DNA from: Escherichia coli
GTDB lineage: Bacteria; Pseudomonadota; Gammaproteobacteria; Enterobacterales; Enterobacteriaceae
Assembly: GCF_003018235.1 (NCBI RefSeq)
Contig: NZ_CP027439.1
Length of the DNA stretch: 64,000 bases
Direction: 5' to 3' (one strand)
Shown here: in pieces, positions 1-64,000 of the stretch
How positions within the stretch are numbered: the stretch's first letter is position 1
Layout of the letters: each line of letters begins with the position of its first letter
Translations under genes and position numbers: made by a program
The notes under the pieces: generated by a model
Databases searched by the model: none
The model's input: only the letters and a program-made list of their open reading frames with translations
What the model was told of the DNA's origin: nothing

Positions 1-1
1 C

Positions 2-1996
2 GGCATACTCAGTGCGCTGGGATACTCCATCAATACCCTGACAATGTTCGGGATGGTGCTGGCCATCGGCCTGCTGGTTGATGACGCCATTGTGGTCGTG
101 GAAAACGTTGAACGCGTAATGGCTGAGGAAGGGCTAAAACCCCGCGCTGCAACACGAAAGTCTATGGAGCAGATCCAGGGGGCGTTGGTCGGCATTGCGC
201 TGGTCTTATCGGCAGTGTTTATTCCTATGGCCTTTTTTGGTGGCAGTACGGGGGTTATCTATCGACAGTTCTCCATTACGATTGTCTCGGCGATGGTGCT
301 GTCAGTGCTTGTTGCCCTCACCCTGACGCCTGCGCTTTGCGCCACTATACTGAAGCCGGTAAAGCCCGGTGAGCATGCCAAAAACCGTGGATTTTTTGGC
401 TGGTTTAACCGCCGTTTCGACGCCAGTAGCTCGCATTATTCACGTGCTGTCGGTCGTATGCTGAACGGAACAGGACGCTACTTAATCATATACGGCGTGA
501 TTGTCCTGGGTATGGCCTGGCTGTTTGCACGTCTGCCAACCGCATTCTTGCCTTCAGAAGATCAGGGCGTATTGGCTACGCAGGCCGTCCTACCCGCAGG
601 CGCGACTCAGGAGCGTTCTCAGCTTATTCTGGATCAGATTAATGACTGGTATCTCAATAAGGAGAAGCAAAACGTTGCTAACGTCCTGACGGTCAATGGT
701 TTTGGGTTCGCCGGTCGCGGGCAGAATATTGGTATTGCCTTTATCGGCCTGAAAGACTGGTCTAAGCGTGAAGGTAGTGAAAACAGCGTTGACGCCATCG
801 CGGCACGCGCTAATGAAGCCTTCTCTAAGCTCATCGATGCGCAAATCGCCGCGTTCAACTTGCCGCCAATTATTGCACTGGGTAACGCAACCGGCTTCGA
901 TTTTGAACTGATTGATCAAGCTGGCCTGGGGCATGAAAAACTCATGGAAGCCCGCAATACCCTGCTCCAGATGGCGCAGCAGCACCCTGACGTATTGATG
1001 GCCGTAAGGCCGAACGGCATGGAAGATACGCCTCAATATCGGATCAATATCGACCAGCAAAAAGCATCAGCACTGGGCGTTTCTCTGGAGGATATTAACA
1101 CCACGCTAAGTACCGCCTGGGCAGGAAGTTACGTCAATGACTTTATGGACAGAGGCAGGGTTAAAAAGGTTTATGTGATGAGCGATGCGTCTTGGCGCAT
1201 GATGCCGGACGATCTCAATAACTGGTACGTTCGCGCCGGTAACGGTAAAATGGTTTCCTTCGCAAGTTTTGCTGACGCTCAGTGGATTTATGGCTCGCCG
1301 CGCCTTGAGCGGTTCAATGGTCTGCCGTCCCTGGAAATACTTGGACAACCTGCACCGGGTCGAAGCTCAGGCGAAGCTATGGCTCTTATGGAGCAGTTAG
1401 CATCGCAGTTACCGAAAGGTATCGGTCACGACTGGACCGGGATGTCATATCAGGAACGCCTGAGTGGTCAGCAGGCTCCGGCGCTTTATGCCCTGTCGTT
1501 GATTATCGTTTTCCTGTGTCTGGCAGCGCTGTATGAAAGCTGGTCTATTCCATTTGCTGTGATGCTGGTAGTACCGCTAGGCGTCGTTGGTGCGTTGCTC
1601 GCAACGACCTTGCGTGGTCTCAATAACGACGTCTATTTCGTTGTCGGCCTGCTTACAACCATCGGTTTATCGGCGAAGAACGCGATCCTGATCGTTGAAT
1701 TTGCCAACGACATGATGGTGAAGGAAGGAAAAGGTCTAATTGAAGCAACGCTTGAGGCAGCACATATGCGTCTGCGCCCGATATTAATGACCTCACTGGC
1801 CTTTATACTCGGGGTTCTGCCACTGGCATTAAGCCGTGGAGCTGGGTCTGGCGCACAGAATGCCGTTGGGACTGGTGTCATTGGTGGGATGGTCGCGGCA
1901 ACGCTGCTGGCGATCTACTTTGTGCCAGTGTTCTTTGTCGTTGTACGCCGTCGTTTTACTGGCAAGCGTGTCAATGATGACGAGGATGATGAGTAA
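2..1996 (+). CDS. RND multidrug efflux permease, AcrB family (5' partial; C-terminal 664 aa)
   Basis: Reading frame runs in from the window start. Translation aligns over its whole length with E. coli AcrB ([34 protein letters not shown] ... [12 protein letters not shown]). Divergence is roughly 70% identity by eye. Confidence 0.9.
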
Positions 1997-1999
1997 TCA

Positions 2000-2955
<956 letters not shown>

Positions 2956-3067
2956 TTAATCATGAGAAGGGTTCATAGACGCAATCATTTTAGCCTCGTT
3001 ACTCTCAATAATCACAGTTGATACACTTCTTCACAGTTAAATTCTCCAATTGCTCAGCAGGTTTATA

Positions 3068-3838
3068 ATGAAGGTTTTAATTGTCGGTGCGACCGGCAGT
3101 ATTGGTCGTCATGTTGTAGAAATGTCGATAGAAATGGGACATCAATCGAAAGCCCTGGTCCGTTCCCCAAAAAAAAGAAAATTGTTGCCACAGGGAATTG
3201 AGATTGTTTATGGCGACGTCTCTGTCCCGGAAACATTGACCGGCATTGGAGATGATATCGATGCCGTTATTTTCACCCTGGGATCAGATGGATTAGGCCG
3301 CATTGGTGCTCGGGCAGTGGACTATGGCGGGGTGAAAAATATTCTTCAACAACTTAAGCATCGGCGAGTCAGAGTTGCGCTGATGACTGCCATCGGCGTG
3401 ACAGAAAGAGAAGGTTCGTATAACCGCCAGACGGAAGCGCATGACTGGAAACGTCGTGCGGAACGCCTGGTTCGTGCCAGCGGTCACCCCTATACCATCG
3501 TCAGGCCTGGTTGGTTTGATTACAACAAACCGAATGAACAACAAATCGTCATGTTACAGGGAGACAGACGTCATTCAGGCACACCGATCGATGGCGTGAT
3601 TTCCCGTAAACAAATAGCCAGAGTACTGGTTAGCGCATTAACAGACGATGATGCTAAGAATAAAACGCTTGAACTCATTGCCGAAAAAGGGAAAGAGCAA
3701 CAGAATCTCACCCCACTTTTCTCAGCCCTGCAACAGGACCGCGCAGATAAAAACGATGGTATTCATGATTTAAACAACATGCCCATGGACTCAGAGCCTG
3801 AGTGCGTTGTTCGTGATCTTAATGCAATGACGCAATAA
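3068..3838 (+). CDS. NAD(P)H-binding NmrA-like/atypical SDR protein
   Basis: GATGSIGRHVV Rossmann motif at the N-terminus. An alternative ATG at 3050 is in frame. Confidence 0.7.
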   Translation: MKVLIVGATGSIGRHVVEMSIEMGHQSKALVRSPKKRKLLPQGIEIVYGDVSVPETLTGIGDDIDAVIFTLGSDGLGRIGARAVDYGGVKNILQQLKHRRVRVALMTAIGVTEREGSYNRQTEAHDWKRRAERLVRASGHPYTIVRPGWFDYNKPNEQQIVMLQGDRRHSGTPIDGVISRKQIARVLVSALTDDDAKNKTLELIAEKGKEQQNLTPLFSALQQDRADKNDGIHDLNNMPMDSEPECVVRDLNAMTQ

Positions 3839-3847
3839 GATAAATAT

Positions 3848-3880
3848 AAAAAAGGCGGTATATTCTACCGCCTTTTTTAA
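3848..3880. terminator. Bidirectional rho-independent terminator
   Basis: aaaaaaggcggtatattctaccgccttttttaa lies between convergent genes. Confidence 0.65.
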
Positions 3881-4936
3881 TTACGCCTTCAATGAGGCCA
3901 TATCGATCACAAAGCGATATTTTACATCACTCTTTAGCATCCGCTGCCAGGCCGTGTTAATATCCGAAATATTAATCAACTCAATATCAGACGTTATCTG
4001 ATGCTTTGCACAGAAATCGATCATTTCCTGTGTCTCCGCAATCCCACCAATGACCGAGCCAGCCACCGATTTTCGTCCTAAAATCAGCGGCGCGCTGTTC
4101 AGCATCGGATTCAAGTCTCCCAGATACCCCACAAGCACCAGTGTTCCGCTCAGCGCCAGCGTCGGAATATAGGGATTCAGATCATGCACATAAGGAACCG
4201 TATCGATAATCAAATCAAACTGGTTATGTGCTTCCTGCATCTGCTTTTCATCGGTTGAAATAACAATATGCGTGGCCCCCAGACGGCGAGCATCGGCCTC
4301 TTTGTTCGGCGAACGACTGAATAACGTGACTTCCGCACCCAGCGCTTTGGCTAATTTTATCGCCATATGCCCCAGACCACCCAACCCAACGACCACAACT
4401 TTGCTGCCCGGGCCAACATTCCAGTGACGAAGCTGTGACCAGGTGGTGATACCCGCGCACAGCAGCGGTGCTGCACCTTTTAAATCCAGCGTATCAGGTA
4501 CTTTGATAACGAATTTTTCGGTGACCACAATCTTGTCCGAATAGCCGCCATAGGTTGGCATATGGTCATGCCTGTCAATGTCGTTATAGGTTAAGGTATT
4601 GCCCTCTTCACAGTACTGCTCCAGCCCCTGCTCACAGGGCTTACAATGCTGGCAGGAGTCCACCATGCAACCTACACCGGCATAGTCGCCCACGCGGAAT
4701 TCGGTCACCGCCTTGCCAATCTGAGTCACTCGGCCAATGATTTCATGCCCCGGCACCATCGGATATTTTACACCGCCCCAGTCATTAAACGCATTGTGGA
4801 TGTCTGAGTGACAAACGCCGCTGTATAAAATCTCGATAACCACATCGTTATCGCGCGGATCGCGGCGAACAAAATTGTGTGGTACTAAATCCTCTTTCGC
4901 GGCAAAAGCGGCATAACCTTTCACATTTAAGGTCAT
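3881..4936 (-). CDS. Zn-dependent NAD(P) alcohol dehydrogenase (YahK/cinnamyl-ADH-like)
   Basis: GVCHSDIH zinc/catalytic motif and GLGGLGH cofactor motif. Start is taken at MTLNVKGYAAF; upstream in-frame ATGs exist. Confidence 0.85.
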   Translation of the reverse strand: MTLNVKGYAAFAAKEDLVPHNFVRRDPRDNDVVIEILYSGVCHSDIHNAFNDWGGVKYPMVPGHEIIGRVTQIGKAVTEFRVGDYAGVGCMVDSCQHCKPCEQGLEQYCEEGNTLTYNDIDRHDHMPTYGGYSDKIVVTEKFVIKVPDTLDLKGAAPLLCAGITTWSQLRHWNVGPGSKVVVVGLGGLGHMAIKLAKALGAEVTLFSRSPNKEADARRLGATHIVISTDEKQMQEAHNQFDLIIDTVPYVHDLNPYIPTLALSGTLVLVGYLGDLNPMLNSAPLILGRKSVAGSVIGGIAETQEMIDFCAKHQITSDIELINISDINTAWQRMLKSDVKYRFVIDMASLKA

Positions 4937-5013
4937 CGTTGAATCTCCGAATAAGAAATGAAACGACATGATGGTCACACGGCGGCCATCATGTCCTTGG
5001 AAGAGTAAGAGGG

Positions 5014-5463
5014 TTATTGCGGGCGTAATTCGCCATATTTATAAGATGCCGTTGCGCCGCCATCAATCAGCAGATCGCTGCCGGTAATGTAGGTACCATT
5101 AGGCCCAAACAGAAACTCTGCCAGCGCACCAATCTCATCCGGCGTGCCTCCCCGCCCTGCCGGCGATTTATCAAGCATATTGCGATAAAACGCACCCCGT
5201 TCTGCGCTATTAAGCTCGTCATAGGCTAGGGGCGTAAAGATGATCCCGGCACTGATGCAGTTAATTCGCGCCCCACGTTTGCCCCACTTCACTGCTTCTG
5301 ACATGACACGGAGTGCATTACAACGCTTGGAAATCTGGTAGGCGTATAAGCTGTCTTCAATATCTTTCATCAGTGGCAACTCGAGCAGTTCCTCCGGCGG
5401 TAACGGGAGGGCAGAATTTTCAAGATGTAGGCGTTTTATTTTATGGTTAATAATCACCGCCAC
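5014..5463 (-). pseudogene. 5'-truncated SDR oxidoreductase fragment, paralog of the 6366..7193 gene
   Basis: Residues from about 17 onward align with the C-terminal ~130 aa of the full-length SDR at 6366..7193 at roughly 85% identity. The N-terminal part and the Rossmann fold are missing. It directly abuts the Tn3 transposase remnant. Confidence 0.7.
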
Positions 5464-5511
5464 TCTTATGGTGAGAGCATAAAAAAGCCCCCACGGGCTT
5501 TATTACTAAAT

Positions 5512-6306
5512 TCAATACAAACAACAAATTATGCTCTTAACGTACGTTTTCGTTCCATTGGCCCTCAGACCCCTCATACGGCTCTCGATGTATTCGTGGC
5601 AATCGGTTGGAATAGCAAAGGGTAACTGGTTATCCCGTAATGATTTGTCAAAATCGCCAGATGGGATCAGATAATCATCGAAATTCCTGTATCGGCGAGA
5701 TCCCTTTACCCAGATGTCACCTGAACGCAAGACTCCCTTCAGCTCATTCAGCACGCAAAATTCGTAATATTTTCGGTCAATGCCGGTGGGAGTGATCACC
5801 ACCTTTCTCCAGCTTTCCGGGATAAACCTGGTTGGCGCGGAAGGTGGTACTTTTCGGAGTTGTTTTCGATACATCTCTCTGACGGTATCAAGCGCGTCAC
5901 TGAGCTGCATTGCGGTAGGTGCAGCCCTGAACTGCAACGCGGACAGCATCCGGGGGGCGTATTTACGCAGCGTACTGTATTTTTCTGTGATTAGATGCAA
6001 CGGGTCGAAGTTGTCCTTACGTGACAGGAGCCGCGTCTCTTCCACACTGTTGATAAATTCCTGCCAGGGAAGGACGTCTTCTATTGCGGCCCAGGGATCT
6101 TCACCGGATTCTCTGGCATTAAGCAATGCCTGCCCGACGGTAACGTATTGCTTCAGCTTACTCTGAATCAGCTTTCCCGTTTGCTGGAGTCGTTCGGCCT
6201 GCGTGCGTTTTGCCCTGCTGAACAGACTGCCCAGAATACGCTCGTGCAGATCAATAACTTCGTCAGTCAGCGTTCTAATGATACTGACGATTAATATAAA
6301 TAACAT
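5512..6306 (-). mobile_element. tnpA: Tn3-family transposase (TnpA) internal remnant
   Basis: The 264-aa ORF matches the middle region of Tn3-family TnpA (…DRKYYEFCVLNELK…SGDIWV.GSRRY…). It has neither the N- nor the C-terminal part, and no Tn3 terminal inverted repeat is recognisable nearby. Confidence 0.7.
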
Positions 6307-6365
6307 AGCCCAGCCAGAAGGCTGGGCTAACAGGAAGGCAGACTATTCACGTGTAGATAGTCTGC

Positions 6366-7193
6366 TTATGGCCTGAGTTCCCCGTATTTATAAGAGGCCG
6401 TCACGCCGCCATCAATCAGAATGTCACTCCCGCTGATATACGTCCCGGCTGGCCCGAAAAGGAGTTCGGCTAATGCACCTATTTCATCCGGGGTTCCACC
6501 TCGTCCGGCTGGCGATTTTTCAAGCATATTCCTGTAAAACTCTCCACGCTCCGGACTCGTTAATTCGTCATAGGCCAGAGGGGTGAAAATAATCCCTGCA
6601 CTGATACAGTTAATGCGCGCTCCGCGTTTACCCCATTTCACGGCTTCCGCCATCACGCGCAGTGCGTTACCACGTTTGGATATTTGATAGGCGTAGAGGC
6701 TGTCATCAATTTCTTTAACGAACGGCAAATCCAGTAATGCCTCAGGTGTCAGCGTGGCTAATGCATCGGCCTGTGACTGGGTCAGGGCATCAACATTCAG
6801 ACGATGACTGGATTGTGAACCGATCACCACAGCGGAGCCTCCGGGGGCAATAACCTTACCAAATTCTTCAAATACGACAGCAGTCCCATATAAATCAACC
6901 CGAAGAATATCTTGGGCTTTGGCCTGTGAGGGGGAGAGCCCCGCTGTATGGATGACGCCTTTTATGTCCCCCAGCTCGGTGGCCGTGCGGACCAGGTTCT
7001 GGACTGACTGTCGGGAACTGACATCAACGACAGCGGTACTGATCGTAAAGCCTGCTTTTGACAGAATTTCTTCGGCTGACTGCGCACTTTCAGCCTTAAT
7101 ATCAGCCAGTAAAATATGCTTACCCACACTGACTCTGCGCGCAATCGCCTGCGCAATTGAGCCACTTCCAATGACCACAATGATCTCTTTCAT
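6366..7193 (-). CDS. Short-chain dehydrogenase/reductase (SDR), full length
   Basis: N-terminal VIGSGSIAQAIA Rossmann motif and a YxxxK catalytic motif (YAYQISK). Confidence 0.85.
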   Translation of the reverse strand: MKEIIVVIGSGSIAQAIARRVSVGKHILLADIKAESAQSAEEILSKAGFTISTAVVDVSSRQSVQNLVRTATELGDIKGVIHTAGLSPSQAKAQDILRVDLYGTAVVFEEFGKVIAPGGSAVVIGSQSSHRLNVDALTQSQADALATLTPEALLDLPFVKEIDDSLYAYQISKRGNALRVMAEAVKWGKRGARINCISAGIIFTPLAYDELTSPERGEFYRNMLEKSPAGRGGTPDEIGALAELLFGPAGTYISGSDILIDGGVTASYKYGELRP

Positions 7194-7259
7194 GCGATGT
7201 TCCTTATTGTCGGTGGATCAGTGCGGCCTGATTACAGGCCGCAATCTCACTGGTTGATA

Positions 7260-8408
7260 CTACAATGCGAGTTTAAGGATTGTGGTTAACACATCCGGGG
7301 TGTAGGTCTCAGCCAGCCCGAACCAGCGGGTATTCCCTTCCAGGTTTTCCAGGATACGGGGAAAGTCTGCCTCCGTTATTCCCAGTTGTGACAGACGAGT
7401 TGGGGTACCAATTTTATCAAACCATTTTTCAAGCGCCAGGATGCCTTGTTCAGCGGTTTTCAAACCGAACAGATGCTGCGCAAAACGCTCAAACTGAGAA
7501 GGATTCTGGCTGTGGTACCACTTCATCCATGCAGGCATTACAACGGATAACCCTGCACCATGGGGAACATTAAAGAGGGCTGACAGAGAATGCTCAATCA
7601 TGTGATTAGGGTAGCTGAATCCTGACGTTCCGGCATAGATCAGGCCATTAAGTGCCAGCGTTGCTGCCCATGCAAATTCCGCCCGGGCGTTGTAGTCGCC
7701 CGCATCTGCCAGCAACATTTCCGTCGTCTCCATGACCGTTGCGATAACCGATTCAACCAGACGTGACTGGATTTTCGGCTGCACCGCTGCTGTGAAATAA
7801 CCTTCAATGGAATGGGCGATAATGTCCGCTGCCGAATAGACAAGATAGTCCCGGGAGACCGTCTGCATCAGTGCCGGGTTCACAACGGAGACTTTCGGAA
7901 ACGTATGCACGGAATGCAGAGCAAATTTTTCCAGCGTGGCGTCATTGGTGACAACGGCACCACCGTTCATCTCACTGCCGGTCGCGGCAAGAGTCAGAAC
8001 AGAAAACACGGGTAAGGCAGCTTCGATTTGTCCTTTACCGATAAACAAATCCCAGACGTCGTTCTCATAAAGTGCGCCTGCCGCGACAGATTTCGCACTA
8101 TCCAGTACAGAACCGCCGCCCACGCTTAAAATGGCATCAACCTGGTGAGCACGCGCCAGCTGAATACCTTCTCTGACCTTAGAAATCAGCGGGTTGCTGA
8201 CTATCCCGCCAAACTCTACATACTGAATGCCGTGCTTTGTCAGGCTGTCGCTGATAGTGCTGAACAAACCATCTCGCTTGATGCGGTCACTGCCAAACGC
8301 CAGCAGAACTTTACTGACTTTCTGCTCTGCTAGGATCTGGCCGATCAGCTTTTCTTTGTCTGCACCAAATTCAATTCGGGTCGGGTTATAAAAACTGAAA
8401 TTATCCAT
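7260..8408 (-). CDS. Iron-containing (group III) alcohol dehydrogenase
   Basis: Fe-ADH family signature (GGGSVLD…, histidine-rich metal site). 382 aa. Confidence 0.85.
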   Translation of the reverse strand: MDNFSFYNPTRIEFGADKEKLIGQILAEQKVSKVLLAFGSDRIKRDGLFSTISDSLTKHGIQYVEFGGIVSNPLISKVREGIQLARAHQVDAILSVGGGSVLDSAKSVAAGALYENDVWDLFIGKGQIEAALPVFSVLTLAATGSEMNGGAVVTNDATLEKFALHSVHTFPKVSVVNPALMQTVSRDYLVYSAADIIAHSIEGYFTAAVQPKIQSRLVESVIATVMETTEMLLADAGDYNARAEFAWAATLALNGLIYAGTSGFSYPNHMIEHSLSALFNVPHGAGLSVVMPAWMKWYHSQNPSQFERFAQHLFGLKTAEQGILALEKWFDKIGTPTRLSQLGITEADFPRILENLEGNTRWFGLAETYTPDVLTTILKLAL

Positions 8409-8541
8409 CAGTCACCTCTGTGAAATTAAGTCTGTGAATGCTGTTCTGTGTAACAACACTATAAGCAACTGACTCACAACCAACCAGATGGTAATATGAT
8501 GAATCAGTTACAACTAAATGATGTAAATAAGAGTACTGCTC

Positions 8542-9498
8542 ATGATTAATGAACTGCGTTCAGTGACCACCTTTATCCGGACTGTTGAGCTGGGAAGTCT
8601 GAGTAAAGCTGCTGAAGCCCAGCAAATATCACCTCAGGCGGCGAGTAAGGCCTTAAAGCAACTCGAAAGCTCTCTGGGCGTGAGGCTGTTTCACCGCACA
8701 ACACGGAGTATGTCGCTCACTGAGGAAGGGCAACGGTTTCTCGAAGCAGCCAAACCAGCACTGACCGGGTTACAGCAGGCTTTTGCTTCTGTCCGGCAGA
8801 CGCGGGAGGGGTTTTCCGGGCCATTGCGCATAGTGGCTCCGCGTTCTGTTGTACAGCATATTATTCACCCTGTGCTGATTGAATATTGTCGGCTTTACCC
8901 GGAAGTTCAGCCTGATGTCCAGCTTGATGACGGGGTGGATAACTGGGTTGAGAAGCGCGTGGATGTTGGTTTTCGGATTGCTGTTTCACCGCAGGATGGG
9001 CTGATTGCCAGACGCCTGTTTCCGTTGCAACTGATTATATGCGCATCGCCTGCATATCTTCGCAAATATGGTATGCCGAAATCACTGCATGACCTCAGTA
9101 ATCACCGCTGTAATACATTTCGACATGCCGCAACCGGGCGATTACTTCCCTGGACTGTGAAGGAAGGAGACAACATACAGGAGCACTATGTTAAGCCTGC
9201 CATGTCGACAAATGATGAGATGCTGGAATTACATGCCGTCCTTGCCGGAGAAGTTATTGCTCAGGTTGCAGCACCGACAGCAGCGCAATACATACGATCA
9301 GGTCAGCTTGTGCCACTGTTACTGGAGAATATCGCTGATGTCCACAGCCTGTTTCTCTATTATGGGAGCCGGGTCGCTCAGCCACTTCGTATTCGCCGTT
9401 TTATTGACCTTGCTGTTGAGCGCCTGGCCAGTAGAAAGGGCTTTGTTTTTTCCTCAGAAGAACTGAGACAGGCACATATTGAAGGTATTGCAATGTAA
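8542..9498 (+). CDS. LysR-family transcriptional regulator
   Basis: HTH plus LysR substrate domain. Divergent from the Fe-ADH/SDR operon. Paralogous to 12146..13105. Confidence 0.9.
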   Translation: MINELRSVTTFIRTVELGSLSKAAEAQQISPQAASKALKQLESSLGVRLFHRTTRSMSLTEEGQRFLEAAKPALTGLQQAFASVRQTREGFSGPLRIVAPRSVVQHIIHPVLIEYCRLYPEVQPDVQLDDGVDNWVEKRVDVGFRIAVSPQDGLIARRLFPLQLIICASPAYLRKYGMPKSLHDLSNHRCNTFRHAATGRLLPWTVKEGDNIQEHYVKPAMSTNDEMLELHAVLAGEVIAQVAAPTAAQYIRSGQLVPLLLENIADVHSLFLYYGSRVAQPLRIRRFIDLAVERLASRKGFVFSSEELRQAHIEGIAM

Positions 9499-9717
9499 CA
9501 GTACTGTTCTTCCCGGTATCGAAGTTAATACCTTCAATAAATCCATCACACTGGATGACTTTCTCCCAGATGCACTTCCCTCTCTCACACACAACTCGTT
9601 TGTATAATGTTGCGTGGTGCGAGGGACATCTGCTCCCGCAGCGACCGGAAACATCCCTGCCGTCAGGCAGAGAGCGAGGGACGCTGCCAGACCCTGCATT
9701 TTTTTGTCTATTTTCAT
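9454..9717 (-). CDS. Hypothetical small secreted protein (signal peptide-like N-terminus)
   Basis: MKIDKKMQGLAASLALCLTAGMFPVAAGADV looks like a signal peptide. The ORF overlaps the convergent LysR 3' end by 45 bp, which weakens the call. Confidence 0.25.
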   Translation of the reverse strand: MKIDKKMQGLAASLALCLTAGMFPVAAGADVPRTTQHYTNELCVREGSASGRKSSSVMDLLKVLTSIPGRTVLLHCNTFNMCLSQFF

Positions 9718-9823
9718 ACAGATTTCCTGATACAGGAACGCCCGATTCCTGTCTGTGAATACGTCATGCCAACGAACAGAGAAAAACGGCCCCTGTACGG
9801 AGCCGTTAGCATGGTAAAACAGG

Positions 9824-10600
9824 TTATGACAGGTTACCGGCGTAGACCTGTGTCTGGCCGCCGTCGATGGTAAGATTTATACCGTTGATAAAACTGCTGG
9901 CGTCGGATGCCAGGAACACGACGCCGTCCCCGATCTCATCAGCACGACCAACACGTCCGACGGGGATCTCCGCTGCACATTTGGCGGCGAAGGCTTCAAC
10001 CTCCTCCGGGGTCATACCCTGCACGGTTTCATAGCCTTCAGTCGGGATAGCCCCTGGACTGATAACATTCACGCGGATATTGCGTGTCTTGAGCTCAGTG
10101 GTCCAGACTCGCGCCATGCCGATAACTGCCGCTTTGGTCGCGGCGTAAGTCGTGTATTCCGGCAGACCAATAAAGGCGGTCATGGAGGACGTCAGAATGA
10201 TTGAACCGCCAGCATTCATAATGGGCAGCATGGCTTGTACGGTGAATAACTGCCCCTTAAGGTTGATGTTCAGCATGTTGTCGAAAAACTCTTCGCTCAC
10301 GTCCTCTAGTTTCTTGCCTATGTAGTAGCCGGCATTAGAGAAAATGATGTCCAGATGACCTTTTTCCAGCTGAATGACTGAGGCGACATTCACCATGTCT
10401 TCCTTGCGGGAGACATCGGCAACGATGGCACGGGCATTTGGGCCAATCTGTTTAATCGCCTCATCCAGGACGTCCTGGCGGCGGCCCACTATATAGACAA
10501 AAGCACCTTCTTCAGCAAGGCGCTTTGCGCCCCCCAGACCGAGTCCCGTTCCGCCACCCGTGACCAGTGCCACTTTACCTTTTAACGTTTGAACCGACAT
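9824..10600 (-). CDS. SDR-family oxidoreductase (glucose-1-dehydrogenase-like)
   Basis: GKVALVTGGGTGLG Rossmann motif and an SDR catalytic tetrad region. Confidence 0.9.
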   Translation of the reverse strand: MSVQTLKGKVALVTGGGTGLGLGGAKRLAEEGAFVYIVGRRQDVLDEAIKQIGPNARAIVADVSRKEDMVNVASVIQLEKGHLDIIFSNAGYYIGKKLEDVSEEFFDNMLNINLKGQLFTVQAMLPIMNAGGSIILTSSMTAFIGLPEYTTYAATKAAVIGMARVWTTELKTRNIRVNVISPGAIPTEGYETVQGMTPEEVEAFAAKCAAEIPVGRVGRADEIGDGVVFLASDASSFINGINLTIDGGQTQVYAGNLS

Positions 10601-10630
10601 AAATATTCCTCTGTTTGTAATACAGGTGGC

Positions 10631-10924
10631 TTACGCGATCGTCTGCACGACGCTCATGCAGGAGAGATCGATAATGTCTTTGATTTTCTCTCCGAGGGCC
10701 AGATGATCAGGGGCGCGCATATAGCGCTCCCAGTCCTCCCGGGAATCGAACTCGGCAATCAGCACCACTGCCTGGGTTTCTGACCAGTCGAGTGTCTTTT
10801 CAACGCTGAAGGCTTTGATCCTCGGGACGATGGAGGGCAATTGGCGAAGGATGTCCACTACAGCAGACAGCTCGGCCTCAGTCTTACCTGGATATGTTTT
10901 GCCTATGAAAATATGTTTCAACAT
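10631..10924 (-). CDS. Dabb (stress-responsive dimeric alpha/beta barrel) protein
   Basis: 97-aa protein with a Dabb-like pattern. Co-oriented with the SDR and ADH genes in an apparent operon. Confidence 0.7.
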   Translation of the reverse strand: MLKHIFIGKTYPGKTEAELSAVVDILRQLPSIVPRIKAFSVEKTLDWSETQAVVLIAEFDSREDWERYMRAPDHLALGEKIKDIIDLSCMSVVQTIA

Positions 10925-10935
10925 TCGGGGCTCCT

Positions 10936-11997
10936 TCAGGCATTTTTCAGCGTAGACATGTCAATAGAGAAACGATATTTGACGTCACCCTTTTCCAGGC
11001 GGACATAAGCTTCATTAATCTCCTGGATGCCGATGACTTCCACATCGGATGTGATGTTGTGCTGACCGCAGAAATCGAGCATTTCCTGCGTTTCAGCAAT
11101 CCCGCCAATAAGTGACCCGGACAGGCTACGGCCGCCAAAAATAAGGCTGTAGGCTGAGACATCAATTTTGTCAGCAGAAGCGCCAACCAGCGTCAGATTA
11201 CCTTCCGGATGCAGCATATTGAGGTAAACATTCAGATCATGTGGAGCGGATACGGTATCGAGAATAAAATCAAACGTACCGGCGTGAGCCTGCATCTCTT
11301 CCGGGTTTCGTGACACCACTACTTCATGAGCACCAACACGGAGTGCATCTTCTTTCTTGGATGGAGATGTGGTGAAGAGAACCACATGTGCGCCCAGGGC
11401 GCGGGCAAATTTTACGCCCATATGTCCTAGTCCGCCCAGACCAACGATACCCACTTTCTGACCGGCCTTTACACCCCAGCGACGGATAGGGGAATAGGCA
11501 GTGATGCCCGCACATACCAGCGGAGCAACACCTGCCAGATCGAGATTTTCCGGTACCTGAAGAACAAAATGCTCATCCACCACAATGCTTTCGGCATAAC
11601 CACCGTAGGTCACCGGAGCAGTACCGTAATTATCCGGTGAGTTATACGTCAGCACCTTGGTAGGGGAATACTGTTCACGATTCGCTTTACAGTGAGGGCA
11701 GGTTGGATCGGCATCGACCAAGCAGCCCACAGCGACAATATCGCCAGCCTTGTGTTTTGTCACCGCCGTGCCCACCGAGATAACCCGGCCTACAATTTCA
11801 TGACCCGGAACAATCGGGTAAATGGTTGGCATGGCGCTGCCGAACTCATCACGCACATGGTGAATGTCAGAGTGGCAAACCCCGCAGAACAGAATATCAA
11901 TCCGGACATCGTGCTCATTCGGATCACGACGCGGGATCGATAACGGTGCAAGTGGGGATGTTGCGGACGTGGCCGCATAAGCTTTGGTTACGTACAT
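10936..11997 (-). CDS. Zn-dependent NAD(P) alcohol dehydrogenase (YahK-like), paralog of 3881..4936
   Basis: GVCHSDIH and GLGGLGH motifs. About 60% identity to the other Zn-ADH in the window. Confidence 0.9.
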   Translation of the reverse strand: MYVTKAYAATSATSPLAPLSIPRRDPNEHDVRIDILFCGVCHSDIHHVRDEFGSAMPTIYPIVPGHEIVGRVISVGTAVTKHKAGDIVAVGCLVDADPTCPHCKANREQYSPTKVLTYNSPDNYGTAPVTYGGYAESIVVDEHFVLQVPENLDLAGVAPLVCAGITAYSPIRRWGVKAGQKVGIVGLGGLGHMGVKFARALGAHVVLFTTSPSKKEDALRVGAHEVVVSRNPEEMQAHAGTFDFILDTVSAPHDLNVYLNMLHPEGNLTLVGASADKIDVSAYSLIFGGRSLSGSLIGGIAETQEMLDFCGQHNITSDVEVIGIQEINEAYVRLEKGDVKYRFSIDMSTLKNA

Positions 11998-12145
11998 TCT
12001 TTGCTCCCGTTGATCCCGGCCAGAAGTGCCGGGAAGTGCGACTACTATAGGGAGCTAATTATCAATATAATAGATAGTAAATCATTGAAGCTGTTGCAAG
12101 TATTAATTGATAATAATGTGAGTTATCCTGATAGGGAAAGGCATC

Positions 12146-13105
12146 ATGCTGACAAAAGACATTCGCGCGATAGATATACTGGCGAAAGCTGTGGAACTGG
12201 GCAGCCTGCGCCAGGCCGCTCTCGCAAAAGGGGTGACCTCACAGGCCGCCAGCCAGACACTCGCTCAACTTGAAGACTCACTGGGGGTGCGCCTTCTGCA
12301 CCGCACAACTCGCAGCCTCTCTCTGACAGAGGAGGGCAGGCAACTGCTGGAAGCCACACAACCGGCACTGGCGGTACTGGACCGTGCCCTTACGCGTGCA
12401 CGGCAGGCAAAGGACGAGGTTGCCGGTCCGTTGCGTATTGTTGGTCCCCGATCGGCCTTCACACCGGTTTTATGGCCAGTCATTGACGAATACTGCCGGC
12501 GCTACCCGGACGTTCAGCCAGAAGTGCAGCTTGATGACAACGTGGGGGACTGGGTTCTTGATCGAGTGGACGTGGGGTTTCGGTTTGGTTCTCCGCCTGC
12601 AGAGGGGCTTATCGCACGCCCGCTGTTCCGTGCGCAACTGATTATCTGTGCATCACCGGCATACCTCCGCACGCATGGTGTACCCCGTTCGCTGGAGGAA
12701 CTAGCGTACCACCGCTGCAGCGTCTTTCGCCATCCGGGAACGGATGCAATATTTCCCTGGTACGTAAATATAGGGGGAGAAATCCAGACACGAGAGTTTC
12801 CTCCAACCGTGGCAACAAACAGCACAGACATAGAAGTTGAGGCCACGCTGACCGGACAGGTCATCGCACAGCTCTCATCATTGTCCTCAGCTGCGCTGAT
12901 CCGCGCAGGCCGTCTTGTGCCCTTACTAACAGAGCATGTGGCCAGCCACCTTCATCTGTACGCTTACTACGGGAGCCGCAAAGCGCAGCCGCTGCGGGTC
13001 AGAAAATTTATCGAGCTCGCCGTCGAACGGTTAACGGACAACCGGGAGCTGACTCTGACTACAGATGAACTGCAGACGTATTCTGCTGAAAGGCTGAACC
13101 AGTAA
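12146..13105 (+). CDS. LysR-family transcriptional regulator
   Basis: HTH plus LysR substrate domain. Divergent from the ADH-Dabb-SDR operon. Confidence 0.9.
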   Translation: MLTKDIRAIDILAKAVELGSLRQAALAKGVTSQAASQTLAQLEDSLGVRLLHRTTRSLSLTEEGRQLLEATQPALAVLDRALTRARQAKDEVAGPLRIVGPRSAFTPVLWPVIDEYCRRYPDVQPEVQLDDNVGDWVLDRVDVGFRFGSPPAEGLIARPLFRAQLIICASPAYLRTHGVPRSLEELAYHRCSVFRHPGTDAIFPWYVNIGGEIQTREFPPTVATNSTDIEVEATLTGQVIAQLSSLSSAALIRAGRLVPLLTEHVASHLHLYAYYGSRKAQPLRVRKFIELAVERLTDNRELTLTTDELQTYSAERLNQ

Positions 13106-13725
13106 GTGACATGTACGAAAACGCCCTTTGTGAAAACAAGACGGGATTCAGATTCATAACCCAGTCAGATATGTCTGCTCCTGACACTTAGCTGACTTTT
13201 AACGGGAGAACAGCCTGGCGGGCTTATATATACAGTTATCGCAATAATTTGCGTGATTTCCTGTGCTGGGGACAATAATCCGCTCAGCACAATAATCGTT
13301 CTTAATTAGTGCCCCTCATTCATCAATCCCTCTCATCTTCTCCGCAGATCCGAAAACCTCCAGAGTAGGATCTTGTCTCACCCTACCGGCGCTGCACACC
13401 ACGACAACACAAGATGTAGCGGCTCTGTCAACTGCCTTGGCTACCAGATGTTGTGTTTATCTCTTCGTTCTGTGAGGGGCGCTGCACGCCGGAAAACGGA
13501 GCTTTGCTCAGGGCGTAATCGTGCTACACTTCCGGAAAGTCGTGAATACGTGAAAAATCGGATCACCTGAAAACCGCCATCCGTTAATTTAATCCAGTGG
13601 TTATCAGGCTGCTAATTATCAGACAAAGAAAACATCATGGCAGGGAAAGTCCTGTGTGTGATAGTCAGGTGAGTTAGCGGTGGTGAGGTAATGATTGCGG
13701 TTTGTGATTATTTATTGGAAAAGGA

Positions 13726-14070
13726 TTGCGGAAGGAATACGTGGACGAACAAAAACTTTTTGATGAGCTGAATGAGAATGGCCACCGGTTCGTGTGGTAT
13801 CTCTGCGAACCTGGTCTTGTACATCCGGACGGGATCTCCCCTGATACTCAGTTCATCGTTGATCAGAACGGGAAGGAACTGGCCCGCCGGTTAAATATTC
13901 ATGAACAGTCAGAAGATGGCTGGCGAATCGACACCTGGCACGCCAGAGATTTTGGAGGGCTGCCGGAAAGTGCTCTGAAGGTGGATTTGCATCTGCTGTT
14001 AACCCGGATTCTTATCGGAGAAACGGGTTCGATGTTTTCGTGGCCCTTTTTCCTGTCCGAAGAAGAGTGA
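13726..14070 (+). CDS. Hypothetical protein (TTG start as called; true start uncertain)
   Basis: 114-codon ORF with no recognisable domain. It begins inside the motif aaggattgcggaagg, which recurs at 19116. Confidence 0.3.
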   Translation: MRKEYVDEQKLFDELNENGHRFVWYLCEPGLVHPDGISPDTQFIVDQNGKELARRLNIHEQSEDGWRIDTWHARDFGGLPESALKVDLHLLLTRILIGETGSMFSWPFFLSEEE

Positions 14071-14108
14071 TCATAATGATGGGCAGGATTTCTCTTTAAG
14101 GAAAAAAC

Positions 14109-15839
<1,731 letters not shown>

Positions 15840-16086
15840 CAGATATCAGCATTCACGGCTTGGGATGCGTGCCGTTTTACTGGCCAAACGATTGAGGAAG
15901 CTTAATGGTATGCCTTCCTCAAATCTTGATAATGGCAGTTGCTGGTCTGTACAACATGTATTGTGGACTGAGTGGAGGAAACAACGAAAATCCAGAGCCA
16001 GAATGGCATGCCCGGGTACCTAACTTTTTCAGATGCAGGGATGCGGACAGATCATAAATCTTCATGTAATGTTTCAGGAGTCAGTT

Positions 16087-16521
16087 ATGGAAAATATGAT
16101 GAAAACTATGCGTGAGTATTTCCCCACGCGAACAGTAGTGTTCGAACAGTCTCTGGATATGTTTGGTATCACCCGGGGTAAGGATGGGAAGCTCATATTT
16201 CCCCGTCATTCTGATAACCGTTTCCCGATCGGGCGTATCCGCAAACGTCTGGCAGCTTATGGCTGGCGCGGAGAACGTCTGAATCAGGAAGTAGCGCGTA
16301 TCGTCGCGGGTCCTGGTGTTCTTCCTGAAAGAAATGATTACAGCATATTTTTTCCTTACGGATGGGAACGTAACCAGCTTACCCCTGAGATGCGGAGAAT
16401 GTTTCCCCGGAAGACTGGTCGCCGCGTGCTGCTTATGCTGGATGAGCTCCATTATATTCATGACGCCGGGGAGCGTAAGTCGTTTTCACCAGAAAGTAAT
16501 GAAGCACCCGAGGTATCATGA
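16087..16521 (+). CDS. Hypothetical protein co-transcribed with the tyrosine recombinase (stop/start overlap ATGA)
   Basis: SD aggag upstream of ATG 16087. No recognisable domain. Translationally coupled to the recombinase. Confidence 0.55.
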   Translation: MENMMKTMREYFPTRTVVFEQSLDMFGITRGKDGKLIFPRHSDNRFPIGRIRKRLAAYGWRGERLNQEVARIVAGPGVLPERNDYSIFFPYGWERNQLTPEMRRMFPRKTGRRVLLMLDELHYIHDAGERKSFSPESNEAPEVS

Positions 16522-17300
16522 ATTACCCTTCTCTTCCCGGACAGGCCTACGCCCCGGAAAAAGTGCATCTACCTATGGCCATCGATTACCCGGCAGCGCT
16601 GGCCCTGCGTCAGATGGCAATCGTCCAGGACGAACTGCCGAAATACCTGCTGGCCCCGGAAGTGAGCGCCCTGCTGCATTATGTCCCCGATTTGCACCGC
16701 AAGATGCTGCTGGCCACGTTGTGGAATACCGGTGCGCGCATTAACGAAGCGCTGGCCCTGACCCGGAGTGATTTTTCGCTGGTGCCACCCTACCCGTTTG
16801 TGCAACTGGCCACGCTGAAACAGCGGGCGGAAAAAGCGGCCAGAACAGCAGGAAGAACGCCTGCCGGCAGCCAGGCGCATCGCTTGGTACCGCTGTCAGA
16901 TAAACAGTACGTCAGCCAGCTGGAGATGATGGTGGCCACGCTGAAAATTCCCCTCGAACGCAGGAATAAACGTACTGGCAGAACAGAGAAAGCACGCATC
17001 TGGGAAATTACCGACCGCACGGTCCGTACCTGGCTCAGCGAAGCGGTTGAAGCGGCAGCGGCTGACGGGGTGACGTTCTCCGTGCCGGTGACACCGCATA
17101 CATTCCGTCACAGCTATGCCATGCACATGTTGTACAACGGTATTCCGCTGAAAGTGCTGCAGAGCCTGATGGGACACAAGTCAGTCAGTTCGACAGAGGT
17201 GTACACGAAGGTGTTTGCACTGGACGTAGCTGCGCGACATCGGGTGCAGTTCCTGATGCCCAGTGATGATGCTGTGGCTATGCTCAGGGGAAACACCTAA
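16518..17300 (+). CDS. Small tyrosine site-specific recombinase (FimB/FimE-like, no N-terminal SAM-like domain)
   Basis: Catalytic-domain motifs: GARINEAL (first Arg), HTFRHSYAMHML (H-x-x-R), LMGHKSVSSTEVYTKV (catalytic Tyr). Only about 50 aa precede the catalytic domain. Confidence 0.85.
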   Translation: MNYPSLPGQAYAPEKVHLPMAIDYPAALALRQMAIVQDELPKYLLAPEVSALLHYVPDLHRKMLLATLWNTGARINEALALTRSDFSLVPPYPFVQLATLKQRAEKAARTAGRTPAGSQAHRLVPLSDKQYVSQLEMMVATLKIPLERRNKRTGRTEKARIWEITDRTVRTWLSEAVEAAAADGVTFSVPVTPHTFRHSYAMHMLYNGIPLKVLQSLMGHKSVSSTEVYTKVFALDVAARHRVQFLMPSDDAVAMLRGNT

Positions 17301-18339
17301 GTGGTAAAACAACTGAAGATTACTCCAGTGTGGTCACTTAGCGATTGAGGCTAAGTTCCAGAGTGGTGGCGTTCAGTTATACCCAAGTGTGACAGGCTGA
17401 CGCGCCCGTCGGGCTTGTCCAACCCTTCGCCTGCTCAGATCCAAGATCTGAACAGACTCACGGTTTGCGCGGTGGGTCAACAAAATTAAATACGATCACC
17501 AGAAATATTTTCTGGACACTTTTTCCGATAGTGCCGAATTGTCCAGGTTGGAAAGCATTTTTTGTGCGTTGTTGAAGGGCCGCGACGAGTGGAGCAAGGT
17601 GACAAAAATAATGCTGGACAGAAAAACCTGAACGTCCAATATGGGGAAAGGATTACGTGACGGGGCGGGTTTGCTAGCAGTTCTGCGAACGTACCAGCGC
17701 ATCGAGGACTGGTAATGCCAGCAGGCTATTACGTCCGGGCTGGAAAATCGAGAGTTGCGATGATGACGAGGCAAGGGGATCGCAGACATTAACCTCTGCA
17801 ATAGAATATCTATTGCGTGATTTATTATAAATGTTATCCCTTTATTGTTTTCCAATTATCCCCGCAGTTGAAGAAATCAGCACTGAATAAAATTTTCAAA
17901 ATTTTATTCATGATGCTTACAAATAAATTAATGTAGATGAATCATCGGGATAGACTATTCTACATCAACTGCATTCTTAATTTTACGTCAAAATCAAGCG
18001 TTGCACTAAAATAAATCCTTACTAGAATAGCTATCCAGAAGAATCACCATGTATTCTTCAGTCTGACCCTCGGGCGCAGATTCTTGTTGTATTAAAATAT
18101 TGGGAAAATAAATCAGGAGTGAAAATGCAGTGACAGAGACACGTTACACAACGTCTGAAAGCAAAAAAGCCCTGAATAATCAGAGCTTTATTACTGGATT
18201 GGAAATGACGGCCATCAAATCCAATTCAAAACACACCAAAGGCATGTCCTCAAGTGATGAAGATAATAGAAAACTATTCAATCTACGTCAACCGAATGCC
18301 TGCGGTAACAATCCCAAAGCCGTTATCGGAGGTACGATT

Positions 18340-18441
18340 ATGTTGCCATTGCTCAACACGTTCATGAATGCCCCTCTTCTGAGTCAGGGGGCTACTATCC
18401 TGTTTCTTGGGCTTCTTATCCTTGCGCTCAAGAACCAGTGA
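18340..18441 (+). CDS. Small hydrophobic peptide (33 aa, MLPLLNTFMNAPLLSQGATILFLGLLILALKNQ)
   Basis: SD ggagg lies 7 nt upstream of the ATG. Predicted single transmembrane helix. Followed by a hairpin terminator (agctggcttcggccagct). A longer GTG-initiated ORF (18130) in the same frame is an alternative. Confidence 0.4.
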   Translation: MLPLLNTFMNAPLLSQGATILFLGLLILALKNQ

Positions 18442-18601
18442 TCGCACTGAGCTGGCTTCGGCCAGCTTCTTTACTTGGATAGAATCACCTGAACGTCCAG
18501 TCGGGCGCTAATTTATAATAAATGACCGTAGAAGGGCCATTTCTACGGCAAAGTTCTGGAGATGATAAAATAAGGGCCTTAAACAATAAAAGGGCTTGCT
18601 T

Positions 18602-19003
18602 ATGACACTGGACCAACTGCTTGAAATCCACGACTGCGCTGGGCTGAGCACCTATGAACAGGAAACAATTATATCTTTCATTAACCAGCGGCGAGGTGAC
18701 TTTGGTGTAAAAGCGTTTCCGGAAATTATGCCTCCAGTATCTTGCGGCTGGATCTCCAGAAGAACAAAACAACGTTCTCAGGAGCAGGCAGACGAAAATA
18801 GCTGGAATTATTATAAACAGAAGATTCAGGAATGGATAACGCTAATCGAATTGCATGAGGCATCACTTACTAGGGGGGAAAAGCTAAAGCGCTTTGTGGG
18901 AAAGCATAAATGGTGGTTAGGAGGCACTTGCGCAGTTATCGCATCAATTACAAGCACTGTGATAGCTAGCTGGATTCTTTCGTTATGGACTTGGGCTAAC
19001 TGA
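18602..19003 (+). CDS. Hypothetical protein with C-terminal transmembrane anchor
   Basis: 134-aa ORF. The C-terminus WWLGGTCAVIASITSTVIASWILSLW is hydrophobic. The ORF is bounded by repeats R2 and R3. Confidence 0.45.
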   Translation: MTLDQLLEIHDCAGLSTYEQETIISFINQRRGDFGVKAFPEIMPPVSCGWISRRTKQRSQEQADENSWNYYKQKIQEWITLIELHEASLTRGEKLKRFVGKHKWWLGGTCAVIASITSTVIASWILSLWTWAN

Positions 19004-19339
19004 CGTGACAGAAGCTGCGTTACGTCCAAGTTGATAAAAAGTTGTTATCCACAGAGAACAGGGCGGTCATCCGGCGGGTTCAATAATATGATATTATTAC
19101 AGCACCTTAAAAAATAAGGATTGCGGACGGATGATATATTGATAAAGGATACTCATGCGTGTAAAACGCAAAATACCCTGAGTAATCAGGGTATTAAACG
19201 CGGAAAAGTAAAGGTTGAGCGCTTTACATTTTCCATTCACACCAGAGGCGTGACTAAATCTAAAATTGATTCTACGGCAACGTTCAATCTACGTCAAATC
19301 GCCAATGGTTTTCCTGTTATGAAAATTACCGGAGGCTTC

Positions 19340-19450
19340 ATGTTGTTAACCATCATCGACACCTATCTTCATGCTTCATTACTGACACAGATACTGGTAA
19401 TCCCGTTTATCTGTGCGGTGGTGTGGGCGGTAAAGAAAATCCGGGTATAA
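19340..19450 (+). CDS. Small hydrophobic peptide (36 aa, MLLTIIDTYLHASLLTQILVIPFICAVVWAVKKIRV), paralog of 18340..18441
   Basis: SD ggagg upstream. Shares the upstream motif ttcaatctacgtcaa with the first peptide gene. Followed by the hairpin catggctggctgagaggccagccatg. Confidence 0.4.
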   Translation: MLLTIIDTYLHASLLTQILVIPFICAVVWAVKKIRV

Positions 19451-19645
19451 CTTAAACATGGCTGGCTGAGAGGCCAGCCATGTTCAGTGAGTTTTGTTTC
19501 GAATGGACAGAATAACCTGAATGTCCAAGTTTGCAAGGAATTGTGATCGTACTACAACCAGTGTCAACCTTCCTATAATGCAGATAATCTTCTATAATTT
19601 CTTTTAATTCTGTGGCGATGTCATTAAGGAAAAGAGGTATTATTT

Positions 19646-19903
19646 ATGGGAAATAAACACATCAGCGCCAGTGAAGCTAAAAAGATTAGTTCTTCAGTGA
19701 TACCTGATGCAGACAAAACACTTGATATGATATTTGGAGGAATAAAGCTCCAAGCAAGATTGGGCCAGACATCCTTTATTTATCCTGTCCATGAAAACAT
19801 TCTTGAGCAAGTGGTCAAGGTTCTAAGGGAATCTGGTTATAGGATTAACTCATCGAAGGCTAATGAGAATAACAAATTTATTATTGAAATTAGCTGGCAG
19901 TGA
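19646..19903 (+). CDS. Hypothetical 85-aa protein
   Basis: SD aagagg lies about 8 nt upstream. Followed by the terminator hairpin aagccacccattagtgtggcttttttt. Bounded by repeats R4 and R5. Confidence 0.5.
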   Translation: MGNKHISASEAKKISSSVIPDADKTLDMIFGGIKLQARLGQTSFIYPVHENILEQVVKVLRESGYRINSSKANENNKFIIEISWQ

Positions 19904-19998
19904 AATAGAATCCGCTTTGTCTTTATTTTACCCTTGAAGCCACCCATTAGTGTGGCTTTTTTTGACAAGATTACCTGAATGTCCAGGTAACGCGGGGA

Positions 19999-20445
19999 TT
20001 AATGAGAAGAATAGGTAGTTGGTATATTTAGCTTGAGTCCAATCTCCTTTATGAGATTGTAGGTATTTTCCTTACTGTTGCCAGCAAGTATTGAGGTGAT
20101 CTCATTAAGGTTTTGTGCTGCACCAAGAACTTCACCCTTTGATGGTACAAACTTCATACCTAAATAGCTTCTTTTTAGGCTACCAGGCAAGGCTGCATAC
20201 TTTGCCATTAACTGAGAAGCAGCATCTTTCAAATCGTGGATGGTTTCATGATTAGCTCTGAAATTTGTGATCGTCGCTTGCTCACGTAATAAAAGCGCTG
20301 TAATCCTCCCTAATTGTTCTCTGAATGATATATAAGGCTCAATGAATCTTTTTGCGATGAGTTGACCAACAACAAAAACGGTTACGCCGGTCAGAACAGT
20401 TACGGCAGCAGACGAACTCATAATTGTACCTAGTGACTGAATCAT
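19999..20445 (-). CDS. Hypothetical membrane-anchored protein (N-terminal transmembrane helix)
   Basis: 148-aa ORF, the only minus-strand gene in the array. Lies between R5 and R6. Confidence 0.45.
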   Translation of the reverse strand: MIQSLGTIMSSSAAVTVLTGVTVFVVGQLIAKRFIEPYISFREQLGRITALLLREQATITNFRANHETIHDLKDAASQLMAKYAALPGSLKRSYLGMKFVPSKGEVLGAAQNLNEITSILAGNSKENTYNLIKEIGLKLNIPTTYSSH

Positions 20446-20562
20446 GGGGGTTATCCTATCTGGAGGGCAACAGCCTGTCTACTGTACAGAAAATGCTGTA
20501 TGTCCAGTCTGTGCTGGAATTATAATGGCAACCATGATCATCACAGGAAGAACGAGTAACAG

Positions 20563-21042
20563 ATGGCAACTGCGTGGGTGGATGTGGCTGATAATGCCGT
20601 AAAAATAGGTTTGGGGTCGTTGTTGACTATTTTAGGGGGGTGGCTGACTCTTAAGCTAACACAAAAGCACGAATTAAAAAAAGAAGCGGCAGTACAGGGA
20701 TTAAAAGATAAAGAAATAAAAACCAAACGATATGTGGAGTTTCTGACCTTGTCTCAATCTCTCATGCAAAAATATTTATATGAGCAGTGTGAAGCAAATA
20801 ACGATGATTATCTTGCCTATCTTCGCATACATAATGAGATAACGATCACGTCAGGTTTAGCCATAAGGAAAGCAGCATTTAAACTCCAGTTTGATGTTTC
20901 TACTTTCATTTTCTACAACAAAATACACGACACAGAACTCATTAATGCACTGAGGGATAAGGCTAGAAATTCTGTTTCCATGTTTCAGGCCATTGTGAAT
21001 GAGGAAATCTGCAACGGAAAGTTTGGCACAGCAAGCCAGTAG
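20563..21042 (+). CDS. Hypothetical membrane-anchored protein (N-terminal transmembrane helix)
   Basis: 159-aa ORF between R6 and R7. Divergent from the 19999..20445 gene. Confidence 0.45.
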   Translation: MATAWVDVADNAVKIGLGSLLTILGGWLTLKLTQKHELKKEAAVQGLKDKEIKTKRYVEFLTLSQSLMQKYLYEQCEANNDDYLAYLRIHNEITITSGLAIRKAAFKLQFDVSTFIFYNKIHDTELINALRDKARNSVSMFQAIVNEEICNGKFGTASQ

Positions 21043-21118
21043 CGCTGGGCAGAATAACCTGAATGTTTAACTGCCGGAGGAATTAACCGAGGGGCGTGAA
21101 AAGGCCGCTTACGCGGCC

Positions 21119-21229
21119 TCAGTTTTCTCTTGAACTCCTGAAGTCTATGTAGTCGATAAACTCAAGAATATAGTAGGCAATCACGCCTGTACCTACATAG
21201 ATAGCTCCGAATATCAGTGACTCACTCAT
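21119..21229 (-). CDS. Small hydrophobic peptide (36 aa, MSESLIFGAIYVGTGVIAYYILEFIDYIDFRSSREN)
   Basis: SD aggag lies about 9 nt upstream of the ATG on the minus strand. One predicted transmembrane segment. Followed by the hairpin ggccgcgtaagcggcc. Not in the supplied ORF track because it is shorter than 60 aa. Confidence 0.35.
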   Translation of the reverse strand: MSESLIFGAIYVGTGVIAYYILEFIDYIDFRSSREN

Positions 21230-21266
21230 TGAAGTGTACTCCTGAATAACACTCTATTGCACATAG

Positions 21267-21491
21267 CCGCAAGCCAGATCCCTCGCATCCAGTATAACCG
21301 GACTTACTCCACTGCAGTTTCAGAAACAACTACGTCTACAGGAAGCCAGACGATTGATGTTACGAGGTTCAGATGCCAGTATTGCCGGGTACAACGTTGG
21401 ATATGAAAGCACAAGTCAGTTCTCCCGGGAATATAGACGTTACTTCGGCTATCCCCCCAAAAAGGACATTGCACGATTACGCGAAACATAA
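21267..21491 (+). pseudogene. AraC-family regulator C-terminal HTH fragment (remnant)
   Basis: [19 protein letters not shown]…[26 protein letters not shown] matches the second HTH of AraC/XylS regulators. It lacks a start codon and an N-terminal domain. Confidence 0.55.
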
Positions 21492-21653
21492 ACATCTTTG
21501 ACATTCGCGACGTCCGACCAGCCGAACAGGATAGAACACCCTGAACATCTCGGCTGACTGTGCTTTCATTTTTAGTCGGTTAAGCAGACGCTTTTCTGTA
21601 ATTTCTTTCAGTTCAATGTAGCTGATACTTAACTTTTTGAAATAACTAATATT

Positions 21654-21941
21654 TCACCTCATTCGTTCGCTGGCAAGATTATAAACATCACTACGTTCAC
21701 GTTTCCCTACAGCAACAACAGCGATAACTAATTGATCATCAATCACCTGATAAACCAGGCGGAAGCCAGACGCACGAAGTTTAATTTTGTAGCAATCCTT
21801 TATCCCACGCAGTTTTGCTGATGGGATATGTGGATTTTCACTGCACTTCTTTAGCTTTTTAGCAAACTGCTGCTGAATTGCCTTATCCAGTTTTTGCCAT
21901 TCTTTCAGTGCATCTTCCCTGAATCTGACTGTGTAAGTCAT
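21654..21941 (-). CDS. relE: RelE/ParE-family type II toxin (StbE-like)
   Basis: 95-aa protein with a RelE fold pattern. Overlaps the upstream antitoxin gene by 4 bp. Confidence 0.8.
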   Translation of the reverse strand: MTYTVRFREDALKEWQKLDKAIQQQFAKKLKKCSENPHIPSAKLRGIKDCYKIKLRASGFRLVYQVIDDQLVIAVVAVGKRERSDVYNLASERMR

Positions 21942-22189
21942 AGGTAGCTATCCAGATCTACATCGTGCAGCTTCTGGTTGCTGCGTTCGGCGACCAGATT
22001 AACCAGTTCCTGATCGTCTAGGGCATCGAGCATCTTTTCATACAGTTCTGCGGGGACACAGTAAAAGGCGGGCTGGTTACGGTTCAGAATCGCGACTGGG
22101 TAACCATCACCGGCACTGACTGTCGCCATCGGGTTTTTTTTCAGTTCGCTGACACTGGCGCTAGTGTCACTCAGAATAATGTGGGGCAT
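21938..22189 (-). CDS. Phd/YefM (StbD-like) type II antitoxin
   Basis: 83-aa acidic protein immediately upstream of the relE-like gene in the classic overlapping arrangement. Confidence 0.75.
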   Translation of the reverse strand: MPHIILSDTSASVSELKKNPMATVSAGDGYPVAILNRNQPAFYCVPAELYEKMLDALDDQELVNLVAERSNQKLHDVDLDSYL

Positions 22190-22415
22190 AGGGCACCTTT
22201 AGAGACTATTTAACAGGTCTTTATAGTGTTCTAAAAAAGACCTCTTAACAAGTCTTTTTGTCATTTTACTCAATGTGCCGTAAAGCCCCGCCCTTCAGGG
22301 CGAGGAGGATGTCAAATAATAGGACCCCGAAAGGATTAGTAATGTGGCGTCTTTGCTACACAGGTGCTTTTGTAATATGTTGTATAGCGTACTCACTACA
22401 CAGGAGATGTGTATG

Positions 22416-22952
22416 GCATTGTCACAGATCAGCGTTCGTATTGATGATGAACTCAAACAACGCACGGATGAAAAAATGAAACTGCTGAGAACCAACCCCA
22501 CGCAGGCCATTACGTTGCTCTATCAGTATATTGCTGAAAATGGGAAACTTCCCTTTACTGTCAGCACCCAACTCTTCACTTCAGAGGATTACACCCAAAA
22601 ATTAATCACCACAGTCAGATCTATTTATGAATACTGGCGCGCGCTTTCTGAGACATCAGCAACAACCAGAACGAAAAGTGGAATGGCCTATTCAATGGCA
22701 ATGGCAGCACATGTTTCGAAGCTGCACAGCGATCTGATACACAACTGCGGCACCTTGAGTGGTGAAGAAGTTGCCTCATTAATGATTGTTATGGAGGACA
22801 TTCTTTCTACGCCGCCATCTTTTTATCGCGGAGAAGCGCCCGATCAGGTGTTTCAGGATAAATTAAACGCTGCTGACCAAACTATTCTGATGATTGAAAA
22901 ATGTCATGGTATGAATGTTCAACGCGGGGAAAATTTTTACGCTCTCAGATGA
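22416..22952 (+). CDS. DinJ/RelB-like ribbon-helix-helix domain fused to a ~110-aa C-terminal domain of unknown function
   Basis: N-terminus MALSQISVRIDDELKQRTDEKMKLL resembles DinJ. No cognate YafQ/RelE gene is adjacent. SD aggag upstream. Confidence 0.6.
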   Translation, partial: ALSQISVRIDDELKQRTDEKMKLLRTNPTQAITLLYQYIAENGKLPFTVSTQLFTSEDYTQKLITTVRSIYEYWRALSETSATTRTKSGMAYSMAMAAHVSKLHSDLIHNCGTLSGEEVASLMIVMEDILSTPPSFYRGEAPDQVFQDKLNAADQTILMIEKCHGMNVQRGENFYALR

Positions 22953-23087
22953 ATGCACTGAATATGCAACAGCCCGTAAGGGTTTTTTTTGTGTACGCAG
23001 GACAGTTAATCCTAGTGTCCAGTGTGGAGCGGAAGTTACGTAACATTTGACGTAAGTATTTTTGGGATACTTATGAACTGAAATAAG

Positions 23088-23103
23088 ATTTCGCATGCGA
23101 AAT
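23088..23103. promoter_or_regulatory. Perfect palindrome ATTTCGCATGCGAAAT, copy 1 (candidate ParB site or operator)
   Basis: Perfect 16-bp palindrome, extended to 18 bp (gatttcgcatgcgaaatc). Lies 235 bp upstream of parA. Confidence 0.5.
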
Positions 23104-23306
23104 CTATTGCGTATCATTATTGATACTCTATGATTTCTCTGTATACTGTTCATATTGTCATGAACGTATGGCAACAAACGCAGTAGTAGATAGCTGCTTC
23201 TGCATCTTGGCGCAACGCCTGACTCACAGGAGTGTGTATGAAATACCGCAATGAATTCATATCATTACAGCAATACTTTTTCAATCCGCGCCGCCCCCTC
23301 TCAAAC

Positions 23307-23322
23307 ATTTCGCATGCGAAAT
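23307..23322. promoter_or_regulatory. Palindrome ATTTCGCATGCGAAAT, copy 2
   Basis: Identical 16-mer, 16 bp upstream of the parA ATG, overlapping the putative promoter/RBS region. Confidence 0.5.
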
Positions 23323-23337
23323 CTTAAGGACTGTTAC

Positions 23338-24204
23338 ATGACACTGAAAATTGGACCTATCGGAAAATTAATCGTTATATGTAGCCAGAAGGGCGGAATC
23401 GTAAAATCGCAGTCATCCAGCGAAATAGCATATGATCTTCGAGAATCAGGTTTTCGTGTGCTTGAAATTGATATGGACTGGACTACTGGTCTGACAGAGA
23501 GAGCTTTCCCCGATAGCTTACCCTATGAGATAGAGCGCGAACCTTTAAGTAACAGTTTTACACCCGGCGAAGCGAATACATATCAGCTTTTCTTCCCGGA
23601 CACTGAAGTTCGACCGATTGAGCTTCCTGGCGGGCGTTTTTTTATTGGCGCTACCAGTGAGCTTAATGAAATTAACTACCGCAACAGCGACTGTATGTTC
23701 GACTTCAGAGACCGTATTGAAGAACTGAAGAAACAGTTTGATTTTATTATTGCTGATTCAGCGCCATCATATTCAAACGTTATGATCGCCGCACATATGT
23801 CAGCTGACTATCTTCTGATCCCTACTCTGTTGGAGAAGCAGGCCCGAAATGCAGTTGGTAAACAGCTTACTTACATGCAAAAAATAAAACGGAACTATAA
23901 TCCATCGTTGCAGTTTATGGGCACTTATGTGACCCAAACACCGGTAAAAAATTATAAAAAGCCGCTTAAAGAAGGGTATTTGGGACCTATTGATACACTG
24001 AATCTGAATCTACTCATTGAGATCCTTCAGGGAAAAGGATATTCCGAAGAGTACATTCTTGCCTATATATCATTTGTACCTGCTGCTGCCAAAGAAGCGA
24101 TAGAACTTGGCCTCTCATTTGATGAATATGATCCTAAGTGTCTTCCTGCAATTCAGTATAAAGAGCTTACCCAGAAAATTATTCAGATCGCAGGAGATAA
24201 ATAA
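23338..24204 (+). CDS. parA: ParA/SopA-family partition ATPase
   Basis: Deviant Walker A motif KGGIVKS. The ORF is open from an upstream ATG at 23251; SD aagga precedes 23338. Confidence 0.75.
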   Translation: MTLKIGPIGKLIVICSQKGGIVKSQSSSEIAYDLRESGFRVLEIDMDWTTGLTERAFPDSLPYEIEREPLSNSFTPGEANTYQLFFPDTEVRPIELPGGRFFIGATSELNEINYRNSDCMFDFRDRIEELKKQFDFIIADSAPSYSNVMIAAHMSADYLLIPTLLEKQARNAVGKQLTYMQKIKRNYNPSLQFMGTYVTQTPVKNYKKPLKEGYLGPIDTLNLNLLIEILQGKGYSEEYILAYISFVPAAAKEAIELGLSFDEYDPKCLPAIQYKELTQKIIQIAGDK

Positions 24205-25235
24205 TGGCCAAGAAACCGTTTATGAAACGACTCAAGGCGCAGCAGGAAATGAAAAAAAACTCTGCTGTTGTCTCTGATATTGAACAAGTCATTGCAAATA
24301 AACAGCCAGATGAGAAGAGCCATGACGTATCTGCGCACCAGATTTTGACAGATATTTCCCGCCCGGTTCTTGAACCTGATGGACAGATAATCCGCGTCGA
24401 TATAAACCTGGTTTATGCTGAGGAACAAGTACGACCTGAAGAAGATTTCGATGAAGAGGTTATCGATGGTATGGCAGATACTTTCGAAACCATAGGGATG
24501 CTTACCCCGCCTCGTTGTTATCCCCGCGACAGACGTGGATACCAGATATGGTTAGGAGAAACACGAGTTCGTACTGCACGTAAACGTGGTGATACCCATA
24601 TTGATATTTATGTCGGTAAACCACCACGAGAAAGAAAAGAACGAATCATTGGTCAGCTCATTGAAAACCTTCAGCAATCGGGTTTAAAACCATTAGCGAC
24701 TGCAAGATCGTTCTATGAACTTAAGCATCACTTCAATATGACGGGTGAACAGATCGCAAAAACGATGGGTAAACCAACCTCATTTGTCAGTAAACATCTT
24801 CGTCTCATTGATGCTCCAGAGAATGTTACCGCCCTTCTCCGGGATAAAGTGACATCCGATATTGATTTGGCTTACACACTAATACAGGTAAATGAAAGGG
24901 CTCCTGAAGAAGCCGAGAAGCTTATTGCAGCTGCGCGGGAATCTGGTATTTCACGCGCGCAAGTTAAAGCTGTTCTTGATGAGGTTAAGAACAAAAGCAA
25001 CCGTGAGATTTCGCATGCGAAATCTAAAGCTCAGAATAAAAGGCCATCCAAGTCTCTTAATAACAATTCAGATGTAAAAAGCTGGCAGGTAGTTGTCGAG
25101 ATTGACGGTCAGCAGGGAGTAATAATGACCGACCGTGCGCCAGAGGAAGATGGCTATGTGTGGGTTAAATTAGATATTGGTGAAATATCCGTCGAGGCTT
25201 CAGAGGTTCGTGTCAAGGGAATGCGGTCTTTGTGA
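24204..25235 (+). CDS. parB: ParB/Spo0J-family partition protein
   Basis: ParB N-terminal domain pattern (…GLKPLATARSFYELK… HTH region). Start is coupled to the parA stop codon. Confidence 0.75.
   Translation: MAKKPFMKRLKAQQEMKKNSAVVSDIEQVIANKQPDEKSHDVSAHQILTDISRPVLEPDGQIIRVDINLVYAEEQVRPEEDFDEEVIDGMADTFETIGMLTPPRCYPRDRRGYQIWLGETRVRTARKRGDTHIDIYVGKPPRERKERIIGQLIENLQQSGLKPLATARSFYELKHHFNMTGEQIAKTMGKPTSFVSKHLRLIDAPENVTALLRDKVTSDIDLAYTLIQVNERAPEEAEKLIAAARESGISRAQVKAVLDEVKNKSNREISHAKSKAQNKRPSKSLNNNSDVKSWQVVVEIDGQQGVIMTDRAPEEDGYVWVKLDIGEISVEASEVRVKGMRSL
25008..25023. promoter_or_regulatory. Palindrome ATTTCGCATGCGAAAT, copy 3 (inside the parB 3' region)
   Basis: Identical 16-mer, extended to 20 bp (agatttcgcatgcgaaatct). 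Confidence 0.45.
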
Positions 25236-25672
25236 TGAAATCAACCCCATTCACTGAAATGGCCACTGCATTCCGTGGCCAAATTGTCCGTCTCTGGGCG
25301 CTTCGATATCCCGGAACTCAATCCGAAGCAGCTGCTGCATTAACAGAAGCTGCTATCAATCTTGGATACGTTACAAGAAGTAGACCTGTGCCTGGAGCAG
25401 CCTTATTATCATGGTTATCGAATCCCGCTGAAACGCCTCTGTGGGCGGCTCAGACCGCATTAACGATGATGCTCAAGATTGGCTGGAAGCCAGAGAGTAA
25501 TCAAGAATGGTGTGGGATGTCGGCACTGATATTCAGAGCTAATCGTAAACTTTCACTTGAACTGTTAGTTGCATCCTTGCCTGATAGTATAGACAGGCAA
25601 ACTGCTACAGGATGGTTTGTGGCTGCAATAGAAGAAGATGCCCACTACCGTTATAACAGGAAATTCAGATGA
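25232..25672 (+). CDS. Hypothetical protein
   Basis: 146-aa ORF translationally coupled to parB (ATGA overlap). Confidence 0.5.
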   Translation: MMKSTPFTEMATAFRGQIVRLWALRYPGTQSEAAAALTEAAINLGYVTRSRPVPGAALLSWLSNPAETPLWAAQTALTMMLKIGWKPESNQEWCGMSALIFRANRKLSLELLVASLPDSIDRQTATGWFVAAIEEDAHYRYNRKFR

Positions 25673-25992
25673 CCTTTCAGGAGCTTGATGCTTGTATTGC
25701 TGGCTCTGGTAGGCGTTCTATCGCTTCAGCGTTAATCGCTTTTATTCTCGATGCGTTTGATGATGGACAGGACGGAGTTGATCTTGATTCTTTCCAGAGC
25801 CAGATGCGCTTCGTTCGCAACAATGTAACAACCGTAGCCAACTATCTGCAGCGACAGGGGGTTCTCCATATACTGTATTACCGTGATGGTGCCGCAGAAC
25901 GTCAGTATGAGACCGTTAATAATTATGGACGATGGGCAAAACAGCACTATCGTCCTTCTCAGGCACTTATTCAGTTGCACCGCCGTAATTAA
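25669..25992 (+). CDS. Hypothetical protein
   Basis: 107-aa ORF coupled to the preceding gene. Confidence 0.5.
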   Translation: MTFQELDACIAGSGRRSIASALIAFILDAFDDGQDGVDLDSFQSQMRFVRNNVTTVANYLQRQGVLHILYYRDGAAERQYETVNNYGRWAKQHYRPSQALIQLHRRN

Positions 25993-25999
25993 AGCAAAG

Positions 26000-26015
26000 A
26001 TTTCGCATGCGAAAT
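26000..26015. promoter_or_regulatory. Palindrome ATTTCGCATGCGAAAT, copy 4 (extended 26-bp palindrome)
   Basis: caaagatttcgcatgcgaaatctttg immediately after the par-operon genes. Confidence 0.45.
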
Positions 26016-26074
26016 CTTTGCTTACCTAATGTGCCATAAAGCCCCGTCCTTCTGGACGGGGAGGATGTCAAAGG

Positions 26075-27349
26075 TCATCGTATCATTGCCACCGGGAGGT
26101 CAGTCCAGCGTGTCGTATATGCTGGTGACAACATTTCGCGCTTCATTTGCCACTCAGGAGCTATGCCTCGCCCCGCAAACCACACTTTCCCAAGTCCAGA
26201 ATGGTTAATACCGTCCACGACTTTCATCAATTGATTACTGTTGCTTCGGGGCAGAGTATCATCAAACAGATTCAACTGTGAAACTCCGGTCGGCGTAAAA
26301 TCGTTCAGCATGCAGCCTGCCCTTACATAGCGGTGGCCATTCACCCAGATCCTGTCCAGGGCTTTGACGGCAGCGGCAATGATGTCCGGTGTATCCTGCG
26401 TGGGGATGAGCAGCTTTTCACTGGCCAGATTACCGTAGTAGGGCTCATTTACGGCAAACGGCGATGTTTTCACAAATACGACAATATGCCTGCAGAACTG
26501 CCGTTCGCCGCGCAGCTTTTCCGCAGCACGCTCAGCGTACTGACAGACTGCCTGACGCAGGGCTTCATACGTTGTGATACGCTCCCCAAAAGACCTGCTG
26601 CAGACAATCTGCTGTTTCGGCGGGGGAGCTTCTTCAAGCGAAATACAGCTTTCTCCGTTGAGTTCCCGGACCGTTCTCTCCAGTACAACGTTGAAATTCT
26701 TCCGGATAAATACGGGGTTCGCGCGCGCCAGCTGCAGTGCAGTGGTGATGCCCATTGTGCTTAGTTTCCTGGATATCCTGCTGCCAACTCCCCAGATTTC
26801 TTCCACCGGCTGCAGTGAAAGCAGTTTCTCCGTTCGTTTCGGATTGTGTGATGTCAGGGCAAGCACACCACCGAATTGTGGCCATTCCTTGGACGCCCAT
26901 TGCGCGCTTTTAGCCAGCGTTTTGGTTGGCCCCATCCCGACACCTATTGTCAGCCCCGTTCCTGAGCGCACGTGTTCGCGTAGCTGCCGCCCAAAGTCCT
27001 CATAGTCGATGCAGTTGTCTATACCACGGATATCGAGAAACATCTCATCGATGCTGTACTGTTCCACACGTGGCGCCAGCTCTTCTAGGTGAGTCATCAC
27101 CCTGTTAGACATGGACGCGTACAGCTCGTAATTGCTTGAGAACACGATGATCTGCTCAGAGAATTCCGCCTTCTTCAGTTGAAACCACGGCACTCCCATT
27201 TTGATACCCAGCAACTTCGCTTCTTTTGAACGGGCGATAACGCAACCATCATTGTTACTGAGTACCACAACCGGCTTGTTTCGCAAATCAGGTCGAAATA
27301 CTTTCTCGCAGCTGGCATAAAATGAATTCACATCAGCGAGCGCAAACAT
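26075..27349 (-). CDS. umuC: Translesion DNA polymerase V catalytic subunit UmuC (Y-family)
   Basis: [22 protein letters not shown]… 424 aa. Confidence 0.95.
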
Positions 27350-27771
27350 CAGCGTACCTCACGCGTCTTGTGTATGAATGCCGTCACTACCCCGAAAATC
27401 TGCAGATCTTCCGGATAGAGGGTGGGGTAGGCTGGATTCATCGGCAGCAGGGCAATACGGGGCTTAAGCTGCAGGCGTTTGACAGTAAACTCGCCGTCAA
27501 TTTCAGCAATAACGATGTCCCCCTGCAGTGGTTTTTCAGCTTTATCGACCACCATCAGATCACCGGAGTGCAACCCCATATTCTGCATCGAATCACCTAT
27601 GGCCCGGACAAAGAAAGTTGCAGCCGGACGTCGGATACAGTAGGCATTCAGATCCAGTTCGTCTTCGGTGTAGTCTGCGGCCGGTGACGGAAAACCTGCT
27701 GGGCAACGTTCGGTGAAAAGTGGTGCGGTAGATAGTTCTGGTTCAGGTGCCGCTGGAACAAAAAGGATCAT
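27349..27771 (-). CDS. umuD: UmuD (LexA-like S24 peptidase; polymerase V accessory subunit)
   Basis: Ser-Lys dyad region (…GDSMQNM… KR). Overlaps umuC. Start chosen at MILFVP, 20 bp downstream of the LexA box. Confidence 0.9.
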
Positions 27772-27790
27772 GGTATACTTCTTTAAATAC

Positions 27791-27806
27791 CTGTTTATAT
27801 ATACAG
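27791..27806. promoter_or_regulatory. LexA (SOS) box CTGTTTATATATACAG upstream of umuDC
   Basis: Perfect CTGT-N8-ACAG match with an AT-rich spacer, 20 bp upstream of the umuD start. Confidence 0.85.
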
Positions 27807-27892
27807 TATAATTTAAGATATTTTCCATTCCGCAAGCTGAATTTTACGCTGCCATGCCAGGTGATTGTTCTGGCGAACAAAACAGATGCGTG

Positions 27893-27901
27893 TTATCCAC
27901 A
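27893..27901. promoter_or_regulatory. DnaA box TTATCCACA in the RepFIB origin region
   Basis: Exact consensus 9-mer upstream of the iterons. Confidence 0.5.
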
Positions 27902-27972
27902 GAACCGGTGCATAACCCTGTGAGTTGATATCCGCTCTGCTCTGAAGGACAGGGTTTTTCGGCGGATTAGGT

Positions 27973-28216
27973 AAAGTCTACTGTATGCGACATTTTGATT
28001 TAGTTTTTTCCACTGGCTAGATCCAATAAATATATCCATATAGACCCTTAGAGATCCTAGAAGATCCCCGATCGCTGCAGGCCGCTCCGTTACTGGTCTC
28101 ATAGATGATTAATGTCTACTGTGTGCTACATAATGTCTATTGTATGCGACATAATATCTATTGAGTGCTACAAAAGGTCTACTATGTGCTACCATAAGGT
28201 CTACTGTGAGCTACTA
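27973..28216. repeat. RepFIB iterons upstream of repA (~21 bp; AAtGTCTACTGTGTGCTACAt-like; 6 copies)
   Basis: Copies at about 27973, 28111, 28132, 28153, 28174 and 28196. Confidence 0.8.
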
Positions 28217-28251
28217 AGATATTTTTTGTTCACACTAAACAGGGAAATAAA

Positions 28252-29139
28252 ATGTCTAATAAAATCAATGAACAATTCCTGAATATCAAGGAAATTAACA
28301 AGCGAACGGGAGAAGAGCTCACGCTTATATCCACAAGTGAGTCCAGTGTTCAGGTAGTTCCGTTGATGCGCCTTGGTGTTTTTGTCCCGACTCTTAAAGG
28401 GACCGATAAAGCTAAAATTACCCGCAATACCGTTGATGCTTCGAAAGATTTTAATACGCTTTCGCTCTACAGCTCTGAGGGATTCGAGAAGGTCATTATT
28501 AGTGGTCCCCGACTTGATATGGACACTGATTTTAAAGTTTGGGTTGGCATAATTTCCGTTCTGACAGACAGTGATCATCCGATCACCAAAGAAGGAAAAA
28601 TCGTGATACCTTTCAGCGAATTTGCGCATCGCTGCGGATTCCCACGGGGGAGGATGAAACAGGAACTTCGCACTCGCCTGAAAGACTCGATAAAGAAGAT
28701 TATGTCCACAATTGTCGAATTTTCGAAAGACTCCGGGAAACCAACAGAGAAGACGCAGATGGTGCAACTCATGGGGGAGTCCACAATAGACATTGGTAAT
28801 GATCTTGTTCTGCTTACACCCAGTATGTCTTTAAAAGATCTTTACGCCAGTGAGTATAAAGTCCTGCTCAAGCTAAAAGCGCTAAAAAGCCTGGCTCGTA
28901 AGGAGTCTGCTCAGGCTCTGTATCTCTATTTGGAAGGTCTGCCCACAAATCCTGCTCCAGTTAGTATTAAGCGTTTTCGCGAACGTCTCAACCTTACATC
29001 CAGAACTGCACTGCAGAATGCCACCATTAAGAAAGCTCTAAAGCAGCTGGAAGAAATTGGTTATCTGGAATATCAGGAAATGAGGAGTGGCAGGGACATC
29101 GCGTTTAATATCATCAAACGTAATCCGAAGCTTCAGTAA
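28252..29139 (+). CDS. repA: Plasmid replication initiator RepA (RepFIB family)
   Basis: …VQVVPLMRLGVFVPTLK…GPRLDMDTDFKVWVGII… strongly resembles F RepFIB RepE/RepA. Confidence 0.9.
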   Translation: MSNKINEQFLNIKEINKRTGEELTLISTSESSVQVVPLMRLGVFVPTLKGTDKAKITRNTVDASKDFNTLSLYSSEGFEKVIISGPRLDMDTDFKVWVGIISVLTDSDHPITKEGKIVIPFSEFAHRCGFPRGRMKQELRTRLKDSIKKIMSTIVEFSKDSGKPTEKTQMVQLMGESTIDIGNDLVLLTPSMSLKDLYASEYKVLLKLKALKSLARKESAQALYLYLEGLPTNPAPVSIKRFRERLNLTSRTALQNATIKKALKQLEEIGYLEYQEMRSGRDIAFNIIKRNPKLQ

Positions 29140-29140
29140 G

Positions 29141-29238
29141 CTACTGTATGCTACATATTGTCCCATTATCTTGAGCGATAACTCCCAAAGTATTCATCTC
29201 GCTGTTATGAGACATTTGTTAATAGCATACAGTAGACA
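29141..29238. repeat. Downstream iterons of the RepFIB replicon (inverted pair)
   Basis: gctactgtatgctacat at 29141 and the inverted copy aatagcatacagtagacattt at 29218. Confidence 0.7.
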
Positions 29239-29560
29239 TTTCAGTTATGTGGCCTCAGCGTCGTGTGCGGGCTGTGCCGTGCCTCCAACTTAGCCGGGTT
29301 GGCGTTGATGCAAGGGTACGCTTCGCCGCTGCGGTCACCCGGTCCCTCCTTCCCGTCTGCCGTGATTTTCCGGTCGTTCACCCGCTCAGATTTCGCGGTA
29401 TCACCCTCCAACTCCCGTCAGCCGAGTGCGTCAGGCTGCGGCTTCCCTTGCGCCCCTGCATCCCCGCCTTATCGCCCGGCTTTTATGGAGGCACGGCACC
29501 GCCCGGTGTCGCGGAATATGTGAACAACGGAGGAAATCCCATGCAGTATGCGAAACTCCC

Positions 29561-29986
29561 ATGCAGTATGCGAAACCTGTCACTCTGAACGTTGAAGAGT
29601 GCGACCGTCTGTCTTTTCTGCCTTACCTGTTTGGCCTGGATTTTCTGTATGCCGAAGCGTCTGTATACGCGCTGGCGAAACAAATGATGCCGGAATATCA
29701 GGGAGGTTTCTGGCACTTCATCCGCCTGCCGGACGGTGGCGGTTACATGATGCCGGATGGCGACCGTTTCCACATGGTGAACGGTGCAAACTGGTTTGAC
29801 CGTACCGTGAGTGCTGATGCCGCAGGCATCATTCTGATTTCCCTTGTGATTAACCGCCAGTTGTGGCTGTACCACGACAGCGGGGATGCAGGACTGACCC
29901 AGCTTTACCGGATGCGCGATGCGCAGTTGTGGCGTCACATCGAATTTCACCCTGAATGCAACGCGATTTACGCGGCACTGGACTGA
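29561..29986 (+). CDS. Antirestriction-like protein (YfjX/Antirestrict family), leading region
   Basis: 141-aa acidic protein of the family usually found in IncF leading regions. The start is preceded by a 20-bp tandem duplication that separates it from its SD. Confidence 0.55.
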
Positions 29987-30032
29987 TTAACGGACGGGGC
30001 GGCAATGCCGCCCCTGTAAAGGAGACGAGAAC

Positions 30033-30455
30033 ATGTACTGTACTGTTAAAGAAATTATCCGCGAAGTGCTGGATACAGACGTGCCGGACAGTGAATGCGT
30101 TTTTGCCGTGGTGCTGACACGTGGGGATGTGCGTCACATAGCCCAGGACTGGAGTCTGACAGACGATGAGCTGGAAGCCGTCATGCAGCGGCTGGACGAT
30201 GCCTTTGAGCATGGTGCGGATGTCAGCATTGTTCACGACGTTGTTCGTGAACTGATGGAGGAAAAGCGCGCCAGCCGTCAGGTGACAGTCCCGGCGGTGA
30301 TGCTGGAAAAAGTGATGGCGCTGGCAGGCAGTGAAATGAAGCGCCTGTATGCCGTCGGGAGTGAGAACGGGGGCGACGGTGACGCATTCGTCAGGGAGGA
30401 ACGCGAAGCAATAAACGTTGTGTTACAGGCGCTGGACGGGGAGCACATGTCATGA
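30033..30455 (+). CDS. Leading-region hypothetical protein (DUF1380-like)
   Basis: 140-aa acidic ORF. Position matches F-plasmid leading-region conserved ORFs. Confidence 0.55.
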   Translation: MYCTVKEIIREVLDTDVPDSECVFAVVLTRGDVRHIAQDWSLTDDELEAVMQRLDDAFEHGADVSIVHDVVRELMEEKRASRQVTVPAVMLEKVMALAGSEMKRLYAVGSENGGDGDAFVREEREAINVVLQALDGEHMS

Positions 30456-30643
30456 ATATCAGCACGGAAACCCGCGAAATTCTGCGCAATTACAAAGCCG
30501 TGATTAATGCGTGGCGTCGTGAAATGGGACAGAAACCGCTCACCACCGCACAGATTGTTGATGAAATCTGCGATTTTGTGGCGAATCAGCAGGCGGTTTT
30601 CCTCGGTGGTCACTACATCCTTCAGGGCAGCAGAAACAGGTGA
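30452..30643 (+). CDS. Hypothetical small protein
   Basis: Coupled to the preceding ORF (ATGA overlap). Confidence 0.45.
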   Translation: MNISTETREILRNYKAVINAWRREMGQKPLTTAQIVDEICDFVANQQAVFLGGHYILQGSRNR

Positions 30644-31400
30644 TACAGGGGCAGGCGGTGGAGGCCGCCTGTCAGCCCGCGCGAAAACCCCTGGCAGGCT
30701 GACGCCTGCCGGAAGGGAAGCGGGCCACGCTGACGCGTCGCCCGTTACCCTTCCTGTTTGTGATGTGCCCGGAATGTTTTTTTCTGATGTTATTTTTCTG
30801 TGGTTACCGTGCTTGTTATTGTTCTTCTTCTTTTTCCTCTTCCTCTTCTTTCCGTTCCTCTCCTGTTTATGGCTTTTCCGGGCGTCCCCCTGACGGGGCG
30901 GGCTGTCGTGAACGGAGCCAGCGAAGCTGTCTCCGCCCTGGCGGGCTTCCATCCCTGACGCGAAACCCTGGCTTGCAGCGACCGTTCCGGTCGCGCCGCC
31001 TCTGTCGCGCCGTGGCCTGCGCTCCTGGCATCCCGGCAAAAGGCCGCCGGGATGTAAGGGGCAACGCCGTTTCGCGCACGCGCTCTCCGTCGTTGCGGCG
31101 GGCCCCTGCTCATTGCCTGCCGGGTGCCACACACCCGTATGAGTCCCTGTCGCCGGGGGCTGAGACAGCCACAACCTGCCGCACTGACTGTCCAGGGTAA
31201 ATGAACAGCCCACAAAATTTTTTACCCAAAAACCGGTAAAAAATTTTGCGTTCTGCCCAGGACAGGTGCGTCAGGCCGTGGCAGTGATGCCCCTTGCGGC
31301 GAAGGTTCTCAAACGGGTGAAGTTCATACCACAGGGAATACAGCAGCAGGTTCCCGCGAAACGTCAAAACCGCGGCTCCCGAAACTCAACGGGTGATGTT
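30640..31400 (+). repeat. Leading-region repeat copy A (Frpo/ssi-like single-strand promoter element)
   Basis: Near-identical to 34130..34700 and 39680..40130. Contains the 14-bp-stem hairpin caaaattttttacc-N8-ggtaaaaaattttg. Confidence 0.75.
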
Positions 31401-31907
31401 CTTTAAAAATCAGGATTTATTTCAGCCTCCGGCAATACGCATTTATTTGTTCTGTCAGTCATCCGGCTGACAGGTAATGAGAACGCAGGAACAGAAGGAG
31501 GAAAACACCGGAAAGCGTCAGATGCAGATATGAAAAAAGCAGGTCAGGGACCTGCTTAATCCATGCCGCAGAGACTGCACGAACAGTTTTTGCGGCTCCA
31601 GTCAATCGTCATAAGAGGCTAAATTATGACAATAAGTATTGTTTCACCTTCCGCAGCGGCTGTAAAGCCCCGCCGTCATCCCCGTTTCAGACGCGAAGAC
31701 ATCCCCGCGCCGGAAATTGACCCCGTGCTGAAAGCCTTCGGGCGACACATAGCCCGGAGTTTTCACCGGGGGCGTGGTGCACACATCCCCGCCATGAAAA
31801 ACACGGCCTTCGGGCAGGTGCTCCGCACACTCGAACTGAAACGCGCTTTTAACTGATGAGGTGAGCCGCCCCGCGAGGGGCGGCAACAGACGGAAGGAGA
31901 ACATTTT

Positions 31908-33269
31908 ATGACATTAGCAGCAATCACCATGACCGCCCCGGAAGCCGCCAGCCCTGTGCAGATGTACCGCGCGACCTACTCACCGGATGACAACAAACTG
32001 CGCCTGTATGCCGCGTCACGTCTTGACCCGGAGACGTATAAGAAAGTCCATGATGCCGGTTTCCGCTGGGCACCAAAACAGGCGCTGTTTGTCGCGCCAG
32101 CTTGGACACCGGGCCGGGAAGATGTGCTCCTCTCACTTGCCGGAGAGATTGAGGATGAAGACAGCACACTCGCTGAACGTCAGGAAGCACGGGCGGAGCG
32201 GTTTACTGGATACAGCGGAAAGCGGGCCAGTGAATCCGCACAGGCACTTGATGAAGTGGAAAGACTGGCCGCGATGATCCCGCCCGGTCAGCCCATTCTT
32301 GTGGGGCATCACAGCGAACGCCGCGCCCGTCGTGATGCGCAGCGTATTGAAAACGGCATGAAACGTGCTGTGATGCTCTTTGAACGTGCAGAATACTGGG
32401 AAGAGCGGGCGCGCTCGGCACTGCTTCACGCGAAGTATAAAGAACGTCCGGACGTTCGCTGGCGTCGTATCAAAAAAATCGAAGCTGATTTGCGCAAGTC
32501 TGAAAAGACCATCGCGCAGTCGCAGAAATATCTGACGATGTGGCGGGCTGAATCGCTGGATCTGAATATGGCAAAACTCATCAGCAGTCATGACCATATC
32601 AGCGCCTGTTTCCCGCTGGATACGTATCCGCGCCCGGCAGAAAAAAGCCAGTATGAAGGAAGTCGCTCGTTATGGTCGGCCCTGGATGATGACATCATCA
32701 CCACGGAGCAGGCCCGTGAAATTGCGATCCGCTGTCATGAACGGCAGATTCAGCGTCAGCAACGCTGGGTTAACCACTATCAGAACCGCCTGATCTATGA
32801 GCGTGCCATGCTGGACGAAAGCGGCGGCGTGGTTACCCGGACACAGGATTTTGAGCCGGGCGGACAGGTTTTCAGCCGGGGTGAGTGGCTGACCATCATC
32901 CGCGTGAACAAAAGCAACGGGGCGGTGAGTTCAGTCACAACGCCAAATTACAGTTTTCTCGGGTACAGCGGCACGATGAAAGTGACGCCCGATCGCATCA
33001 CGGACTACAAAGCACCATCGGCAGAAGAGGCTGCCGTCGCCAGCCAGGCCGCGAAGCGTCCGCCGGTAGTCAACTATCCGGGGGAAGGTTTCCGGGAAAT
33101 GACAAAGGCACAGTGGGCCGCCCTGCCCCGGGACTGTAAGGCCGTGCGCAGTGTGGCAGAAGCAGAAGACCACGGGGCATACCGCTACCGCCGCACAATG
33201 GACAATAATTTCCGTCTGGTGAATGTGTATATCACCGACATGAAAATTACGGAAATCCCACAGAAATAA
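31908..33269 (+). CDS. Leading-region conserved hypothetical protein (453 aa)
   Basis: Long ORF with SD ggagaa upstream. Lies immediately upstream of the methyltransferase, as in F-like plasmids. Confidence 0.6.
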   Translation: MTLAAITMTAPEAASPVQMYRATYSPDDNKLRLYAASRLDPETYKKVHDAGFRWAPKQALFVAPAWTPGREDVLLSLAGEIEDEDSTLAERQEARAERFTGYSGKRASESAQALDEVERLAAMIPPGQPILVGHHSERRARRDAQRIENGMKRAVMLFERAEYWEERARSALLHAKYKERPDVRWRRIKKIEADLRKSEKTIAQSQKYLTMWRAESLDLNMAKLISSHDHISACFPLDTYPRPAEKSQYEGSRSLWSALDDDIITTEQAREIAIRCHERQIQRQQRWVNHYQNRLIYERAMLDESGGVVTRTQDFEPGGQVFSRGEWLTIIRVNKSNGAVSSVTTPNYSFLGYSGTMKVTPDRITDYKAPSAEEAAVASQAAKRPPVVNYPGEGFREMTKAQWAALPRDCKAVRSVAEAEDHGAYRYRRTMDNNFRLVNVYITDMKITEIPQK

Positions 33270-33315
33270 GGTATATCCCCCCGGGAAATCCCCGGGGGAT
33301 GACGGAGATAATGAC

Positions 33316-33879
33316 ATGCACAGTCAGTTAAAAGAACGTATCCGGCTGATGCGCGCAAGGCTGGATAACGCCGCGCCGGTTGCTGAAATCCGGGCTGAAT
33401 CTCAGCTTTTTGTGACTCCTGCCCCGGTCTGTGATCGCCTGGTGACGCTGGCGGAGATCAGCAACCGTGATCACATTCTGGAACCCTCTGCCGGCACCGG
33501 GGCCATACTGCGGGCGATTCGGGATACCGCGCCGGGGGCCATGTGTGATGCGGTGGAAATCAACAGCGGGCTGGTCCGGTATCTGCGGGAAAATTTTAAC
33601 GGTGTCAGGGTTCAGTGTGGCGACTTCATGGAATGGCAGCCGGTGCAGTATTACAGCCGGGTTATCATGAATCCGCCGTTCAGCCACGGGCAGGATATCC
33701 GGCATATCCTGCGGGCCTTTTCCCTGTTGCGTCCGGGTGGCGTGCTGGTTGCCGTCTGTCTGAACGGGCCGCGCCAGCAGGAGAAGCTGTTACCGTTTTC
33801 TGACGTCCGCGAGGAGCTGCCACGCGGCACGTTTGCTTATACCGATGTTCCGACGATGATTATTCGTCTGCGTGCCTGA
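33316..33879 (+). CDS. Orphan SAM-dependent DNA methyltransferase (N6-adenine/N4-cytosine class, NPPF motif)
   Basis: Motif I EPSAGTGA and motif IV NPPF. No restriction endonuclease partner is present. Confidence 0.8.
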   Translation: MHSQLKERIRLMRARLDNAAPVAEIRAESQLFVTPAPVCDRLVTLAEISNRDHILEPSAGTGAILRAIRDTAPGAMCDAVEINSGLVRYLRENFNGVRVQCGDFMEWQPVQYYSRVIMNPPFSHGQDIRHILRAFSLLRPGGVLVAVCLNGPRQQEKLLPFSDVREELPRGTFAYTDVPTMIIRLRA

Positions 33880-33884
33880 TGACT

Positions 33885-34700
33885 CCGGGCAGGCGGGAGG
33901 ACAAATGCCCGTCTGCCCGCGCCGGGAAAAGACCGCGCGCCGGTGGCGCTGAAAGGGGCCGCGCTCACGCGCCGCCCCTTACATTACGCGGACATTCTGC
34001 TGTGGGCTTCTGTCTTTTCAGACCTGTCATTTGTCTGTTACTGATGATGTTGTTGTTCCTGCTACTGCTACTGCTACTGCTACTGCTACTGCTACTGCTA
34101 CTGCTACTGTTCTTCTTTTTTCTGCTGTTCTGATTACTGCCTGTTTTGTTGTTCTCCTGCTTATGCCTTTTCCGGGCGTCCCCCTGGCGGGGCGGGCTGT
34201 CGTGAACGGAGCCAGCGAAGCTGTCTCCGCCCTGGCGGGCTTCCATCCCTGACGCGAAACCCCGGGCTTGCAGCGACCGTTCCGGTCGCGCCGCCTCTGT
34301 CGCGCCGTGGCCTGCGCTCCCGGCATCCCGGCAAAAGGCCGCCGGGATGTAAGGGGCAACGCCGTTTCGCAAACCGCGCTTCACGTCGTTGCGGCGGGTC
34401 CCTGTCCGTTGTTGTGTCCGGTGCCATTCACCTGTTTAAGCCCCTGTCGCCGGGGGCTGATACAGCCACAACCGTCTCCGCCAGTCCAGGGGTGAAATGT
34501 ACATCCCGCAAAACTTTTTGCCCAAAAGCAGGCAAAAACTTTTGCGGTCTGCCCCCGGACAGTCGTTTCCGGCCGTGGCAGTGATGCCCCTTGCGGCGAA
34601 GGTTCTCAAAAAGGTGATGGTGAATACCGGAGGGAACAAAAGGCAGGTCCCCGCAAAACGTCAAAACCGCGGCTCCCGAAACTCAAAAGATGATGGGGGC
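33885..34700 (+). repeat. Leading-region repeat copy B (Frpo/ssi-like) immediately upstream of ssb
   Basis: Shares a ~450-bp core with copies A and C. The hairpin variant caaaactttttgcc-N8-ggcaaaaacttttg carries a compensatory base-pair change. Confidence 0.75.
34058..34102. repeat. Hexanucleotide microsatellite (CTGCTA) x 7.5
   Basis: Perfect tandem repeat inside copy B. Copy A has a CTT-rich tract at the equivalent position (30817-30861). Confidence 0.9.
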
Positions 34701-34728
34701 TGAAAACATCAACAGAAGGAGGCACATC

Positions 34729-35558
<830 letters not shown>

Positions 35559-35621
35559 GAGAGGTGCCGGACGGGAACGCGTCCGGCAGACATACAACCA
35601 TCCCGGTCAAAGGAGAAATAT

Positions 35622-37580
35622 ATGTCAGTTACAGAGTCTAAGACAAAAACGGAGCGTAAATCCAGCCGTAAACCTGCAAAAACGCAGGAAACAGTCCTGT
35701 CTGCCCTGCTGGCGCAGACGGAGGAAGTGAGCGTGCCGCTGGCCTCACTGATTAAATCACCGCTGAATGTGCGCACGGTGCCGTATTCTGCGGAGTCCGT
35801 CAGCGAACTGGCGGACTCCATTAAAGGCGTCGGCCTGTTACAGAATCTGGTTGTTCATGCCCTGCCAGGTGACCGTTACGGTGTCGCCGCAGGTGGTCGC
35901 CGACTGGCTGCACTCAACATGCTGGCAGAGCGTGGCATCATTCCGGCTGACTGGCCTGTCCGTGTGAAGGTCATTCCGCAGGAGCTGGCGACGGCGGCAT
36001 CAATGACTGAAAACGGTCATCGTCGGGATATGCACCCTGCTGAACAGATTGCCGGATTCCGCGCAATGGCGCAGGAAGGCAAAACACCTGCACAAATCGG
36101 TGATTTGCTGGGCTATTCACCCCGCCATGTCCAGCGAATGCTGAAACTGGCAGATCTTGCGCCTGTCATCCTCGATGCGCTGGCAGAAGACCGCATCACC
36201 ACCGAACACTGTCAGGCGCTGGCACTGGAGAACGACACCGCGCGTCAGGTGCAGGTGTTTGAAGCCGCCTGCCAGTCAGGATGGGGTGGAAAACCGGAAG
36301 TGCAGACCATTCGTCGTCTGGTGACCGAAAGTGAAGTGGCGGTGGCGGGGAACAGTAAATTCCGCTTCGTGGGGGCTGATGCCTTCTCGCCAGATGAACT
36401 GCGCACCGATTTGTTCAGCGACGACGAGGGTGGCTATGTGGACTGTGTTGCGCTCGATGTCGCCCTGCTGGAAAAACTCCAGGCTGTCGCAGAGTTCCTT
36501 CGGGAAGCCGAAGGCTGGGAATGGTGCGCCGGACGTATGGAGCCTGTTGGTGAGTGCCGTGAGGATGCCGGAACATACCGCTGTCTGCCGGAGCCGGAAG
36601 CGGTGCTGACGGAGGCGGAAGAAGAACGCCTGAACGAACTGATGGCACGTTACGACGCGCCGGAAAACCAGAGTGAGGAATCCGACCTGCTGGAAGCCGA
36701 AATGAAGCTGATGCGCTGCATGGCGAAGGTCAGGGCGTGGACGCCGGAGATGCGTGCCGGAAGTGGCGTGGTGGTGTCCTGGCGTTATGGCAACGTGTGT
36801 GTCCAGCGTGGTGTGCAGTTGCGCAGTGAGGATGATGTGGCTGATAACGATTACCGCACGGAACAGGTGCAGGAGAAAGCCTCAGTGGAGGAAATCAGTC
36901 TGCCGCTGCTGACGAAAATGTCCTCAGAGCGCACGCTGGCAGTCCAGGCGGCACTGATGCAGCAATCAGACAAATCCCTGGCACTTCTGGCATGGACACT
37001 CTGTCTGAATGTATTTGGCAGTGGAGCGTACAGCAATCCCGCCAGAATCCGCCTGGAATGTGAGCATTATTCGCTGACCAGCGATGCGCCGTCAGGGAAG
37101 GAAGGTGCCGCATTCATGGCGATGATGGCAGAAAAAGCCCGTCTTGCCGCCCTGCTGCCGGATGGATGGGCACGGGATATGACGACGTTCCTGTCACTCA
37201 GTCAGGAGGTGCTGTTATCACTGCTCAGTTTCTGCACCGCGTGCAGTATCCACGGTGTCCAGACCCGTGAGTATGGTCACACGTCACGCAGTCCGCTGGA
37301 TTCGCTGGAAAGCGCCATCGGCTTTCACATGCGCGACTGGTGGCAGCCGACAAAAGCAAACTTCTTCGGACACCTGAAAAAGCCGCAGATTATCGCAGCC
37401 CTGAATGAGGCAGGACTGTCCGGTGCTGCACGGGACGCGGAGAAGATGAAGAAAGGCGATGCGGCTGAACATGCAGAGTTCCACATGAAAGACAACCGCT
37501 GGGTGCCTGGCTGGATGTGTGCACCACGCCCACAGACGGATGCCACTGAACGCACCGATAACCTGGCTGATGCCGCCTGA
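35622..37580 (+). CDS. ParB-like nuclease domain protein (leading-region 'ParB-like' protein)
   Basis: N-terminal ParB/Srx domain (…VRTVPYSAESVSELADSIKGVGLLQNLVV…GGRRLAAL). 652 aa. Confidence 0.75.
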   Translation: MSVTESKTKTERKSSRKPAKTQETVLSALLAQTEEVSVPLASLIKSPLNVRTVPYSAESVSELADSIKGVGLLQNLVVHALPGDRYGVAAGGRRLAALNMLAERGIIPADWPVRVKVIPQELATAASMTENGHRRDMHPAEQIAGFRAMAQEGKTPAQIGDLLGYSPRHVQRMLKLADLAPVILDALAEDRITTEHCQALALENDTARQVQVFEAACQSGWGGKPEVQTIRRLVTESEVAVAGNSKFRFVGADAFSPDELRTDLFSDDEGGYVDCVALDVALLEKLQAVAEFLREAEGWEWCAGRMEPVGECREDAGTYRCLPEPEAVLTEAEEERLNELMARYDAPENQSEESDLLEAEMKLMRCMAKVRAWTPEMRAGSGVVVSWRYGNVCVQRGVQLRSEDDVADNDYRTEQVQEKASVEEISLPLLTKMSSERTLAVQAALMQQSDKSLALLAWTLCLNVFGSGAYSNPARIRLECEHYSLTSDAPSGKEGAAFMAMMAEKARLAALLPDGWARDMTTFLSLSQEVLLSLLSFCTACSIHGVQTREYGHTSRSPLDSLESAIGFHMRDWWQPTKANFFGHLKKPQIIAALNEAGLSGAARDAEKMKKGDAAEHAEFHMKDNRWVPGWMCAPRPQTDATERTDNLADAA

Positions 37581-37634
37581 TGAACAACCACACCGCCCCG
37601 CCGGAGACGGGGCGGCAGCAAGGGAGATACCGTG

Positions 37635-38069
37635 ATGAAAACTGAACTGACCCTGAATGTATTACAGACCATGAACGCACAGGAATATGAAGATATCCGG
37701 GCTGCCGGAAGTGATGAACGCCGTGAGCTGACTCACGCCGTGATGCGGGAGCTGGATGCGCCGGATAACTGGACGATGAACGGCGAGTACGGCAGCGAGT
37801 TTGGCGGCTTTTTCCCCGTCCAGGTCCGTTTCACGCCTGCCCACGAACGTTTTCACCTGGCGTTATGTTCACCGGGCGATGTCTCTCAGGTCTGGGTGCT
37901 GGTTCTGGTGAATGCCGGTGGTGAGCCGTTTGCGGTGGTTCAGGTACAGCGGCGGTTTGCACCGGAAGCCGTCAGCCATTCACTGGCACTGGCGGCGTCA
38001 CTGGATACGCAGGGGTACAGCGTTAACGACATCATCCATATCCTGATGGCGGAAGGAGGTCAGGTATGA
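37635..38069 (+). CDS. psiB: Plasmid SOS inhibition protein PsiB
   Basis: [41 protein letters not shown]… is near-identical to my recollection of F PsiB. Confidence 0.9.
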
Positions 38070-38785
38070 GCGTACGTTCACAGGCACTGGTTCCCCTCAG
38101 CACAGAGCAACAGGCCGCATGGCGGGCGGTGGCGGAGACAGAAAAACGCCGCCATCAGGGTAACACGCTGGCGGAATATCCGTATGCGGGGGCGTTTTTC
38201 CGCTGTCTGAACGGAAGCCGCAGGATATCGCTGTCTGACCTGCGATTTTTCATGCCGTCCCTGACCGCAGAAGAACTGCACGGCAACCGTCTTCAGTGGC
38301 TGTATGCAGTCGATGTGCTGATTGAAACACAGGGCGAGGTCTGCCTCCTTCCCCTTCCCGGTGATGCAGCAGAGCGGTTGTTTCCGTCGGTGCGGTTTCG
38401 TGTCAGGGAGCGCAGTCGCCATAAATCCGCGCTGGTCATGCAGAAGTACAGCCGCCAGCAGGCACGGGAGGCAGAGCAGAAAGCCCGTGCGTACCAGGCG
38501 CTGGTCGCTCAGGCTGAAATCGAACTGGCATTCCATTCGCCGGAAACAGTCGGAAGCTGGCATGCACGCTGGAGTGACCGGGTGGCAGAGCATGACCTGG
38601 AAACCCTGTTCTGGCAGTGGGGCGAGCGTTTTCCGTCACTGGCCGGAATGGAACGCTGGCAGTGGCAGGATATGCCGTTCTGGCAGGTTATTGCGGAAGC
38701 CAGTCTTGCAGCAAGAGAGGCCGGTCACGCTGTCCGTGAGATGGAGCGGTGGATGGTGCCGAACAAACTCCGGGAGGCTGCGTGA
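38066..38785 (+). CDS. psiA: PsiA
   Basis: 239-aa protein translationally coupled to psiB, in the expected position and size. Confidence 0.85.
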
Positions 38786-38989
38786 TGCGGCAACAATCAC
38801 ACAGATTACCCGTAAACAGCCTGAATGAGCGGGTTATTTTCAGGAAAAGTGAGTGTGGTCAGCGTGCAGGGATATGGGCTATGATGTGCCCGGCGCTTGA
38901 GGCTTTCTGCCTCATGACGTGAAGGTGGTTTGTTGCCGTGTTGTGTGGCAGAAAGAAGATAGCCCCGTAGTAAGTTAATTTTCATTAAC

Positions 38990-39060
38990 CACCACGAGGC
39001 ATCCCTATGTCTAGTCCACATCAGGATAGCCTCTTACCGCGCTTTGCGCAAGGAGAAGAA
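38990..39060 (-). ncRNA. sok: Sok-like antisense RNA of the hok/mok module (approximate)
   Basis: Inferred from the hok/mok arrangement. Sok is antisense to the mok translation-initiation region. Boundaries are not determined from sequence. Confidence 0.35.
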
Positions 39061-39219
39061 GGCCATGAAACTACCACGAAGTTCCCTTGTCTGGTGTGTG
39101 TTGATCGTGTGTCTCACACTGTTGATATTCACTTATCTGACACGAAAATCGCTGTGCGAGATTCGTTACAGAGACGGACACAGGGAGGTGGCGGCTTTCA
39201 TGGCTTACGAATCCGGTAA
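39007..39219 (+). CDS. mok: Mok (modulator of killing) overlapping reading frame
   Basis: 70-codon ORF overlapping hok in another frame, as in hok/sok loci. Confidence 0.6.
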
Positions 39220-39223
39220 GTAG
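39065..39223 (+). CDS. hok: Hok/Gef-family type I toxin (FlmA/Hok)
   Basis: [52 protein letters not shown], 52 aa, matches Hok as far as I recall it. Not in the ORF track because it is shorter than 60 aa. Confidence 0.9.
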
Positions 39224-39439
39224 CAACCTGGAGGCGGGCGCAGGCCCGCCTTTTCAGGACTGATGCTGGTCTGACTACTGAAGCGCCTTTATAAAGGGGC
39301 TGCTGGTTCGCTGGTAGCCCCTTTCTCCTTGCTGATGTTGTACGGGCATGAACAACCTGACTTCAGGAAGATCGTTTCCCTTCAGGAACGGGGATGAACG
39401 CGCGCCTGCGGCGCCCGTTCTTTTCCCCCGCCTTCTCTG

Positions 39440-40130
39440 GTTATGGCCTGTCAGAAATCACATCACCTTCCCTGTGATTATTCTCTTTTTCTTCCTGCTC
39501 TGATTCTGACTACTGCAGTGTTGTCCTGTCTGCTAGGCGCACCTTCGGCTCCCGGCTGCCTGGCGGCATCCGGTCGTCAGGCCCGACTCCGACAGGCAGC
39601 TGCTGGCGCACCTGCCAGTCTCCGCCGAACCCGCTGGCGCGGTTTCGGGCTGTCGCTACGGTCCGATGCGTGAAAACCACAGGCTTGCAGCGACCGTTCC
39701 GGTCGCGCCGCCTCTGTCGCGCCGTAGCCTGCGCTCCCGGCATCCCGGCAAAAGGCCGCCGGGATGTAAGGGGCAACGCCGTTTCGCAAACCGCGCTTCA
39801 CGTCGTTGCGGCGGGTCCCTGCCCGTTGTTGTGTCCGGTGCCATTCACCTGTTTAAGCCCCTGTCGCCGGGGGCTGATACAGCCACAACCTGCCGCACTG
39901 ACTGTCCAGGGTAAATGAACAGCCCACAAAATTTTTTACCCAAAACCCGGTAAAAAATTTTGCGTTCTGCCCAGGACAGGTGCGTCAGGCCGTGGCAGTG
40001 ATGCCCCTTGCGGCGAAGGTTCTCAAACAGGTGATGGTTAATACCGGAGGGAACAAAAGGCAGGTCCCCGCAAAACGTCAAAACCGCGGCTCCCGAAACT
40101 CAACAGATGATGGGGGCTGAAAACCAGAGA
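39440..40130 (+). repeat. Leading-region repeat copy C (Frpo/ssi-like), upstream of the DUF905/DUF932 genes
   Basis: Near-identical to copy A across 39680-40130, including the hairpin. Confidence 0.75.
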
Positions 40131-40137
40131 AAGCAGG

Positions 40138-40425
40138 ATGAGTACCCGAAATATCCACGTTAACACCGCGTCGTACACGCTTCTTGTTGCCGGGAAGAAA
40201 AAAAACACCGGGGAAGAGTGGGACGTCCTGGAATTCAGCAGCCTGACTGAGCTGAAAAAATATCGCAAAAGCCACCCGGAAAAGATGGCCTTCAGCTATA
40301 GCTACGCGCTCAGCCAGGGTGTGGATACGCAGTTCCGCCATATCAACATTGCGGAAGCTGATCACTTCAAACAGTTCCTGCGTCAGATTAAGCGTGCCGG
40401 CCTCGATATCCGGGCGATCTGCTGA
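40138..40425 (+). CDS. Leading-region small protein (DUF905-like)
   Basis: 95-aa ORF immediately downstream of repeat C. Confidence 0.55.
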   Translation: MSTRNIHVNTASYTLLVAGKKKNTGEEWDVLEFSSLTELKKYRKSHPEKMAFSYSYALSQGVDTQFRHINIAEADHFKQFLRQIKRAGLDIRAIC

Positions 40426-40542
40426 CCGGATGTGATGAATATCCCTCCTGATTGTTGCAATGTTGTTAATGGAGAACGGGGGGATGATATTAAGCGGAAA
40501 AATTTTTTATTAAATTTATTCTTTCATAAAGGAGTAGCTGTT

Positions 40543-41364
40543 ATGCGATTAGCTTCCCGTTTTGGTCGGTATAATTCCATCCGCCGTGAACGTCCTTTAA
40601 CGGATGATGAATTAATGCAGTTCGTGCCTTCGGTATTTTCCGGTGATAAACATGAGTCCCGGAGTGAACGTTATACGTATATTCCAACAATCAATATCAT
40701 CAATAAGTTACGTGATGAAGGTTTCCAGCCATTCTTTGCCTGTCAGAGTCGGGTTCGTGATTTGGGGCGTCGGGAATACAGTAAATATATGTTACGTCTT
40801 CGTAGGGAAGGGCATATTAACGGGCAGGAAGTTCCTGAAATTATCCTGCTTAATTCACATGATGGTTCATCCAGTTATCAGATGATCCCGGGAATTTTTC
40901 GTTTTGTCTGCACAAATGGCCTGGTGTGCGGAAATAATTTTGGCGAAATCCGCGTTCCACATAAAGGTGATATTGTCGGGCAGGTTATCGAGGGAGCGTA
41001 TGAAGTGCTCGGTGTCTTTGATAAGGTCACTGATAATATGGAGGCAATGAAAGAAATTCATCTTAACAGTGACGAGCAACATTTATTTGGCAGAGCTGCC
41101 CTGATGGTCAGGTATGAAGATGAAAATAAAACGCCGGTGACGCCTGAACAGATAATTACTCCCCGTCGTCGGGAGGATAAACAGAACGATCTCTGGACAA
41201 CCTGGCAGCGGGTTCAGGAGAATATGATAAAAGGTGGATTATCGGGGCGAAGTGCCTCCGGGAAAAATACCAGGACAAGAGCCATTACAGGTATTGATGG
41301 TGATATAAGAATCAACAAAGCATTATGGATGATTGCCGAACAGTTCAGGGAGTGGAAGTCATGA
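40543..41364 (+). CDS. DUF932-domain protein (leading region)
   Basis: SD aaggag lies 8 nt upstream. The family is typical of IncF leading regions. Confidence 0.7.
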   Translation: MRLASRFGRYNSIRRERPLTDDELMQFVPSVFSGDKHESRSERYTYIPTINIINKLRDEGFQPFFACQSRVRDLGRREYSKYMLRLRREGHINGQEVPEIILLNSHDGSSSYQMIPGIFRFVCTNGLVCGNNFGEIRVPHKGDIVGQVIEGAYEVLGVFDKVTDNMEAMKEIHLNSDEQHLFGRAALMVRYEDENKTPVTPEQIITPRRREDKQNDLWTTWQRVQENMIKGGLSGRSASGKNTRTRAITGIDGDIRINKALWMIAEQFREWKS

Positions 41365-41660
41365 TAATATAAGTAAAGCCCCGAAAAATTTTTCGGGGCT
41401 TTACTTATATTATCATCCTGCGGCATTGCTATGTCGTCTGATATGCCTCAATTTCATCAACTGGCTTTTCGGTAGTATGTAAATATTGTGCCCGCGAAAA
41501 ATGGTCTGGCAGGAGGCTGCGCAGTTACCGGATATATATAAGATGGGTTCCCGCTTTGCGGGGCTTCGGCCAGTCAGTATTGTCACTCATATGATATTTT
41601 TGTGTGTGGCCTTCCATGCCGCTTTTGCGGCATAACCGATATCTGACAATGTCTGTAAGA

Positions 41661-42170
41661 TTAATTGTTCTGCACGCTGTTAATTTCCGGAAGTGATTTC
41701 TTCGTGGTCGGAACCTGGATGCCTTTACTGCTCTTTATCCCGGTATAAATCCGGTAAACCTCTGATGCGTAGGCAAGACGTCTCTGGTTCTGGCGTTCGG
41801 TCTTCCTGAATCCAGCATTGTATGCACCAACGGCCTCCCAGGAGACGCCCCATTTTTTAAAGGCTATTGCCAGATAATAAGCACCGGTATAAATGTTCAT
41901 GCAGGGATCTGTTGTCAGATGTTCCGGCTTAATTCCATAGCGGGCCAGTTCGTTAAAATGCTGGGAATCTACCTGCATCAGTCCGCTGCCATATCCCGTT
42001 ACCGGATTAATACCGATGGCATTAACCCGGTAACGGGATTCTTTCCATGATATTGCTCTCAGTAAATCAGGATCTATTTTGTAATCCCGGCCTGCAAGAT
42101 CAAAGCAATCAGTGGCATGGCAGATCTCATTTATAAACATCAGGCAGATGGCTAACATCCATTTTTTCAT
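41661..42170 (-). CDS. Lytic transglycosylase (F orf169/geneX-like SLT domain), secreted
   Basis: Signal peptide [15 protein letters not shown] motifs (…ISWKESRY… GLMQV… AYNAG). Start chosen at MKKWML with SD aggtgg. Confidence 0.85.
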
Positions 42171-42244
42171 TTTTCCACCTCTGGTGACTTTATCCGTAAA
42201 TAATTTAACCCACTCCACAAAAAGGCTCAACAGGTTGGTGGTTC

Positions 42245-42290
42245 TCACCACCAAAAGCACCACACCCCACGCAAAAACAAGTTTTTGCTG
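42245..42290 (-). promoter_or_regulatory. oriT: F-type oriT nick region (nic between 42261 and 42262 on the minus strand)
   Basis: The reverse complement reads gcgtggggtgt|ggtgcttttggtggtgagaaccacc, matching the F oriT nic sequence. Confidence 0.8.
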
Positions 42291-42402
42291 ATTTTTCTTT
42301 ATAAATAGAGAGTTATGAAAAATTAGTTTCTCTTACTCTCTTTATGATATTTAAAAAAGCGGTGGTACTGACTATTTTTATAAAAAACATTATTTTATAT
42401 TA

Positions 42403-42470
42403 GGGGCGCTGCTAGCGGCGCGGTGTGTTTTTTTATAGGATAACGCCAGGGGCGCTGCTAGCGGTGCGTC
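42403..42470. promoter_or_regulatory. Direct repeats aggggcgctgctagcgg(c/t)gcg (x2): candidate TraM binding sites (sbm-like) and traM promoter region
   Basis: Two 22-bp near-identical direct repeats 46 bp apart, upstream of traM. Confidence 0.5.
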
Positions 42471-42539
42471 CCTGTTTGCATTATGAATTTTAGTGTTTCG
42501 AAATTAACTTTATTTTATGTTCAAAAAAGGTAATCTCTA

Positions 42540-42923
42540 ATGGCTAAGGTGAACCTGTATATCAGCAATGATGCTTATGAAAAAATAAATGCGATTATTG
42601 AGAAGCGTCGACAGGAAGGGGCAAGGGAAAAAGATATCAGTTTTTCAGCAACAGCTTCAATGCTTCTTGAACTGGGGCTTCGTGTACATGAGGCTCAGAT
42701 GGAGCGTAAAGAGTCTGCATTTAATCAGACTGAGTTTAATAAATTGCTTCTTGAATGCGTTGTAAAAACACAATCATCAGTAGCGAAAATTTTGGGTATT
42801 GAGTCTCTCAGTCCTCATGTCTCCGGAAATCCAAAGTTTGAATATGCCAATATGGTTGAAGATATCAGGGAGAAGGTATCATCTGAGATGGAGCGATTTT
42901 TTCCAAAAAATGATGATGAATAA
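42540..42923 (+). CDS. traM: TraM (relaxosome accessory protein)
   Basis: MAKVNLYISNDAYEKINAIIEKRRQEGAREKDISFSATASMLLELGLRV… 127 aa. Confidence 0.95.
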   Translation: MAKVNLYISNDAYEKINAIIEKRRQEGAREKDISFSATASMLLELGLRVHEAQMERKESAFNQTEFNKLLLECVVKTQSSVAKILGIESLSPHVSGNPKFEYANMVEDIREKVSSEMERFFPKNDDE

Positions 42924-43029
42924 AAGAAATTTGACTTCGTTCAAATATCAGAGTTTTTATGATTTAAAAGGGTGACAGTACGAAAGATAATTAGTATATT
43001 AATTACGTGGTTAATGCCACGTTAAAATT

Positions 43030-43108
43030 TGAATTTGAAAATCGCCGATGCAGGGAGTTCACGTCTCCCTGCATCGACTGTCCATAGAATCCTTTGTGAG
43101 GAGGTTCC
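43030..43108 (-). ncRNA. finP: FinP antisense RNA (approximate), antisense to the traJ leader
   Basis: Stem-loop gatgcagggag-ttcacgtc-tccctgcatcg in the traJ 5' UTR, as in F FinP/traJ stem-loop I. Ends are not defined. Confidence 0.45.
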
Positions 43109-43109
43109 T

Positions 43110-43799
43110 ATGTATCCGATGGATCGTATTCAACAAAAACATGCTCGTCAAATAGATCTGCTGGAAAATCTGACGGCAGTTATTCAGGATTATCCAAATC
43201 CAGCCTGTATCAGGGACGAAACTGGAAAATTTATTTTTTGCAATACGCTGTTTCATGAGTCATTTCTTACACAAGATCAAAGTGCTGAAAAATGGCTTCT
43301 GTCGCAGAGAGATTTTTGTGAATTGATCTCTGTCACAGAGATGGAAGCATACAGGAATGAGCATACGCATCTTAATCTTGTAGAGGATGTTTTTATTCAG
43401 AACAGATTCTGGACAATATCTATTCAGTCATTTCTTAATGGACACAGAAATATCATTCTGTGGCAATTTTATGATGCTGCTCATGTTCGTCATAAAGACA
43501 GTTATAATCAAAAAACGATTGTCAGTGATGATATCAGAAATATAATCAGAAGAATGAGTGATGATTCTTCTGTATCATCATATGTAAATGATGTCTTTTA
43601 CTTATATAGCACCGGAATCAGTCATAATGCTATAGCAAGAATATTAAACATATCCATCTCCACATCAAAGAAACACGCGTCTCTGATATGCGACTACTTC
43701 TCTGTTTCTAATAAAGATGAGTTAATCATCTTACTCTACAATAAAAAGTTTATTCATTATTTGTACGAGAAGGCTATGTGTATCATAAATACGCGTTAA
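43110..43799 (+). CDS. traJ: TraJ (transfer operon activator)
   Basis: SD gaggagg lies 5 nt upstream. 229 aa. AT-rich coding sequence typical of traJ. Confidence 0.85.
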   Translation: MYPMDRIQQKHARQIDLLENLTAVIQDYPNPACIRDETGKFIFCNTLFHESFLTQDQSAEKWLLSQRDFCELISVTEMEAYRNEHTHLNLVEDVFIQNRFWTISIQSFLNGHRNIILWQFYDAAHVRHKDSYNQKTIVSDDIRNIIRRMSDDSSVSSYVNDVFYLYSTGISHNAIARILNISISTSKKHASLICDYFSVSNKDELIILLYNKKFIHYLYEKAMCIINTR

Positions 43800-43897
43800 T
43801 AAAGTGTTAATAAAATATAGACTTTCCGTCTATTTACCTTTTCTGATTATTCTGCAAACATAAGTAGTAACCAGAAGATAAACAGCGGGAGGTGTTA

Positions 43898-44293
43898 TTG
43901 AAAAGATTTGGTACACGTTCTGCAACAGGTAAGATGGTAAAACTAAAATTACCTGTAGATGTGGAAAGTCTATTAATTGAGGCAAGTAACAGAAGCGGAA
44001 GAAGTCGATCGTTTGAGGCAGTAATAAGACTTAAAGATCATCTTCACCGCTATCCAAAGTTTAACAGGGCAGGGAATATCTATGGTAAGTCGCTGGTTAA
44101 GTATCTGACAATGCGTCTGGATGATGAAACTAACCAGCTACTTATTGCAGCCAAAAATCGTAGTGGATGGTGTAAAACAGATGAGGCTGCAGACAGAGTT
44201 ATTGATCATTTGATCAAGTTTCCTGATTTTTATAACTCGGAGATATTCAGGGAGGCAGATAAAGAGGAAGATATAACATTTAATACACTCTAG
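43898..44293 (+). CDS. traY: TraY (ribbon-helix-helix relaxosome protein), TTG start
   Basis: KRFGTRSATGKMVKLKLPVDVESLLIEASNRSGRSRSFEAV… F traY is known to initiate at TTG. SD gggagg lies 6 nt upstream. Confidence 0.85.
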   Translation: MKRFGTRSATGKMVKLKLPVDVESLLIEASNRSGRSRSFEAVIRLKDHLHRYPKFNRAGNIYGKSLVKYLTMRLDDETNQLLIAAKNRSGWCKTDEAADRVIDHLIKFPDFYNSEIFREADKEEDITFNTL

Positions 44294-44325
44294 TTTTATT
44301 CATTTATCCGAAATTGAGGTAACTT

Positions 44326-44685
44326 ATGAATGCTGTTTTAAGTGTTCAGGGTGCTTCTGCGCCCGTCAAAAAGAAGTCGTTTTTTTCTAAATTCACTCGT
44401 CTGAATATGCTTCGCCTGGCTCGCGCTGTGATCCCGGCTGCTGTTCTGATGATGTTCTTCCCGCAACTGGCAATGGCAGCACAGGGCCAGGACCTGATGG
44501 CAAGCGGTAACACCACGGTTAAGGCGACCTTCGGTAAGGACTCCAGTGTTGTTAAATGGGTCGTTCTGGCTGAAGTTCTGGTCGGTGCGGTCATGTACAT
44601 GATGACCAAAAACGTCAAGTTCCTGGCCGGTTTTGCCATCATCTCTGTATTTATTGCTGTGGGTATGGCCGTCGTTGGCCTCTGA
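44326..44685 (+). CDS. traA: TraA propilin (F-pilin)
   Basis: [52 protein letters not shown]|… matches F pilin closely. Confidence 0.95.
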
Positions 44686-44699
44686 CAGGAAATAAAACG

Positions 44700-45011
44700 A
44701 TGTCGGGAGACGAGAATAAACTTAAGAAATATCGTTTCCCGGAAACACTGACCAACCAGAGCCGCTGGTTTGGCCTGCCACTGGATGAACTGATCCCCGC
44801 AGCAATCTGTATTGGCTGGGGTATCACAACATCGAAATATCTGTTCGGTATTGGTGCAGCGGTTCTGGTTTATTTCGGGATTAAAAAACTGAAAAAAGGG
44901 CGGGGCAGTTCCTGGTTACGTGACCTGATTTACTGGTATATGCCAACAGCCCTGCTGCGCGGTATTTTTCATAATGTTCCCGATTCGTGTTTCCGGCAGT
45001 GGATTAAATAG
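44700..45011 (+). CDS. traL: TraL
   Basis: Gene order and size are consistent with F traL. Confidence 0.85.
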
Positions 45012-45032
45012 AACTGATACCAGGATTGTTAT

Positions 45033-45599
45033 ATGGAACACGGTGCCCGTTTAAGTACCAGTCGTGTAATGGCCATCGCCTTTATATTTATGTCAGTGCT
45101 TATTGTTCTCAGCCTCTCTGTTAACGTCATTCAGGGGGTGAATAACTACCGTCTTCAGAATGAGCAACGCACTGCCGTGACGCCAATGGCATTTAATGCC
45201 CCCTTTGCCGTGTCACAGAACAGTGCCGACGCCTCTTATTTACAGCAGATGGCGCTGTCATTTATTGCCCTCCGTCTGAATGTTTCATCAGAAACCGTCG
45301 ATGCCTCACATCAGGCGCTTCTGCAATATATCCGCCCGGGTGCACAGAACCAGATGAAAGTTATTCTGGCTGAAGAAGCGAAGCGTATTAAAAACGATAA
45401 CGTGAACTCAGCCTTTTTCCAGACCAGTGTTCGTGTCTGGCCTCAGTATGGCCGTGTGGAAATTCGTGGTGTGCTTAAAACCTGGATTGGTGATTCAAAA
45501 CCTTTCACTGATATCAAACATTACATCCTTATTCTGAAGCGGGAAAACGGGGTGACCTGGCTGGATAATTTCGGGGAAACAGACGATGAGAAAAAATAA
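45033..45599 (+). CDS. traE: TraE
   Basis: 188 aa, N-terminal membrane anchor. Gene order matches F. Confidence 0.85.
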
Positions 45600-46314
45600 T
45601 ACAGCAATAATATTCGGCGGCCTGTTTTTTTCCTGCAGCGTGATGGCCGGAGCCGGTACGCTGGCACCCACCGTGGTGCCAATGGTGAACGGTGGTCAGG
45701 CCAGTATTGCCATCAGCAATACCAGCCCGAATCTGTTTACCGTTCCCGGTGACCGGATTATCGCCGTGAACAGTCTGGATGGTGCCCTGACCAGTAATGA
45801 GCAGACCGCCTCCGGCGGTGTGGTGGTTGCCACCGTCAACAAAAAGCCCTTTACGTTCATTCTGGAAACAGAACGTGGTCTGAATCTTTCCATTCAGGCC
45901 GTTCCCCGTGAAGGCGCGGGGCGTACCATTCAGCTGGTCAGTGACCTGCGCGGAACCGGAGAAGAAGCCGGTACGTGGGAAACGTCCACGCCTTACGAAT
46001 CCCTGCTTGTGACCATCAGCCAGGCCGTCCGTGGCGGAAAATTACCCGCAGGCTGGTATCAGGTCCCGGTGACAAAGGAAACCCTGCAGGCCCCGGCGGG
46101 GCTGTCTTCAGTGGCAGATGCCGTATGGACGGGGAATCACCTGAAGATGGTCCGCTTTGCCGTGGAAAATAAAACGCTGTCTGCCCTGAATATCCGGGAA
46201 AGTGACTTCTGGCAGCCGGGAACCCGTGCCGTGATGTTCAGCCAGCCTGCCAGCCAGTTACTGGCAGGTGCGCGCATGGATGTGTATGTCATCCGTGACG
46301 GGGAGGGCAACTGA
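45586..46314 (+). CDS. traK: TraK (secretin-like)
   Basis: 242 aa with a signal peptide. Order matches F. Confidence 0.85.
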
Positions 46315-47741
46315 TGGCCAGTATCAATACCATTGTGAAACGCAAGCAGTACCTGTGGCTGGGGATTGTGGTTGTCGGTACAGCCTCCGCGATTGGTGGG
46401 GCACTGTATCTGTCTGATGTGGACATGTCCGGTAACGGTGAAACCGTGGCTGAACAGGAGCCTGTGCCGGATATGACCGGTGTGGTGGATACGACCTTTG
46501 ATGACAAGGTGCGTCAGCATGCCACCACAGAGATGCAGGTGACGGCAGCGCAGATGCAGAAGCAGTATGAGGAAATCCGTCGTGAGCTGGATGTTCTGAA
46601 CAAACAGCGCGGTGATGACCAGCGTCGTATTGAAAAGCTGGGACAGGACAATGCCGCCCTGGCAGAGCAGGTAAAAGCCCTGGGTGCTAATCCCGTCACG
46701 GCGACCGGTGAGCCTGTACCGCAGATGCCTGCCTCACCGCCCGGCCCGGAAGGCGAACCACAGCCAGGAAACACACCCGTATCTTTCCCGCCGCAGGGCA
46801 GCGTTGCTGTTCCACCGCCGACGGCGTTTTATCCCGGGAATGGTGTCACGCCACCACCACAGGTGACGTACCAGTCTGTGCCGGTGCCTAACCGGATACA
46901 GCGTAAGGTGTTTACCCGTAATGAGGGAAAACAGGGACCCTCGCTGCCGTACATTCCGTCAGGAAGTTTTGCGAAAGCCATGCTGATTGAAGGGGCGGAT
47001 GCCAATGCCTCTGTCACTGGTAATGAATCCACGGTGCCGATGCAGCTGCGTATCACCGGCCTGGTGGAAATGCCGAACAGCAAAACGTATGACGCAAAGG
47101 GATGTTTTGTGGGTCTGGAAGCCTGGGGGGATGTCTCCAGTGAGCGTGCCATTGTACGTACCCGCAATATCAGCTGCCTGAAGGACGGCAAAACCATTGA
47201 TATGCCGATTAAGGGGCATGTCAGCTTCCGGGGTAAAAACGGTATTAAGGGCGAAGTGGTGATGCGTAACGGCAAAATCCTCGGCTGGGCATGGGGCGCG
47301 GGATTTGTTGACGGTATCGGTCAGGGAATGGAGCGTGCTTCCCAGCCGGCTGTCGGGCTGGGTGCCACTGCTGCTTACGGGGCCGGCGATGTCCTTAAAA
47401 TGGGTATCGGTGGCGGCGCATCGAAAGCCGCACAGACGCTCAGTGACTACTACATCAAACGTGCCGAACAGTATCACCCGGTGATACCGATTGGTGCGGG
47501 CAACGAAGTGACCGTGGTGTTCCAGGACGGCTTCCAGCTGAAAACCGTGGAAGAGATGGCGCTGGAGCGCACGCAGAACAGAGCGGAAGAAGATAATCCG
47601 GAAAGTCCGGTTCCTGTTCCGCCATCAGCTGAAAGTCATCTTAACGGCTTTAATACTGACCAGATGCTGAAGCAGCTGGGCAACCTGAATCCGCAGCAGT
47701 TTATGTCCGGCAGCCAGGGAGGAGGCAACGATGGCAAATAA
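46314..47741 (+). CDS. traB: TraB (VirB10-like)
   Basis: 475 aa with a proline-rich region and a C-terminal VirB10-like domain. Confidence 0.9.
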   Translation: MASINTIVKRKQYLWLGIVVVGTASAIGGALYLSDVDMSGNGETVAEQEPVPDMTGVVDTTFDDKVRQHATTEMQVTAAQMQKQYEEIRRELDVLNKQRGDDQRRIEKLGQDNAALAEQVKALGANPVTATGEPVPQMPASPPGPEGEPQPGNTPVSFPPQGSVAVPPPTAFYPGNGVTPPPQVTYQSVPVPNRIQRKVFTRNEGKQGPSLPYIPSGSFAKAMLIEGADANASVTGNESTVPMQLRITGLVEMPNSKTYDAKGCFVGLEAWGDVSSERAIVRTRNISCLKDGKTIDMPIKGHVSFRGKNGIKGEVVMRNGKILGWAWGAGFVDGIGQGMERASQPAVGLGATAAYGAGDVLKMGIGGGASKAAQTLSDYYIKRAEQYHPVIPIGAGNEVTVVFQDGFQLKTVEEMALERTQNRAEEDNPESPVPVPPSAESHLNGFNTDQMLKQLGNLNPQQFMSGSQGGGNDGK

Positions 47742-48318
47742 TATGTCGTCCCGTCAGGCGTGCCATGCCGCCCGGTATGTTGTCGCCCGGGTTCTGCGAG
47801 GACTGTTCTGGTGTCTGAAATACGCCGTCATTCTGCCACTGGCCACAATGGCCCTGATGGCTCTGTTTGTTTTATGGAAGGACAACACCACGCCGGGAAA
47901 ATTGCTGGTTCAGGAGATCGAGTTTGTAAGGGGCAGAACGCCAGCGGGGTTATATCCGGTCCGATACTGCTCGAACAGTTTTGGTTCCGATTTAGCGATG
48001 CCTCCGTCTGTAACGTGCGGTTTTCGCCGGGGGGATGCTGCAGAATATGCCAGGGAGACTGACCGGTCACTGATGCAACTGTTCACCGCATTATGGGCAA
48101 CGCTGGCACTGATGTATGTCTCGCTGGCGGTGATCTCCGGAAAATGTCCGATGCGACCCGGAAAAATGAAATGTGTCCGGGTGGTAACCGCAGATGAACA
48201 TCTGAAGGAAGTTCTTACGGAAGATGCTTCCCTGCCGGAAAAAATCAGGAAATGGCCTGTTTATCTTCCTGATGACAGAACAAACAGAAACAACGGAGAT
48301 AAAAATGAACATGCGTAA
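47731..48318 (+). CDS. traP: TraP
   Basis: 195 aa, membrane protein. Order matches F. Confidence 0.8.
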   Translation: MANNMSSRQACHAARYVVARVLRGLFWCLKYAVILPLATMALMALFVLWKDNTTPGKLLVQEIEFVRGRTPAGLYPVRYCSNSFGSDLAMPPSVTCGFRRGDAAEYARETDRSLMQLFTALWATLALMYVSLAVISGKCPMRPGKMKCVRVVTADEHLKEVLTEDASLPEKIRKWPVYLPDDRTNRNNGDKNEHA

Positions 48319-48625
48319 TATTAATGTTATTACAGCCCTCTCTGTGCCGGGTAAAACCGTGTCAGATGATTTTATTCATGCTGTTCTCAGTAACTGCGCC
48401 ACAAGAATCGTACTTCCTGCACCGGAGAAATTCGGTTCTGAGTCATTGCCGCACAATTTTAATATGGCTGCTGTCGGTGTGATGAAGAAGGGTATGTCGA
48501 TGAGCTTATTTTCTTCTCCGGGGCATATTGTGGTTGCCGGACAATCCGGTGACGGAAAATCTGTTCCGGTGAAAGAACTAATCGACAGAATTATTCAGAA
48601 ATATAAGGAACCCTTCGATGAATAA
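48305..48625 (+). CDS. trbD: TrbD-like protein
   Basis: ORF between traP and trbG, in the F gene position. The start MNMRNINV is chosen by position. Confidence 0.55.
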   Translation: MNMRNINVITALSVPGKTVSDDFIHAVLSNCATRIVLPAPEKFGSESLPHNFNMAAVGVMKKGMSMSLFSSPGHIVVAGQSGDGKSVPVKELIDRIIQKYKEPFDE

Positions 48626-48869
48626 GCTGGTTTCTGATGGCAGCGTCAAAAAAATAAATTATCCGGTGCTGTATGAGTCCGTAATAACACCTCCGTTATG
48701 TGAAGTCAGTGCACCAGAACCTGATGCGGGTGGGAAACGCATTGTGGCATATGTTTATAAATCATCACGGAATACGGTTTTTGAAAATCCTGACATTGTA
48801 AAAACCTGTACGGTCAGGGATTTGAAGAATGATTTTGTGAACTGCGATGAGAAAGGTGAGGGACAATGA
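48618..48869 (+). CDS. trbG: TrbG
   Basis: 83 aa. Position and size match F trbG. Confidence 0.7.
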   Translation: MNKLVSDGSVKKINYPVLYESVITPPLCEVSAPEPDAGGKRIVAYVYKSSRNTVFENPDIVKTCTVRDLKNDFVNCDEKGEGQ

Positions 48870-49381
48870 AACAGATTTCTTTATTTATTCCTCTGCTGGG
48901 GACCTTATTACTTTCCGGCTGTGCCGGAACCAGTACGGAATTTGAGTGTAACGCCACCACATCCGATACCTGTATGACGATGGAGCAGGCCAATGAGAAG
49001 GCCAAAAAACTGGAGCAGTCCTCAGAAGCAAAGCCGGTTGCGGCATCACTGCCGCGCCTGGCTGAAGGGAACTTCCGGACAATGCCGGTGCAGACCGTCA
49101 CCGCGACCACTCCGTCCGGCAGCGGGCCTGTAGTGACTGCACTTCCGGAGCAGAAACTGCTGGCACCACGCCCGCTGTTTACCGCTGCCCGGGAAGTGAA
49201 AACGGTTGTTCCGGTCAGCTCAGTTGCGCCGGTAACGCCTCCCCGTCCGTTAAGAACGGGTGAGCAGACGGCAGCATTATGGATAGCACCATATATTGAT
49301 AATCAGGATGTTTATCATCAGCCATCCAGTGTGTTTTTTGTTATTAAACCATCTGCGTGGGGAAAACCACGTATTAATTAA
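48866..49381 (+). CDS. traV: TraV lipoprotein
   Basis: Lipobox LLLSGC. 171 aa, as in F. Confidence 0.9.
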   Translation: MKQISLFIPLLGTLLLSGCAGTSTEFECNATTSDTCMTMEQANEKAKKLEQSSEAKPVAASLPRLAEGNFRTMPVQTVTATTPSGSGPVVTALPEQKLLAPRPLFTAAREVKTVVPVSSVAPVTPPRPLRTGEQTAALWIAPYIDNQDVYHQPSSVFFVIKPSAWGKPRIN

Positions 49382-49515
49382 CTGGCCCTGAAGTTGTATA
49401 TCAGCCGGCAATGCCGGCGGGCTTTCTGTATTCAAAATCTGCCTGTAAAACGAGTGCCCTGTGCGTGAAAAGGGATGGGCGGTAGCGTGTCAGAACATGT
49501 CGGGAGGAATATTCC

Positions 49516-49737
49516 GTGAGTGATGAAGCCGATGAAGCATATTCAGTGACAGAACAGATGACCATGACAGGAATAAACCGGATACGCCAGAAAATAAATG
49601 CTCATGGTATTCCTGTTTATCTCTGTGAAGCATGCGGTAATCCTATTCCGGAAGCCCGGCGGAAAATATTTCCCGGTGTGACGTTATGTGTTGAATGTCA
49701 GGCGGATCAGGAAAGGCAGAGGAAACACTATGCATAA
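49516..49737 (+). CDS. traR: TraR (DksA-like zinc-finger protein)
   Basis: CEACGNPIPEARRKIFPGVTLCVECQ C4 zinc finger. 73 aa. Confidence 0.9.
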   Translation: MSDEADEAYSVTEQMTMTGINRIRQKINAHGIPVYLCEACGNPIPEARRKIFPGVTLCVECQADQERQRKHYA

Positions 49738-50203
49738 ATCAGAAACTGAAAAAATAGATTCTATCCTGGATGAACATCAACAGATATATCGCAGACATAA
49801 CCGAATAGATAACATCCTGGCGTTTTTTGCGTGTATTGCATGGATTCCCTGTATTATTGCTGCGTTCGGCGTTGATGGTATATATCTGAAAATCCTGTTT
49901 GCGGTCCTTGCCTGCTGTGGTGCGGTATGCTTTTTTATTTTCTTCTTCACCCTCCTGCCGGAATCACTCATGGTCCTCAGCCGTCAGAGCCTGCTTCAGC
50001 TTATGCGTCTGACTGAAGACGTACCGGATGCGAGACAGGAACTGCTTAACCGTCTGCTGTCCGGTAAAAAACTGACTGGTCGGAATGAAAAGGATATCCG
50101 GCGTCTCTGGCAGGATAAAGTGGATGCAATGCAGGAGTCTGCCACCCGTCAGCGTGAACAGGATACCATTCGGAAGTTTGCTGAAGAGAGTAAATCTGAA
50201 TGA
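49730..50203 (+). CDS. Hypothetical membrane protein inserted between traR and traC (not in F)
   Basis: 157 aa with two hydrophobic segments. Overlaps the traR stop by 8 bp. Confidence 0.5.
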   Translation: MHKSETEKIDSILDEHQQIYRRHNRIDNILAFFACIAWIPCIIAAFGVDGIYLKILFAVLACCGAVCFFIFFFTLLPESLMVLSRQSLLQLMRLTEDVPDARQELLNRLLSGKKLTGRNEKDIRRLWQDKVDAMQESATRQREQDTIRKFAEESKSE

Positions 50204-50527
50204 AAATCTGCTGTGTTTTATAACCTCATAAGTTAACTGAAGGAATATTCAGTGATTAATATTTAACTGGAGGTAATAAAGAATGCATACCTTTATCTTT
50301 CTTGTGCTGATGAAAAATGTTGGCGGTGGTGGTATCTGGAATATTACACCCATGCCAAATACGGATGTATGTGCACAGATCCTTCGGAGAATAGAAGCGC
50401 GTGGAGGCAGGGCTTAGGAAATTCAGGGGAGTGTATTGAAGTTAAAACAAATGAACCTTTGAACAACGTGATGGAAACACTGAATGGTGATGGGCAATGA
50501 GTGCTTACTGCTTCGAAGGAAAATGAA

Positions 50528-50890
50528 ATGAAGTCGATATATTTAAAATCTGTTCTGGCTTTTATATTTGTTGGCGTTATGGCTATGTTGATATGTGGTC
50601 TTTTTTACAATGATTACCTTGAGCAACAACCTGCAACACCAGAACAACTGACAGAGATTACACAGGATATCCCCTGTGCAGCAGAAGCATTTAAGGAAGC
50701 TATTAAGTCTGACACATCTGATTATCAGCCTGAACCTTTAAGTCTTGGTAAGGCAAAAGAGCTTGCATCAGCGTGTAGAGAAAGAAACGAAATGGCAGAG
50801 GTGAAACGGGTAAGAGAAAATGAGCGCAATAAGATTCGCGAAAAACAAATTCAGGCATTAAATGATGCTCATTCAGTAAAGGAACGTTAA
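50528..50890 (+). CDS. Hypothetical membrane-anchored protein between traR and traC (not in F)
   Basis: 120 aa with an N-terminal signal anchor and a charged coiled C-terminus. Confidence 0.45.
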   Translation: MKSIYLKSVLAFIFVGVMAMLICGLFYNDYLEQQPATPEQLTEITQDIPCAAEAFKEAIKSDTSDYQPEPLSLGKAKELASACRERNEMAEVKRVRENERNKIREKQIQALNDAHSVKER

Positions 50891-51015
50891 TCCTGGTTTC
50901 CTGTTAAAAGCCTCCATCTCTTATTTGTGCTGTGGTTTCAGGAATGGCACTGCGTGATATATCCACGGCCACAGACTGATATTTTCCTTTTTTAAACGCA
51001 CTAAGGAATACTCAT

Positions 51016-53646
51016 ATGAGTAATAACCCACTTGAGGCCGTCACTCAGGCGGTTAACTCCCTCGTCACAGCACTGAAACTGCCTGACGAATCAGCAAAGG
51101 CCAATGAAGTGCTGGGCGAAATGAGCTTCCCGCAGTTCAGCCGTCTGCTGCCGTACCGTGATTACAACCAGGAATCCGGTCTGTTCATGAATGACACCAC
51201 GATGGGCTTTATGCTGGAAGCCATTCCCATCAATGGGGCGAATGAGTCCATTGTGGAGGCCCTCGATCATATGCTGCGCACCAAACTGCCGCGCGGTATT
51301 CCGTTGTGTATCCATCTGATGTCCAGTCAGCTGGTTGGTGACAGGATTGAATACGGGCTGCGTGAGTTCTCCTGGTCTGGCGAACAGGCCGAACGGTTTA
51401 ACGCCATTACCCGTGCCTATTATATGAAAGCGGCAGCGACACAGTTTCCGCTGCCGGAGGGGATGAATCTGCCCCTGACCCTGCGCCATTACCGGGTGTT
51501 TATCTCGTACTGTTCTCCCTCGAAGAAAAAAAGCCGGGCTGACATTCTGGAAATGGAAAATCTGGTGAAAATCATCCGTGCCTCTTTTCACGGCGCAAAA
51601 ATCACCACACAGACAGTGGATGCACAGGCTTTCATCGAGATTGTCGGGGAGATGATTAACCATAATCCGGACTCTCTGTACCCGAAAAGACGTCAGCTGG
51701 ACCCGTATTCTGATCTGAATTATCAGTGTGTGGAGGACAGTTTTGATCTGAAGGTCCGGGCGGATTACCTGACGCTGGGGCTGCGTGAGAACGGCAGGAA
51801 CAGCACAGCCCGTATCCTGAATTTCCATCTGGCCCGTAACCCGGAAATCGCCTTCCTGTGGAACATGGCCGATAACTACAGCAATCTGCTGAACCCGGAA
51901 ATGTCCATTTCCTGCCCGTTCATCCTGACGCTGACACTGGTGGTGGAAGATCAGGTGAAAACCCACAGTGAAGCCAACCTGAAGTACATGGACCTGGAGA
52001 AAAAGTCGAAGACCTCCTATGCCAAATGGTTTCCGTCCGTGGAGAAAGAGGCGAAGGAGTGGGGGGAACTGCGCCAGCGGCTGGGCTCCGGTCAGTCTTC
52101 TGTCGTGTCCTACTTCCTTAACATCACAGCATTCTGCAAGGATAACAATGAAACGGCTCTGGAAGTGGAGCAGGACATTCTGAACAGCTTTCGTAAAAAC
52201 GGTTTTGAGCTGATTTCACCGCGCTTTAACCACATGCGCAATTTCCTGACCTGCCTGCCCTTTATGGCCGGGAAAGGGCTGTTTAAACAGCTGAAAGAGG
52301 CCGGTGTGGTTCAGCGCGCAGAGAGCTTTAATGTGGCCAACCTGATGCCGTTAGTGGCGGATAACCCCCTGACACCGGCAGGCCTGCTGGCACCCACCTA
52401 CCGTAACCAGCTGGCGTTTATCGATATCTTCTTTAAGGGGATGAATAACACCAACTACAACATGGCGGTCTGTGGCACCTCCGGGGCCGGTAAAACCGGG
52501 CTGATACAGCCACTTATCCGCAGCGTGCTGGACTCCGGGGGCTTTGCCGTGGTGTTCGACATGGGGGATGGCTACAAGTCTTTGTGTGAGAACATGGGGG
52601 GCGTATATCTGGACGGTGAAACCCTGCGCTTTAACCCGTTTGCGAACATCACTGATATTGACCAGTCAGCGGAGCGTGTCCGTGACCAGTTGTCGGTGAT
52701 GGCCAGCCCCAACGGTAACCTGGATGAAGTGCATGAAGGTCTGTTGCTGCAGGCGGTCAGAGCCTCCTGGCTGGCTAAAAAGAAGCAGGCGCGCATTGAT
52801 GATGTGGTGGATTTCCTGAAAAACGCCCGTGATAACGACCAGTATGTCGAGTCACCGACCATCCGCAGCCGTCTGGACGAAATGATTGTGCTGCTTGACC
52901 AGTACACTGCCAACGGCACTTACGGCCGGTATTTTAACTCTGATGAACCGTCCCTACGGGATGATGCCAGAATGGTGGTGCTGGAGCTGGGCGGACTGGA
53001 AGACCGTCCGTCACTGCTGGTTGCGGTGATGTTCAGCCTTATCATTTACATCGAGAACCGGATGTACCGCACGCCGCGTAACCTCAAGAAACTGAACGTC
53101 ATTGATGAAGGCTGGCGTCTGCTGGACTTCAAAAATCGTAAAGTTGGTGAGTTTATTCAAAAAGGTTACCGCACCTGTCGCCGTCATACCGGTGCCTATA
53201 TCACCATCACACAGAACATCGTCGACTTTGACTCTGACAAGGCATCCAGCGCAGCCCGTGCGGCATGGGGTAACTCCTCCTACAAAATTATCCTCAAACA
53301 GAGTGCGAAGGAGTTCGCGAAATATAACCAGTTATTCCCGGATCAGTTCCAGCCACTGCAGCGCGACATGATTGGTAAGTTTGGTGCGGCCAAAGACCAG
53401 TGGTTCAGTTCCTTCCTGCTGCAGGTGGAAAACCATTCCTCCTGGCACCGTCTGTTTGTGGACCCGTTAAGCCGTGCCATGTACAGCTCTGACGGCCCGG
53501 ATTTTGAGTTTGTGCAGCAGAAACGCAGAGAGGGTATGAGTATTCATGAGGCGGTGTGGCAGCTGGCGTGGAAGAAATCGGGGCCGGAGATGGCTTCGCT
53601 GGAGGCCTGGCTGGAAGAACATGAGAAATACAGGAGTGTTGCATGA
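51016..53646 (+). CDS. traC: TraC (VirB4-like conjugative ATPase)
   Basis: 876 aa. Walker A GTSGAGKT. Confidence 0.95.
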   Translation: MSNNPLEAVTQAVNSLVTALKLPDESAKANEVLGEMSFPQFSRLLPYRDYNQESGLFMNDTTMGFMLEAIPINGANESIVEALDHMLRTKLPRGIPLCIHLMSSQLVGDRIEYGLREFSWSGEQAERFNAITRAYYMKAAATQFPLPEGMNLPLTLRHYRVFISYCSPSKKKSRADILEMENLVKIIRASFHGAKITTQTVDAQAFIEIVGEMINHNPDSLYPKRRQLDPYSDLNYQCVEDSFDLKVRADYLTLGLRENGRNSTARILNFHLARNPEIAFLWNMADNYSNLLNPEMSISCPFILTLTLVVEDQVKTHSEANLKYMDLEKKSKTSYAKWFPSVEKEAKEWGELRQRLGSGQSSVVSYFLNITAFCKDNNETALEVEQDILNSFRKNGFELISPRFNHMRNFLTCLPFMAGKGLFKQLKEAGVVQRAESFNVANLMPLVADNPLTPAGLLAPTYRNQLAFIDIFFKGMNNTNYNMAVCGTSGAGKTGLIQPLIRSVLDSGGFAVVFDMGDGYKSLCENMGGVYLDGETLRFNPFANITDIDQSAERVRDQLSVMASPNGNLDEVHEGLLLQAVRASWLAKKKQARIDDVVDFLKNARDNDQYVESPTIRSRLDEMIVLLDQYTANGTYGRYFNSDEPSLRDDARMVVLELGGLEDRPSLLVAVMFSLIIYIENRMYRTPRNLKKLNVIDEGWRLLDFKNRKVGEFIQKGYRTCRRHTGAYITITQNIVDFDSDKASSAARAAWGNSSYKIILKQSAKEFAKYNQLFPDQFQPLQRDMIGKFGAAKDQWFSSFLLQVENHSSWHRLFVDPLSRAMYSSDGPDFEFVQQKRREGMSIHEAVWQLAWKKSGPEMASLEAWLEEHEKYRSVA

Positions 53647-54029
53647 CCACAACGCAAAAAACGACTGACGTTACAGCCCGTCGACGCAGCCACTGGTGGT
53701 GGACGGTGCCGGGATGCCTGGCAATGGTGTTACTGAACGCAGCCGTCAGTTACGGCATTGTCAGACTGAACGCACCAGTGACTGTCGCCTTCAACATGAA
53801 ACAGACCGTGGATGCGTTTTTTGACAGCGCCAGTCAGAAACAACTGTCAGAAGCACAGTCAAAAGCCCTTTCAGCGCGTTTTAATACGGCACTGGAAGCC
53901 AGCCTGCTGACGTGGCAGCAGAAACACCACGCGGTCATTCTGGTTTCGCCTGCCGTGGTACAGGGGGCACCGGATATCACCCGGGAAATCCAGCAGGATA
54001 TTGCCCGGCGGATGAGGGCGGAGCCATGA
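53643..54029 (+). CDS. trbI: TrbI
   Basis: 128 aa. Order matches F. Confidence 0.8.
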   Translation: MTTTQKTTDVTARRRSHWWWTVPGCLAMVLLNAAVSYGIVRLNAPVTVAFNMKQTVDAFFDSASQKQLSEAQSKALSARFNTALEASLLTWQQKHHAVILVSPAVVQGAPDITREIQQDIARRMRAEP

Positions 54030-54658
54030 GATGCCGGGGGCTGATTGCCCTGCTGATATGGGGGCAGAGTGTGGCCGCAGCCGATCTTGGCACCTGGGGC
54101 GATCTGTGGCCGGTGCAGGAGCCGGACATGCTGACGGTGATCATGCAGCGCCTGACGGCACTGGAGCAGTCCGGTGAGATGGGCCGGAAAATGGATGCCT
54201 TTAAGGAGCGGGTGATCCGCAACAGCCTGCGGCCCCCTGCCGTTCCCGGAATCGGACGCACGGAAAAATACAGCAGCCGGTTGTTTGACCCGTCCGTCAG
54301 ACTGGCTGCGGATATCCGGGATAACGAAGGGCGGGTGTTTGCCCGTCAGGGAGAAGTGATGAATCCGCTGCAGTATGTCCCTTTTAACCAGACGCTGTAT
54401 TTCATCAATGGCGATGATCCGGCGCAGGTGACCTGGATGAAACGCCAGACGCCGCCCACACTGGAGAGCAAAATTATCCTCGTGCAGGGCAGTATCCCGG
54501 AGATGCAGAAGTCTCTGGACAGCCGTGTTTACTTTGACCAGAACGGTGTGCTCTGCCAGCGCCTCGGCATTGATCAGGTCCCGGCACGGGTGAGCGCCGT
54601 TCCCGGCGATCGCTTCCTGAAGGTGGAATTTATTCCGGCAGAGGAGGGCAGAAAATGA
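54026..54658 (+). CDS. traW: TraW
   Basis: 210 aa with a signal peptide. Start chosen at MRCRGLIALLIWG, overlapping the trbI stop. Confidence 0.85.
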   Translation: MRCRGLIALLIWGQSVAAADLGTWGDLWPVQEPDMLTVIMQRLTALEQSGEMGRKMDAFKERVIRNSLRPPAVPGIGRTEKYSSRLFDPSVRLAADIRDNEGRVFARQGEVMNPLQYVPFNQTLYFINGDDPAQVTWMKRQTPPTLESKIILVQGSIPEMQKSLDSRVYFDQNGVLCQRLGIDQVPARVSAVPGDRFLKVEFIPAEEGRK

Positions 54659-55647
54659 AGCGAAGCCTGTGGCTGCTGATGTTATTCCTTCTCGCCGGTC
54701 ATGTCCCTGCAGCGTCTGCGGATTCTGCCTGTGAGGGGCGTTTTGTAAACCCGATCACGGATATCTGCTGGAGCTGTATTTTCCCGCTCTCGCTGGGCAG
54801 TATCAAAGTCAGTCAGGGTAAGGTCCCCGACACAGCGAACCCGTCGATGCCCATTCAGATTTGTCCGGCACCGCCGCCGCTGTTCAGGCGTATCGGGCTG
54901 GCCATTGGTTACTGGGAGCCGATGGCGCTGACGGACGTCACCCGATCACCGGGATGCATGGTTAACCTGGGCTTCAGCCTGCCGGCTTTTGGTAAAACGG
55001 CACAGGGAACGGCGAAAAAGGATGAGAAGCAGGTGAACGGGGCGTTCTATCACGTTCACTGGTACAAATACCCGCTGACGTACTGGCTTAACATCATCAC
55101 ATCGCTGGGCTGTCTGGAAGGTGGTGACCTGGATATCGCTTATCTTTCTGAAATCGACCCCACCTGGACGGACAGCAGCCTGACCACCATTCTCAATCCG
55201 GAAGCTGTCATCTTTGCCAATCCGATAGCACAGGGGGCCTGTGCAGCAGATGCCATTGCCAGCGCCTTTAATATGCCTCTCGATGTTCTGTTCTGGTGTG
55301 CCGGTTCGCAGGGCAGTATGTACCCGTTCAATGGCTGGGTGAGTAATGAGTCCAGTCCGTTGCAGTCCTCCCTGCTGGTCAGTGAACGCATGGCGTTCAA
55401 GCTGCACCGTCAGGGCATGATTATGGAAACCATCGGGAAAAATAACGCCGTCTGTAATGAATATCCGTCCCCAATCCTGCCCAAAGAACGCTGGCGTTAC
55501 CAGATGGTGAATATGTACCCGGACAGCGGACAGTGCCACCCGTTCGGGCGCAGTGTGACCCGCTGGGAAACCGGGAAAAATCCGCCCAATACAAAGAAAA
55601 ACTTCGGCTACCTGATGTGGCGTAAACGTAACTGTGTCTTCCTGTGA
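54655..55647 (+). CDS. traU: TraU
   Basis: 330 aa with a signal peptide, as in F. Confidence 0.9.
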   Translation: MKRSLWLLMLFLLAGHVPAASADSACEGRFVNPITDICWSCIFPLSLGSIKVSQGKVPDTANPSMPIQICPAPPPLFRRIGLAIGYWEPMALTDVTRSPGCMVNLGFSLPAFGKTAQGTAKKDEKQVNGAFYHVHWYKYPLTYWLNIITSLGCLEGGDLDIAYLSEIDPTWTDSSLTTILNPEAVIFANPIAQGACAADAIASAFNMPLDVLFWCAGSQGSMYPFNGWVSNESSPLQSSLLVSERMAFKLHRQGMIMETIGKNNAVCNEYPSPILPKERWRYQMVNMYPDSGQCHPFGRSVTRWETGKNPPNTKKNFGYLMWRKRNCVFL

Positions 55648-55652
55648 GGTGA

Positions 55653-56294
55653 ATGATGAAGCTGAGTATGAAATCTCTGGCAGCACTGCTGATGATGCTG
55701 AACGGGGCGGTTATGGCGTCAGAAAACGTGAACACTCCTGAAAACCGCCAGTTCCTGAAGCAGCAGGAAAATTTAAGCAGACAACTGCGTGAAAAACCTG
55801 ACCATCAGCTGAAAGCCTGGGCGGAGAAGCAGGTGCTGGAAAACCCCCTTCAGCGTTCAGATAACCATTTCCTGGATGAGCTGGTTCGTAAACAGCAGGC
55901 TTCGCAGGACGGGAAACCCCGGCAGGGTGCTCTGTATTTTGTGTCGTTTTCCATTCCCGAAGAGGGGCTGAAACGAATGCTGGGCGAAACCCGGCACTAC
56001 GGTATACCCGCCACACTGCGGGGCATGGTGAACAATGACCTGAAGACCACCGCTGAAGCCGTGCTGTCCCTGGTGAAAGACGGCGCGACTGATGGTGTTC
56101 AGATCGACCCGACGCTGTTTTCACAGTATGGCATTCGCAGTGTACCGGCACTGGTGGTGTTCTGCAGTCAGGGATACGACATCATCCGGGGAAACCTGCG
56201 GGTCGGCCAGGCGCTGGAGAAAGTGGCCGCCACGGGTGACTGCTGGCAGGTGGCTCATGATTTACTGGCAGGGAAAGGAGATTCCGGGAAATGA
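55653..56294 (+). CDS. trbC: TrbC
   Basis: 213 aa with a signal peptide. Order matches F. Confidence 0.85.
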   Translation: MMKLSMKSLAALLMMLNGAVMASENVNTPENRQFLKQQENLSRQLREKPDHQLKAWAEKQVLENPLQRSDNHFLDELVRKQQASQDGKPRQGALYFVSFSIPEEGLKRMLGETRHYGIPATLRGMVNNDLKTTAEAVLSLVKDGATDGVQIDPTLFSQYGIRSVPALVVFCSQGYDIIRGNLRVGQALEKVAATGDCWQVAHDLLAGKGDSGK

Positions 56295-58099
56295 AACGTA
56301 TTTTACCTCTGATACTGGCTCTGGTTGCCGGCATGGCACAGGCTGACAGCAACAGTGATTACCGGGCCGGCTCTGATTTTGCTCACCAGATCAAAGGACA
56401 GGGAAGCAGCAGTATTCAGGGCTTTAAGCCACAGGAGAGTATCCCCGGCTATAACGCGAATCCGGACGAGACAAAATACTACGGTGGCGTGACTGCCGGC
56501 GGGGATGGCGGCCTGAAAAATGACGGCACCACGGAATGGGCGACCGGTGAAACCGGAAAAACCATCACAGAGTCATTCATGAACAAGCCGAAAGACATTC
56601 TTTCACCGGATGCACCGTTTATCCAGACCGGCAGGGATGTGGTGAACCGGGCTGACAGCATTGTGGGAAACACCGGGCAGCAGTGCAGTGCGCAGGAGAT
56701 TAGCCGGAGTGAATACACGAATTACACCTGTGAGCGGGATTTACAGGTGGAGCAGTACTGCACACGAACTGCCCGTATGGAGCTGCAGGGGAGTACCACA
56801 TGGGAAACCCGGACGCTGGAGTATGAAATGAGTCAGCTACCTGCACGTGAAGTGAATGGTCAGTATGTTGTCTCCATTACCTCTCCCGTTACCGGTGAAA
56901 TTGTCGATGCGCATTACAGCTGGAGTCGTACTTACCTGCAGAAGAGTGTACCTATGACAATTACAGTACTGGGAACCCCACTGAGCTGGAATGCCAAATA
57001 CTCAGCAGATGCCTCATTTACACCAGTACAGAAAACACTGACTGCCGGTGTTGCTTTTACGTCATCTCACCCCGTCCGGGTCGGGAATACAAAATTCAAA
57101 CGTCATACGGCAATGAAGCTGCGTCTGGTTGTCAGGGTAAAAAAAGCCTCGTACACCCCGTATGTTGTCTGGTCTGAAAGCTGCCCGTTCAGCAAGGAGC
57201 TGGGGAAACTGACAAAAACAGAATGTACGGAGGCTGGCGGGAACAGGACGCTGGTGAAAGACGGTCAGTCATACAGCATGTACCAGAGCTGCTGGGCATA
57301 CCGGGACACGTATGTCACGCAGTCAGCAGACAAGGGAACCTGTCAGACCTACACCGACAATCCTGCCTGTACCCTGGTGTCGCACCAGTGCGCCTTTTAC
57401 TCCGAAGAAGATGCCTGTCTGCATGAATATGCCACGTACTCCTGCGAGTCAAAAACATCCGGGAAAGTGATGGTCTGTGGGGGAGACGTCTTCTGTCTCG
57501 ATGGCGAATGCGATAAGGCTCAGAGCGGGCAGAGTAATGATTTTGCCGAAGCCGTTTCTCAGCTGGCGGCACTGGCCGCTGCAGGTAAGGATGTCGCGGC
57601 GCTGAACGGGGTGGATGTCCGTGCTTTCACCGGACAGGCGAAATTTTGTAAGAAGGCTGCAGCCGGATACAGCAACTGCTGTAAGGACAGCGGCTGGGGA
57701 CAGGATATTGGGCTGGCCAAATGCAGCAGTGATGAAAAAGCCCTGTCTAAAGCAAAATCAAACAAACTGACCGTCAGCGTCGGGGAATTCTGTTCGAAGA
57801 AAGTGCTGGGTGTCTGTCTGGAGAAAAAACGCAGCTACTGTCAGTTTGATTCGAAACTGGCGCAGATAGTCCAGCAGCAGGGGCGCAACGGGCAGCTACG
57901 TATCAGTTTTGGTAGTGCGAAGCATCCTGACTGTCGGGGAATTACGGTTGATGAACTGCAGAAAATTCAGTTCGACAGACTGGATTTCACTAACTTCTAC
58001 GAAGACCTGATGAATAACCAGAAAATCCCTGACAGTGGCGTTCTGACGCAGAAAGTGAAAGAGCAGATTGCTGAACAGCTGAAACAGGCAGGACAGTAA
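56291..58099 (+). CDS. traN: TraN (mating-pair stabilisation, cysteine-rich outer-membrane protein)
   Basis: 602 aa with a signal peptide and a Cys-rich C-terminal half. Confidence 0.9.
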   Translation: MKRILPLILALVAGMAQADSNSDYRAGSDFAHQIKGQGSSSIQGFKPQESIPGYNANPDETKYYGGVTAGGDGGLKNDGTTEWATGETGKTITESFMNKPKDILSPDAPFIQTGRDVVNRADSIVGNTGQQCSAQEISRSEYTNYTCERDLQVEQYCTRTARMELQGSTTWETRTLEYEMSQLPAREVNGQYVVSITSPVTGEIVDAHYSWSRTYLQKSVPMTITVLGTPLSWNAKYSADASFTPVQKTLTAGVAFTSSHPVRVGNTKFKRHTAMKLRLVVRVKKASYTPYVVWSESCPFSKELGKLTKTECTEAGGNRTLVKDGQSYSMYQSCWAYRDTYVTQSADKGTCQTYTDNPACTLVSHQCAFYSEEDACLHEYATYSCESKTSGKVMVCGGDVFCLDGECDKAQSGQSNDFAEAVSQLAALAAAGKDVAALNGVDVRAFTGQAKFCKKAAAGYSNCCKDSGWGQDIGLAKCSSDEKALSKAKSNKLTVSVGEFCSKKVLGVCLEKKRSYCQFDSKLAQIVQQQGRNGQLRISFGSAKHPDCRGITVDELQKIQFDRLDFTNFYEDLMNNQKIPDSGVLTQKVKEQIAEQLKQAGQ

Positions 58100-58122
58100 G
58101 GTAGGGAAAATAACCGGGGGAA

Positions 58123-58383
58123 ATGATGAAAGTCATATTCACGTCGAACCGTTTTATTGATTTTCTTATCCGGCTTTTGATTACAGCGATTGTCATTTCC
58201 CCGGTAATTATCTGGTCGTGGGATACGGTAAAAGAAACCACTGCAGGTGAGATACTTGCTGCTGCTTTCGTTATTTTTTACTCCGGTGTGCTCCTGTTTA
58301 TTCTGTATTTTTGTTTTTCTGCCCTGACTGACCTGCAGAAACCTGATGAAAGAAAAAGTGATGAAAGGAATGAAGATGAATAA
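58123..58383 (+). CDS. trbE: TrbE
   Basis: 86 aa, membrane protein. Position matches F. Confidence 0.75.
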   Translation: MMKVIFTSNRFIDFLIRLLITAIVISPVIIWSWDTVKETTAGEILAAAFVIFYSGVLLFILYFCFSALTDLQKPDERKSDERNEDE

Positions 58384-59119
58384 AGCATTACTGCCACTGT
58401 TACTCTGCTGCTTTATTTTTCCGGCGTCAGGAAAAGATGCAGGCTGGCAGTGGTATAACGAGAAAATAAATCCGAAGGAAAAAGAAAATAAACCAGTACC
58501 TGCAGCCCCCCGTCAGGAGCCGGACATTATGCAGAAACTGGCCGCACTGCAGACGGCAACAAAGCGGGCGCTGTACGAAGCCATTCTGTATCCCGGTGTG
58601 GATAATTTTGTGAAATATTTCCGTCTGCAGAATTACTGGACTCAGCAGGCCGGGCTTTTCACCATGAGCGCCAGAAAGGCCATGCTGGCACATCCTGAAC
58701 TGGACTATAACCTGCAGTACAGCCATTACAACGGTACGGTACGGAACCAGCTGGCAGCAGACCAGGCGCAGCAGCGACAGGCCATTGCGAAACTGGCTGA
58801 ACACTACGGCATCATGTTTTTTTACCGGGGGCTGGACCCTATTGACGGGCAGCTGGCGCAGGTCATTAATGGCTTCAGGGATACCTATGGTCTGAGTGTT
58901 ATTCCCGTATCCGTGGATGGCGTGATTAATCCGCTGTTGCCGGATTCCCGGACTGACCAGGGGCAGGCGCAGCGCCTCGGCGTGAAATATTTCCCGGCCA
59001 TGATGCTGGTTGACCCGAAACAGGGCAGTGTTCGCCCGTTATCATACGGCTTTATTTCGCAGGATGATCTGGCAAAACAGTTCCTGAACGTTTCTGAAGA
59101 TTTTAAACCAAATTTTTAA
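58376..59119 (+). CDS. traF: TraF (thioredoxin-fold pilus-assembly protein)
   Basis: 247 aa with a signal peptide. Start chosen at MNKALLPLLLCC. Confidence 0.85.
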   Translation: MNKALLPLLLCCFIFPASGKDAGWQWYNEKINPKEKENKPVPAAPRQEPDIMQKLAALQTATKRALYEAILYPGVDNFVKYFRLQNYWTQQAGLFTMSARKAMLAHPELDYNLQYSHYNGTVRNQLAADQAQQRQAIAKLAEHYGIMFFYRGLDPIDGQLAQVINGFRDTYGLSVIPVSVDGVINPLLPDSRTDQGQAQRLGVKYFPAMMLVDPKQGSVRPLSYGFISQDDLAKQFLNVSEDFKPNF

Positions 59120-59134
59120 TCGCGGATTTGATTT

Positions 59135-59482
59135 ATGAGTGAAGATTATTTGAAAATGTTTACAGGTGTTTTTCTGTTAATATTTGTCATTATTGCCGGT
59201 TATTTCTTTTCTGAGCGTAATGACAGGAAAATGTTTCTCCTGAGCTCACTGGTTTTCCTTGTTATTAATATCGCGTGTTTATATGTGCTTACCGCCAGTC
59301 TCTGGTTTCTGTGTGGTGCAATTATGAATCAGGGCGCAGCAATGGTTGTTCCAATGGTTATTGGCTCATTACCGGACGTTACGAGCTTCGACAGGTTCAG
59401 AAGAATATTTGTCTGTATTATGTTGTCATCAGTATGGTCCGGAATGATGTGGTTTTTTATAAGGGGGCTTATGACAGGCTAA
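59135..59482 (+). CDS. trbA: TrbA
   Basis: 115 aa, membrane protein. Confidence 0.75.
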   Translation: MSEDYLKMFTGVFLLIFVIIAGYFFSERNDRKMFLLSSLVFLVINIACLYVLTASLWFLCGAIMNQGAAMVVPMVIGSLPDVTSFDRFRRIFVCIMLSSVWSGMMWFFIRGLMTG

Positions 59483-59600
59483 GTCATATAAAACGGTAAT
59501 AAAAACCATACAAAATAATGAGGTTGAACTGATTAATATCACACAAACGCGAATATTACAGACATAAATACTCTCATGTAAATAATAACCGGAGTTTAAC

Positions 59601-59885
59601 ATGATAAGTAAACGCAGATTCTCTTTACCCCGGCTTGATATTACGGGAATGTGGGTATTTTCCCTGGGTGTCTGGTTTCATATCGTCGCCCGTCTTGTTT
59701 ACAGCAAACCCTGGATGGCTTTTTTTCTGGCGGAGCTGATTGCGGCCATCCTTGTGCTGTTCGGCGCATACCAGGTGCTGGATGCATGGATTGCCCGTGT
59801 CAGCCGGGAAGAGCGTGAGGCACTGGAAGCCAGGCAACAGGCCATGATGGAAGGGCAGCAGGAGGGCAGACATGTCTCTCATTAA
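59601..59885 (+). CDS. traQ: TraQ (pilin chaperone)
   Basis: 94 aa, membrane protein. Size and position match F. Confidence 0.8.
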   Translation: MISKRRFSLPRLDITGMWVFSLGVWFHIVARLVYSKPWMAFFLAELIAAILVLFGAYQVLDAWIARVSREEREALEARQQAMMEGQQEGRHVSH

Positions 59886-60417
59886 ATCACTGTTGTTCAC
59901 CCTGTTGCTGGCATCCGCTGCCGTGCAGGCCTCCACCCGGGATGAAATTGAACGACTCTGGAATCTGCAGGGCATGGCCGCGCAGCCTGCACAACCGGCA
60001 GCAGGCACGTCAGCCAGGACAGAAAAGCCAGCCCCCCGCTGGTTCCGCCTCAGCAACGGCAGGCAGGTTAACCTGGCCGACTGGAAGGTGGTGCTGTTTA
60101 TGCAGGGGCATTGCCCTTACTGTCACCAGTTTGACCCGGTACTGAAACAGCTGGCACAGCAGTACGGCTTTTCCGTTTTTCCCTACACCCTGGATGGTCA
60201 GGGGGATACCGCCTTTCCGGAGGCATTGCCGGTGCCACCGGACGTGATGCAGACCTTCTTCCCGAATATCCCGGTGGCCACACCGACTACCTTCCTGGTC
60301 AACGTCAACACGCTTGAGGCATTACCGCTTTTACAGGGGGCAACGGATGTTGCCGGTTTTATGGCGCGGATGGATACCGTTCTGCAGATGTACGGAGGGA
60401 AAAAAGGTGCGAAATAA
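59872..60417 (+). CDS. trbB: TrbB (thioredoxin-like, CPYC)
   Basis: GHCPYCHQ redox motif. 181 aa. Confidence 0.9.
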   Translation: MSLIKSLLFTLLLASAAVQASTRDEIERLWNLQGMAAQPAQPAAGTSARTEKPAPRWFRLSNGRQVNLADWKVVLFMQGHCPYCHQFDPVLKQLAQQYGFSVFPYTLDGQGDTAFPEALPVPPDVMQTFFPNIPVATPTTFLVNVNTLEALPLLQGATDVAGFMARMDTVLQMYGGKKGAK

Positions 60418-60709
60418 GCAGGTGGTGTTACTCATTGCCGGAATATCCGGCATCGCGACGGGAATAATCGTCAGCCTGAATATCCCCTTTATCCATCAGG
60501 GGCTTTTTTATCCCGCCAGCCCTGTAGAAATTGTCGTTTCGCTGTGCCTTACCTTTTCTGTTTCTGTTGTGTTTTTTGTGGGGGCAATTGTGGGATGGAT
60601 TTCGGTGTCTGAAATATATTACAGCCGCAGGACTGGACGGAAATATCGGGATATTCCTGCTGAAATGTCGTATGCGCCGGGAGAACACATTAAGGGAGGG
60701 CAAGAATGA
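60417..60709 (+). CDS. trbJ: TrbJ (GTG start)
   Basis: 97-aa membrane protein. The GTG start overlaps the trbB stop. Confidence 0.6.
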
Positions 60710-62082
60710 TGCCACGCATTAAACCTCTTCTGGTTCTTTGTGCTGCTTTACTGACGGTCACACCCGCAGCGTCAGCGGATGTGAACAGCGACATGAATCA
60801 GTTCTTTAACAAGCTGGGCTTCGCCTCCAATACCACACAGCCGGGCGTCTGGCAGGGGCAGGCCGCCGGTTATGCTTACGGTGGCTCCCTGTATGCCCGT
60901 ACTCAGGTCAAAAATGTTCAGCTGATTTCCATGACGCTGCCGGATATCAATGCCGGATGTGGCGGCATCGACGCCTATCTCGGCTCGTTCAGTTTTATTA
61001 ATGGCGAGCAGCTGCAGCGTTTTGTTAAGCAGATTATGAGCAATGCTGCCGGTTACTTTTTTGACCTTGCCCTGCAGACAACGGTGCCGGAAATCAAAAC
61101 CGCAAAAGACTTCCTGCAGAAAATGGCAAGCGACATTAACAGTATGAACCTCAGTTCCTGCCAGGCGGCACAGGGGATTATCGGCGGGCTCTTCCCCCGG
61201 ACGCAGGTGTCCCAGCAGAAAGTCTGTCAGGACATTGCCGGTGAGAGCAATATTTTTGCTGACTGGGCGGCTTCCCGGCAGGGATGTACCGTTGGCGGTA
61301 AATCTGACAGCGTCAGGGATAAAGCCAGCGACAAGGATAAGGAGCGGGTGACCAAAAACATTAACATCATGTGGAATGCGCTTTCCAAAAACAGAATGTT
61401 TGACGGCAACAAAGAGCTGAAAGAGTTTGTGATGACGCTGACCGGCTCACTGGTGTTTGGTCCCAACGGCGAAATCACACCGCTGTCAGCCAGAACCACT
61501 GACCGCTCAATTATCCGGGCCATGATGGAAGGCGGCACAGCAAAAATTTATCACTGCAACGATTCTGATAAATGCCTGAAAGTGGTGGCAGACACACCGG
61601 TGACCATCAGCCGGGATAATGCACTGAAGTCTCAGATTACTAAACTTCTGGCCAGCATTCAGAACAAGGCGGTCAGTGACACGCCTCTGGATGACAAGGA
61701 AAAAGGCTTTATTTCCAGTACCACCATCCCCGTCTTCAAATACCTGGTTGACCCGCAGATGCTCGGTGTTTCCAACAGTATGATTTACCAGCTGACGGAC
61801 TATATCGGTTACGACATCCTGCTGCAGTACATTCAGGAGCTGATACAGCAGGCCCGGGCGATGGTGGCCACAGGAAATTATGACGAAGCAGTTATCGAAC
61901 ATATTAACGACAACATGAATGATGCCACCCGGCAGATTGCGGCGTTTCAGTCACAGGTGCAGGTACAGCAGGATGCGCTGCTGGTTGTCGATCGTCAGAT
62001 GAGCTACATGCGTCAGCAGCTTTCCGCCCGCATGCTCAGTCGTTACCAGAACAACTATCACTTCGGAGGGAGCACGCTGTGA
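60706..62082 (+). CDS. traH: TraH
   Basis: 458 aa with a signal peptide, as in F. Confidence 0.9.
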   Translation: MMPRIKPLLVLCAALLTVTPAASADVNSDMNQFFNKLGFASNTTQPGVWQGQAAGYAYGGSLYARTQVKNVQLISMTLPDINAGCGGIDAYLGSFSFINGEQLQRFVKQIMSNAAGYFFDLALQTTVPEIKTAKDFLQKMASDINSMNLSSCQAAQGIIGGLFPRTQVSQQKVCQDIAGESNIFADWAASRQGCTVGGKSDSVRDKASDKDKERVTKNINIMWNALSKNRMFDGNKELKEFVMTLTGSLVFGPNGEITPLSARTTDRSIIRAMMEGGTAKIYHCNDSDKCLKVVADTPVTISRDNALKSQITKLLASIQNKAVSDTPLDDKEKGFISSTTIPVFKYLVDPQMLGVSNSMIYQLTDYIGYDILLQYIQELIQQARAMVATGNYDEAVIEHINDNMNDATRQIAAFQSQVQVQQDALLVVDRQMSYMRQQLSARMLSRYQNNYHFGGSTL

Positions 62083-64000
62083 ATGAAGTTTATGTGATTG
62101 CCGGTGGTGAGTGGTTGCGGAATAACCTGAACGCCATTGCCGCTTTTATGGGAACCAGGACGTGGGATTCCATTGAAAAAATTGCGCTCACATTGTCTGT
62201 TCTCGCGGTGGCCGTGATGTGGGTACAGCGGCACAACGTGATGGATTTGCTGGGCTGGGTGGCCGTGTTTGTGCTTATCAGCCTGCTGGTTAATGTCCGC
62301 ACATCGGTGCAGATTATTGATAACAGTGACCTGGTCAAAGTTCACCGGGTGGATAATGTGCCGGTCGGACTGGCGATGCCACTTTCACTGACGACCCGTA
62401 TCGGGCATGCAATGGTGGCCAGTTACGAGATGATCTTCACGCAACCGGACAGTGTCACCTACAGCAAAACGGGGATGCTGTTTGGCGCAGAACTGGTATC
62501 AAAAAGCACCGACTTTTTGTCCCGGAATCCGGAAATCGCCAATCTTTTCCAGGATTATGTGCAGAACTGCGTGATGGGGGATATTTACCTGAACCACAAA
62601 TATACGCTGGAGGAGCTGATGGCCTCCGCTGATCCCTACACGCTGATTTTTTCCCGCCCCAGCCCGCTGCGGGGCGTTTATGACAGCAATAATAATTTCG
62701 TAACCTGTAAGGACGCTTCGGTTTCGCTGAAAGACAAGCTGAATCTGGACACACAGAGTGGCGGAAAAACCTGGCATTATTATGCCCAGCAGCTATTTGG
62801 CGGACGCCCTGATCCTAACCTGCTGTTCAGTACGCTGATTGGCGACAGTTACAGTTACTTCTATGGCTCAAGTAAATCAGCCAGCCAGATCATCCGCCAG
62901 AATGTCACCATCAATGCGCTGAAGGAGGGGATCACCAGTTATGCCGCACGTAATGGTGATTCGGCCAGCCTGGTGAATCTGGCCACCACATCATCGATGG
63001 AGAAGCAACGTCTGGCACATGTCTCCATCGGTCATGTGGCGATGCGGACACTGCCCATGACGCAGACCATCCTGACGGGGATCGCCATCGGTATTTTCCC
63101 GCTCCTGGTACTGGCGGCTGTCTTCAACAAACTGACGCTGTCCGTCCTGAAAGGCTATGTGTTTGCCCTGATGTGGTTGCAGTCATGGCCAATGTTGTAC
63201 GCCATTCTGAACAGCGCCATGACATTTTATGCAAAGCAGAATGGTGCACCGGTGGTGCTCTCGGAAATTTCACAGATACAGCTGAAATACTCCGATCTGG
63301 CTTCCACTGCCGGGTATCTTTCCATGATGATCCCGCCATTATCCTGGATGATGGTCAGGGGGCTCGGGGCAGGATTTTCCAGTGTGTACAGCCATTTCGC
63401 TTCCTCTGCTATCAGCCCGACCGCCAGTGCAGCAGGCAGTGTGGTTGACGGTAATTACTCCTACGGCAACATGCAGACGGAGAACGTTAACGGCTTCAGC
63501 TGGAGCACCAACAGCACCACGTCGTTTGGTCAGATGATGTACCAGACCGGCAGTGGCGCAACCGCCACACAGACCCGTGACGGTAATATGGTGATGGATG
63601 CAAGCGGAGCGATGTCCCGGTTACCGGTCGGCATCAATGCAACGCGTCAGATTGCGGCGGCACAACAGGAAATGGCCCGGGAAGCATCGAACAGAGCAGA
63701 AAGTGCCCTGCATGGGTTCAGCAGCAGTATTGCCAGTGCCTGGAACACGCTCAGTCAGTTTGGTTCTAACCGGGGGAGCAGTGATTCTGTCACCGGTGGT
63801 GCTGACAGCACGATGAGTGCTCAGGACTCCATGATGGCCAGCCGTATGCGCAGTGCAGTGGAAAGCTATGCGAAGGCGCATAATATCAGTAATGAGCAGG
63901 CGACTCAGGAACTGGCATCAACAAGTACCAGGCTATCTGGTGGAATGTATGCTGATGCTCATGCTGAATGGGGGGTTAAACCTAAAATTCTTGGTGTTGG
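62079..64000 (+). CDS. traG: TraG (mating-pair stabilisation/entry exclusion; 3' partial, runs off the window)
   Basis: GTG start overlapping the traH stop. VNEVYVIAGGEWLRNNLNAIAAFMG… matches the F TraG N-terminus. The frame is open to the window end. Confidence 0.9.
   Translation, partial: MNEVYVIAGGEWLRNNLNAIAAFMGTRTWDSIEKIALTLSVLAVAVMWVQRHNVMDLLGWVAVFVLISLLVNVRTSVQIIDNSDLVKVHRVDNVPVGLAMPLSLTTRIGHAMVASYEMIFTQPDSVTYSKTGMLFGAELVSKSTDFLSRNPEIANLFQDYVQNCVMGDIYLNHKYTLEELMASADPYTLIFSRPSPLRGVYDSNNNFVTCKDASVSLKDKLNLDTQSGGKTWHYYAQQLFGGRPDPNLLFSTLIGDSYSYFYGSSKSASQIIRQNVTINALKEGITSYAARNGDSASLVNLATTSSMEKQRLAHVSIGHVAMRTLPMTQTILTGIAIGIFPLLVLAAVFNKLTLSVLKGYVFALMWLQSWPMLYAILNSAMTFYAKQNGAPVVLSEISQIQLKYSDLASTAGYLSMMIPPLSWMMVRGLGAGFSSVYSHFASSAISPTASAAGSVVDGNYSYGNMQTENVNGFSWSTNSTTSFGQMMYQTGSGATATQTRDGNMVMDASGAMSRLPVGINATRQIAAAQQEMAREASNRAESALHGFSSSIASAWNTLSQFGSNRGSSDSVTGGADSTMSAQDSMMASRMRSAVESYAKAHNISNEQATQELASTSTRLSGGMYADAHAEWGVKPKILGV

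Follow-up and report, generated by a model that had tools for sequence, protein, structure and literature searches.

Within the 64-kb window, the whole stretch of Escherichia coli DNA analysed here, a 144-aa open reading frame (16087..16521, + strand) shares four bases with the start of a downstream gene (16518..17300, +), bearing out the two-gene arrangement described in the initial annotation. The downstream gene encodes a 260-aa tyrosine recombinase of the Pfam Phage_integrase family, which scored under the profile cut-offs for XerC, XerD and IntI. The protein had been labelled FimB-like; it is instead an orthologue of the F plasmid D protein (ResD), with 86% identity over 252 aa, and its gene is accordingly named resD. 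The product of the 144-aa frame (phrog_26837, function unknown) had no matches in Pfam, NCBIfam or PDB, and its occurrence next to resD in the present plasmid lineage only indicates that it is not a conserved partner.

Downstream of resD lies a conserved platform leader (17478..17547, +) with the structure AAATTAAATACGATCACCAGAAATATTTTC-TGGACA(17513-17518)-N21-TGTCCA(17540-17545)-GG, whose hexamers are the same as in the cassette sites but one helical turn further apart. This leader precedes the first site in F-type and IncX-type loci alike and is present in 1,049 PLSDB plasmids; by analogy with attI, it may act as an accessory or regulatory binding element. The spacing resD-(~80 bp)-leader-(~65 bp)-first site is kept in loci from Citrobacter, Hafnia, Klebsiella and metagenomes where ResD shares 86-92% identity with the window protein. 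Here the leader lies 223 bp after resD because a 109-bp conserved non-coding block (17378..17486), also found upstream of parA in pSLT-like plasmids, has been inserted between them.

Beyond the leader, a 24-bp repeat recurs in six strong and two weak copies spanning 17615-21551, against a chance expectation of 0. The array of same-orientation repeats noticed initially is therefore real, and its copy spacing, given as 460-860 bp, was measured at 458-861 bp. A search with the consensus TGGACAGAA-tNACCT-GwAyGTCCA (<=3 mismatches) returned matches at 17616, 18477, 19505 and 21047, all on the + strand (0 in 100 shuffles), and a repeat search added copies at 19963, 20483 and 21529; the weak copies at 19005 and 21528 are in register and oriented as the others. 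Copies were scored with a position weight matrix (PWM) trained on 160 distinct sites, an earlier version of which gave 0 scores >=14 across 0.45 Mb of shuffled sequence. Elsewhere in the window, a single additional match scored >=8, at 45836.

On the + strand, site 1 (17615..17638; TGGACAGAA.AAACCT.GAACGTCCA; PWM 37.9) has a left arm that forms part of the platform, and homology to IncX plasmids begins at site 2 (18476..18499; TGGATAGAA.TCACCT.GAACGTCCA; PWM 34.9). Site 4 (19504..19527; TGGACAGAA.TAACCT.GAATGTCCA; PWM 40.6) is the consensus sequence. Sites 5 (19962..19985; TTGACAAGA.TTACCT.GAATGTCCA; PWM 26.2), 6 (20483..20506; TGTACAGAA.AATGCT.GTATGTCCA; PWM 27.3) and 7 (21046..21069; TGGGCAGAA.TAACCT.GAATGTTTA; PWM 29.9) are also + strand copies, the last with a right arm of the recurrent ...TGTCTAACTG class. 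Degenerate copies are site 3 (19005..19028, +; GTGACAGAA.GCTGCG.TTACGTCCA; PWM 10.7) and the terminal site 8 (21528..21551, +; AGGATAGAA.CACCCT.GAACATCTC; PWM 7.8), which has ccagccgaac just before it.

Each site consists of two imperfect inverted 9-bp arms (TGGACA plus 3 nt) flanking an asymmetric 6-bp spacer, and this asymmetry gives the site its direction. Information content does not extend beyond positions 1-24, among which position 11 is free. The inverted repeat previously noted in the core is present, but its hexamers are TGGACA-N12-TGTCCA rather than GGAC-N14-GTCC. Judged by its sequence anatomy, the architecture is that of a duplex tyrosine-recombinase core site. The repeat is none of rfsF, attC, dif or sfx.

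The units between sites begin with a spacer and right arm (tNACCT-GwAyGTCCA), end with a left arm (TGGACAGAA), possess promoters and terminators of their own, and vary in orientation. Cassette 1 (17624..18484, +) is a type-I-toxin-like module comprising a 33-aa hydrophobic peptide (18340-18441), a terminator (18449-18468) and, antisense, a promoter-like site (18291-18263) and a terminator-like site (18189-18166). Its paralogue, cassette 3 (19014..19512, +), encodes a 36-aa peptide (19340-19450) with corresponding antisense promoter-like (19297-19269) and terminator-like (19195-19172) sites. Cassette 2 (18485..19013, +) encodes a 135-aa protein (18596-19003) that carries a C-terminal membrane anchor, and cassettes 2 and 3 move jointly in IncX plasmids as block 18476-19528. 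An 85-aa protein (19646-19903) is encoded by cassette 4 (19513..19970, +), and membrane-anchored proteins of 148 aa (19999-20445) and 159 aa (20563-21042) by cassettes 5 (19971..20491, -) and 6 (20492..21054, +), the 159-aa protein belonging to a diversified family common in such arrays. The described pattern of one frame per interval applies approximately, except in the final interval, which contains a ~230-bp mini-cassette (21055..21303, -) and debris. The mini-cassette carries a 36-aa hydrophobic peptide (21119-21229) and a bidirectional terminator (21102-21119); its end is the common CCAGATCC...CCAGTATAAC, directly followed by an extra relic half-site, CGGACTTACTCC, at ~21304, where a site was destroyed, and then by debris with an AraC fragment (21354-21491).

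Within an array, all sites face the same way. A survey of 94 arrays yielded 225 cassettes in 134 families, mostly of one gene each, with a median length of ~600 bp (interquartile range ~400-950 bp). Their products include Abi proteins, nucleases, toxin-antitoxin modules and small hydrophobic peptides. Among the 29 families found in more than one locus, 15 had at least two different neighbours, and both relative orders were seen for three cassette family pairs. Window cassettes are reordered in seven loci (L135, L181, L089, L088, L004, L005, L091), cassette 1 being placed differently in L135 and L181, and common sites and cassettes are shuffled across IncF, IncX and Klebsiella KPC plasmids. The check for cassette variation suggested in the initial annotation thus revealed that number, content and order vary among related plasmids while the sites stay fixed, demonstrating cassette gain, loss and shuffling at the sequence level. 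Identical ResD is encoded on contigs with a long array and on contigs with a short one. Counting against an array reading, 393 plasmids share an identical pKpQIL array, which implies slow turnover.

Homology blocks between unrelated plasmids have both ends within sites: IncX1 plasmid p573-5 matches window 19511-21066 at 99.3% identity, and pVE-V11-M_3 matches window 18476-19528 at 98.9%. In pDEC5B-4, a precise deletion between sites 1 and 4 removed three cassettes: up to the end of the left arm the joint matches site 1 and its left flank, and from the spacer onward it matches site 4, including the right arm and the flank beyond. Per-position linkage analysis of 275 site contexts revealed that positions 1-9 track the left neighbour, at a normalised linkage of 0.7-1.0, and for the most part show no linkage to the right one, with exceptions at positions 3-4 (0.65, 0.49), and that positions 10, 12-18 and 20-24 are linked to the right neighbour (0.8-1.0). 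Linkage switches between positions 9 and 10, which marks a fixed exchange point, so that each junction bears a hybrid site. Left-flank linkage at positions 10-19 is nonzero (0.2-0.7), and identical spacers in adjacent sites are weakly depleted (12 observed vs 18.8 expected, P ~0.04); both count against the array reading.

We infer a chemistry in which a recombinase on the strongly conserved left arm would cut and swap the top strand at TGGACAGAA^TN. Two direct sites would recombine to yield a circle with one or more cassettes and one complete site, and in the reverse reaction such a cassette circle could enter a site on any site-bearing plasmid. The spacer always stays with its right-hand partner, even where spacers differ, which makes a single strand exchange probable. 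The reaction would probably stop at this stage, with replication resolving the junction, as in integron or XerC-only reactions, where one-strand exchange is followed by replicative resolution.

Array polarity is tied to the recombinase gene. Of the 24 metagenome contigs that were found through sites and also contain a ResD-family gene, 23 have this gene upstream of the array; the sample is partly biased, as loci were seeded by a strict site pattern. Among recombinase-found loci, the array starts <=450 bp from the gene in five of the six having sites. F-type ResD genes are co-directional with the array, usually ~170-410 bp before the first site, whereas those of the IncX-type paralogue (46% identical) are divergent from it, ~270-430 bp away; in a tree whose sample was enriched through site-based selection, the array is divergent in 10/10 IncX-type clade members and in the outlier L150. 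Counting against the array reading, most F-type resD loci lack an array (in a species-level sample, a leader or array is present in ~5/27), ResDs with an array form no clade of their own in the tree, and IncX1 plasmids keep long arrays with just a remnant of the recombinase gene. The family member servicing the array may be either the F-type ResD of the window or the IncX-type paralogue, both being candidates.

The known ResD site type is rfsF, which serves multimer resolution and replicon fusion. The window contains an rfsF-like site, AGATCCGAAAACCTCCAGAGTAGGATCT (13346..13373, +), with three mismatches to the rfsF pattern AGATCCGNAA-N8-TTNCGGATCT (PMC8299605), and an IS3-family element sits between this copy and resD; in related loci, rfsF is usually 1-2.2 kb upstream of F-type resD. 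At F-type ResD loci, the rfsF consensus is ...nAA-nnnCCnnn..., a crossover core shared with the array site, and ACCT occurs at the array-site offset in 6/36 rfsF sites versus a random expectation of 0.8%. Both are short inverted-arm core sites with AA|NNACC in the crossover region. However, rfsF is a 10-8-10 site, normally one per replicon, whereas here eight direct 9-6-9 copies bound genes, and the outer arms differ (AGATCCG vs TGGACA); that F-type ResD already possesses a cognate site with such different arms counts against the array reading.

Collectively, we consider it likely that the 17.5-21.6 kb block is an integron-type platform-plus-cassette array that uses another family of recombinase and another kind of site. 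The exchange of sites and cassettes among IncF, IncX and Klebsiella KPC plasmids suggests an integron-like gene-capture system that is apparently undescribed, and no description of such an array system was found in the searchable literature. The original suggestion of an integron-like or recombinase-targeted site array outside described repeat families is supported and survived all comparative tests run. As in integrons, a tyrosine recombinase gene stands at one fixed end of a co-oriented site array, a platform-specific region lies ahead of the first site, and exchange occurs at one fixed point. The cassettes are likewise small (several hundred bp), mostly single-gene, rich in toxin-antitoxin and anti-phage genes, and found in varied orders on varied replicons, and some arrays, like CALIN, have no recombinase gene in cis. 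Unlike in integrons, the recombinase is of the ResD family (55-63 bits on the integron-integrase model, cut-off 265), the sites are 24-bp duplex-type cores without attC-like folding or a GTTRRRY core, the bulk of the site is at the recombinase-proximal rather than the distal cassette end, cassettes with their own promoters and terminators face both directions, and a promoter-like scan revealed no Pc-like promoter in the leader.

It is possible, if doubtful, that the sites are real while the adjacent F-type ResD is uninvolved, resolving multimers at rfsF only, and that the array is a passive, enzyme-less site bank comparable to CALIN, on which either the IncX-type paralogue from another plasmid in the same cell acts in trans or no enzyme acts. 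In its favour, IncX-type recombinase genes always adjoin an array and lack an rfsF site within 4 kb, those for F-type ResD lie downstream of rfsF and are patchily linked to arrays, and the two site types differ in their outer arms; moreover, cassettes have been exchanged at 99% identity between IncX and IncF arrays, and arrays survive in IncX1 plasmids that have no recombinase gene in cis. The conserved resD-leader-first-site geometry across Citrobacter, Hafnia, Klebsiella and metagenome loci argues against such a bank, as do the AA|NNACC core common to rfsF and the array site and the precise site-to-site deletion on a ResD plasmid backbone. The small size of the units (median ~600 bp, mostly one gene) makes it unlikely that the sites are ordinary ResD-like multimer-resolution sites and the arrays scars of replicon fusions and subsequent deletions, formed with no circle capture. 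ResD/rfsF is known both to fuse replicons and to resolve them, a part in plasmid mosaicism has been proposed for it, and IncX4-like plasmids carry a recombinase and a single site. However, the same unit turns up between different neighbours to its left and right and in more than one order, and both unit ends fall at the same exchange position, which random deletion after fusion would not yield.

The position of the exchange point also bears on whether the 24-mer is a regulatory element, either an operator for a global plasmid regulator (e.g. the KorB-like ParB) or a signal associated with promoters or terminators, with mosaicism arising through occasional homologous recombination at the short conserved repeats. 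Sites lie at unit boundaries, often directly after terminators, the array is near parAB, the window ParB has a KorB domain, and IncR-like loci carry two sites just upstream of parA. We nevertheless regard this as very improbable, and the related promoter, operator or terminator-adjacent alternative raised initially leaves the breakpoints unexplained: exchange is restricted to positions 9|10 instead of being spread over identical stretches, and blocks of identity measure 5-9 bp, less than RecA-dependent exchange requires. The same sites also occur in IncX plasmids with other partition systems (ParA/ParG), array polarity follows a tyrosine recombinase gene, Rfam gave 0 matches, and promoter-like matches were not enriched (8 vs 10.7 expected), with 0 in the leader and 0 overlapping a site. 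A resemblance to dif in size (24 bp vs 28 bp) and 6-bp spacer, together with left arms ending in ...ATAA in some copies, would fit Xer (dif- or cer-like) sites bounding Xer-dependent modules. Such modules are known as pdif modules in Acinetobacter, where XerC/XerD sites surround resistance or toxin-antitoxin modules, and these are likewise small, often toxin-antitoxin or accessory, and found in varied plasmid contexts. That reading is extremely unlikely, as the right arm is unlike the XerD arm of dif/cer, TTATGTTAAAT, and the site sequences are unrelated; pdif modules rely on host XerCD and have sites of alternating orientation, whereas all array sites are direct and a dedicated, plasmid-borne recombinase family goes with the arrays. 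Shufflons (Rci/sfx) also pair a plasmid tyrosine recombinase with multiple short asymmetric sites, but sfx sites are inverted and flip segments of one gene (pilV), whereas the sites here have another sequence, are direct and bound separate genes.

A search of the window with GGACAGAATAACCTGAAYGTCCAR, allowing up to 3 mismatches, returned 4 matches, all on the + strand at 17.6-21.1 kb, against 0 in 100 shuffles; repeat finding and direct reading brought in further copies at 19963, 20483 and 21529, together with one at 19005 that has diverged. A weight matrix built from 160 distinct sites assigned 26-41 bits to six copies and 10.7 and 7.8 bits to the weak copies at 19005 and 21528, respectively, with a single other match of at least 8 bits elsewhere in the 64 kb; on 0.45 Mb of shuffled DNA, nothing scored 14 or more with a previous version of the matrix. 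The direct-repeat array proposed in the initial annotation is thus confirmed as six strong and two weak copies. Aligned in register, the site reads TGGACAGAA. tNACCT. GwAyGTCCA, with information content sharply restricted to 24 positions, of which position 11 is free. Sites within any one sampled locus were all co-oriented, with up to eight per contig. An Rfam search retrieved nothing relevant, and the reading as an RNA element was dropped.

Comparison between plasmids revealed that the whole block is absent from every PLSDB plasmid and every complete E. coli genome searched; pieces of it are present in hundreds of plasmids, with their ends falling in sites. The IncX1 plasmid pVE-V11-M_3 carries a block that matches window positions 18476-19528 at 98.9% identity, and a block in p573-5 matches positions 19511-21066 at 99.3%; outside the matched blocks, both plasmids are unrelated to the window. 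Plasmid pDEC5B-4 encodes a ResD protein identical in sequence to that of the window and lacks cassettes 1-3 (numbered, like the sites, from the resD side). Its joint, aataatgc-TGGACAGAA-TAACCTGAATGTCCA-agtttgca, joins site 1, which supplies the left flank and left arm, to site 4, which supplies the spacer, the right arm and the flank beyond it. Contigs encoding exactly the window ResD displayed two array states only, window-like or pDEC5B-4-like.

Related loci were collected by scanning one genome per species by ResD-family protein alignment (L008-L087) and by scanning metagenomes with a strict site pattern (L088-L187). Inter-site intervals had a median of ~600 bp (interquartile range ~400-950 bp) and comprised ~130 families. 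Twenty-nine cassette families were seen in at least two loci, and 15 of these adjoin two or more different neighbours; three family pairs were found in both relative orders, and at least eight other arrays combine the window cassettes differently. Because families change neighbours and order and the window cassettes recur in other combinations as site-bounded pieces, the identical gene order everywhere that the initial annotation had held to count against a cassette array was not found. Plasmid pKp_SB612_4 was considered as an example of cassette replacement and rejected, as its replaced segment lacks bounding sites.

The exchange point was located by a linkage test in which 275 distinct site contexts were grouped by left-flank and right-flank family and the predictability of the base was determined at each position. 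Positions 1-9 track the left flank (normalised linkage 0.7-1.0) and are mostly unlinked to the right flank, with positions 3-4 as exceptions (0.65 and 0.49); positions 10, 12-18 and 20-24 track the right flank (0.8-1.0), and positions 11 and 19 are labile. Linkage therefore switches between positions 9 and 10, as expected of a single fixed crossover. The switch is what a 9-6-9 core site with symmetry about the TGGACA/TGTCCA hexamers would give, with a predicted exchange of the top strand at TGGACAGAA^T. Homologous exchange does not fit this pattern, as its crossovers would be expected to scatter over identical stretches. Where spacers differ, they are always kept with the right partner, from which we infer a single strand exchange that would be completed by replication. 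Stabilisation of arrays by spacer heterology was also considered and rejected, identical adjacent spacers being only weakly depleted (P ~0.04).

The recombinase encoded at 16518..17300 (+) is 86% identical over 252 aa to the D protein (ResD) of the F plasmid, identifying it as an orthologue. Its scores fall far short of the curated thresholds of the XerC, XerD, integron-integrase and Fim-type invertase models, and its previous label as FimB-like is accordingly replaced. The published ResD site, rfsF, is AGATCCGNAA-N8-TTNCGGATCT (PMC8299605), a pattern that fails to match the repeats, so that an identity of the 24-mers with rfsF was rejected. The sole rfsF-like site in the window, AGATCCGAAAACCTCCAGAGTAGGATCT at 13346-13373 (3 mismatches), is parted from the resD operon by one ORF and an IS3-family element. 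The usual distance from rfsF to an F-type (window-like) resD downstream of it is 1-2.2 kb in the species-level sample; the window copy lies 3.2 kb upstream because of the inserted IS3-family element (14618-15831). The ORF at 14109-14597 has apparently been cut to 162 aa by this insertion (window 14109-15831), and relatives without the IS at that position encode a 217-aa protein there (L189, L192-L195). As for the two-gene operon proposed initially, a 144-aa ORF does precede resD at 16087..16521, with no recognisable family found for it; its position beside resD is confined to this plasmid lineage, and a role as accessory factor was rejected on that ground.

In 23 of 24 contigs selected by their sites alone, a ResD-family gene lies on the upstream side of the array, and in five of the six loci with sites that were selected through the recombinase alone the array starts no more than 450 bp from the gene. 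F-type resD is co-directional, and the first site follows it after 30-407 bp, or after 1,567 bp in a single contig; the IncX-type paralogue, 46% identical to the window ResD and full length at 1228-2118 of pO177B1 (NZ_CP024616), is divergent and 265-426 bp away. F-type and IncX-type loci have in common a leader between gene and first site, cTGGACAyTTTTTCCGATAGTGCCGnnnTGTCCAGG, which in the window occupies a conserved block at 17478-17547. Its hexamers are those of the site, 21 nt apart versus 12 in the site. A neighbour-joining tree placed a divergent array beside 10 of 10 members of the IncX-type clade, whose sample was partly enriched by site-based selection, and beside the distant outlier L150; no rfsF was detected within 4 kb in this clade. 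F-type ResDs with a leader or array were scattered among array-less ones (~5 of 27 in the unbiased sample).

The rfsF consensus at F-type loci, AGATCCGnAA-nnnCCnnn-TTnCGGATCT, has a crossover core in common with the array site, and ACCT occurs at the array-site offset in 6 of 36 rfsF sites (random expectation 0.8%). This common core ties the array site to the ResD family rather than to one member. In IncX1 plasmids, where only a remnant of the recombinase gene persists, the array beside it can reach nine sites, and IncX4-like plasmids carry the recombinase gene with a single site. The F plasmid itself (L002, NC_002483) lacks the conserved leader and retains only a relic, TGGACAGAACAACCTAATGAACACA, ~300 bp after resD (3970-3993), in which a perfect left arm and spacer (TGGACAGAA CAACCT) are followed by a degenerate right arm.

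Several neighbouring features were also recorded. The stretch between resD and the leader includes a 109-bp non-coding block (17378-17486) with 91% identity to positions 4001-4109 of L003, which sit just upstream of parA in pSLT-like Salmonella plasmids; the block is matched in many plasmids and is unannotated. IncR-like backbones (L177, L098, L110, L148, L164 and L178) encode a ResD homologue of ~50% identity at 2.8-3 kb from the sites, with repB between; these sites number two, ~370 bp apart, with a relE-type toxin-antitoxin pair on one side and parAB on the other. Allowing up to 3 mismatches, no rfsF pattern was detected within 4 kb of resD at these loci, and the published IncR 'rfsF' appears as a figure only. 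A conserved plasmid-borne structure, xerC-mcr-10.1-orf336-orf177 (PMC9431528), resembles this layout of a recombinase followed by small units. Assignment of the ~50%-identity clade to the mcr-10 'xerC' locus was rejected, since the clade represents the IncR-like backbone (resD, repB, relE, two sites, parAB).

Cassette content was consistent with several points of the initial annotation. Cassettes 1 and 3 are indeed paralogous, each with a hydrophobic peptide of 33-36 aa (~35 aa as first described), and cassettes 2, 5 and 6 encode the membrane-anchored proteins noted before, without assigned function. On the minus strand of cassettes 1 and 3, strong promoter-like sites (10/12 matches) are followed ~75-100 nt later by terminator-like hairpins (18166-18291 and 19172-19297), antisense to the 5′ region of the peptide mRNA. 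This architecture of antisense promoter and terminator suggests candidate antisense RNAs of type I toxin-antitoxin modules and is the only basis for reading the peptides as type I toxins; family models (NCBIfam, PHROGs) did not confirm a DinQ-like identity for the small peptides of the window. Cassette 7 is a ~230-bp mini-cassette with a reverse 36-aa peptide, a type common in other arrays. Many cassettes open with GGnnGCGGGGAATTAAACGAGGGGCGTAAAAAAGGC..., located 8-12 nt past the site (window 21081-21100 is an example) and leading into a bidirectional terminator; their closing sequence is CCAGATCYCGC-N4-CCAGCAGAAC. Cassettes with these shared ends probably form one large mini-cassette family encoding reverse ~36-aa peptides; an extended recombination site is a possible alternative explanation of the ends.

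Across all arrays, the largest cassette proteins include AbiD/Abi_2 proteins, a family of DpnII/MboI-type nucleases, a Shedu SduA-like protein, PD-Lambda-2_B and PDC-S15 candidates, PemK/MazF toxins, RelB antitoxins, and proteins with FRG, DUF2971, T5orf172 or DUF4145 domains. The longest ORF is on the + strand in 54 cassette families and on the - strand in 68. Cassettes contain promoter- and terminator-like sites, and many array sites are preceded by a terminator, in line with the earlier observation that most repeats follow unit terminators; promoter-like sites were absent from the leader. Given ORFs in both orientations and terminators ahead of many sites, cassettes are predicted to express themselves, unlike typical integron cassettes. 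Just past the array, a 202-aa protein (22344-22952) combines a RelB/DinJ-type N-terminal domain with a long C-terminal extension and belongs to a MATINARIDD... family found as cassettes within other arrays; no site was detected beside it.

To our knowledge, integrons are the only well-established system for capturing and reordering promoter-independent gene cassettes, with pdif modules as a looser parallel. The array is functionally closest to an integron: small shuffled cassettes are separated by co-oriented hybrid sites from the recombinase gene onward, the gene lies at the upstream end beside an attI-like conserved leader, and there is one fixed crossover position (9|10) within the site. 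It lacks the integron-defining IntI integrase and folded attC sites. Integron integrases form the IntI-type subfamily with an IntI-specific extra domain, whereas the window and IncX-type ResDs score 63.1 and 54.7 bits against TIGR02249 (cut-off 265) and 49 and 39 bits against PRK15417 (cut-off 435). The attC sites recombine in the form of folded single strands and are imperfect palindromes of 57-141 bp that contain R/L boxes and a GTTRRRY core; in contrast, conservation of the array site is confined to 24 bp and the GTTRRRY core is absent. Single-stranded folds of the sites (-2.3 to -4.7 kcal/mol, z-scores +0.05 to -2.2) were weak and inconsistent in structure, and attC-like folding was rejected. 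Integron cassettes are mostly promoterless, co-oriented and expressed from the platform promoter (Pc), whereas array cassette ORFs face both ways and have their own promoter-like sites. Shufflons rearrange a gene internally by inversions between inverted sfx repeats, whereas all array sites are direct and the units are separate genes. The initial view that the repeat is neither attC nor sfx is therefore upheld by the 24-bp conservation, the weak folds and the direct orientation.

Taken together, these data, all of them comparative, are best explained by a cassette array that works by site-specific recombination and belongs to the ResD recombinase family, a reading we regard as likely. Three rivals are poorly supported. 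An Xer reading would place the repeats with dif, cer or pdif, where arms are arranged 11-6/8-11 and recombination depends on host XerCD; the right arm of the array site is unlike an XerD arm, and both the window and IncX-type recombinases lie far under the XerC/XerD cut-offs. The second rival takes the arrays as scars of replicon fusion, and the third takes the repeat as a regulatory element. Within the preferred reading of a ResD-family cassette array, the acting enzyme may be the adjacent F-type ResD, which would then recognise a second type of site, or else the IncX-type paralogue working in trans.

More tentatively, and at somewhat less than even confidence, we propose that enterobacterial plasmids (F-like, IncX and pKpQIL-type KPC) possess a second, integron-independent cassette-capture system driven by the ResD family. 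Through the action of ResD-family recombinases, small self-expressed cassettes would enter and leave TGGACAGAA^tNACCT-GwAyGTCCA sites beside the conserved leader, the cargo comprising single-gene phage defences, nucleases, toxin-antitoxin modules and type-I-toxin-like peptides. ResD, the classical resolvase of F-type plasmids, would then have a second, previously unrecognised role. Searches of full text, with most subscription journals outside their coverage, turned up neither the site nor arrays of this kind, and matches were limited to papers on ResD/rfsF resolution and replicon fusion and on ordinary integrons. If correct, this proposal would change the reading of 'hypothetical gene' regions in much-studied, clinically important plasmids, explain one source of fine-scale plasmid mosaicism and provide a route for single-gene defence and addiction modules between incompatibility groups. 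It would also define a compact pair of a 24-bp site and a small recombinase, with strand exchange predicted at TGGACAGAA^T.

The leader is present in 1,049 of 72,556 PLSDB plasmids, 853 of them conjugative, with Klebsiella (431), Escherichia (327), Salmonella (103), Enterobacter (82) and Citrobacter (62) as hosts. One locus, L198 (NZ_CP103551.1), is a pKpQIL-like 113.6-kb IncFII/IncFIB plasmid of Klebsiella pneumoniae in which resD, the leader and three sites around two mini-cassettes occupy positions 6174-7800. This arrangement is identical in 393 PLSDB plasmids, and turnover is therefore slow on epidemiological time scales.

What the first reader, a model, noticed from the sequence alone, without database searches (positions are those of the whole stretch)
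18300..19451. Two paralogous tiny hydrophobic peptide genes with conserved upstream motif, strong RBS and own terminators (type I toxin-like)
18340..18441 (33 aa) and 19340..19450 (36 aa) each encode a single predicted transmembrane helix with a basic C-terminus (…ALKNQ / …VKKIRV).
- Both have a GGAGG RBS.
- Both share the 15-nt upstream motif ttcaatctacgtcaa.
- Each is followed by a strong hairpin terminator.

This architecture is typical of type I toxins (Hok, Ldr, TisB or ShoB class) or of small membrane regulators. I see no match to the Hok, Ldr, Ibs, TisB or ShoB sequences I know.

The long upstream in-frame extensions (the 103- and 109-aa ORFs in the track) also share FNLRQ…GG…ML. The shared motif may therefore lie in coding sequence or in an antisense-RNA target.
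Basis: partly seen in the sequence, partly recalled or inferred. Interest (0 to 1): 0.6.

Follow-up and report, generated by a model that had tools for sequence, protein, structure and literature searches.

The report
New antisense-controlled small membrane toxin pair
The two tiny hydrophobic peptide genes are real. Each sits downstream of a previously unnoticed, structurally conserved antisense small-RNA gene, so they look like two copies of an undescribed plasmid-borne type I toxin-antitoxin family carried in swappable gene cassettes.

Summary
No experiment has tested it.

**Antisense RNA.** The shared 15-mer is the -35 box (TTGACG) plus spacer of a minus-strand promoter. About 75 nt downstream lies a minus-strand terminator. 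Together they predict a roughly 100-nt antisense RNA with three stem-loops:
- 92.5% of cells are paired across 10 variants.
- 17 pairs carry compensatory changes.
- The structure is specific to the minus strand.

**Short peptides (33/36 aa).** These are the protein-coding unit:
- dN/dS is 0.1-0.5.
- An internal GGAGG plus start codon is conserved.
- The SD is sequestered by a conserved anti-SD hairpin.

**Long 103/109-aa frame.**
- It shows no amino-acid constraint (omega 0.5-1.5, depressed dS) and no predicted fold.
- It stays stop-free in six of seven sequences, and a 2-3-codon mini-ORF overlaps its start.
- One lineage ends it with TGA 9 nt before the peptide start.
- I read it as a mok-like leader ORF.

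**Family placement.** There is no match to any Rfam, Pfam or NCBIfam type I family. The organisation is closest to hok/sok and ldr/rdl.

**Cassettes.** Both modules lie in cassettes bounded by 24-bp TGGACA-N12-TGTCCA sites, downstream of a ResD recombinase that is 86% identical to F ResD. Toxicity is untested.

The parts
18001..18028 (+). Putative promoter of toxin mRNA A (TTGCAC-16 nt-TAGAAT); predicted TSS about 18035
   Evidence: Read from the sequence. The same 'aatccYtacTAGAAT' arrangement occurs upstream of the C-type relative L018, and TTGAAC-17-TAAAAT in L008. The -35 is weak, so the scan did not report it. Inferred.
18115..18133 (+). SD AGGAG (18115-18119) and mini-ORF ATG-CAG-TGA (18125-18133). 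Its stop overlaps the GTG (18130) that opens the leader frame.
   Evidence: The geometry (ATG, 1-2 codons, TGA overlapping NTG) is conserved in all four sequence types.
18130..18339 (+). Leader reading frame A, in frame with the peptide. It is the N-terminal 70 codons of the '103-aa ORF'.
   Evidence: The in-frame leader has 0 stops; the other two frames have 3-8. Omega is 0.45-0.56 within A types and 1.0-1.5 between types, with dS depressed. AlphaFold residues 1-61 are unstructured, pLDDT about 40.
18156..18256 (-). Predicted antisense small RNA A (about 100 nt, three stem-loops, the last being the terminator)
   Evidence: Fold z-score -6.1. Consensus structure with 16-17 compensatory pairs. 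The minus strand is 92.5% paired and the plus-strand mirror 77.2%. Terminator at 18189->18166 plus T-run.
18263..18291 (-). Promoter of antisense RNA A: -35 TTGACG (18291-18286), 17-nt spacer, -10 TATTAT (18268-18263).
   Evidence: Promoter scan. The -35/-10 hexamers and the 17-nt spacing are conserved in all variants.
18295..18334 (+). Hairpin in which the anti-SD block AATGCCTGCGGTAAC pairs with GTTATCGGAGGT and sequesters the SD (GGAGG 18328-18332)
   Evidence: Consensus fold. Local folds give -11.6 to -18.1 kcal/mol in A types. The block is nucleotide-invariant in A types apart from one synonymous change.
18340..18441 (+). Peptide gene A, 33 aa: MLPLLNTFMNAPLLSQGATILFLGLLILALKNQ
   Evidence: Internal SD plus ATG/GTG conserved. 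Omega 0.10-0.58 with few second-position changes. Hydrophobic helix.
18449..18476 (+). Intrinsic terminator of toxin mRNA A
   Evidence: Terminator scan; conserved in homologues.
19131..19142 (+). Mini-ORF B (ATG-ATA-TAT-TGA). Its stop overlaps TTG 19139, which aligns with the GTG of copy A.
19139..19339 (+). Leader reading frame B, in frame with peptide B
   Evidence: The in-frame leader has 0 stops; the other two frames have 6 and 8. Omega against A types is about 1.0-1.2, with equal changes at all three codon positions.
19162..19262 (-). Predicted antisense small RNA B. It has the same three-stem-loop architecture as A, with a completely different stem-loop 2 sequence.
   Evidence: Fold z-score -6.5. 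Covariance-model hit at 90.6 bits. Terminator at 19195->19172.
19269..19297 (-). Promoter of antisense RNA B: TTGACG-17 nt-TAGAAT. It contains the second copy of the 15-mer (19283-19297).
19340..19450 (+). Peptide gene B, 36 aa: MLLTIIDTYLHASLLTQILVIPFICAVVWAVKKIRV. SD GGAGG at 19331-19335, in a weaker hairpin (-8.3 kcal/mol).
19457..19501 (+). 10-bp G+C-rich hairpin with an interrupted U-run after peptide gene B
   Evidence: Read from the sequence; the terminator scan did not flag it.
17615..17638 (+). First TGGACA-N12-TGTCCA site, about 315 nt after resD. Its left flank is backbone and it starts the cassette carrying module A.
   Evidence: The left flank is homologous to the region about 300 nt downstream of resD in plasmid F and in L015.
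18476..18499 (+). Second site: the junction between cassette A and the cassette carrying the 135-aa ORF plus module B
   Evidence: Homology to IncX plasmids starts exactly here.
19504..19527 (+). Third site: the end of the cassette carrying module B
   Evidence: Homology to IncX plasmids ends here.
16518..17300 (+). ResD-family tyrosine recombinase (260 aa), the candidate recombinase for the cassette sites
   Evidence: Pfam Phage_integrase hit. 85.7% identical to F plasmid ResD. A 45%-identical homologue flanks the site array in an IncX plasmid.

Best explanation
Each copy is a type I toxin-antitoxin-like module organised like hok/mok/sok and ldr/rdl.

**Components**
- A roughly 440-nt plus-strand mRNA (A: about 18035-18476) carries a 33/36-aa membrane peptide gene at its 3' end.
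- The peptide's strong SD is locked in a conserved anti-SD hairpin.
- The long 5' part is a leader reading frame, in frame with the peptide. It opens at a GTG/TTG that overlaps the stop of a 2-3-codon mini-ORF with its own SD.
- Inside this leader, on the opposite strand, a strong promoter (TTGACG-17-TATTAT or TAGAAT) drives a roughly 100-nt, three-stem-loop antisense RNA ending in an intrinsic terminator.

**Shown by sequence analysis**
- The antisense gene's promoter, strand-specific covarying structure and terminator.
- Purifying selection on the peptide.
- SD sequestration.
- An open but amino-acid-unconstrained leader frame.

**Inferred mechanism**
- The antisense RNA pairs with the fully complementary leader (codons about 9-42). 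This causes cleavage or blocks leader translation, so the SD hairpin stays closed and no peptide is made.
- When the short-lived antisense RNA is lost (plasmid or cassette loss, or transcription shut-off), ribosomes entering at the mini-ORF/NTG translate the leader and melt the hairpin.
- The result is either an N-terminally extended form or, by internal initiation, the short peptide. The peptide inserts into the inner membrane and arrests or kills the cell.

**Inferred role**
The module stabilises the plasmid, and specifically the cassette array in which it sits.
For: **Antisense gene**
- Promoter and terminator are found in both copies.
- The hexamers and 17-nt spacing are conserved in seven sequence variants of four types.
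- Both RNAs fold into the same architecture, with z-scores -6.1 and -6.5.
- Across 10 distinct sequences, 92.5% of cells are paired and 17 of 36 pairs carry double changes. No shuffle in 500 reached this, and slid controls gave 41-47.5%.
- There are 61 G.U cells on the minus strand and 6 on the plus strand, so the fold belongs to the antisense transcript.

**Peptide**
- Omega is 0.10-0.58 with second-position changes rare.
- In L017 the leader ends with an in-frame TGA 9 nt before the ATG. The peptide still shows omega 0.21-0.30 at dS 1.4-1.7.
- The internal SD plus ATG/GTG is conserved.

**SD hairpin and leader**
- SD hairpin.
- The leader frame is open (0 stops; the other two frames have 3-8) in all but L017, and the only stop seen sits at its extreme 3' end.
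- Mini-ORF coupling geometry is conserved.
- Leader dS is 0.3-0.7; peptide dS in the same comparisons is 0.95 to over 3. Leader omega is about 1 between types, which indicates RNA-level constraint.
- The N-terminal 61 residues are unstructured in AlphaFold.

**Consistent details**
- The antitoxin promoter is closer to consensus than the toxin promoter.
- Two natural variants have lesions in the SD (L021, a 1-nt insertion; L034, GGAGG to GGAGT), as expected for suppressors of a toxic gene. This is anecdotal.
Against: - There are no expression, toxicity or stability data. All RNA ends are predicted.
- The family is small. There are four sequence types and few independent lineages, so covariation counts rest on limited phylogenetic depth.
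- The leader is in frame with the peptide, unlike mok/hok, so a 103-109-aa tail-anchored protein could be the main product.
- The antisense RNA does not overlap either ribosome-binding site. Its duplex starts about 26 nt after the GTG and ends about 70 nt before the internal SD, so the repression mechanism is conjectural.
- Copy B lacks a convincing promoter of its own and a canonical terminator. It may be co-transcribed with the upstream 135-aa ORF.
- The SD hairpin of copy B is weak (-8.3 kcal/mol).
- The L017 stop and the SD lesions each come from single contigs and could be errors or pseudogenes.
Confidence: 0.66

Rival explanations
1. The real product is the full 103/109-aa tail-anchored membrane protein. 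The antisense RNA regulates its mRNA, and the internal GGAGG/ATG is incidental or a minor second start.
For: - The long frame is stop-free in six of seven variants; the other two frames carry 3-8 stops.
- All indels in it are multiples of three.
- A conserved SD/mini-ORF leads into its NTG start.
- PGAP and other gene callers annotate it in some records.
Against: - Leader omega is 1.0-1.5 between types, with equal change at all codon positions and depressed dS.
- There is no predicted fold for residues 1-61.
- The residues shared between paralogues coincide with the antisense -35 box, the antisense terminator, stem-loop 1 and the SD.
- L017 has an in-frame stop just before the peptide, which remains under purifying selection.
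- An SD-sequestering hairpin is conserved around an internal start.
Confidence: 0.17
2. It is an antisense-regulated small membrane protein that is not a toxin. It could be a regulator, an exclusion or phage-defence effector, or a modulator of a transporter, with no addiction function.
For: - Many small bacterial membrane proteins are non-toxic regulators (established knowledge).
- The modules sit among defence-type cargo: Abi, PD-(D/E)XK, ToxN and HEPN genes lie in neighbouring cassettes.
- No similarity to any known toxin was found.
Against: - The combination of a tightly sequestered SD, a long structured mRNA and a strong constitutive-looking cis-antisense RNA is the signature of genes whose product must be kept off.
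- Lesions in the SD occur in natural variants.
- TA modules are typical cargo of cassette arrays.
Confidence: 0.12
3. The functional unit is the minus-strand small RNA acting in trans on plasmid or host targets. The plus-strand peptide frames are by-products.
For: The sRNA has the strongest conservation signal in the locus and a Hfq-type terminator tail (sequence).
Against: - The peptide frame shows clear codon-level purifying selection at saturated dS.
- It has a conserved SD/start and its own terminator.
- Stem-loop 2 of the sRNA differs completely between A and B, so there is no common trans target there.
Confidence: 0.05

Closest known systems
hok/mok/sok (plasmid R1 parB and relatives)
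   Same: - A roughly 400-nt stable toxin mRNA.
- A cis-antisense RNA fully contained in the mRNA and located 5' of the toxin ORF.
- A translated leader ORF through which toxin translation is controlled.
- A sequestered toxin SD.
- A plasmid-borne location (organisation as summarised in PMC8594479).
   Different: - There is no Hok_Gef domain and no Sok RNA match.
- The peptide has its hydrophobic helix at the C-terminal end with a short basic tail, not an N-terminal TM segment plus a periplasmic domain.
- The leader is in frame with the toxin instead of overlapping out of frame, and it starts by coupling to a 2-3-codon mini-ORF.
- The antisense RNA is about 100 nt with three stem-loops and lies inside the leader frame rather than over its translation-initiation region.
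- A 5'-3' fold-back element has not been established.
ldr/rdl (E. coli long direct repeats)
   Same: - A peptide of about 35 aa encoded at the 3' end of a long mRNA.
- An amphipathic N-terminal half, a hydrophobic segment and a basic C-terminal tail.
- A cis-antisense RNA in the 5' leader and a proposed leader ORF.
- Occurrence as tandem paralogous copies about 1 kb apart.
   Different: - There is no Ldr_toxin Pfam match and no RdlD Rfam match.
- The modules are carried on plasmid cassettes, not chromosomal LDRs.
- The antisense RNA is longer.
tisB/istR-1, dinQ/agrB, zorO/orzO, shoB/ohsC
   Same: - Small alpha-helical inner-membrane peptides.
- Long 5' UTRs in which the antitoxin acts far upstream of the toxin SD (the standby-site logic may apply).
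- A dinQ-like gene lies near these modules in IncX plasmids.
   Different: - In those systems the antitoxin genes are divergent and only partially complementary. [quoted passage not shown]
- There are no sequence-family matches.
Toxin-antitoxin cassettes in integron arrays, and pdif modules of Acinetobacter plasmids
   Same: - Small modules, often TA systems, are bounded by short recombination sites and found in different orders and contexts.
- The left half-site travels with the upstream module and the right half-site with the downstream one.
- A tyrosine recombinase lies next to the first site.
   Different: - The recombinase is ResD-like (86% identical to F ResD), not IntI or XerCD. Its integron-integrase model score is 63.1 against a cutoff of 265.
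- The sites are 24-bp TGGACA-N12-TGTCCA, all in direct orientation. They are not attC hairpins or alternating dif sites.
- Genes inside the cassettes lie in either orientation.

Membership tests
Type I toxin-antitoxin systems (class) | Small hydrophobic, membrane-targeted peptide gene | tested here: met
   The 33/36-aa ORFs have a hydrophobic helix and basic tail. They are under purifying selection.
Type I toxin-antitoxin systems (class) | Antisense RNA gene complementary to the toxin mRNA | tested here: met
   Predicted from a conserved promoter, a strand-specific covarying three-stem-loop fold and a terminator. The transcript itself has not been observed.
Type I toxin-antitoxin systems (class) | The peptide is toxic when expressed, and the RNA neutralises it post-transcriptionally | not testable with these tools
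   This needs inducible expression and rescue experiments. The only indirect hints are the SD-lesion variants.
Hok/Sok | Toxin belongs to the Hok/Gef protein family | tested here: not met
   No Pfam or NCBIfam hit for the long ORFs at E<=1 or for the short peptides at E<=10.
Hok/Sok | Sok-type antisense RNA | tested here: not met
   An Rfam cmscan at E<=10 over 17900-19600 returned only sub-threshold matches to unrelated families.
Hok/Sok | Leader ORF (mok) coupled to toxin translation, with the antisense RNA 5' of the toxin ORF inside the mRNA | tested here: inconclusive
   The architecture is present: an open leader frame, mini-ORF coupling, and the antisense RNA inside the leader. The leader is in frame, however, and coupling has not been demonstrated.
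Ldr/Rdl | Ldr toxin family peptide and RdlD RNA | tested here: not met
   No Ldr_toxin Pfam hit and no RdlD hit. Only the general architecture is shared.
TisB, DinQ, ZorO, ShoB and Ibs families | Sequence membership of the toxin, with a divergent non-overlapping (or, for Ibs, ORF-spanning) antitoxin | tested here: not met
   No profile hits. [quoted passage not shown]
ResD/rfsF site-specific recombination (context of the modules) | ResD-family tyrosine recombinase adjacent to its site | tested here: met
   The recombinase is 85.7% identical to F ResD. The first site lies about 315 nt downstream, with a flank homologous to F. I could not confirm from the literature available that this 24-bp sequence is rfsF itself.
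Integrons (context of the modules) | IntI-type integrase and attC sites | tested here: not met
   The integron-integrase models score 63.1 and 49.4 bits, against cutoffs of 265 and 435. The sites are short 24-bp palindrome-like sequences, not attC.

The most novel reading that the evidence does not exclude
The two modules are founding members of an undescribed type I TA family with two unusual features. The toxin is released through an in-frame, amino-acid-unconstrained leader ORF, and that leader is entered via a start-stop mini-ORF.

The modules also serve as addiction cargo of a previously unrecognised, integron-like cassette system of enterobacterial plasmids. In this system ResD-family multimer-resolution recombinases shuffle 0.4-1.5-kb cassettes (TA, defence and small membrane genes) between IncF, IncX and other plasmids, at arrays of directly repeated 24-bp TGGACA-N12-TGTCCA (rfsF-like) sites.
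Probability: 0.35. Interest if true: 0.8.

Novelty: new member of a known kind. Interest (0 to 1): 0.62.

Why it matters
- Type I toxin-antitoxin systems are hard to find, because both partners escape gene callers. PGAP leaves the locus unannotated or calls a 103/109-aa hypothetical protein.
- This one sits on widespread IncX1 and IncF plasmids of Salmonella, E. coli and Klebsiella. About 110 PLSDB plasmids carry it, and 115 of 5,426 complete E. coli genomes match the queried region, mostly the module B cassette.
- If it is toxic, it is an unrecognised plasmid or cassette stabilisation determinant.
- It would also be a compact new example of leader-ORF-gated toxin translation, to set beside hok/mok/sok.
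- Its location gave a second lead. Plasmid accessory regions next to resD are built from cassettes exchanged at short sites, which would explain how small TA and defence genes move between plasmid backbones.

Tried and rejected
- **Profile libraries.** Pfam, NCBIfam, PADLOC and PHROGs scans of the long ORFs, the short peptides and the neighbouring genes gave nothing informative.
- **Rfam.** Scans at E<=1 and E<=10 found no relevant family.
- **Further copies.** A covariance model of the antisense RNA found no extra copies in the window or the fetched loci.
- **Wider homology searches.**
  - The word-indexed search found 7 clusters.
  - The exhaustive HMM search found 7 hits and added only the C and D types.
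  - The GTDB genome scan gave 2 mis-binned plasmid contigs.
  - IMG/VR gave none.
  - The JGI metagenome scan gave 4 true hits of known types plus 4 chance hits.
- **Literature.** Searches for the peptide sequences, WP accessions and motif sequences found nothing. The 'novel type I TA' of pOXA-48 is DqlB/agrB, a different system.
- **P0008.** I took it for a natural leader/peptide frame separation. It is a 1-nt insertion in the SD on a single contig and is uninformative. P0010 is only an alternative gene call.
- **5'-3' fold-back.** I first considered the 24-nt motif to be a 3' RNA element of the toxin mRNA (fbi-like). I dropped this once the motif proved to bound many unrelated cassettes and to have a variable centre.
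- **mcr-10 xerC.** I considered it as the same recombinase/site system and rejected it. It is a different 331-aa enzyme, and the first 50 kb of pMCR10_090065 contain no motif.
- **Single-sequence mRNA folds.** Folds of the whole mRNAs were not informative on long-range pairing.
- **R64.** The record AP005147 was not available, so its annotated rfsF could not be checked.
Full report
**Context**

The window is an F-like conjugative plasmid of Enterobacteriaceae. It carries tra genes at about 40-62 kb, a RepB-family replicon, parAB and umuDC. The finding lies just downstream of a 260-aa tyrosine recombinase (16518..17300) that is 85.7% identical to ResD of plasmid F.

**Observation**

- The two ORFs are 18340..18441 (33 aa) and 19340..19450 (36 aa), each with GGAGG 7 or 4 nt upstream.
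- The 15-mer TTCAATCTACGTCAA occurs exactly twice.
- Each peptide has a hydrophobic C-terminal half and a basic tail.
- A canonical terminator follows copy A.
- A strong hairpin follows copy B, but its U-run is interrupted, so it was not flagged.
- The in-frame 103- and 109-aa ORFs also exist. They are 31% identical.

**The key result: an antisense RNA gene**

A promoter/terminator scan shows that the reverse complement of the 15-mer carries a -35 box, TTGACG. It is followed after 17 nt by TATTAT (A) or TAGAAT (B). About 75 nt further on the minus strand sits an intrinsic terminator:
- A: AAAGCTCTGA-ttat-TCAGGGCTTT + TTTTGCTTT
- B: AATACCCTGA-ttac-TCAGGGTATT + TTGCGTTTT

The two terminator stems differ by compensatory changes. 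The predicted transcripts (about 18256->18158 and 19262->19164) fold into the same three stem-loops, with z-scores of -6.1 and -6.5.

With homologues added, the support is as follows.
- 36 pairs are predicted and 92.5% of cells are paired. Slid controls give 41-47.5%.
- 17 pairs carry changes on both sides. No shuffle in 500 reached the observed values.
- The fold contains 61 G.U cells on the minus strand. Its plus-strand mirror has 6 and is only 77.2% paired. The structure therefore belongs to the antisense transcript, not the mRNA.
- The -35 box, 17-nt spacing and -10 box are conserved in every variant.

**Which frame codes?**

Homologues are few. I found four sequence types.
- A-like: window A, L002, L004, L008, L009.
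- B: window B and the IncX plasmids.
- C: P0011, in L018-L020.
- D: L017.

The short ORF shows clear codon-level purifying selection. Omega is 0.10-0.58, second-position changes are rare and dS is saturated.

The upstream 66-70 codons behave differently.
- Omega is 0.45-0.62 within and between the A-like and D types, and 1.0-1.5 in comparisons involving B or C.
- Change is equal at all three codon positions.
- dS is depressed (0.3-0.7).

That pattern is the mark of nucleotide-level rather than amino-acid constraint. The residues shared by the paralogues map onto RNA or DNA signals:
- L-x-N-Q is the antisense terminator.
- H-T-(K/R)-G is stem-loop 1.
- F-N-L-R-Q is the -35 box.
- G-G is the SD.

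AlphaFold gives no structure for residues 1-61, and helices at 62-79 and 83-101. An internal SD (GGAGG; GAAGG in L004; GAGG in L017; GGAG in L018) followed by ATG or GTG is conserved.

In A types the SD pairs with an invariant anti-SD block, AATGCCTGCGGTAAC, at -11.6 to -18.1 kcal/mol. Copy B has a weaker hairpin.

In L017 the leader frame ends with TGA inside the SD position, 9 nt before the ATG. The peptide there is still under purifying selection, with omega 0.21-0.30. The peptide is therefore the conserved protein unit.

**The leader is not just untranslated RNA**

- The in-frame leader has no stop in any other variant. The other two frames carry 3-8 stops.
- All indels are multiples of three.
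- The only stop seen is at the extreme 3' end of the leader.
- In all four types a 2-3-codon mini-ORF with its own SD ends in a TGA that overlaps the GTG/TTG opening the leader frame: ATGCAGTGA, ATGCTGTGA, ATGAAGTGA, ATGAATTGA and ATGATATATTGA.

I read this as a translated, sequence-unconstrained leader ORF that gates access to the peptide's SD. It is analogous to mok in hok/sok and to the leader ORF proposed for ldr/rdl (PMC8594479). Because the leader is in frame, an N-terminally extended product is also possible.

**Mechanism (inferred)**

The antisense RNA comes from a near-consensus promoter and pairs with leader codons about 9-42. This prevents productive leader translation or triggers cleavage. 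The SD hairpin then stays closed.

Loss of the antisense RNA allows leader translation, hairpin melting and synthesis of the membrane peptide. None of these steps has been observed.

Two anecdotal points are consistent with toxicity. Two natural variants carry lesions in the SD, and one variant has a 15-nt deletion that overlaps the anti-SD block (P0003).

**Comparison with known systems**

No Pfam, NCBIfam, PADLOC or Rfam family matches the peptides or the RNA. Literature searches for the sequences found nothing.

By organisation the locus is closest to hok/sok and ldr/rdl. By sequence it is a member of neither. I class it as a new family within a known kind.

**Genomic setting (beyond the finding)**

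A 24-bp site, TGGACA-N12-TGTCCA, is present at 17615, 18476, 19504, 19962, 20483 and 21046, with a degenerate copy near 21530. All are on the plus strand. It bounds six small cassettes. Module A occupies one of them, and the 135-aa ORF plus module B occupies the next.

Homology to IncX plasmids begins and ends exactly at these sites.

Across 28 loci I found 45 distinct junctions. The left half-site travels with the upstream module and the right half with the downstream one.
- The end of A joins three different right partners.
- The end of B joins three different right partners.
- The start of the 135-aa cassette joins three different left partners.

All roughly 11 stem substitutions I read across the listed sites keep G.T pairing on the plus strand. 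This was a count by eye, not a computed test.

An extended 80-nt version of the site occurs at 2,075 places in 1,152 PLSDB plasmids.

The first site lies about 315 nt after resD, and its flank is homologous to that in F. An IncX plasmid has a 45%-identical recombinase next to a seven-site unidirectional array, with no sites elsewhere in its 44 kb.

The literature recognises rfsF-ResD as a place where gene sets switch (PMC8004404, PMC9412624). I found no description of arrays of such sites bounding cassettes. I could not verify that this 24-mer is rfsF itself.

**Verdict**

- The type I TA interpretation is supported computationally, with confidence about 0.66. The refinement is that the long frames are leaders, not conserved proteins.
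- The module is a new family of a known kind.
- Interest is moderate to high (0.62). It is raised by the unusual leader arrangement and by the cassette context.

Noticed in passing
window 17615-17638, 18476-18499, 19504-19527, 19962-19985, 20483-20506, 21046-21069 (degenerate copy about 21530); also L025 8107-18371, L009 5107-9920, L015 3047-5403: There is a unidirectional array of 24-bp TGGACA-N12-TGTCCA sites bounding 0.4-1.5-kb cassettes. The cassettes carry TA genes, small membrane ORFs, ToxN, Abi and similar cargo. Half-sites segregate with their neighbouring modules across plasmids, which indicates site-specific cassette shuffling. The sites lie next to ResD-family recombinases. An extended form of the site occurs in 1,152 PLSDB plasmids.
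   Followed up: partly
window 16033-17300: A 162-aa ORF (phrog_26837, unknown function) overlaps by 4 nt the start of the ResD homologue, which is 85.7% identical to F ResD. The same pair sits downstream of ccdB in L015, as in plasmid F.
   Followed up: partly
window 18596-19003: A 135-aa ORF with a C-terminal hydrophobic tail (phrog_34759, unknown function) shares a cassette with module B. A 134-aa ORF also follows an A-type module in L008, and its upstream sequence resembles window 18510-18560. No convincing separate promoter for module B was found, so the two may be co-transcribed.
   Followed up: partly
L003 3569-3670 (-); L004 7508-7603 (-): A dinQ/dqlB-like type I toxin gene lies 1-1.5 kb from these modules in IncX plasmids. 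These accessory regions therefore carry two unrelated type I systems.
   Followed up: no
L021 about 829; L034 about 8160; P0003: Natural variants carry lesions in the translation-control elements. There is a 1-nt insertion in the SD, a GGAGG-to-GGAGT change, and a 15-nt in-frame deletion that overlaps the anti-SD block. These may be suppressors of toxicity or sequencing errors.
   Followed up: partly
window 21119-21229 (-) and 19999-20445 (-), 20563-21042 (+): Other cassettes encode small proteins with one predicted hydrophobic helix: 36 aa, 148 aa (phrog_7512) and 159 aa. All are of unknown function.
   Followed up: no
window 21600-22190 (-): A RelB/DinJ-type type II TA pair lies just beyond the last site, before parAB. 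It is annotated in related plasmids.
   Followed up: no
window 22200-22328 and 20772-20934: Weak Rfam matches (HgcC at 25 bits and STnc410 at 21.5 bits, both with a gathering score of 50) are most likely chance.
   Followed up: no

Follow-up and report, generated by a model that had tools for sequence, protein, structure and literature searches.

The par operon and its four palindromes

The window, by which we mean the whole 64-kb stretch of DNA analysed, belongs to a mosaic F-like plasmid and for this reason has no full-length match in PLSDB. It carries an operon encoding a ParA, a ParB and two accessory proteins (Table 1), around which a sequence-only reading had placed four identical 16-bp palindromes. 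Scanning the window recovered four exact copies of ATTTCGCATGCGAAAT (23088-23103, 23307-23322, 25008-25023 and 26000-26015) and no further copy when up to three mismatches were allowed (0.41 expected; none of 100 shuffles reached four). Their placement is as that reading described, with two copies 5' of parA, one in the 3' part of parB and one past the last gene, but the perfect palindromes extend over 20, 16, 20 and 32 bp rather than the 18, 18, 20 and 26 bp it had given.

Table 1. Genes and candidate control elements of the par region (positions in the window)
Feature	Position	Strand	Description
Site 1	23086..23105	.	Candidate parS/operator; 20-bp perfect palindrome, core 23088-23103; kept here in 12 aligned loci
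IR2	23106..23131	.	Second, distinct inverted repeat; core TATCATTATTGATA 23112-23125, overlaps -35 box
Ppar	23120..23147	+	Predicted sigma-70 promoter; -35 TTGATA (23120-23125), 16-nt spacer, -10 TATACT (23142-23147)
Leader element	23209..23240	+	Conserved; hairpin GGCGCAACGCC 23209-23219, SD AGGAG 23228-23232, ATG 23238
Leader ORF	23238..23327	+	Unannotated; 29 aa, MKYRNEFISLQQYFFNPRRPLSNISHAKS; reads through site 2
Site 2	23307..23322	.	Candidate parS; 16-bp palindrome, exact copy
parA	23338..24204	+	288-aa predicted ParA/MinD-type ATPase without N-terminal HTH; Pfam AAA_31 1.3e-21
parB	24204..25235	+	343-aa KorB-type ParB; Pfam and NCBIfam
Site 3	25006..25025	.	Candidate parS within parB; 20-bp palindrome
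orf146	25235..25672	+	145 aa from ATG; conserved, all-helical
orf107	25669..25992	+	Conserved 107-aa protein, predicted winged helix-turn-helix fold
Site 4	25992..26023	.	Candidate parS; 32-bp perfect palindrome, core 26000-26015

Site 1 ends 14 nt upstream of the -35 hexamer, and site 2 ends 3 nt before the parA Shine-Dalgarno (SD) sequence (AAGGA, 23326-23330). Site 3 coincides with parB codons 269-274 (ISHAKS), in the part of the gene for the linker that joins the HTH domain to the C-terminal domain, and the core of site 4 begins 8 nt past the orf107 stop codon. No other notable repeat family was found between 22900 and 26200.

Searching for the 16-mer elsewhere, as had also been proposed, found no copy outside the par operon, either in the window or in the two complete sister plasmids examined (41.7 and 75.3 kb). 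Among the 2.9 million viral contigs of IMG/VR, 16 stretches contain the palindrome, which is approximately the chance number by our own estimate. Given this frequency and the lack of extra copies in the window and sister plasmids, we rejected the idea of a generic repeat. One low-GC phage contig holds five copies; no ParA, ParB, orf146 or orf107 homolog was found in the stretches fetched around its sites, and this contig is an unrelated system.

ParA, ParB and the accessory proteins

ParA also matches the Pfam families CbiA and MipZ. The deviant Walker box KGGIVKS reported earlier is present at residues 18-24 and fits the ParA/MinD pattern KGGxxK[ST], with Val instead of the near-universal Gly before Lys, a variant found family-wide. 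ParA is the module's most conserved protein, retaining 94.8-96.5% amino-acid identity in relatives that are ~88% identical in DNA.

ParB consists of ParB_N, HTH_ParB/KorB, a variable linker and a KorB_C-like C-terminal domain, in that order. Its Pfam matches comprise ParB_N (27.9 bits against a cut-off of 26.3), HTH_ParB (9.8e-10), KorB (PF08535; 1.5e-16, 60.6 bits against 22.3) and, at the borderline, KorB_C (PF06613; 25.0 bits against 25), and among NCBIfam models it matches Noc and parB_part (TIGR00180; 75.6 against 58.45). The best sequence matches in the PDB are Spo0J (3.8e-17) and Noc (~1e-13), with KorB also matched, and ParB aligns to Spo0J (6SDK) across boxes I-III (QVRPEEDF, GETRVR and ENLQQ). 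The sequence GKPxxFVSKH of the HTH region is nearly invariant within the family. Box II, GETRVR(T/S), departs from the canonical GERRxRA in having Thr for the first Arg and Thr/Ser for Ala; CTP binding and clamp behaviour are therefore not assured for this ParB. The KorB box motif is also deviant (GARRYR), and KorB is nonetheless a CTPase (PMC11790492).

Of the two accessory proteins, orf146 shows weak XRE-HTH similarity. The AF2 model of orf107 has a pLDDT of 94.7, and its top Foldseek matches are all MarR/ArsR/TFE-type winged-helix proteins (TM 0.5-0.6); no sequence relation to KorA was found.

Conservation of the site and its layout

Our comparison set comprised 21 loci, spanning 100% to 43% ParB identity, from E. 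coli, Klebsiella, Kluyvera, Mixta, Providencia, Morganella, Erwinia, Pantoea, Yersinia and Serratia; two of the 21 are short contigs that end within or before parA. Both ParA and ParB were found in every locus covering their positions, with parA adjoining parB in each. Every full-length locus contains 4-10 sites (up to two mismatches counted). Across the 21 loci the 14-bp core TTTCGCATGCGAAA is invariant in all 96 sites, 83 of them distinct, and positions +/-8 are A/T in ~90% of sites, whereas the flanks beyond are essentially random, with only a weak AG...CT tendency. Klebsiella variants of site 1 carry a symmetric double change (AATTCGCATGCGAATT). Because the site is constant throughout the family, protein and DNA do not covary within it, and the sole covariation visible in these alignments is the between-family difference from IncC plasmids described below.

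The layout is kept as well. At least one site lies upstream of the promoter, and one lies 3-4 nt before the parA SD, its start being 30-32 nt from the parA ATG in 18 of 19 loci. The parB linker usually contains one site (some Pantoea parB genes have the motif twice), and another site follows just past the last gene: among loci bearing orf107 it is ~3-12 nt from the last gene's end in 15 of 16, and in L010, which is arranged likewise, the distance is 13 nt. The long palindromic extension of site 4 proved lineage-specific and was rejected as a conserved feature. Additional copies occur in some relatives. Dispersed sites occur solely in distant relatives such as the Morganella locus L011, where the extra copies are intergenic and 5' of other genes, a placement resembling that of OB and IncC parS sites, and some Klebsiella/Kluyvera plasmids carry an extra RES-domain gene followed by two more copies.

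Because site 3 is embedded in coding sequence, we compared codon usage across 18 parB genes. The same codon is used in 7 of 95 invariant degenerate amino-acid columns, and four of these seven are the consecutive palindrome codons TCG CAT GCG AAA, amid an otherwise hypervariable linker. Site 3 is thus fixed at wobble positions, indicating selection on the DNA itself.

Promoter, second inverted repeat and leader

Ppar is the best promoter-like match of the region (10/12). In a 12-locus alignment, its whole -35 hexamer and five of the six -10 positions are invariant, and transcription would start near 23154. The sequence-only reading had suggested that the RBS-proximal palindrome doubles as the autoregulatory operator. 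The operator idea fits site 1, just upstream of the -35 box, better than site 2, which lies ~160 nt inside the predicted transcript at the end of the leader ORF; by position, site 1 rather than site 2 appears best placed as a classical operator. Simple DNA binding does not account for the constant distance between site 2 and the parA start.

IR2 may be the operator of a second repressor. The Providencia loci have it as a perfect 26-bp palindrome, and in Pantoea/Erwinia a different long palindrome takes its place. IR2 co-occurs with orf107 and is absent from loci lacking that gene, and with its modelled winged-helix fold orf107 is a candidate IR2-binding co-repressor.

The leader element is a nearly invariant block in the 12-locus alignment. 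The ORF that starts from it ends in a TAA overlapping the parA SD, and is kept in 12 loci (ParB identity at least 58%) with an AGGAG-N5-ATG start, an unchanged frame across the site and a stop overlapping or adjoining the parA SD; the peptide sequence is variable, and RefSeq relatives carry no annotation of it. An ATG inside palindrome 2 is in frame with parA in most loci. We rejected it as the parA start because it has no preceding SD, whereas a conserved AAGGA-N7-ATG sets the start at 23338.

Relation to characterized partition systems

The ParB of IncC plasmids binds AAAC-TTTCACATGTGAAA-GTTT in EMSA (R55/pSN254; PMC10954446), and this parS confers incompatibility, ParAB-dependent stabilisation and 8-11-fold autorepression (PMC10954446). 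IncC and window ParB are 30% identical (E = 9e-20) with the same ParB_N, KorB/HTH and C-terminal barrel layout, the ParA proteins are both short, lack an HTH and are 23% identical, and both operons have small accessory gene(s) downstream of parAB. The 14-bp cores, TTTCACATGTGAAA and TTTCGCATGCGAAA, agree at 12 of 14 positions and differ at one symmetric position, which is G:C in the window and A:T in IncC. The compared loci contain no IncC-type core, and the 50-kb stretch examined of pSN254, the IncC reference sequence, contains no core of the window type. A par promoter site is common to both, the autorepression there being an IncC result; it overlaps the -10 box and transcription start in IncC, whereas window site 1 is upstream of the -35 box. 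The IncC core is not bound alone and needs its AAAC/GTTT flanks (PMC10954446), while flanks are weakly constrained in the window family, and the ~14 IncC sites are spread over the backbone (PMC10954446) as opposed to four in the window, all in the par operon. The IncC accessory protein 053, a 90-aa HTH protein, is dispensable for parS-dependent stabilisation (PMC10954446); orf146 and orf107 are unrelated to it in sequence, and BLASTP led us to reject either as a homolog. For IncC, neither a site in the parB linker nor a leader ORF is described.

The RK2/RP4 IncC-KorB-KorA system has the Pfam KorB and KorB_C domains in common with window ParB, although the window protein is less similar to KorB than to chromosomal ParB/Noc. 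The RK2 operator OB is TTTAGCSGCTAAA, a 13-bp palindrome with an odd centre and the half-site TTTAGC, compared with 16 bp, an even centre and TTTCGC in the window. In RK2 the ParB-family protein is both centromere binder and repressor, and by analogy we propose that window ParB would be likewise. At RK2 PkorA, an OB site immediately precedes the -35 box and has next to it another operator, which serves a small partner repressor (PMC11790492). A possible counterpart in the window is site 1 followed by IR2, with a predicted winged-helix protein encoded in the operon. The two differ in that RK2 has 12 dispersed OB sites forming a global regulon, while the window and its two sister plasmids have four, all in the par operon; moreover, the KorA gene is located upstream, inside incC, and the KorA operator overlaps the -10 box, whereas IR2 overlaps the -35 box.

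Chromosomal ParB/Spo0J recognises parS, TGTTNCACGTGAAACA, and Noc recognises NBS, ATTTCCCGGGAAAT. Like the window site, these are 14-16-bp palindromes with TTTC...GAAA arms, but central bases and half-site spacing differ. The first described B. subtilis parS lies inside the spo0J gene, to which site 3 in parB may be likened. The window system is distinguished by its location on a plasmid, its KorB_C-type C-terminal domain and its box II (GETRVR versus GERRFRA).

Proposed function and alternatives

We consider it very probable that the four palindromes are parS sites and operators of the ParB encoded at 24204-25235, forming with ParA a type Ia-like, IncP/IncC-subgroup ParABS module of the RK2 IncC/KorB and IncC-plasmid ParAB-053 kind. 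The original proposal, in which the operon's own HTH ParB recognises a parS-type palindrome, is favoured by all the computational tests applied: the conservation of the site, the DNA-level selection at site 3, the persistence of sites where both accessory genes are missing, the homology to IncC ParB and the absence of a generic repeat. Judged by sequence, the window locus is new and joins the KorB/IncC kind of ParABS. Full-text literature searches with the 16-, 14- and 12-mer returned nothing but an unrelated NRF1 paper, and neither RefSeq protein accessions nor plasmid names combined with parS/ParB led to a functional study of the par locus.

In the proposed mechanism, ParB dimers would use the HTH/KorB domain to recognise the 14-16-bp palindrome. 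They would probably close into clamps as other ParB-CTPases do and, having loaded at the four sites, spread across the ~2.9-kb operon, and ParA would move the resulting partition complex. The ParB complex probably also autoregulates the par operon, given the position of site 1 immediately 5' of the conserved promoter's -35 box and that of site 2 in the transcribed leader; a second repressor at IR2 may assist. We infer site binding, CTP dependence, spreading, partition and repression in the window system by analogy with these relatives. A more tentative combination, which we think possible but doubtful, is that ParB-CTP clamps loaded at site 1 would be captured at IR2 by orf107, acting as a non-homologous KorA analogue, thereby shutting Ppar, and that site 2 would couple ParB occupancy to parA translation.

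The sites could instead be mainly or only transcriptional operators of a KorB-like autorepressor or silencer, with segregation left to something else. The positions of site 1 beside the -35 box and of site 2 in the leader would suit such a role, KorB and IncC ParB both repress via their own sites, and the ParA P-loop is atypical. F-type SopABC is also found on many Klebsiella plasmids with the par module (PMC3177203), so partition need not depend on the par locus everywhere. However, ParA, the best-conserved protein of the module, is encoded alongside in every case, no promoter is located at site 3 or site 4, and pPE164 and pDEC5B-4 have no other annotated partition system. Furthermore, the same sites do both jobs in RK2 and IncC, making the two roles compatible, and we regard an operator-only function as improbable.

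Binding of the palindrome by orf107 or orf146 instead of ParB is very unlikely. The confident winged-helix model of the former, the weak XRE-HTH similarity of the latter and their co-transcription inside the bracketed unit would make either a candidate, but the loci that lack both genes (L011, L013 and L018) or orf146 (L019) retain 4-10 exact sites in the usual positions. In addition, it is the separate repeat IR2 that tracks the presence of orf107, and ParB is the protein that binds IncC parS, the closest site so far characterised, with 053 dispensable.

We give still less credence to the palindromes being RNA hairpins, whether terminators, processing sites, stabilisers or a translational element before parA. 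Site 2 does keep a fixed distance to the SD, site 4 closes the operon on its 3' side with a hairpin of -18.5 kcal/mol (lacking a U-tract), T-runs follow some sites, and site 1 has a terminator-like score on the minus strand. Against this, site 1 is upstream of the promoter, the core hairpin is weak (-3.3 kcal/mol at site 2), and loop and stem bases are invariant in 83 sites without the compensatory changes by which a pure hairpin would covary. The leader as a whole showed no unusual structure (z = -0.64). Rfam gave no family match above threshold: HgcC was rejected as sub-threshold (32 versus 50 bits, driven by hairpins at 25909-26084) and nrdJ as chance-level. Sites 2 and 4 may have an accessory RNA role. 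Finally, recombination or mobile-element boundaries delimiting a par cassette can be virtually dismissed: although homology to the ~88%-identical relatives begins at or shortly before site 1 and stops at site 4, and the RES-domain gene is followed by further copies, the module has no associated recombinase, two of its four copies lie inside it at constant places of functional relevance (ahead of the SD and within the parB linker), and ends that match the outermost cis sites are expected of any functional cassette.

Distribution and significance

The par module is common in plasmids of Klebsiella and E. coli: PLSDB has at least 609 plasmids that carry it, of which 458 come from Klebsiella. Examples are a 223-kb K. 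pneumoniae IncFIB/IncHI1B plasmid, which its size and replicon type would liken to the pLVPK virulence plasmids, and a pKpQIL-type KPC plasmid, in which the genes are annotated just as sopA/parA and sopB/parB. The general concept of ParABS action is unchanged by this module. Its centromere sequence, once known, would offer a direct handle for incompatibility-based plasmid curing and would permit ChIP and imaging of carrier plasmids. With the site of IncC plasmids and SGI1-type hijackers one symmetric base pair away, prediction of partition cross-talk would be aided. If the more tentative combination above holds, this single symmetric base-pair difference from IncC parS would be a natural specificity switch against partition cross-reaction between IncC plasmids and plasmids with the window-type par module, which often share a Klebsiella host. 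Near-identical sites paired with ParBs that are 30% identical would provide a clean natural case for ParB/KorB specificity switching.

Four palindromes accompany the par operon

A scan of the 64-kb window located exact copies of the 16-mer ATTTCGCATGCGAAAT at 23088, 23307, 25008, and 26000, with no fifth copy when up to three mismatches were allowed. The expected count is 0.41, and four copies were reached in 0 of 100 dinucleotide-preserving shuffles. The sequence-only reading had described four identical 16-bp palindromes around a parAB-like operon, two before parA, one within parB, and one past the last gene, and both the copies and their placement were borne out; the lengths it gave (18, 18, 20, and 26 bp) were inaccurate, because the perfect palindromes measure 20, 16, 20, and 32 bp.

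Features of the par module and its surroundings in the window
Feature	Position	Description
Cargo genes	~1-22 kb	
Maintenance genes	22-29 kb	
RelB-like gene, then non-coding region	upstream of parA	
Site 1	23086-23105	perfect palindrome, 20 bp
IR2	23106-23131	second inverted repeat, unlike the ParB palindrome; core TATCATTATTGATA at 23112-23125; overlaps the -35 box
Ppar -35	23120-23125	TTGATA; invariant in 12 loci
Ppar -10	23142-23147	TATACT/TATAAT; invariant at 5/6 positions in 12 loci
Leader ORF	23238-23327	29 codons, strong SD, unannotated; site 2 read as ISHAK; TAA stop overlaps parA SD
Site 2	23307-23322	perfect palindrome, 16 bp; parA SD begins after a 3-nt gap
parA	23338-24204	288 aa, AAA_31
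parB	24204-25235	343 aa
Site 3	25006-25025	perfect palindrome, 20 bp; codes ISHAKS, ParB residues 269-274
orf146	25235-25672	conserved ORF, overlaps orf107
orf107	25669-25992	conserved ORF, overlaps orf146
Site 4	25992-26023	perfect palindrome, 32 bp; starts 8 nt past orf107 stop
umuC	beyond orf107	convergent to the par operon
Leading region	29-40 kb	
F-type tra genes	40-64 kb	

The window comes from a conjugative E. coli plasmid that is F-like and mosaic. Directly upstream of the par module lie a RelE/ParE-Phd-type toxin-antitoxin pair and a long RelB/DinJ-like antitoxin ORF (21654-22189, 22344-22952); the latter ORF is unusually long, with 202 aa from a GTG start, and is annotated as shorter in relatives.

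The sites are conserved as DNA

The comparison set comprised 19 loci from species-representative genomes and plasmid loci, covering Klebsiella, Kluyvera, Izhakiella, Mixta, Providencia, Morganella, Erwinia, Pantoea, Yersinia, and Serratia; of the 21 loci, two are on short Yersinia contigs that break off before parA or inside it. Every full-length locus contains 4–10 copies of the 16-mer; copies that are not exact deviate at one or two of the outermost positions. All 96 sites (83 distinct) share the 14-bp core TTTCGCATGCGAAA without change, and ~90% of them have A/T at positions ±8, while positions ±9 and ±10 favour AG...CT only weakly and the sequence beyond them is random. The layout is also conserved: at least one site lies upstream of the par promoter, the equivalent of site 2 starts 30–32 nt ahead of the parA ATG in 18 of 19 loci, a site in the parB linker is usual (absent from Yersinia and Serratia), and one site falls ~3–12 nt past the last gene of the operon. 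Within the Klebsiella lineage, AATTCGCATGCGAATT takes the promoter-proximal position (L003 3006 and L040 6006, two comparison loci on Klebsiella plasmids); it is still palindromic because both arms carry the same change, and it may represent a weaker or tuned operator.

Some Klebsiella/Kluyvera plasmids carry a RES-domain gene (NAD+ phosphorylase toxin-like) after site 4 (L003 5959-7373; L005 ~3900-5345), with two further palindrome copies beyond the inserted gene, so that a candidate ParB-bound domain would extend over the extra gene.

The copy within parB offers a measure of selection on the DNA itself. In the family alignment, the ISHAKS peptide forms an island of identity inside a hypervariable, length-variable ParB linker, and it is present twice in some Pantoea ParB proteins. 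Among 95 alignment columns with an invariant degenerate amino acid in 18 parB genes, the mean number of codons used per column is 3.0; just 7 columns use a single codon, and four of these seven are the consecutive S270-H271-A272-K273 (TCG CAT GCG AAA) in the palindrome. Since these codons are kept, the ISHAKS peptide is a by-product of a conserved DNA site.

ParB is the probable reader of the sites

Three comparison loci (L011, L013, and L018) lack orf146 and orf107, and a fourth (L019) lacks orf146, with the sites retained in all four, while every locus that covers the positions of ParA and ParB encodes both. ParA, a short ATPase of the ParA/MinD type that lacks an N-terminal HTH, has no DNA-sequence-reading domain. 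Its deviant Walker box KGGIVKS, noted earlier, is indeed present at residues 18-24 (23389-23409), placing Val at the near-universal Gly position before the Walker lysine. The motif KGG[IV]VK[ST] is kept family-wide with the sole exception of a Serratia outlier (KGGIGKT), and despite this Val, ParA is the most conserved protein of the par module.

ParB matches the Pfam models KorB (1.5e-16), HTH_ParB, and ParB_N, with KorB_C at threshold, as well as the NCBIfam parB_part model. Against solved structures, its best alignments are with Spo0J, Noc, and other chromosomal ParBs, with KorB weaker, and they span three CTPase-fold boxes: QVRPEEDF, GETRVR (replacing GERRFR), and ENLQQ. A search of 5.8 billion proteins traced the family in Enterobacterales plasmids from 95% down to ~40% identity; its HTH region is nearly invariant in the family alignment, in line with a site that does not vary.

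An inverted repeat of 22 bp, AAAC-TTTCACATGTGAAA-GTTT, was identified in 2024 as the parS of IncC plasmids: it is bound by IncC ParB in EMSA, it confers incompatibility as well as ParA/ParB-dependent stabilisation, and it overlaps PparA, a promoter repressed 8–11-fold by the plasmid (PMC10954446). Compared with the IncC par operon of pSN254, the window ParB shows 30% identity across the N-terminal and HTH domains (E = 9e-20) and a second match in the C-terminal barrel, and ParA shows 23% identity. The IncC core TTTCACATGTGAAA and the window core TTTCGCATGCGAAA differ solely at one symmetric position. The window site also resembles TTTAGC, the half-site of the RK2 KorB operator. This ParB homology, combined with the site similarity to IncC, is the strongest single argument for the parS reading. 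Taken together, site conservation, selection on the DNA, and IncC homology support the earlier proposal, making it very likely that the four palindromes are parS/operator sites of the operon's HTH ParB. The window system falls outside the IncC family proper, having a different core and unrelated accessory genes. The par module belongs with the known KorB/IncC-type ParABS systems, as a new member of a kind that is not new.

Occurrences beyond the par operon

We rejected the palindrome as a generic repeat: the complete sequences of two sister plasmids, of 41.7 and 75.3 kb, contain exactly the four operon copies, and neither has another annotated partition system.

Among 2.9 million viral contigs, 16 stretches contain the palindrome, roughly the chance expectation by our own estimate. 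One low-GC phage contig, IMGVR_UViG_3300019754_000113 (28% GC), has five exact 16-mer copies in its fetched stretches (L029 1778, 2786, 4957, and 5144; L034 2695) near integrase and CI/LexA-like repressor genes. Searching these stretches by tblastn for ParA, ParB, orf146, and orf107 gave no match. In this contig the palindrome is probably an operator of independent use, unrelated to the par system.

The Morganella psychrotolerans contig L011 carries 10 site copies within 13 kb (including 2497-2590, 3236, 7947, and 12041), three of them clustered inside 100 bp. Several of the ten are intergenic, upstream of genes unrelated to partition, in a layout resembling the dispersed KorB regulon of RK2, a type of regulon to which the window plasmid does not conform. 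These intergenic copies suggest that some family members may use ParB as a wider regulator, as in RK2 and IncC.

A predicted promoter with a second candidate operator

Alignment of the upstream regions of 12 loci (58–100% ParB identity) supports a predicted sigma-70 promoter, Ppar, which is the region's best consensus match (10/12). From the position of its -35 hexamer, site 1 ends 14 nt upstream, comparable to RK2 PkorA, where the KorB operator OB immediately precedes the -35 box (PMC11790492), and site 2 lies ~160 nt inside the transcript.

IR2 lies downstream of site 1 and ahead of the -10 box. In Providencia it forms a 26-bp perfect palindrome; in Pantoea/Erwinia a different long palindrome (GAATCA..TGATTC core) takes its place, and the loci that lack orf107 (L011, L013, and L018) have no IR2. 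Because its sequence changes between clades and it is absent without orf107, IR2 may be the operator of a second repressor. Both orf107 and orf146 are conserved 'hypothetical' genes transcribed together with parAB; a high-confidence prediction gives orf107 a winged-helix fold, and orf146 is all-helical, with no clear structural relative and weak XRE-HTH similarity. As IR2 tracks with the presence of orf107, we propose orf107 as its binder. Hypothetically, orf107 would bind IR2 and act with ParB at Ppar, an arrangement analogous to KorA/OA beside KorB/OB in RK2.

Further downstream, 23209-23240 contains a small hairpin, an AGGAG SD, and an ATG, all of which hardly vary across the 12-locus alignment. 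In 12 loci, an ORF opens with these start signals, passes through the site in the same frame, and ends on the parA SD or right beside it, while its peptide varies; this pattern suggests that the leader is translated and that parA translation is coupled to it. In more distant clades the leader ORF is missing, but the spacing from site 2 to the SD is kept. The leader RNA as a whole shows no unusual structure (z = -0.64), and the core hairpin is weak (-3.3 to -8.3 kcal/mol). Site 4 forms the only strong hairpin in the window lineage (-18.5 kcal/mol), has no U-tract, and its extension is not conserved. Between site 4 and the convergent umuC lies a G+C-rich hairpin, AAAGCCCCGTCC-ttct-GGACGGGGAGG (26024-26075), which is likely to be the actual bidirectional terminator and which, in combination with site 4, probably explains a sub-threshold Rfam HgcC match.

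Distribution and significance

The par module is found at 99.8% identity in three E. coli plasmids (pE105-3, pPE164, and pDEC5B-4) and at ~88% identity in a further 606 PLSDB records, with Klebsiella the source of 458 of all 609. Carriers include a 223-kb K. pneumoniae IncFIB/IncHI1B plasmid and a pKpQIL-type KPC plasmid, where the locus adjoins the FIB replicon and is annotated merely as sopA/parA and sopB/parB. The underlying ParABS mechanism is already well known; what the present analysis defines is the probable centromere of a partition module that is very common on Klebsiella/E. coli plasmids, exposing a one-base-pair specificity difference from IncC parS and possibly a KorA-like partner.

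Follow-up and report, generated by a model that had tools for sequence, protein, structure and literature searches.

[quoted passage not shown] The ssiD sequence (D90178) is the one that originally defined Frpo. When Frpo1 or Frpo2 is lost by deletion, there is no early expression in transconjugants; in vivo, the ssb-psiB operon depends on Frpo2 and ygeA/ygeB depend on Frpo1, and the elements, silent in donors, are needed for expression ahead of strand conversion (PMC9849209). The transcription start sites of class-1 elements, as this family is called, have been mapped by 5' RACE (PMC12672017), and ssp1/Frpo transcripts serve as primers of conversion in vivo (bioRxiv 10.64898/2026.01.09.698686). 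Frpo/ssi hairpins are already known and commonplace, occurring on thousands of plasmids, and the published catalogue of Frpo homologues holds more than 13,000.

The IncI1 plasmid ColIb-P9 also carries three dispersed direct repeats (~328 bp), ssi1, ssi2 and ssi3, each heading a leading-region operon. At the minus-strand origin of M13/f1, host sigma-70 RNA polymerase recognizes a promoter-like hairpin on single-stranded DNA covered by SSB, where it synthesizes a primer RNA, but this filamentous-phage element differs in yielding a short primer only, with no mRNA, and its sequence is unrelated. The hairpin logic of class 1, in which a long transferred-strand hairpin rebuilds the promoter boxes and drives an anti-defence operon, is found in class 2 (ssp2, upstream of klcA/ardB and ardA) and class 3 (ssp3, upstream of an M.EcoGIX-type methylase). 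Unlike class 1, ssp2 is also a replication roadblock (bioRxiv 10.64898/2026.01.09.698686).

We analyzed a 64,000-nt stretch of Escherichia coli DNA (GCF_003018235.1, NZ_CP027439.1; hereafter the window), in which a preliminary description had noted three GC-rich repeats with a shared hairpin. Homology to elements of F and ColIb-P9 makes it very probable that these repeats belong with the Frpo/ssi elements, the class-1 single-strand DNA promoters, the promoter activity itself being assigned by analogy with those plasmids.

Results

The window contains the leading region of an IncF-type plasmid. The F-type oriT nick-region motif GGTGTGGTGCTTTT is matched exactly at 42253-42266 on the minus strand, at what we take to be the F nick site, and the traJ 5'UTR/FinP lies at 43005-43116. 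Because the motif is on the minus strand, the minus strand is the transferred strand, which is the complement of the strand quoted in the preliminary description. The leading genes, according to ORFs and the RefSeq annotation of a relative, are all on the plus strand.

Search with nhmmer gave exactly three copies in the window, with a GC content of 0.59-0.61 against 0.50 for the window as a whole. Copy A (30814-31413) and copy B (34108-34710), both on the minus strand, were delimited by repeat families (D1-D5 for copy A), alignment, DNA fold, a hairpin map and homology to ssiD; copy C (39674-40127, also minus strand) was delimited by repeat families, alignment, fold, ssiD homology and mosaic analysis. 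Repeat search and alignment mapped a core of ~452-454 bp in all three (30962-31413, 34257-34710 and 39674-40127), to which copies A and B add ~150 bp in common only with each other (30814-30971 and 34108-34265). A weaker similarity between A and B reaches back to the left ends originally assigned to them. The length first given, about 600-700 bp, suits A and B well enough but is generous for C, since the left part of C (39440-39673) has only a pyrimidine-rich tract in common with the other copies, and the three-way core is ~450 bp. All copies have the same orientation, each facing an operon templated by the transferred strand, and they lie ~2.3 kb (C), ~7.7 kb (B) and ~11.0 kb (A) from the nick, that is, from the entering 5' end.

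We then compared the copies with reference ssi and ssiD sequences (PMC11541004 supplementary file 4). Copy B is 96.3% identical to F ssiD over 352 nt on the minus strand, and copies C and A are 87.9% and 78.5% identical to it (~340-355 nt). F Frpo1 and Frpo2 belong to the same family, with the same orientation as here. The ColIb-P9 elements share with the copies a homologous upper stem and an A/T-rich tip, but differ in that only the central ~100 nt, the upper stem, aligns by BLAST (76-80% identity over 79-118 nt), the sequence of the lower stem and of the small 3' hairpins being unlike that of the copies here. The three repeats have no sequence homology to ssp2 or ssp3, and their membership of class 2 or class 3 was rejected; the window does have a class-2-like hairpin, at 29252-29512, and this is the sole match of the class-2-like candidate sequence, none of the three repeats being hit.

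The preliminary description had pointed to a conserved 14-bp stem, which proved to be merely the tip of a longer hairpin. DNA folding of the transferred strand gave stable structure well past this stem in every copy, a result that upholds the preliminary reading in the folding check proposed with it: the main hairpins lie at 31076-31376 in copy A (-129.5 kcal/mol, z = -8.5), 34364-34682 in copy B (-127.3 kcal/mol, z = -7.5) and about 39778-40117 in copy C (-137.6 kcal/mol, z = -10.2). These imperfect hairpins span 301-340 nt with the tip stem at the apex, in line with the stable imperfect stem-loop of ~328 nt expected for class 1. In a 300-nt sliding fold across 18-43 kb, the deepest minima were the three copies (-85 to -95; scan mean, -42 +/- 13). 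The minus strand folded better than the plus strand by 7-13 kcal/mol in all three copies, the plus strand still reaching -114 to -127 kcal/mol, and in the homologue alignment G·T pairs outnumbered A·C pairs on the transferred strand by 155 to 74; these asymmetries are modest and partly biased, the test structure having been taken from copy C. The strand that folds is thus the transferred one, from which the downstream genes are also templated, and this is the class-1 orientation.

At the apex, CAAAATTTTTTACC-N8-GGTAAAAAATTTTG matches exactly twice, at 31213-31248 (copy A) and 39927-39962 (copy C), with zero chance matches expected (100 shuffles). The same motif forms the tip of F Frpo2 and recurs verbatim in the Frpo2 fragment of F with which anti-CRISPR expression was obtained off the transferred strand (PMC11541004 supplementary file 11). 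The tip of copy B (34509-34544) is a variant, CAAAACTTTTTGCC-CAAAAGCA-GGCAAAAACTTTTG, in which both of the changes reported earlier were read again. One is compensatory, an A to G change at left-arm position 12 being paired with a T to C change at right-arm position 3; the other places a T to C change at left-arm position 6 opposite an A to C change at right-arm position 9, giving a central mismatch, C·C when read on the plus strand and G·G when read on the transferred one. The difference between the A/C tip and the B tip counts as one evolutionary event, the entire central block having passed between copies in one piece, its two arms included.

We next asked how the stem behaves among 16 homologues, whose diversity was drawn from published sequences and three loci; a PsiB-based search of genome contigs gave 7 loci only, several of them likely contaminants. 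Changes on both sides were seen in 38 of 126 pairs, and 76.8% of cells were paired, compared with 39-49% when the partners were slid. The covariation score was 0.176, a value that none of 500 shuffles reached; it was 0.101 when shuffled and at most 0.081 with slid partners. Compensatory changes maintain the hairpin across F-like, IncI-like, Serratia, Cedecea and metagenomic homologues, suggesting that the stem is kept by selection, as would be expected of the class-1 family. A plasmid search aimed at distant matches gave at least 5000 near-identical records, and a search for an Rfam family of the repeat element found none.

The -35 and -10 boxes could be placed in two ways. One candidate, on the 5' arm beside a 3x4 internal loop, is TTGAGA-N17-CATCAC, which would read toward the loop. 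On the 3' arm the candidate is TGGACA or else the conserved 8-nt bulge TTCATTTA, and here the promoter would point away from the loop. None of these boxes is consistent across the family. When the 16 homologues were scanned with a sigma-70 weight matrix, no -35/-10 pair was positionally conserved, and the strong match TTGAGA-N17-CATACT is present in the old ssiD entry only, where RefSeq F reads CATCACT. Arm-by-arm conservation favours neither placement. Likeness to the class-2 hairpin, which has TAAGTT in a 4x4 loop of its 3' arm, tends to favour reading away from the loop.

Copy A is followed by a plus-strand operon at 31626-33879 (ORFs, Pfam, RefSeq annotation of a relative), comprising a 76-aa ORF (31626-31856), a DUF3560 protein (31908-33269; Pfam DUF3560, 3.9e-37) and a class I SAM-dependent methyltransferase (33316-33879; Pfam methyltransferase domains). 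At least 4841 plasmid records carry this operon, which F lacks. The plus-strand operon after copy B, at 34729-38785 (ORFs, RefSeq annotation of relatives), begins with ssb (ATG at 34729) and a small DUF905-type gene and continues with a ParB-like gene (35622-37580), psiB (37635-38069) and psiA (38066-38785). After copy C, at 40138-41364 on the plus strand (ORFs, Pfam), come a 95-aa ygeA-like gene (40138-40425) and a ygeB-like DUF932 gene ending at 41364. The neighbors of Frpo1 and Frpo2 on F therefore match those of two copies here. Of the DUF905 and DUF932 genes originally assigned to copy C, DUF932 stands (Pfam, 3.6e-51), but the 95-aa gene has no Pfam DUF905 match; it is a ygeA homologue that RefSeq labels hypothetical.

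Each copy had been said to lie immediately upstream of its operon. This holds for B and C, which stop ~20 nt short of the ssb ATG and ~10 nt short of the 40138 ATG, respectively, but is loose for A, whose end is ~215 nt from the first ORF (31626) and ~495 nt from 31908. Because of this ~215-nt gap and the antisense RNA gene AS-pc01 inside it, copy A is coupled less directly to the DUF3560/methyltransferase operon than B and C are to theirs. No match to a sigma-70-type double-strand promoter was found between the repeats and their operons.

Discussion

Location, strand, homology to the experimentally defined ssiD and to ssi1-3, extended fold and compensatory evolution all agree with the Frpo/ssi-type reading of the preliminary description. 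By analogy with F and ColIb-P9, the repeats would work as follows. During conjugation the minus strand would enter the recipient led by its 5' end, beginning at the nick near 42.26 kb, so that C, B and A arrive in that order and ~300-340 nt of each folds back on itself as a long imperfect hairpin with an A/T-rich stem of 14-16 bp at its tip. The hairpin would rebuild a duplex sigma-70-type promoter with local mismatches, at which host RNA polymerase could initiate and copy the transferred strand toward its 5' end, giving ygeA/ygeB-like, ssb-parB-like-psiB-psiA and DUF3560-methyltransferase mRNAs. The same transcripts could prime complementary-strand synthesis, and once that strand is made the hairpin would be ironed out and the promoter turned off. 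Promoter activity, SSB stimulation, priming and shut-off are all taken from the published F and ColIb-P9 homologues, for which RNA polymerase is known to initiate on single-stranded DNA and not on the duplex.

Inverted repeats fold in transcripts as well, the plus strand folds stably, and the upper hairpin would be transcribed under one of the promoter placements, so we asked whether the hairpins might act as RNA: mRNAs started at ordinary double-strand promoters lying further upstream could contain them as structured 5' leaders, attenuators or processing sites. We consider this very unlikely, since the minus strand, the DNA template, has the more stable fold in each copy, G·T pairs outnumber A·C pairs 2:1 on that strand, no match to an upstream double-strand promoter is present, and the F homologues are required before conversion and silent in donors (PMC9849209). 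Slightly less credible still is a view of the repeats as selfish or structural elements, akin to MITEs or REP palindromes, or as recombination scars, that do not act as promoters here. The copies are indeed mosaics of one another, F has an A/B hybrid without the intervening 3.3 kb, one hairpin has been cleanly lost in a relative, and IncI plasmids gain and lose a 9.7-kb leading module via repeats (PMC3817090). Such repeats would hardly all face an operon on the transferred-strand template, however, and near-identity to a functionally proven element, a stem evolving by compensation and the lack of visible target-site duplications at the repeat ends led us to reject the MITE-like reading.

ORFs of 68-311 aa overlap the repeats on both strands; RefSeq places a 68-aa 'hypothetical protein' over the right arm of copy B in some relatives and calls a minus-strand ORF in F. 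That these ORFs encode proteins is the least plausible of the alternatives, and we rejected it, as the preliminary description had done in calling them almost certainly artefacts. Their frames and lengths are unlike between the three homologous copies, the ATG of the 68-aa ORF of B meeting a stop after 12 codons in A, and none has a Pfam family at the curated cut-off: four of the five have no match at E <= 0.01, and the fifth gives a sub-threshold SR-25 only (16.9 bits, cut-off 40). The region is also unannotated in most records among the matches listed.

As single-strand promoters, the hairpins would explain how anti-SOS, anti-restriction and single-strand-binding genes are expressed seconds after entry, before the plasmid is double-stranded, and such early expression is central to the establishment of resistance plasmids. 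Our results leave current understanding unchanged. Their value is for annotation: three non-coding regulatory elements, at sites of occasional spurious ORF calls, are placed, the transferred strand of the window is fixed, and the DUF3560/methyltransferase module here comes under a class-1 promoter, a putative assignment by homology.

The copies are recombination mosaics, copy C reading B|A|B, and F Frpo2 is a hybrid of A on the left and B on the right. The plasmid here carries three copies and F two; the extra copy, A, heads the DUF3560/methyltransferase module. F is without this 3.3-kb A-to-B module, which is a cassette flanked by direct repeats, and carries the A/B hybrid instead. The central block of ~100 nt, which takes in the tip and the two arms, travels between copies undivided, and therefore two tip alleles, A-T-rich and G-C-rich, are found at different loci in different plasmids: here ssb has the G-C tip and ygeA the A-T tip, and in F the arrangement is the opposite. 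Repeat-mediated rearrangements are likewise documented for ColIb-P9/IncI1. It is possible, though we would not bet on it, that class-1 repeats double as recombination joints, swapping leading-region operons while gene conversion keeps the hairpins intact. If the tip alleles differ in promoter strength or replisome passage, their exchange would retune early-gene timing. In a relative, NZ_CP091041.1, the main hairpin upstream of ygeA has been lost, and this copy is therefore dispensable in some backgrounds.

The three repeats and their setting

The window holds exactly three copies of the GC-rich repeat by profile search, and the preliminary description of three hairpin repeats is confirmed. Repeat finding and three-way alignment define a common core of ~452-454 bp, at 30962-31413 (copy A), 34257-34710 (copy B, before ssb) and 39674-40127 (copy C, before a ygeA-like gene). 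A and B share ~150 bp more, and a fainter likeness farther left; in its left part, copy C has only a pyrimidine-rich tract in common. The repeat segments are indeed GC-rich, with 59-61% G+C vs 50% for the window. The previously quoted pattern, a 14-bp stem around an 8-nt loop, is exact at 31213-31248 in copy A and 39927-39962 in copy C (chance expectation, none), and copy B reads CAAAACTTTTTGCC-CAAAAGCA-GGCAAAAACTTTTG at 34509-34544. As had been proposed, an A-T pair has become G-C in copy B through alteration of both arms, and a second paired change leaves a C·C mismatch in the plus strand.

Tracts that are purine-rich on the transferred strand lie beside all three copies. A perfect (CTGCTA) x 8.5 microsatellite (34059-34109) adjoins the upstream edge of the conserved part of copy B, a (TTC)n/pyrimidine-rich tract occupies the matching relative place in copy A (30822-30861), and a tract resembling the latter is found at 39480-39530 in copy C.

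The region is matched by >5000 enterobacterial plasmids at 80-99% identity. Judged by the RefSeq annotation of relatives and of F, the gene order is the one usual for an IncF leading region: antirestriction gene, DUF1380, ssb, ParB-like, psiB, psiA, hok, ygeA/ygeB-like, transglycosylase and traM. Rfam places sok at 38891-39067 and the traJ 5'UTR with FinP at 43005-43116. The F-type nick-region motif GGTGTGGTGCTTTT, which marks the F nick site, has an exact match on the minus strand at 42253-42266, which makes this the transferred strand. It is also the template for all leading genes. From the entering end, copy C is ~2.3 kb away, copy B ~7.7 kb and copy A ~11.0 kb.

The copies had been placed immediately upstream of their operons, which fits copy A only loosely, since a gap of about 215 nt precedes the first ORF (31626). 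In this gap sits an AS-pc01 antisense RNA gene ('Antisense to pHK01_035'; 31534-31631, minus; Rfam 109.6 bits, gathering score 79), lying antisense to the beginning of the 76-aa ORF. A terminator-like hairpin (31557-31537) and a promoter-like site (31666-31638) accompany it. The DUF905 label given to the gene after copy C is not upheld, as its 95-aa product has no DUF905 match in Pfam.

A long hairpin on the transferred strand

When the minus strand was folded as single-stranded DNA, every copy gave a single long, imperfect hairpin of 301-340 nt, with the stem noted earlier (16 bp in A and C) as its tip. Fold energies were -129.5 (A), -127.3 (B) and -137.6 (C) kcal/mol, with z-scores against shuffles of -8.5, -7.5 and -10.2, and in all three copies the minus strand folded better than the plus strand by 7-13 kcal/mol. 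Scanning the transferred strand over 18-43 kb with a 300-nt sliding fold placed the deepest minima at the three copies (-85 to -95 vs a mean of -42 +/- 13 kcal/mol). Every copy is thus predicted to have extended structure past the 14-bp stem, and the condition set beforehand for refuting the promoter reading, a lack of such structure, fails. The 3' arm carries a conserved 8-9 nt bulge, TTCATTTA or TACATTTCA, adjoining the duplex of highest conservation (CTGTCCGGGG / CCCCTGGACAG); a 3x4 internal loop, likewise conserved, lies farther down the hairpin.

Small, perfectly conserved hairpins, CATCCCGGCGGCCTTTTGCCGGGATG and GCGACCGGAACGGTCGC, occur in 30962-31075, 34257-34363 and 39674-39777, 3' of the main hairpin on the transferred strand. 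In those Salmonella candidates that have an otherwise diverged main hairpin, the GCGACCGGAACGGTCGC hairpin and its GCAAGCC flank show 93% identity.

We aligned 16 sequences (copies A-C, F ssiD, ColIb-P9 ssi1-3, Escherichia ruysiae, Escherichia sp. and Cedecea loci, and published Serratia and insect-metagenome candidates) and counted pairing and covariation on the copy C structure. Cells were paired in 76.8%, vs 39-49% with partners slid. Both sides had changed in 38 of the 126 pairs (shuffle mean 26.8), mostly in the upper and middle stems, and the covariation score was 0.176 vs 0.101 shuffled (0/500 reached 0.176) and at most 0.081 slid. On the transferred strand G·T outnumbered A·C by 155 to 74, a count that is partly biased because the structure was derived from one of the aligned sequences.

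Identity with Frpo/ssi promoters

Measured against the reference sequences of Samuel et al. 2024 (supplementary file 4, PMC11541004), identity to F ssiD, from which Frpo was defined, is 96.3% over 352 nt for copy B, 87.9% for copy C and 78.5% for copy A. In the upper stem, identity to ColIb-P9 ssi1-3 is 76-80%. The A/C tip motif is also present verbatim in the F Frpo2 fragment with which the same study expressed an anti-CRISPR gene off the transferred strand. As summarised in later papers, Masai and Arai (1997) showed in vitro that single-stranded Frpo adopts a stem-loop carrying -35 and -10 boxes, on which RNA polymerase, with SSB, produces transcripts that can also prime DNA synthesis. F deleted for Frpo1 or Frpo2 loses its early expression in transconjugants (PMC9849209). 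The extended fold, its conservation and the identity with ssiD/ssi support the reading of the repeats as Frpo/ssi-type single-strand promoters.

Frpo homologues number 13,089 across 6,006 conjugative elements (Samuel et al. 2024, PMC11541004); Wen et al. 2025 (PMC12672017) made Frpo/ssi1-3 their class 1, introduced classes 2 and 3, and located start sites by 5' RACE; a 2026 preprint reports that ssp1/Frpo primes in vivo (bioRxiv 10.64898/2026.01.09.698686); and three recombining Frpo repeats in the IncI leading region were reported in 2013 (PMC3817090). Both the element and its multiplicity had thus been described before, and the repeats are an ordinary, well-characterised feature of IncF/IncI-type plasmids.

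Where the promoter boxes lie can be read in two ways, and no -35/-10 pair scored consistently over the family among the homologues scanned. Candidate boxes on the 5' arm, TTGAGA-N17-CATCAC beside the 3x4 loop, would send the polymerase up and round the loop; with boxes on the 3' arm (TGGACA, or the 8-nt bulge) it would leave the loop behind. The latter direction, away from the loop, is also that of a fourth transferred-strand hairpin (29252-29512, minus), upstream of the antirestriction gene at 29561-29986. This hairpin has 31-nt arms (29268-29298 and 29475-29505), with TAAGTT inside a 4x4 internal loop ~16 nt after a TTGCAT-like box; the fold reaches a z-score of only -2.6. It matches ssp2, the class-2 promoter described ahead of klcA/ardB in F, and shares 85% identity with the published candidate Frpo'4.

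Two further features follow the DUF932 gene. Directly 3' of it, a perfect 28+28 nt palindrome without spacer (ATGATAATATAAGTAAAGCCCCGAAAAA / its complement, 41361-41416) probably serves as a bidirectional terminator; it also gave rise to weak, spurious Rfam matches to microRNAs and a His leader. Between this gene and the transglycosylase gene, 41478-41666 (minus) matches F ssiE, a single-strand initiation site different from Frpo/ssiD, at 96% over 190 nt.

Open reading frames over the repeats

The ORFs within the repeats had been dismissed as artefacts, and we agree: they are not conserved among the copies and belong to no Pfam family. RefSeq nonetheless lists 'hypothetical proteins' over or beside the hairpin in some relatives (window 34497-34703, plus; NZ_CP091041.1 locus L001 7040-7246; F locus L009 9808-10164, minus), including one of 68 aa over the copy B right arm. 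Since copies A and C have no counterpart and no Pfam family matches, these annotations look like artefacts.

Recombination among copies

At diagnostic sites, copy C (39738-40136) is a B|A|B mosaic of the other two. Of the F copies (L009 10214-10640 and 15603-16030), Frpo1 is wholly B-type, and Frpo2 has an A-type centre with a B-type right end. A central block of ~100 nt moves between copies as a whole, both arms and tip included; the compensatory pair in copy B is therefore real, yet counts as one comparison. Relative to the window, F carries the A-T-rich and G-C-rich tip alleles at swapped loci (ssb vs ygeA), which implies exchange between paralogous copies. F also runs from a 63-aa ORF directly to ssb with one hybrid repeat, lacking the 3.3-kb DUF3560/methyltransferase module. 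At least 4841 plasmid records carry that module, which makes F the exception.

A relative, NZ_CP091041.1, has cleanly lost the main hairpin ahead of ygeA (L001 ~12190-12260; window counterpart 39734-40085). The deletion runs between short direct repeats, GCGCTCCCG / GCGGCTCCCG, and spares the small upstream hairpins as well as the ribosome-binding region.

PsiB 97-98% identical to that of this E. coli-type plasmid was also found on short contigs filed as Ferruginibacter, Streptomyces morookaense, Oscillibacter and Chryseobacterium (L002, L003, L004, L008), most likely contamination of those assemblies.
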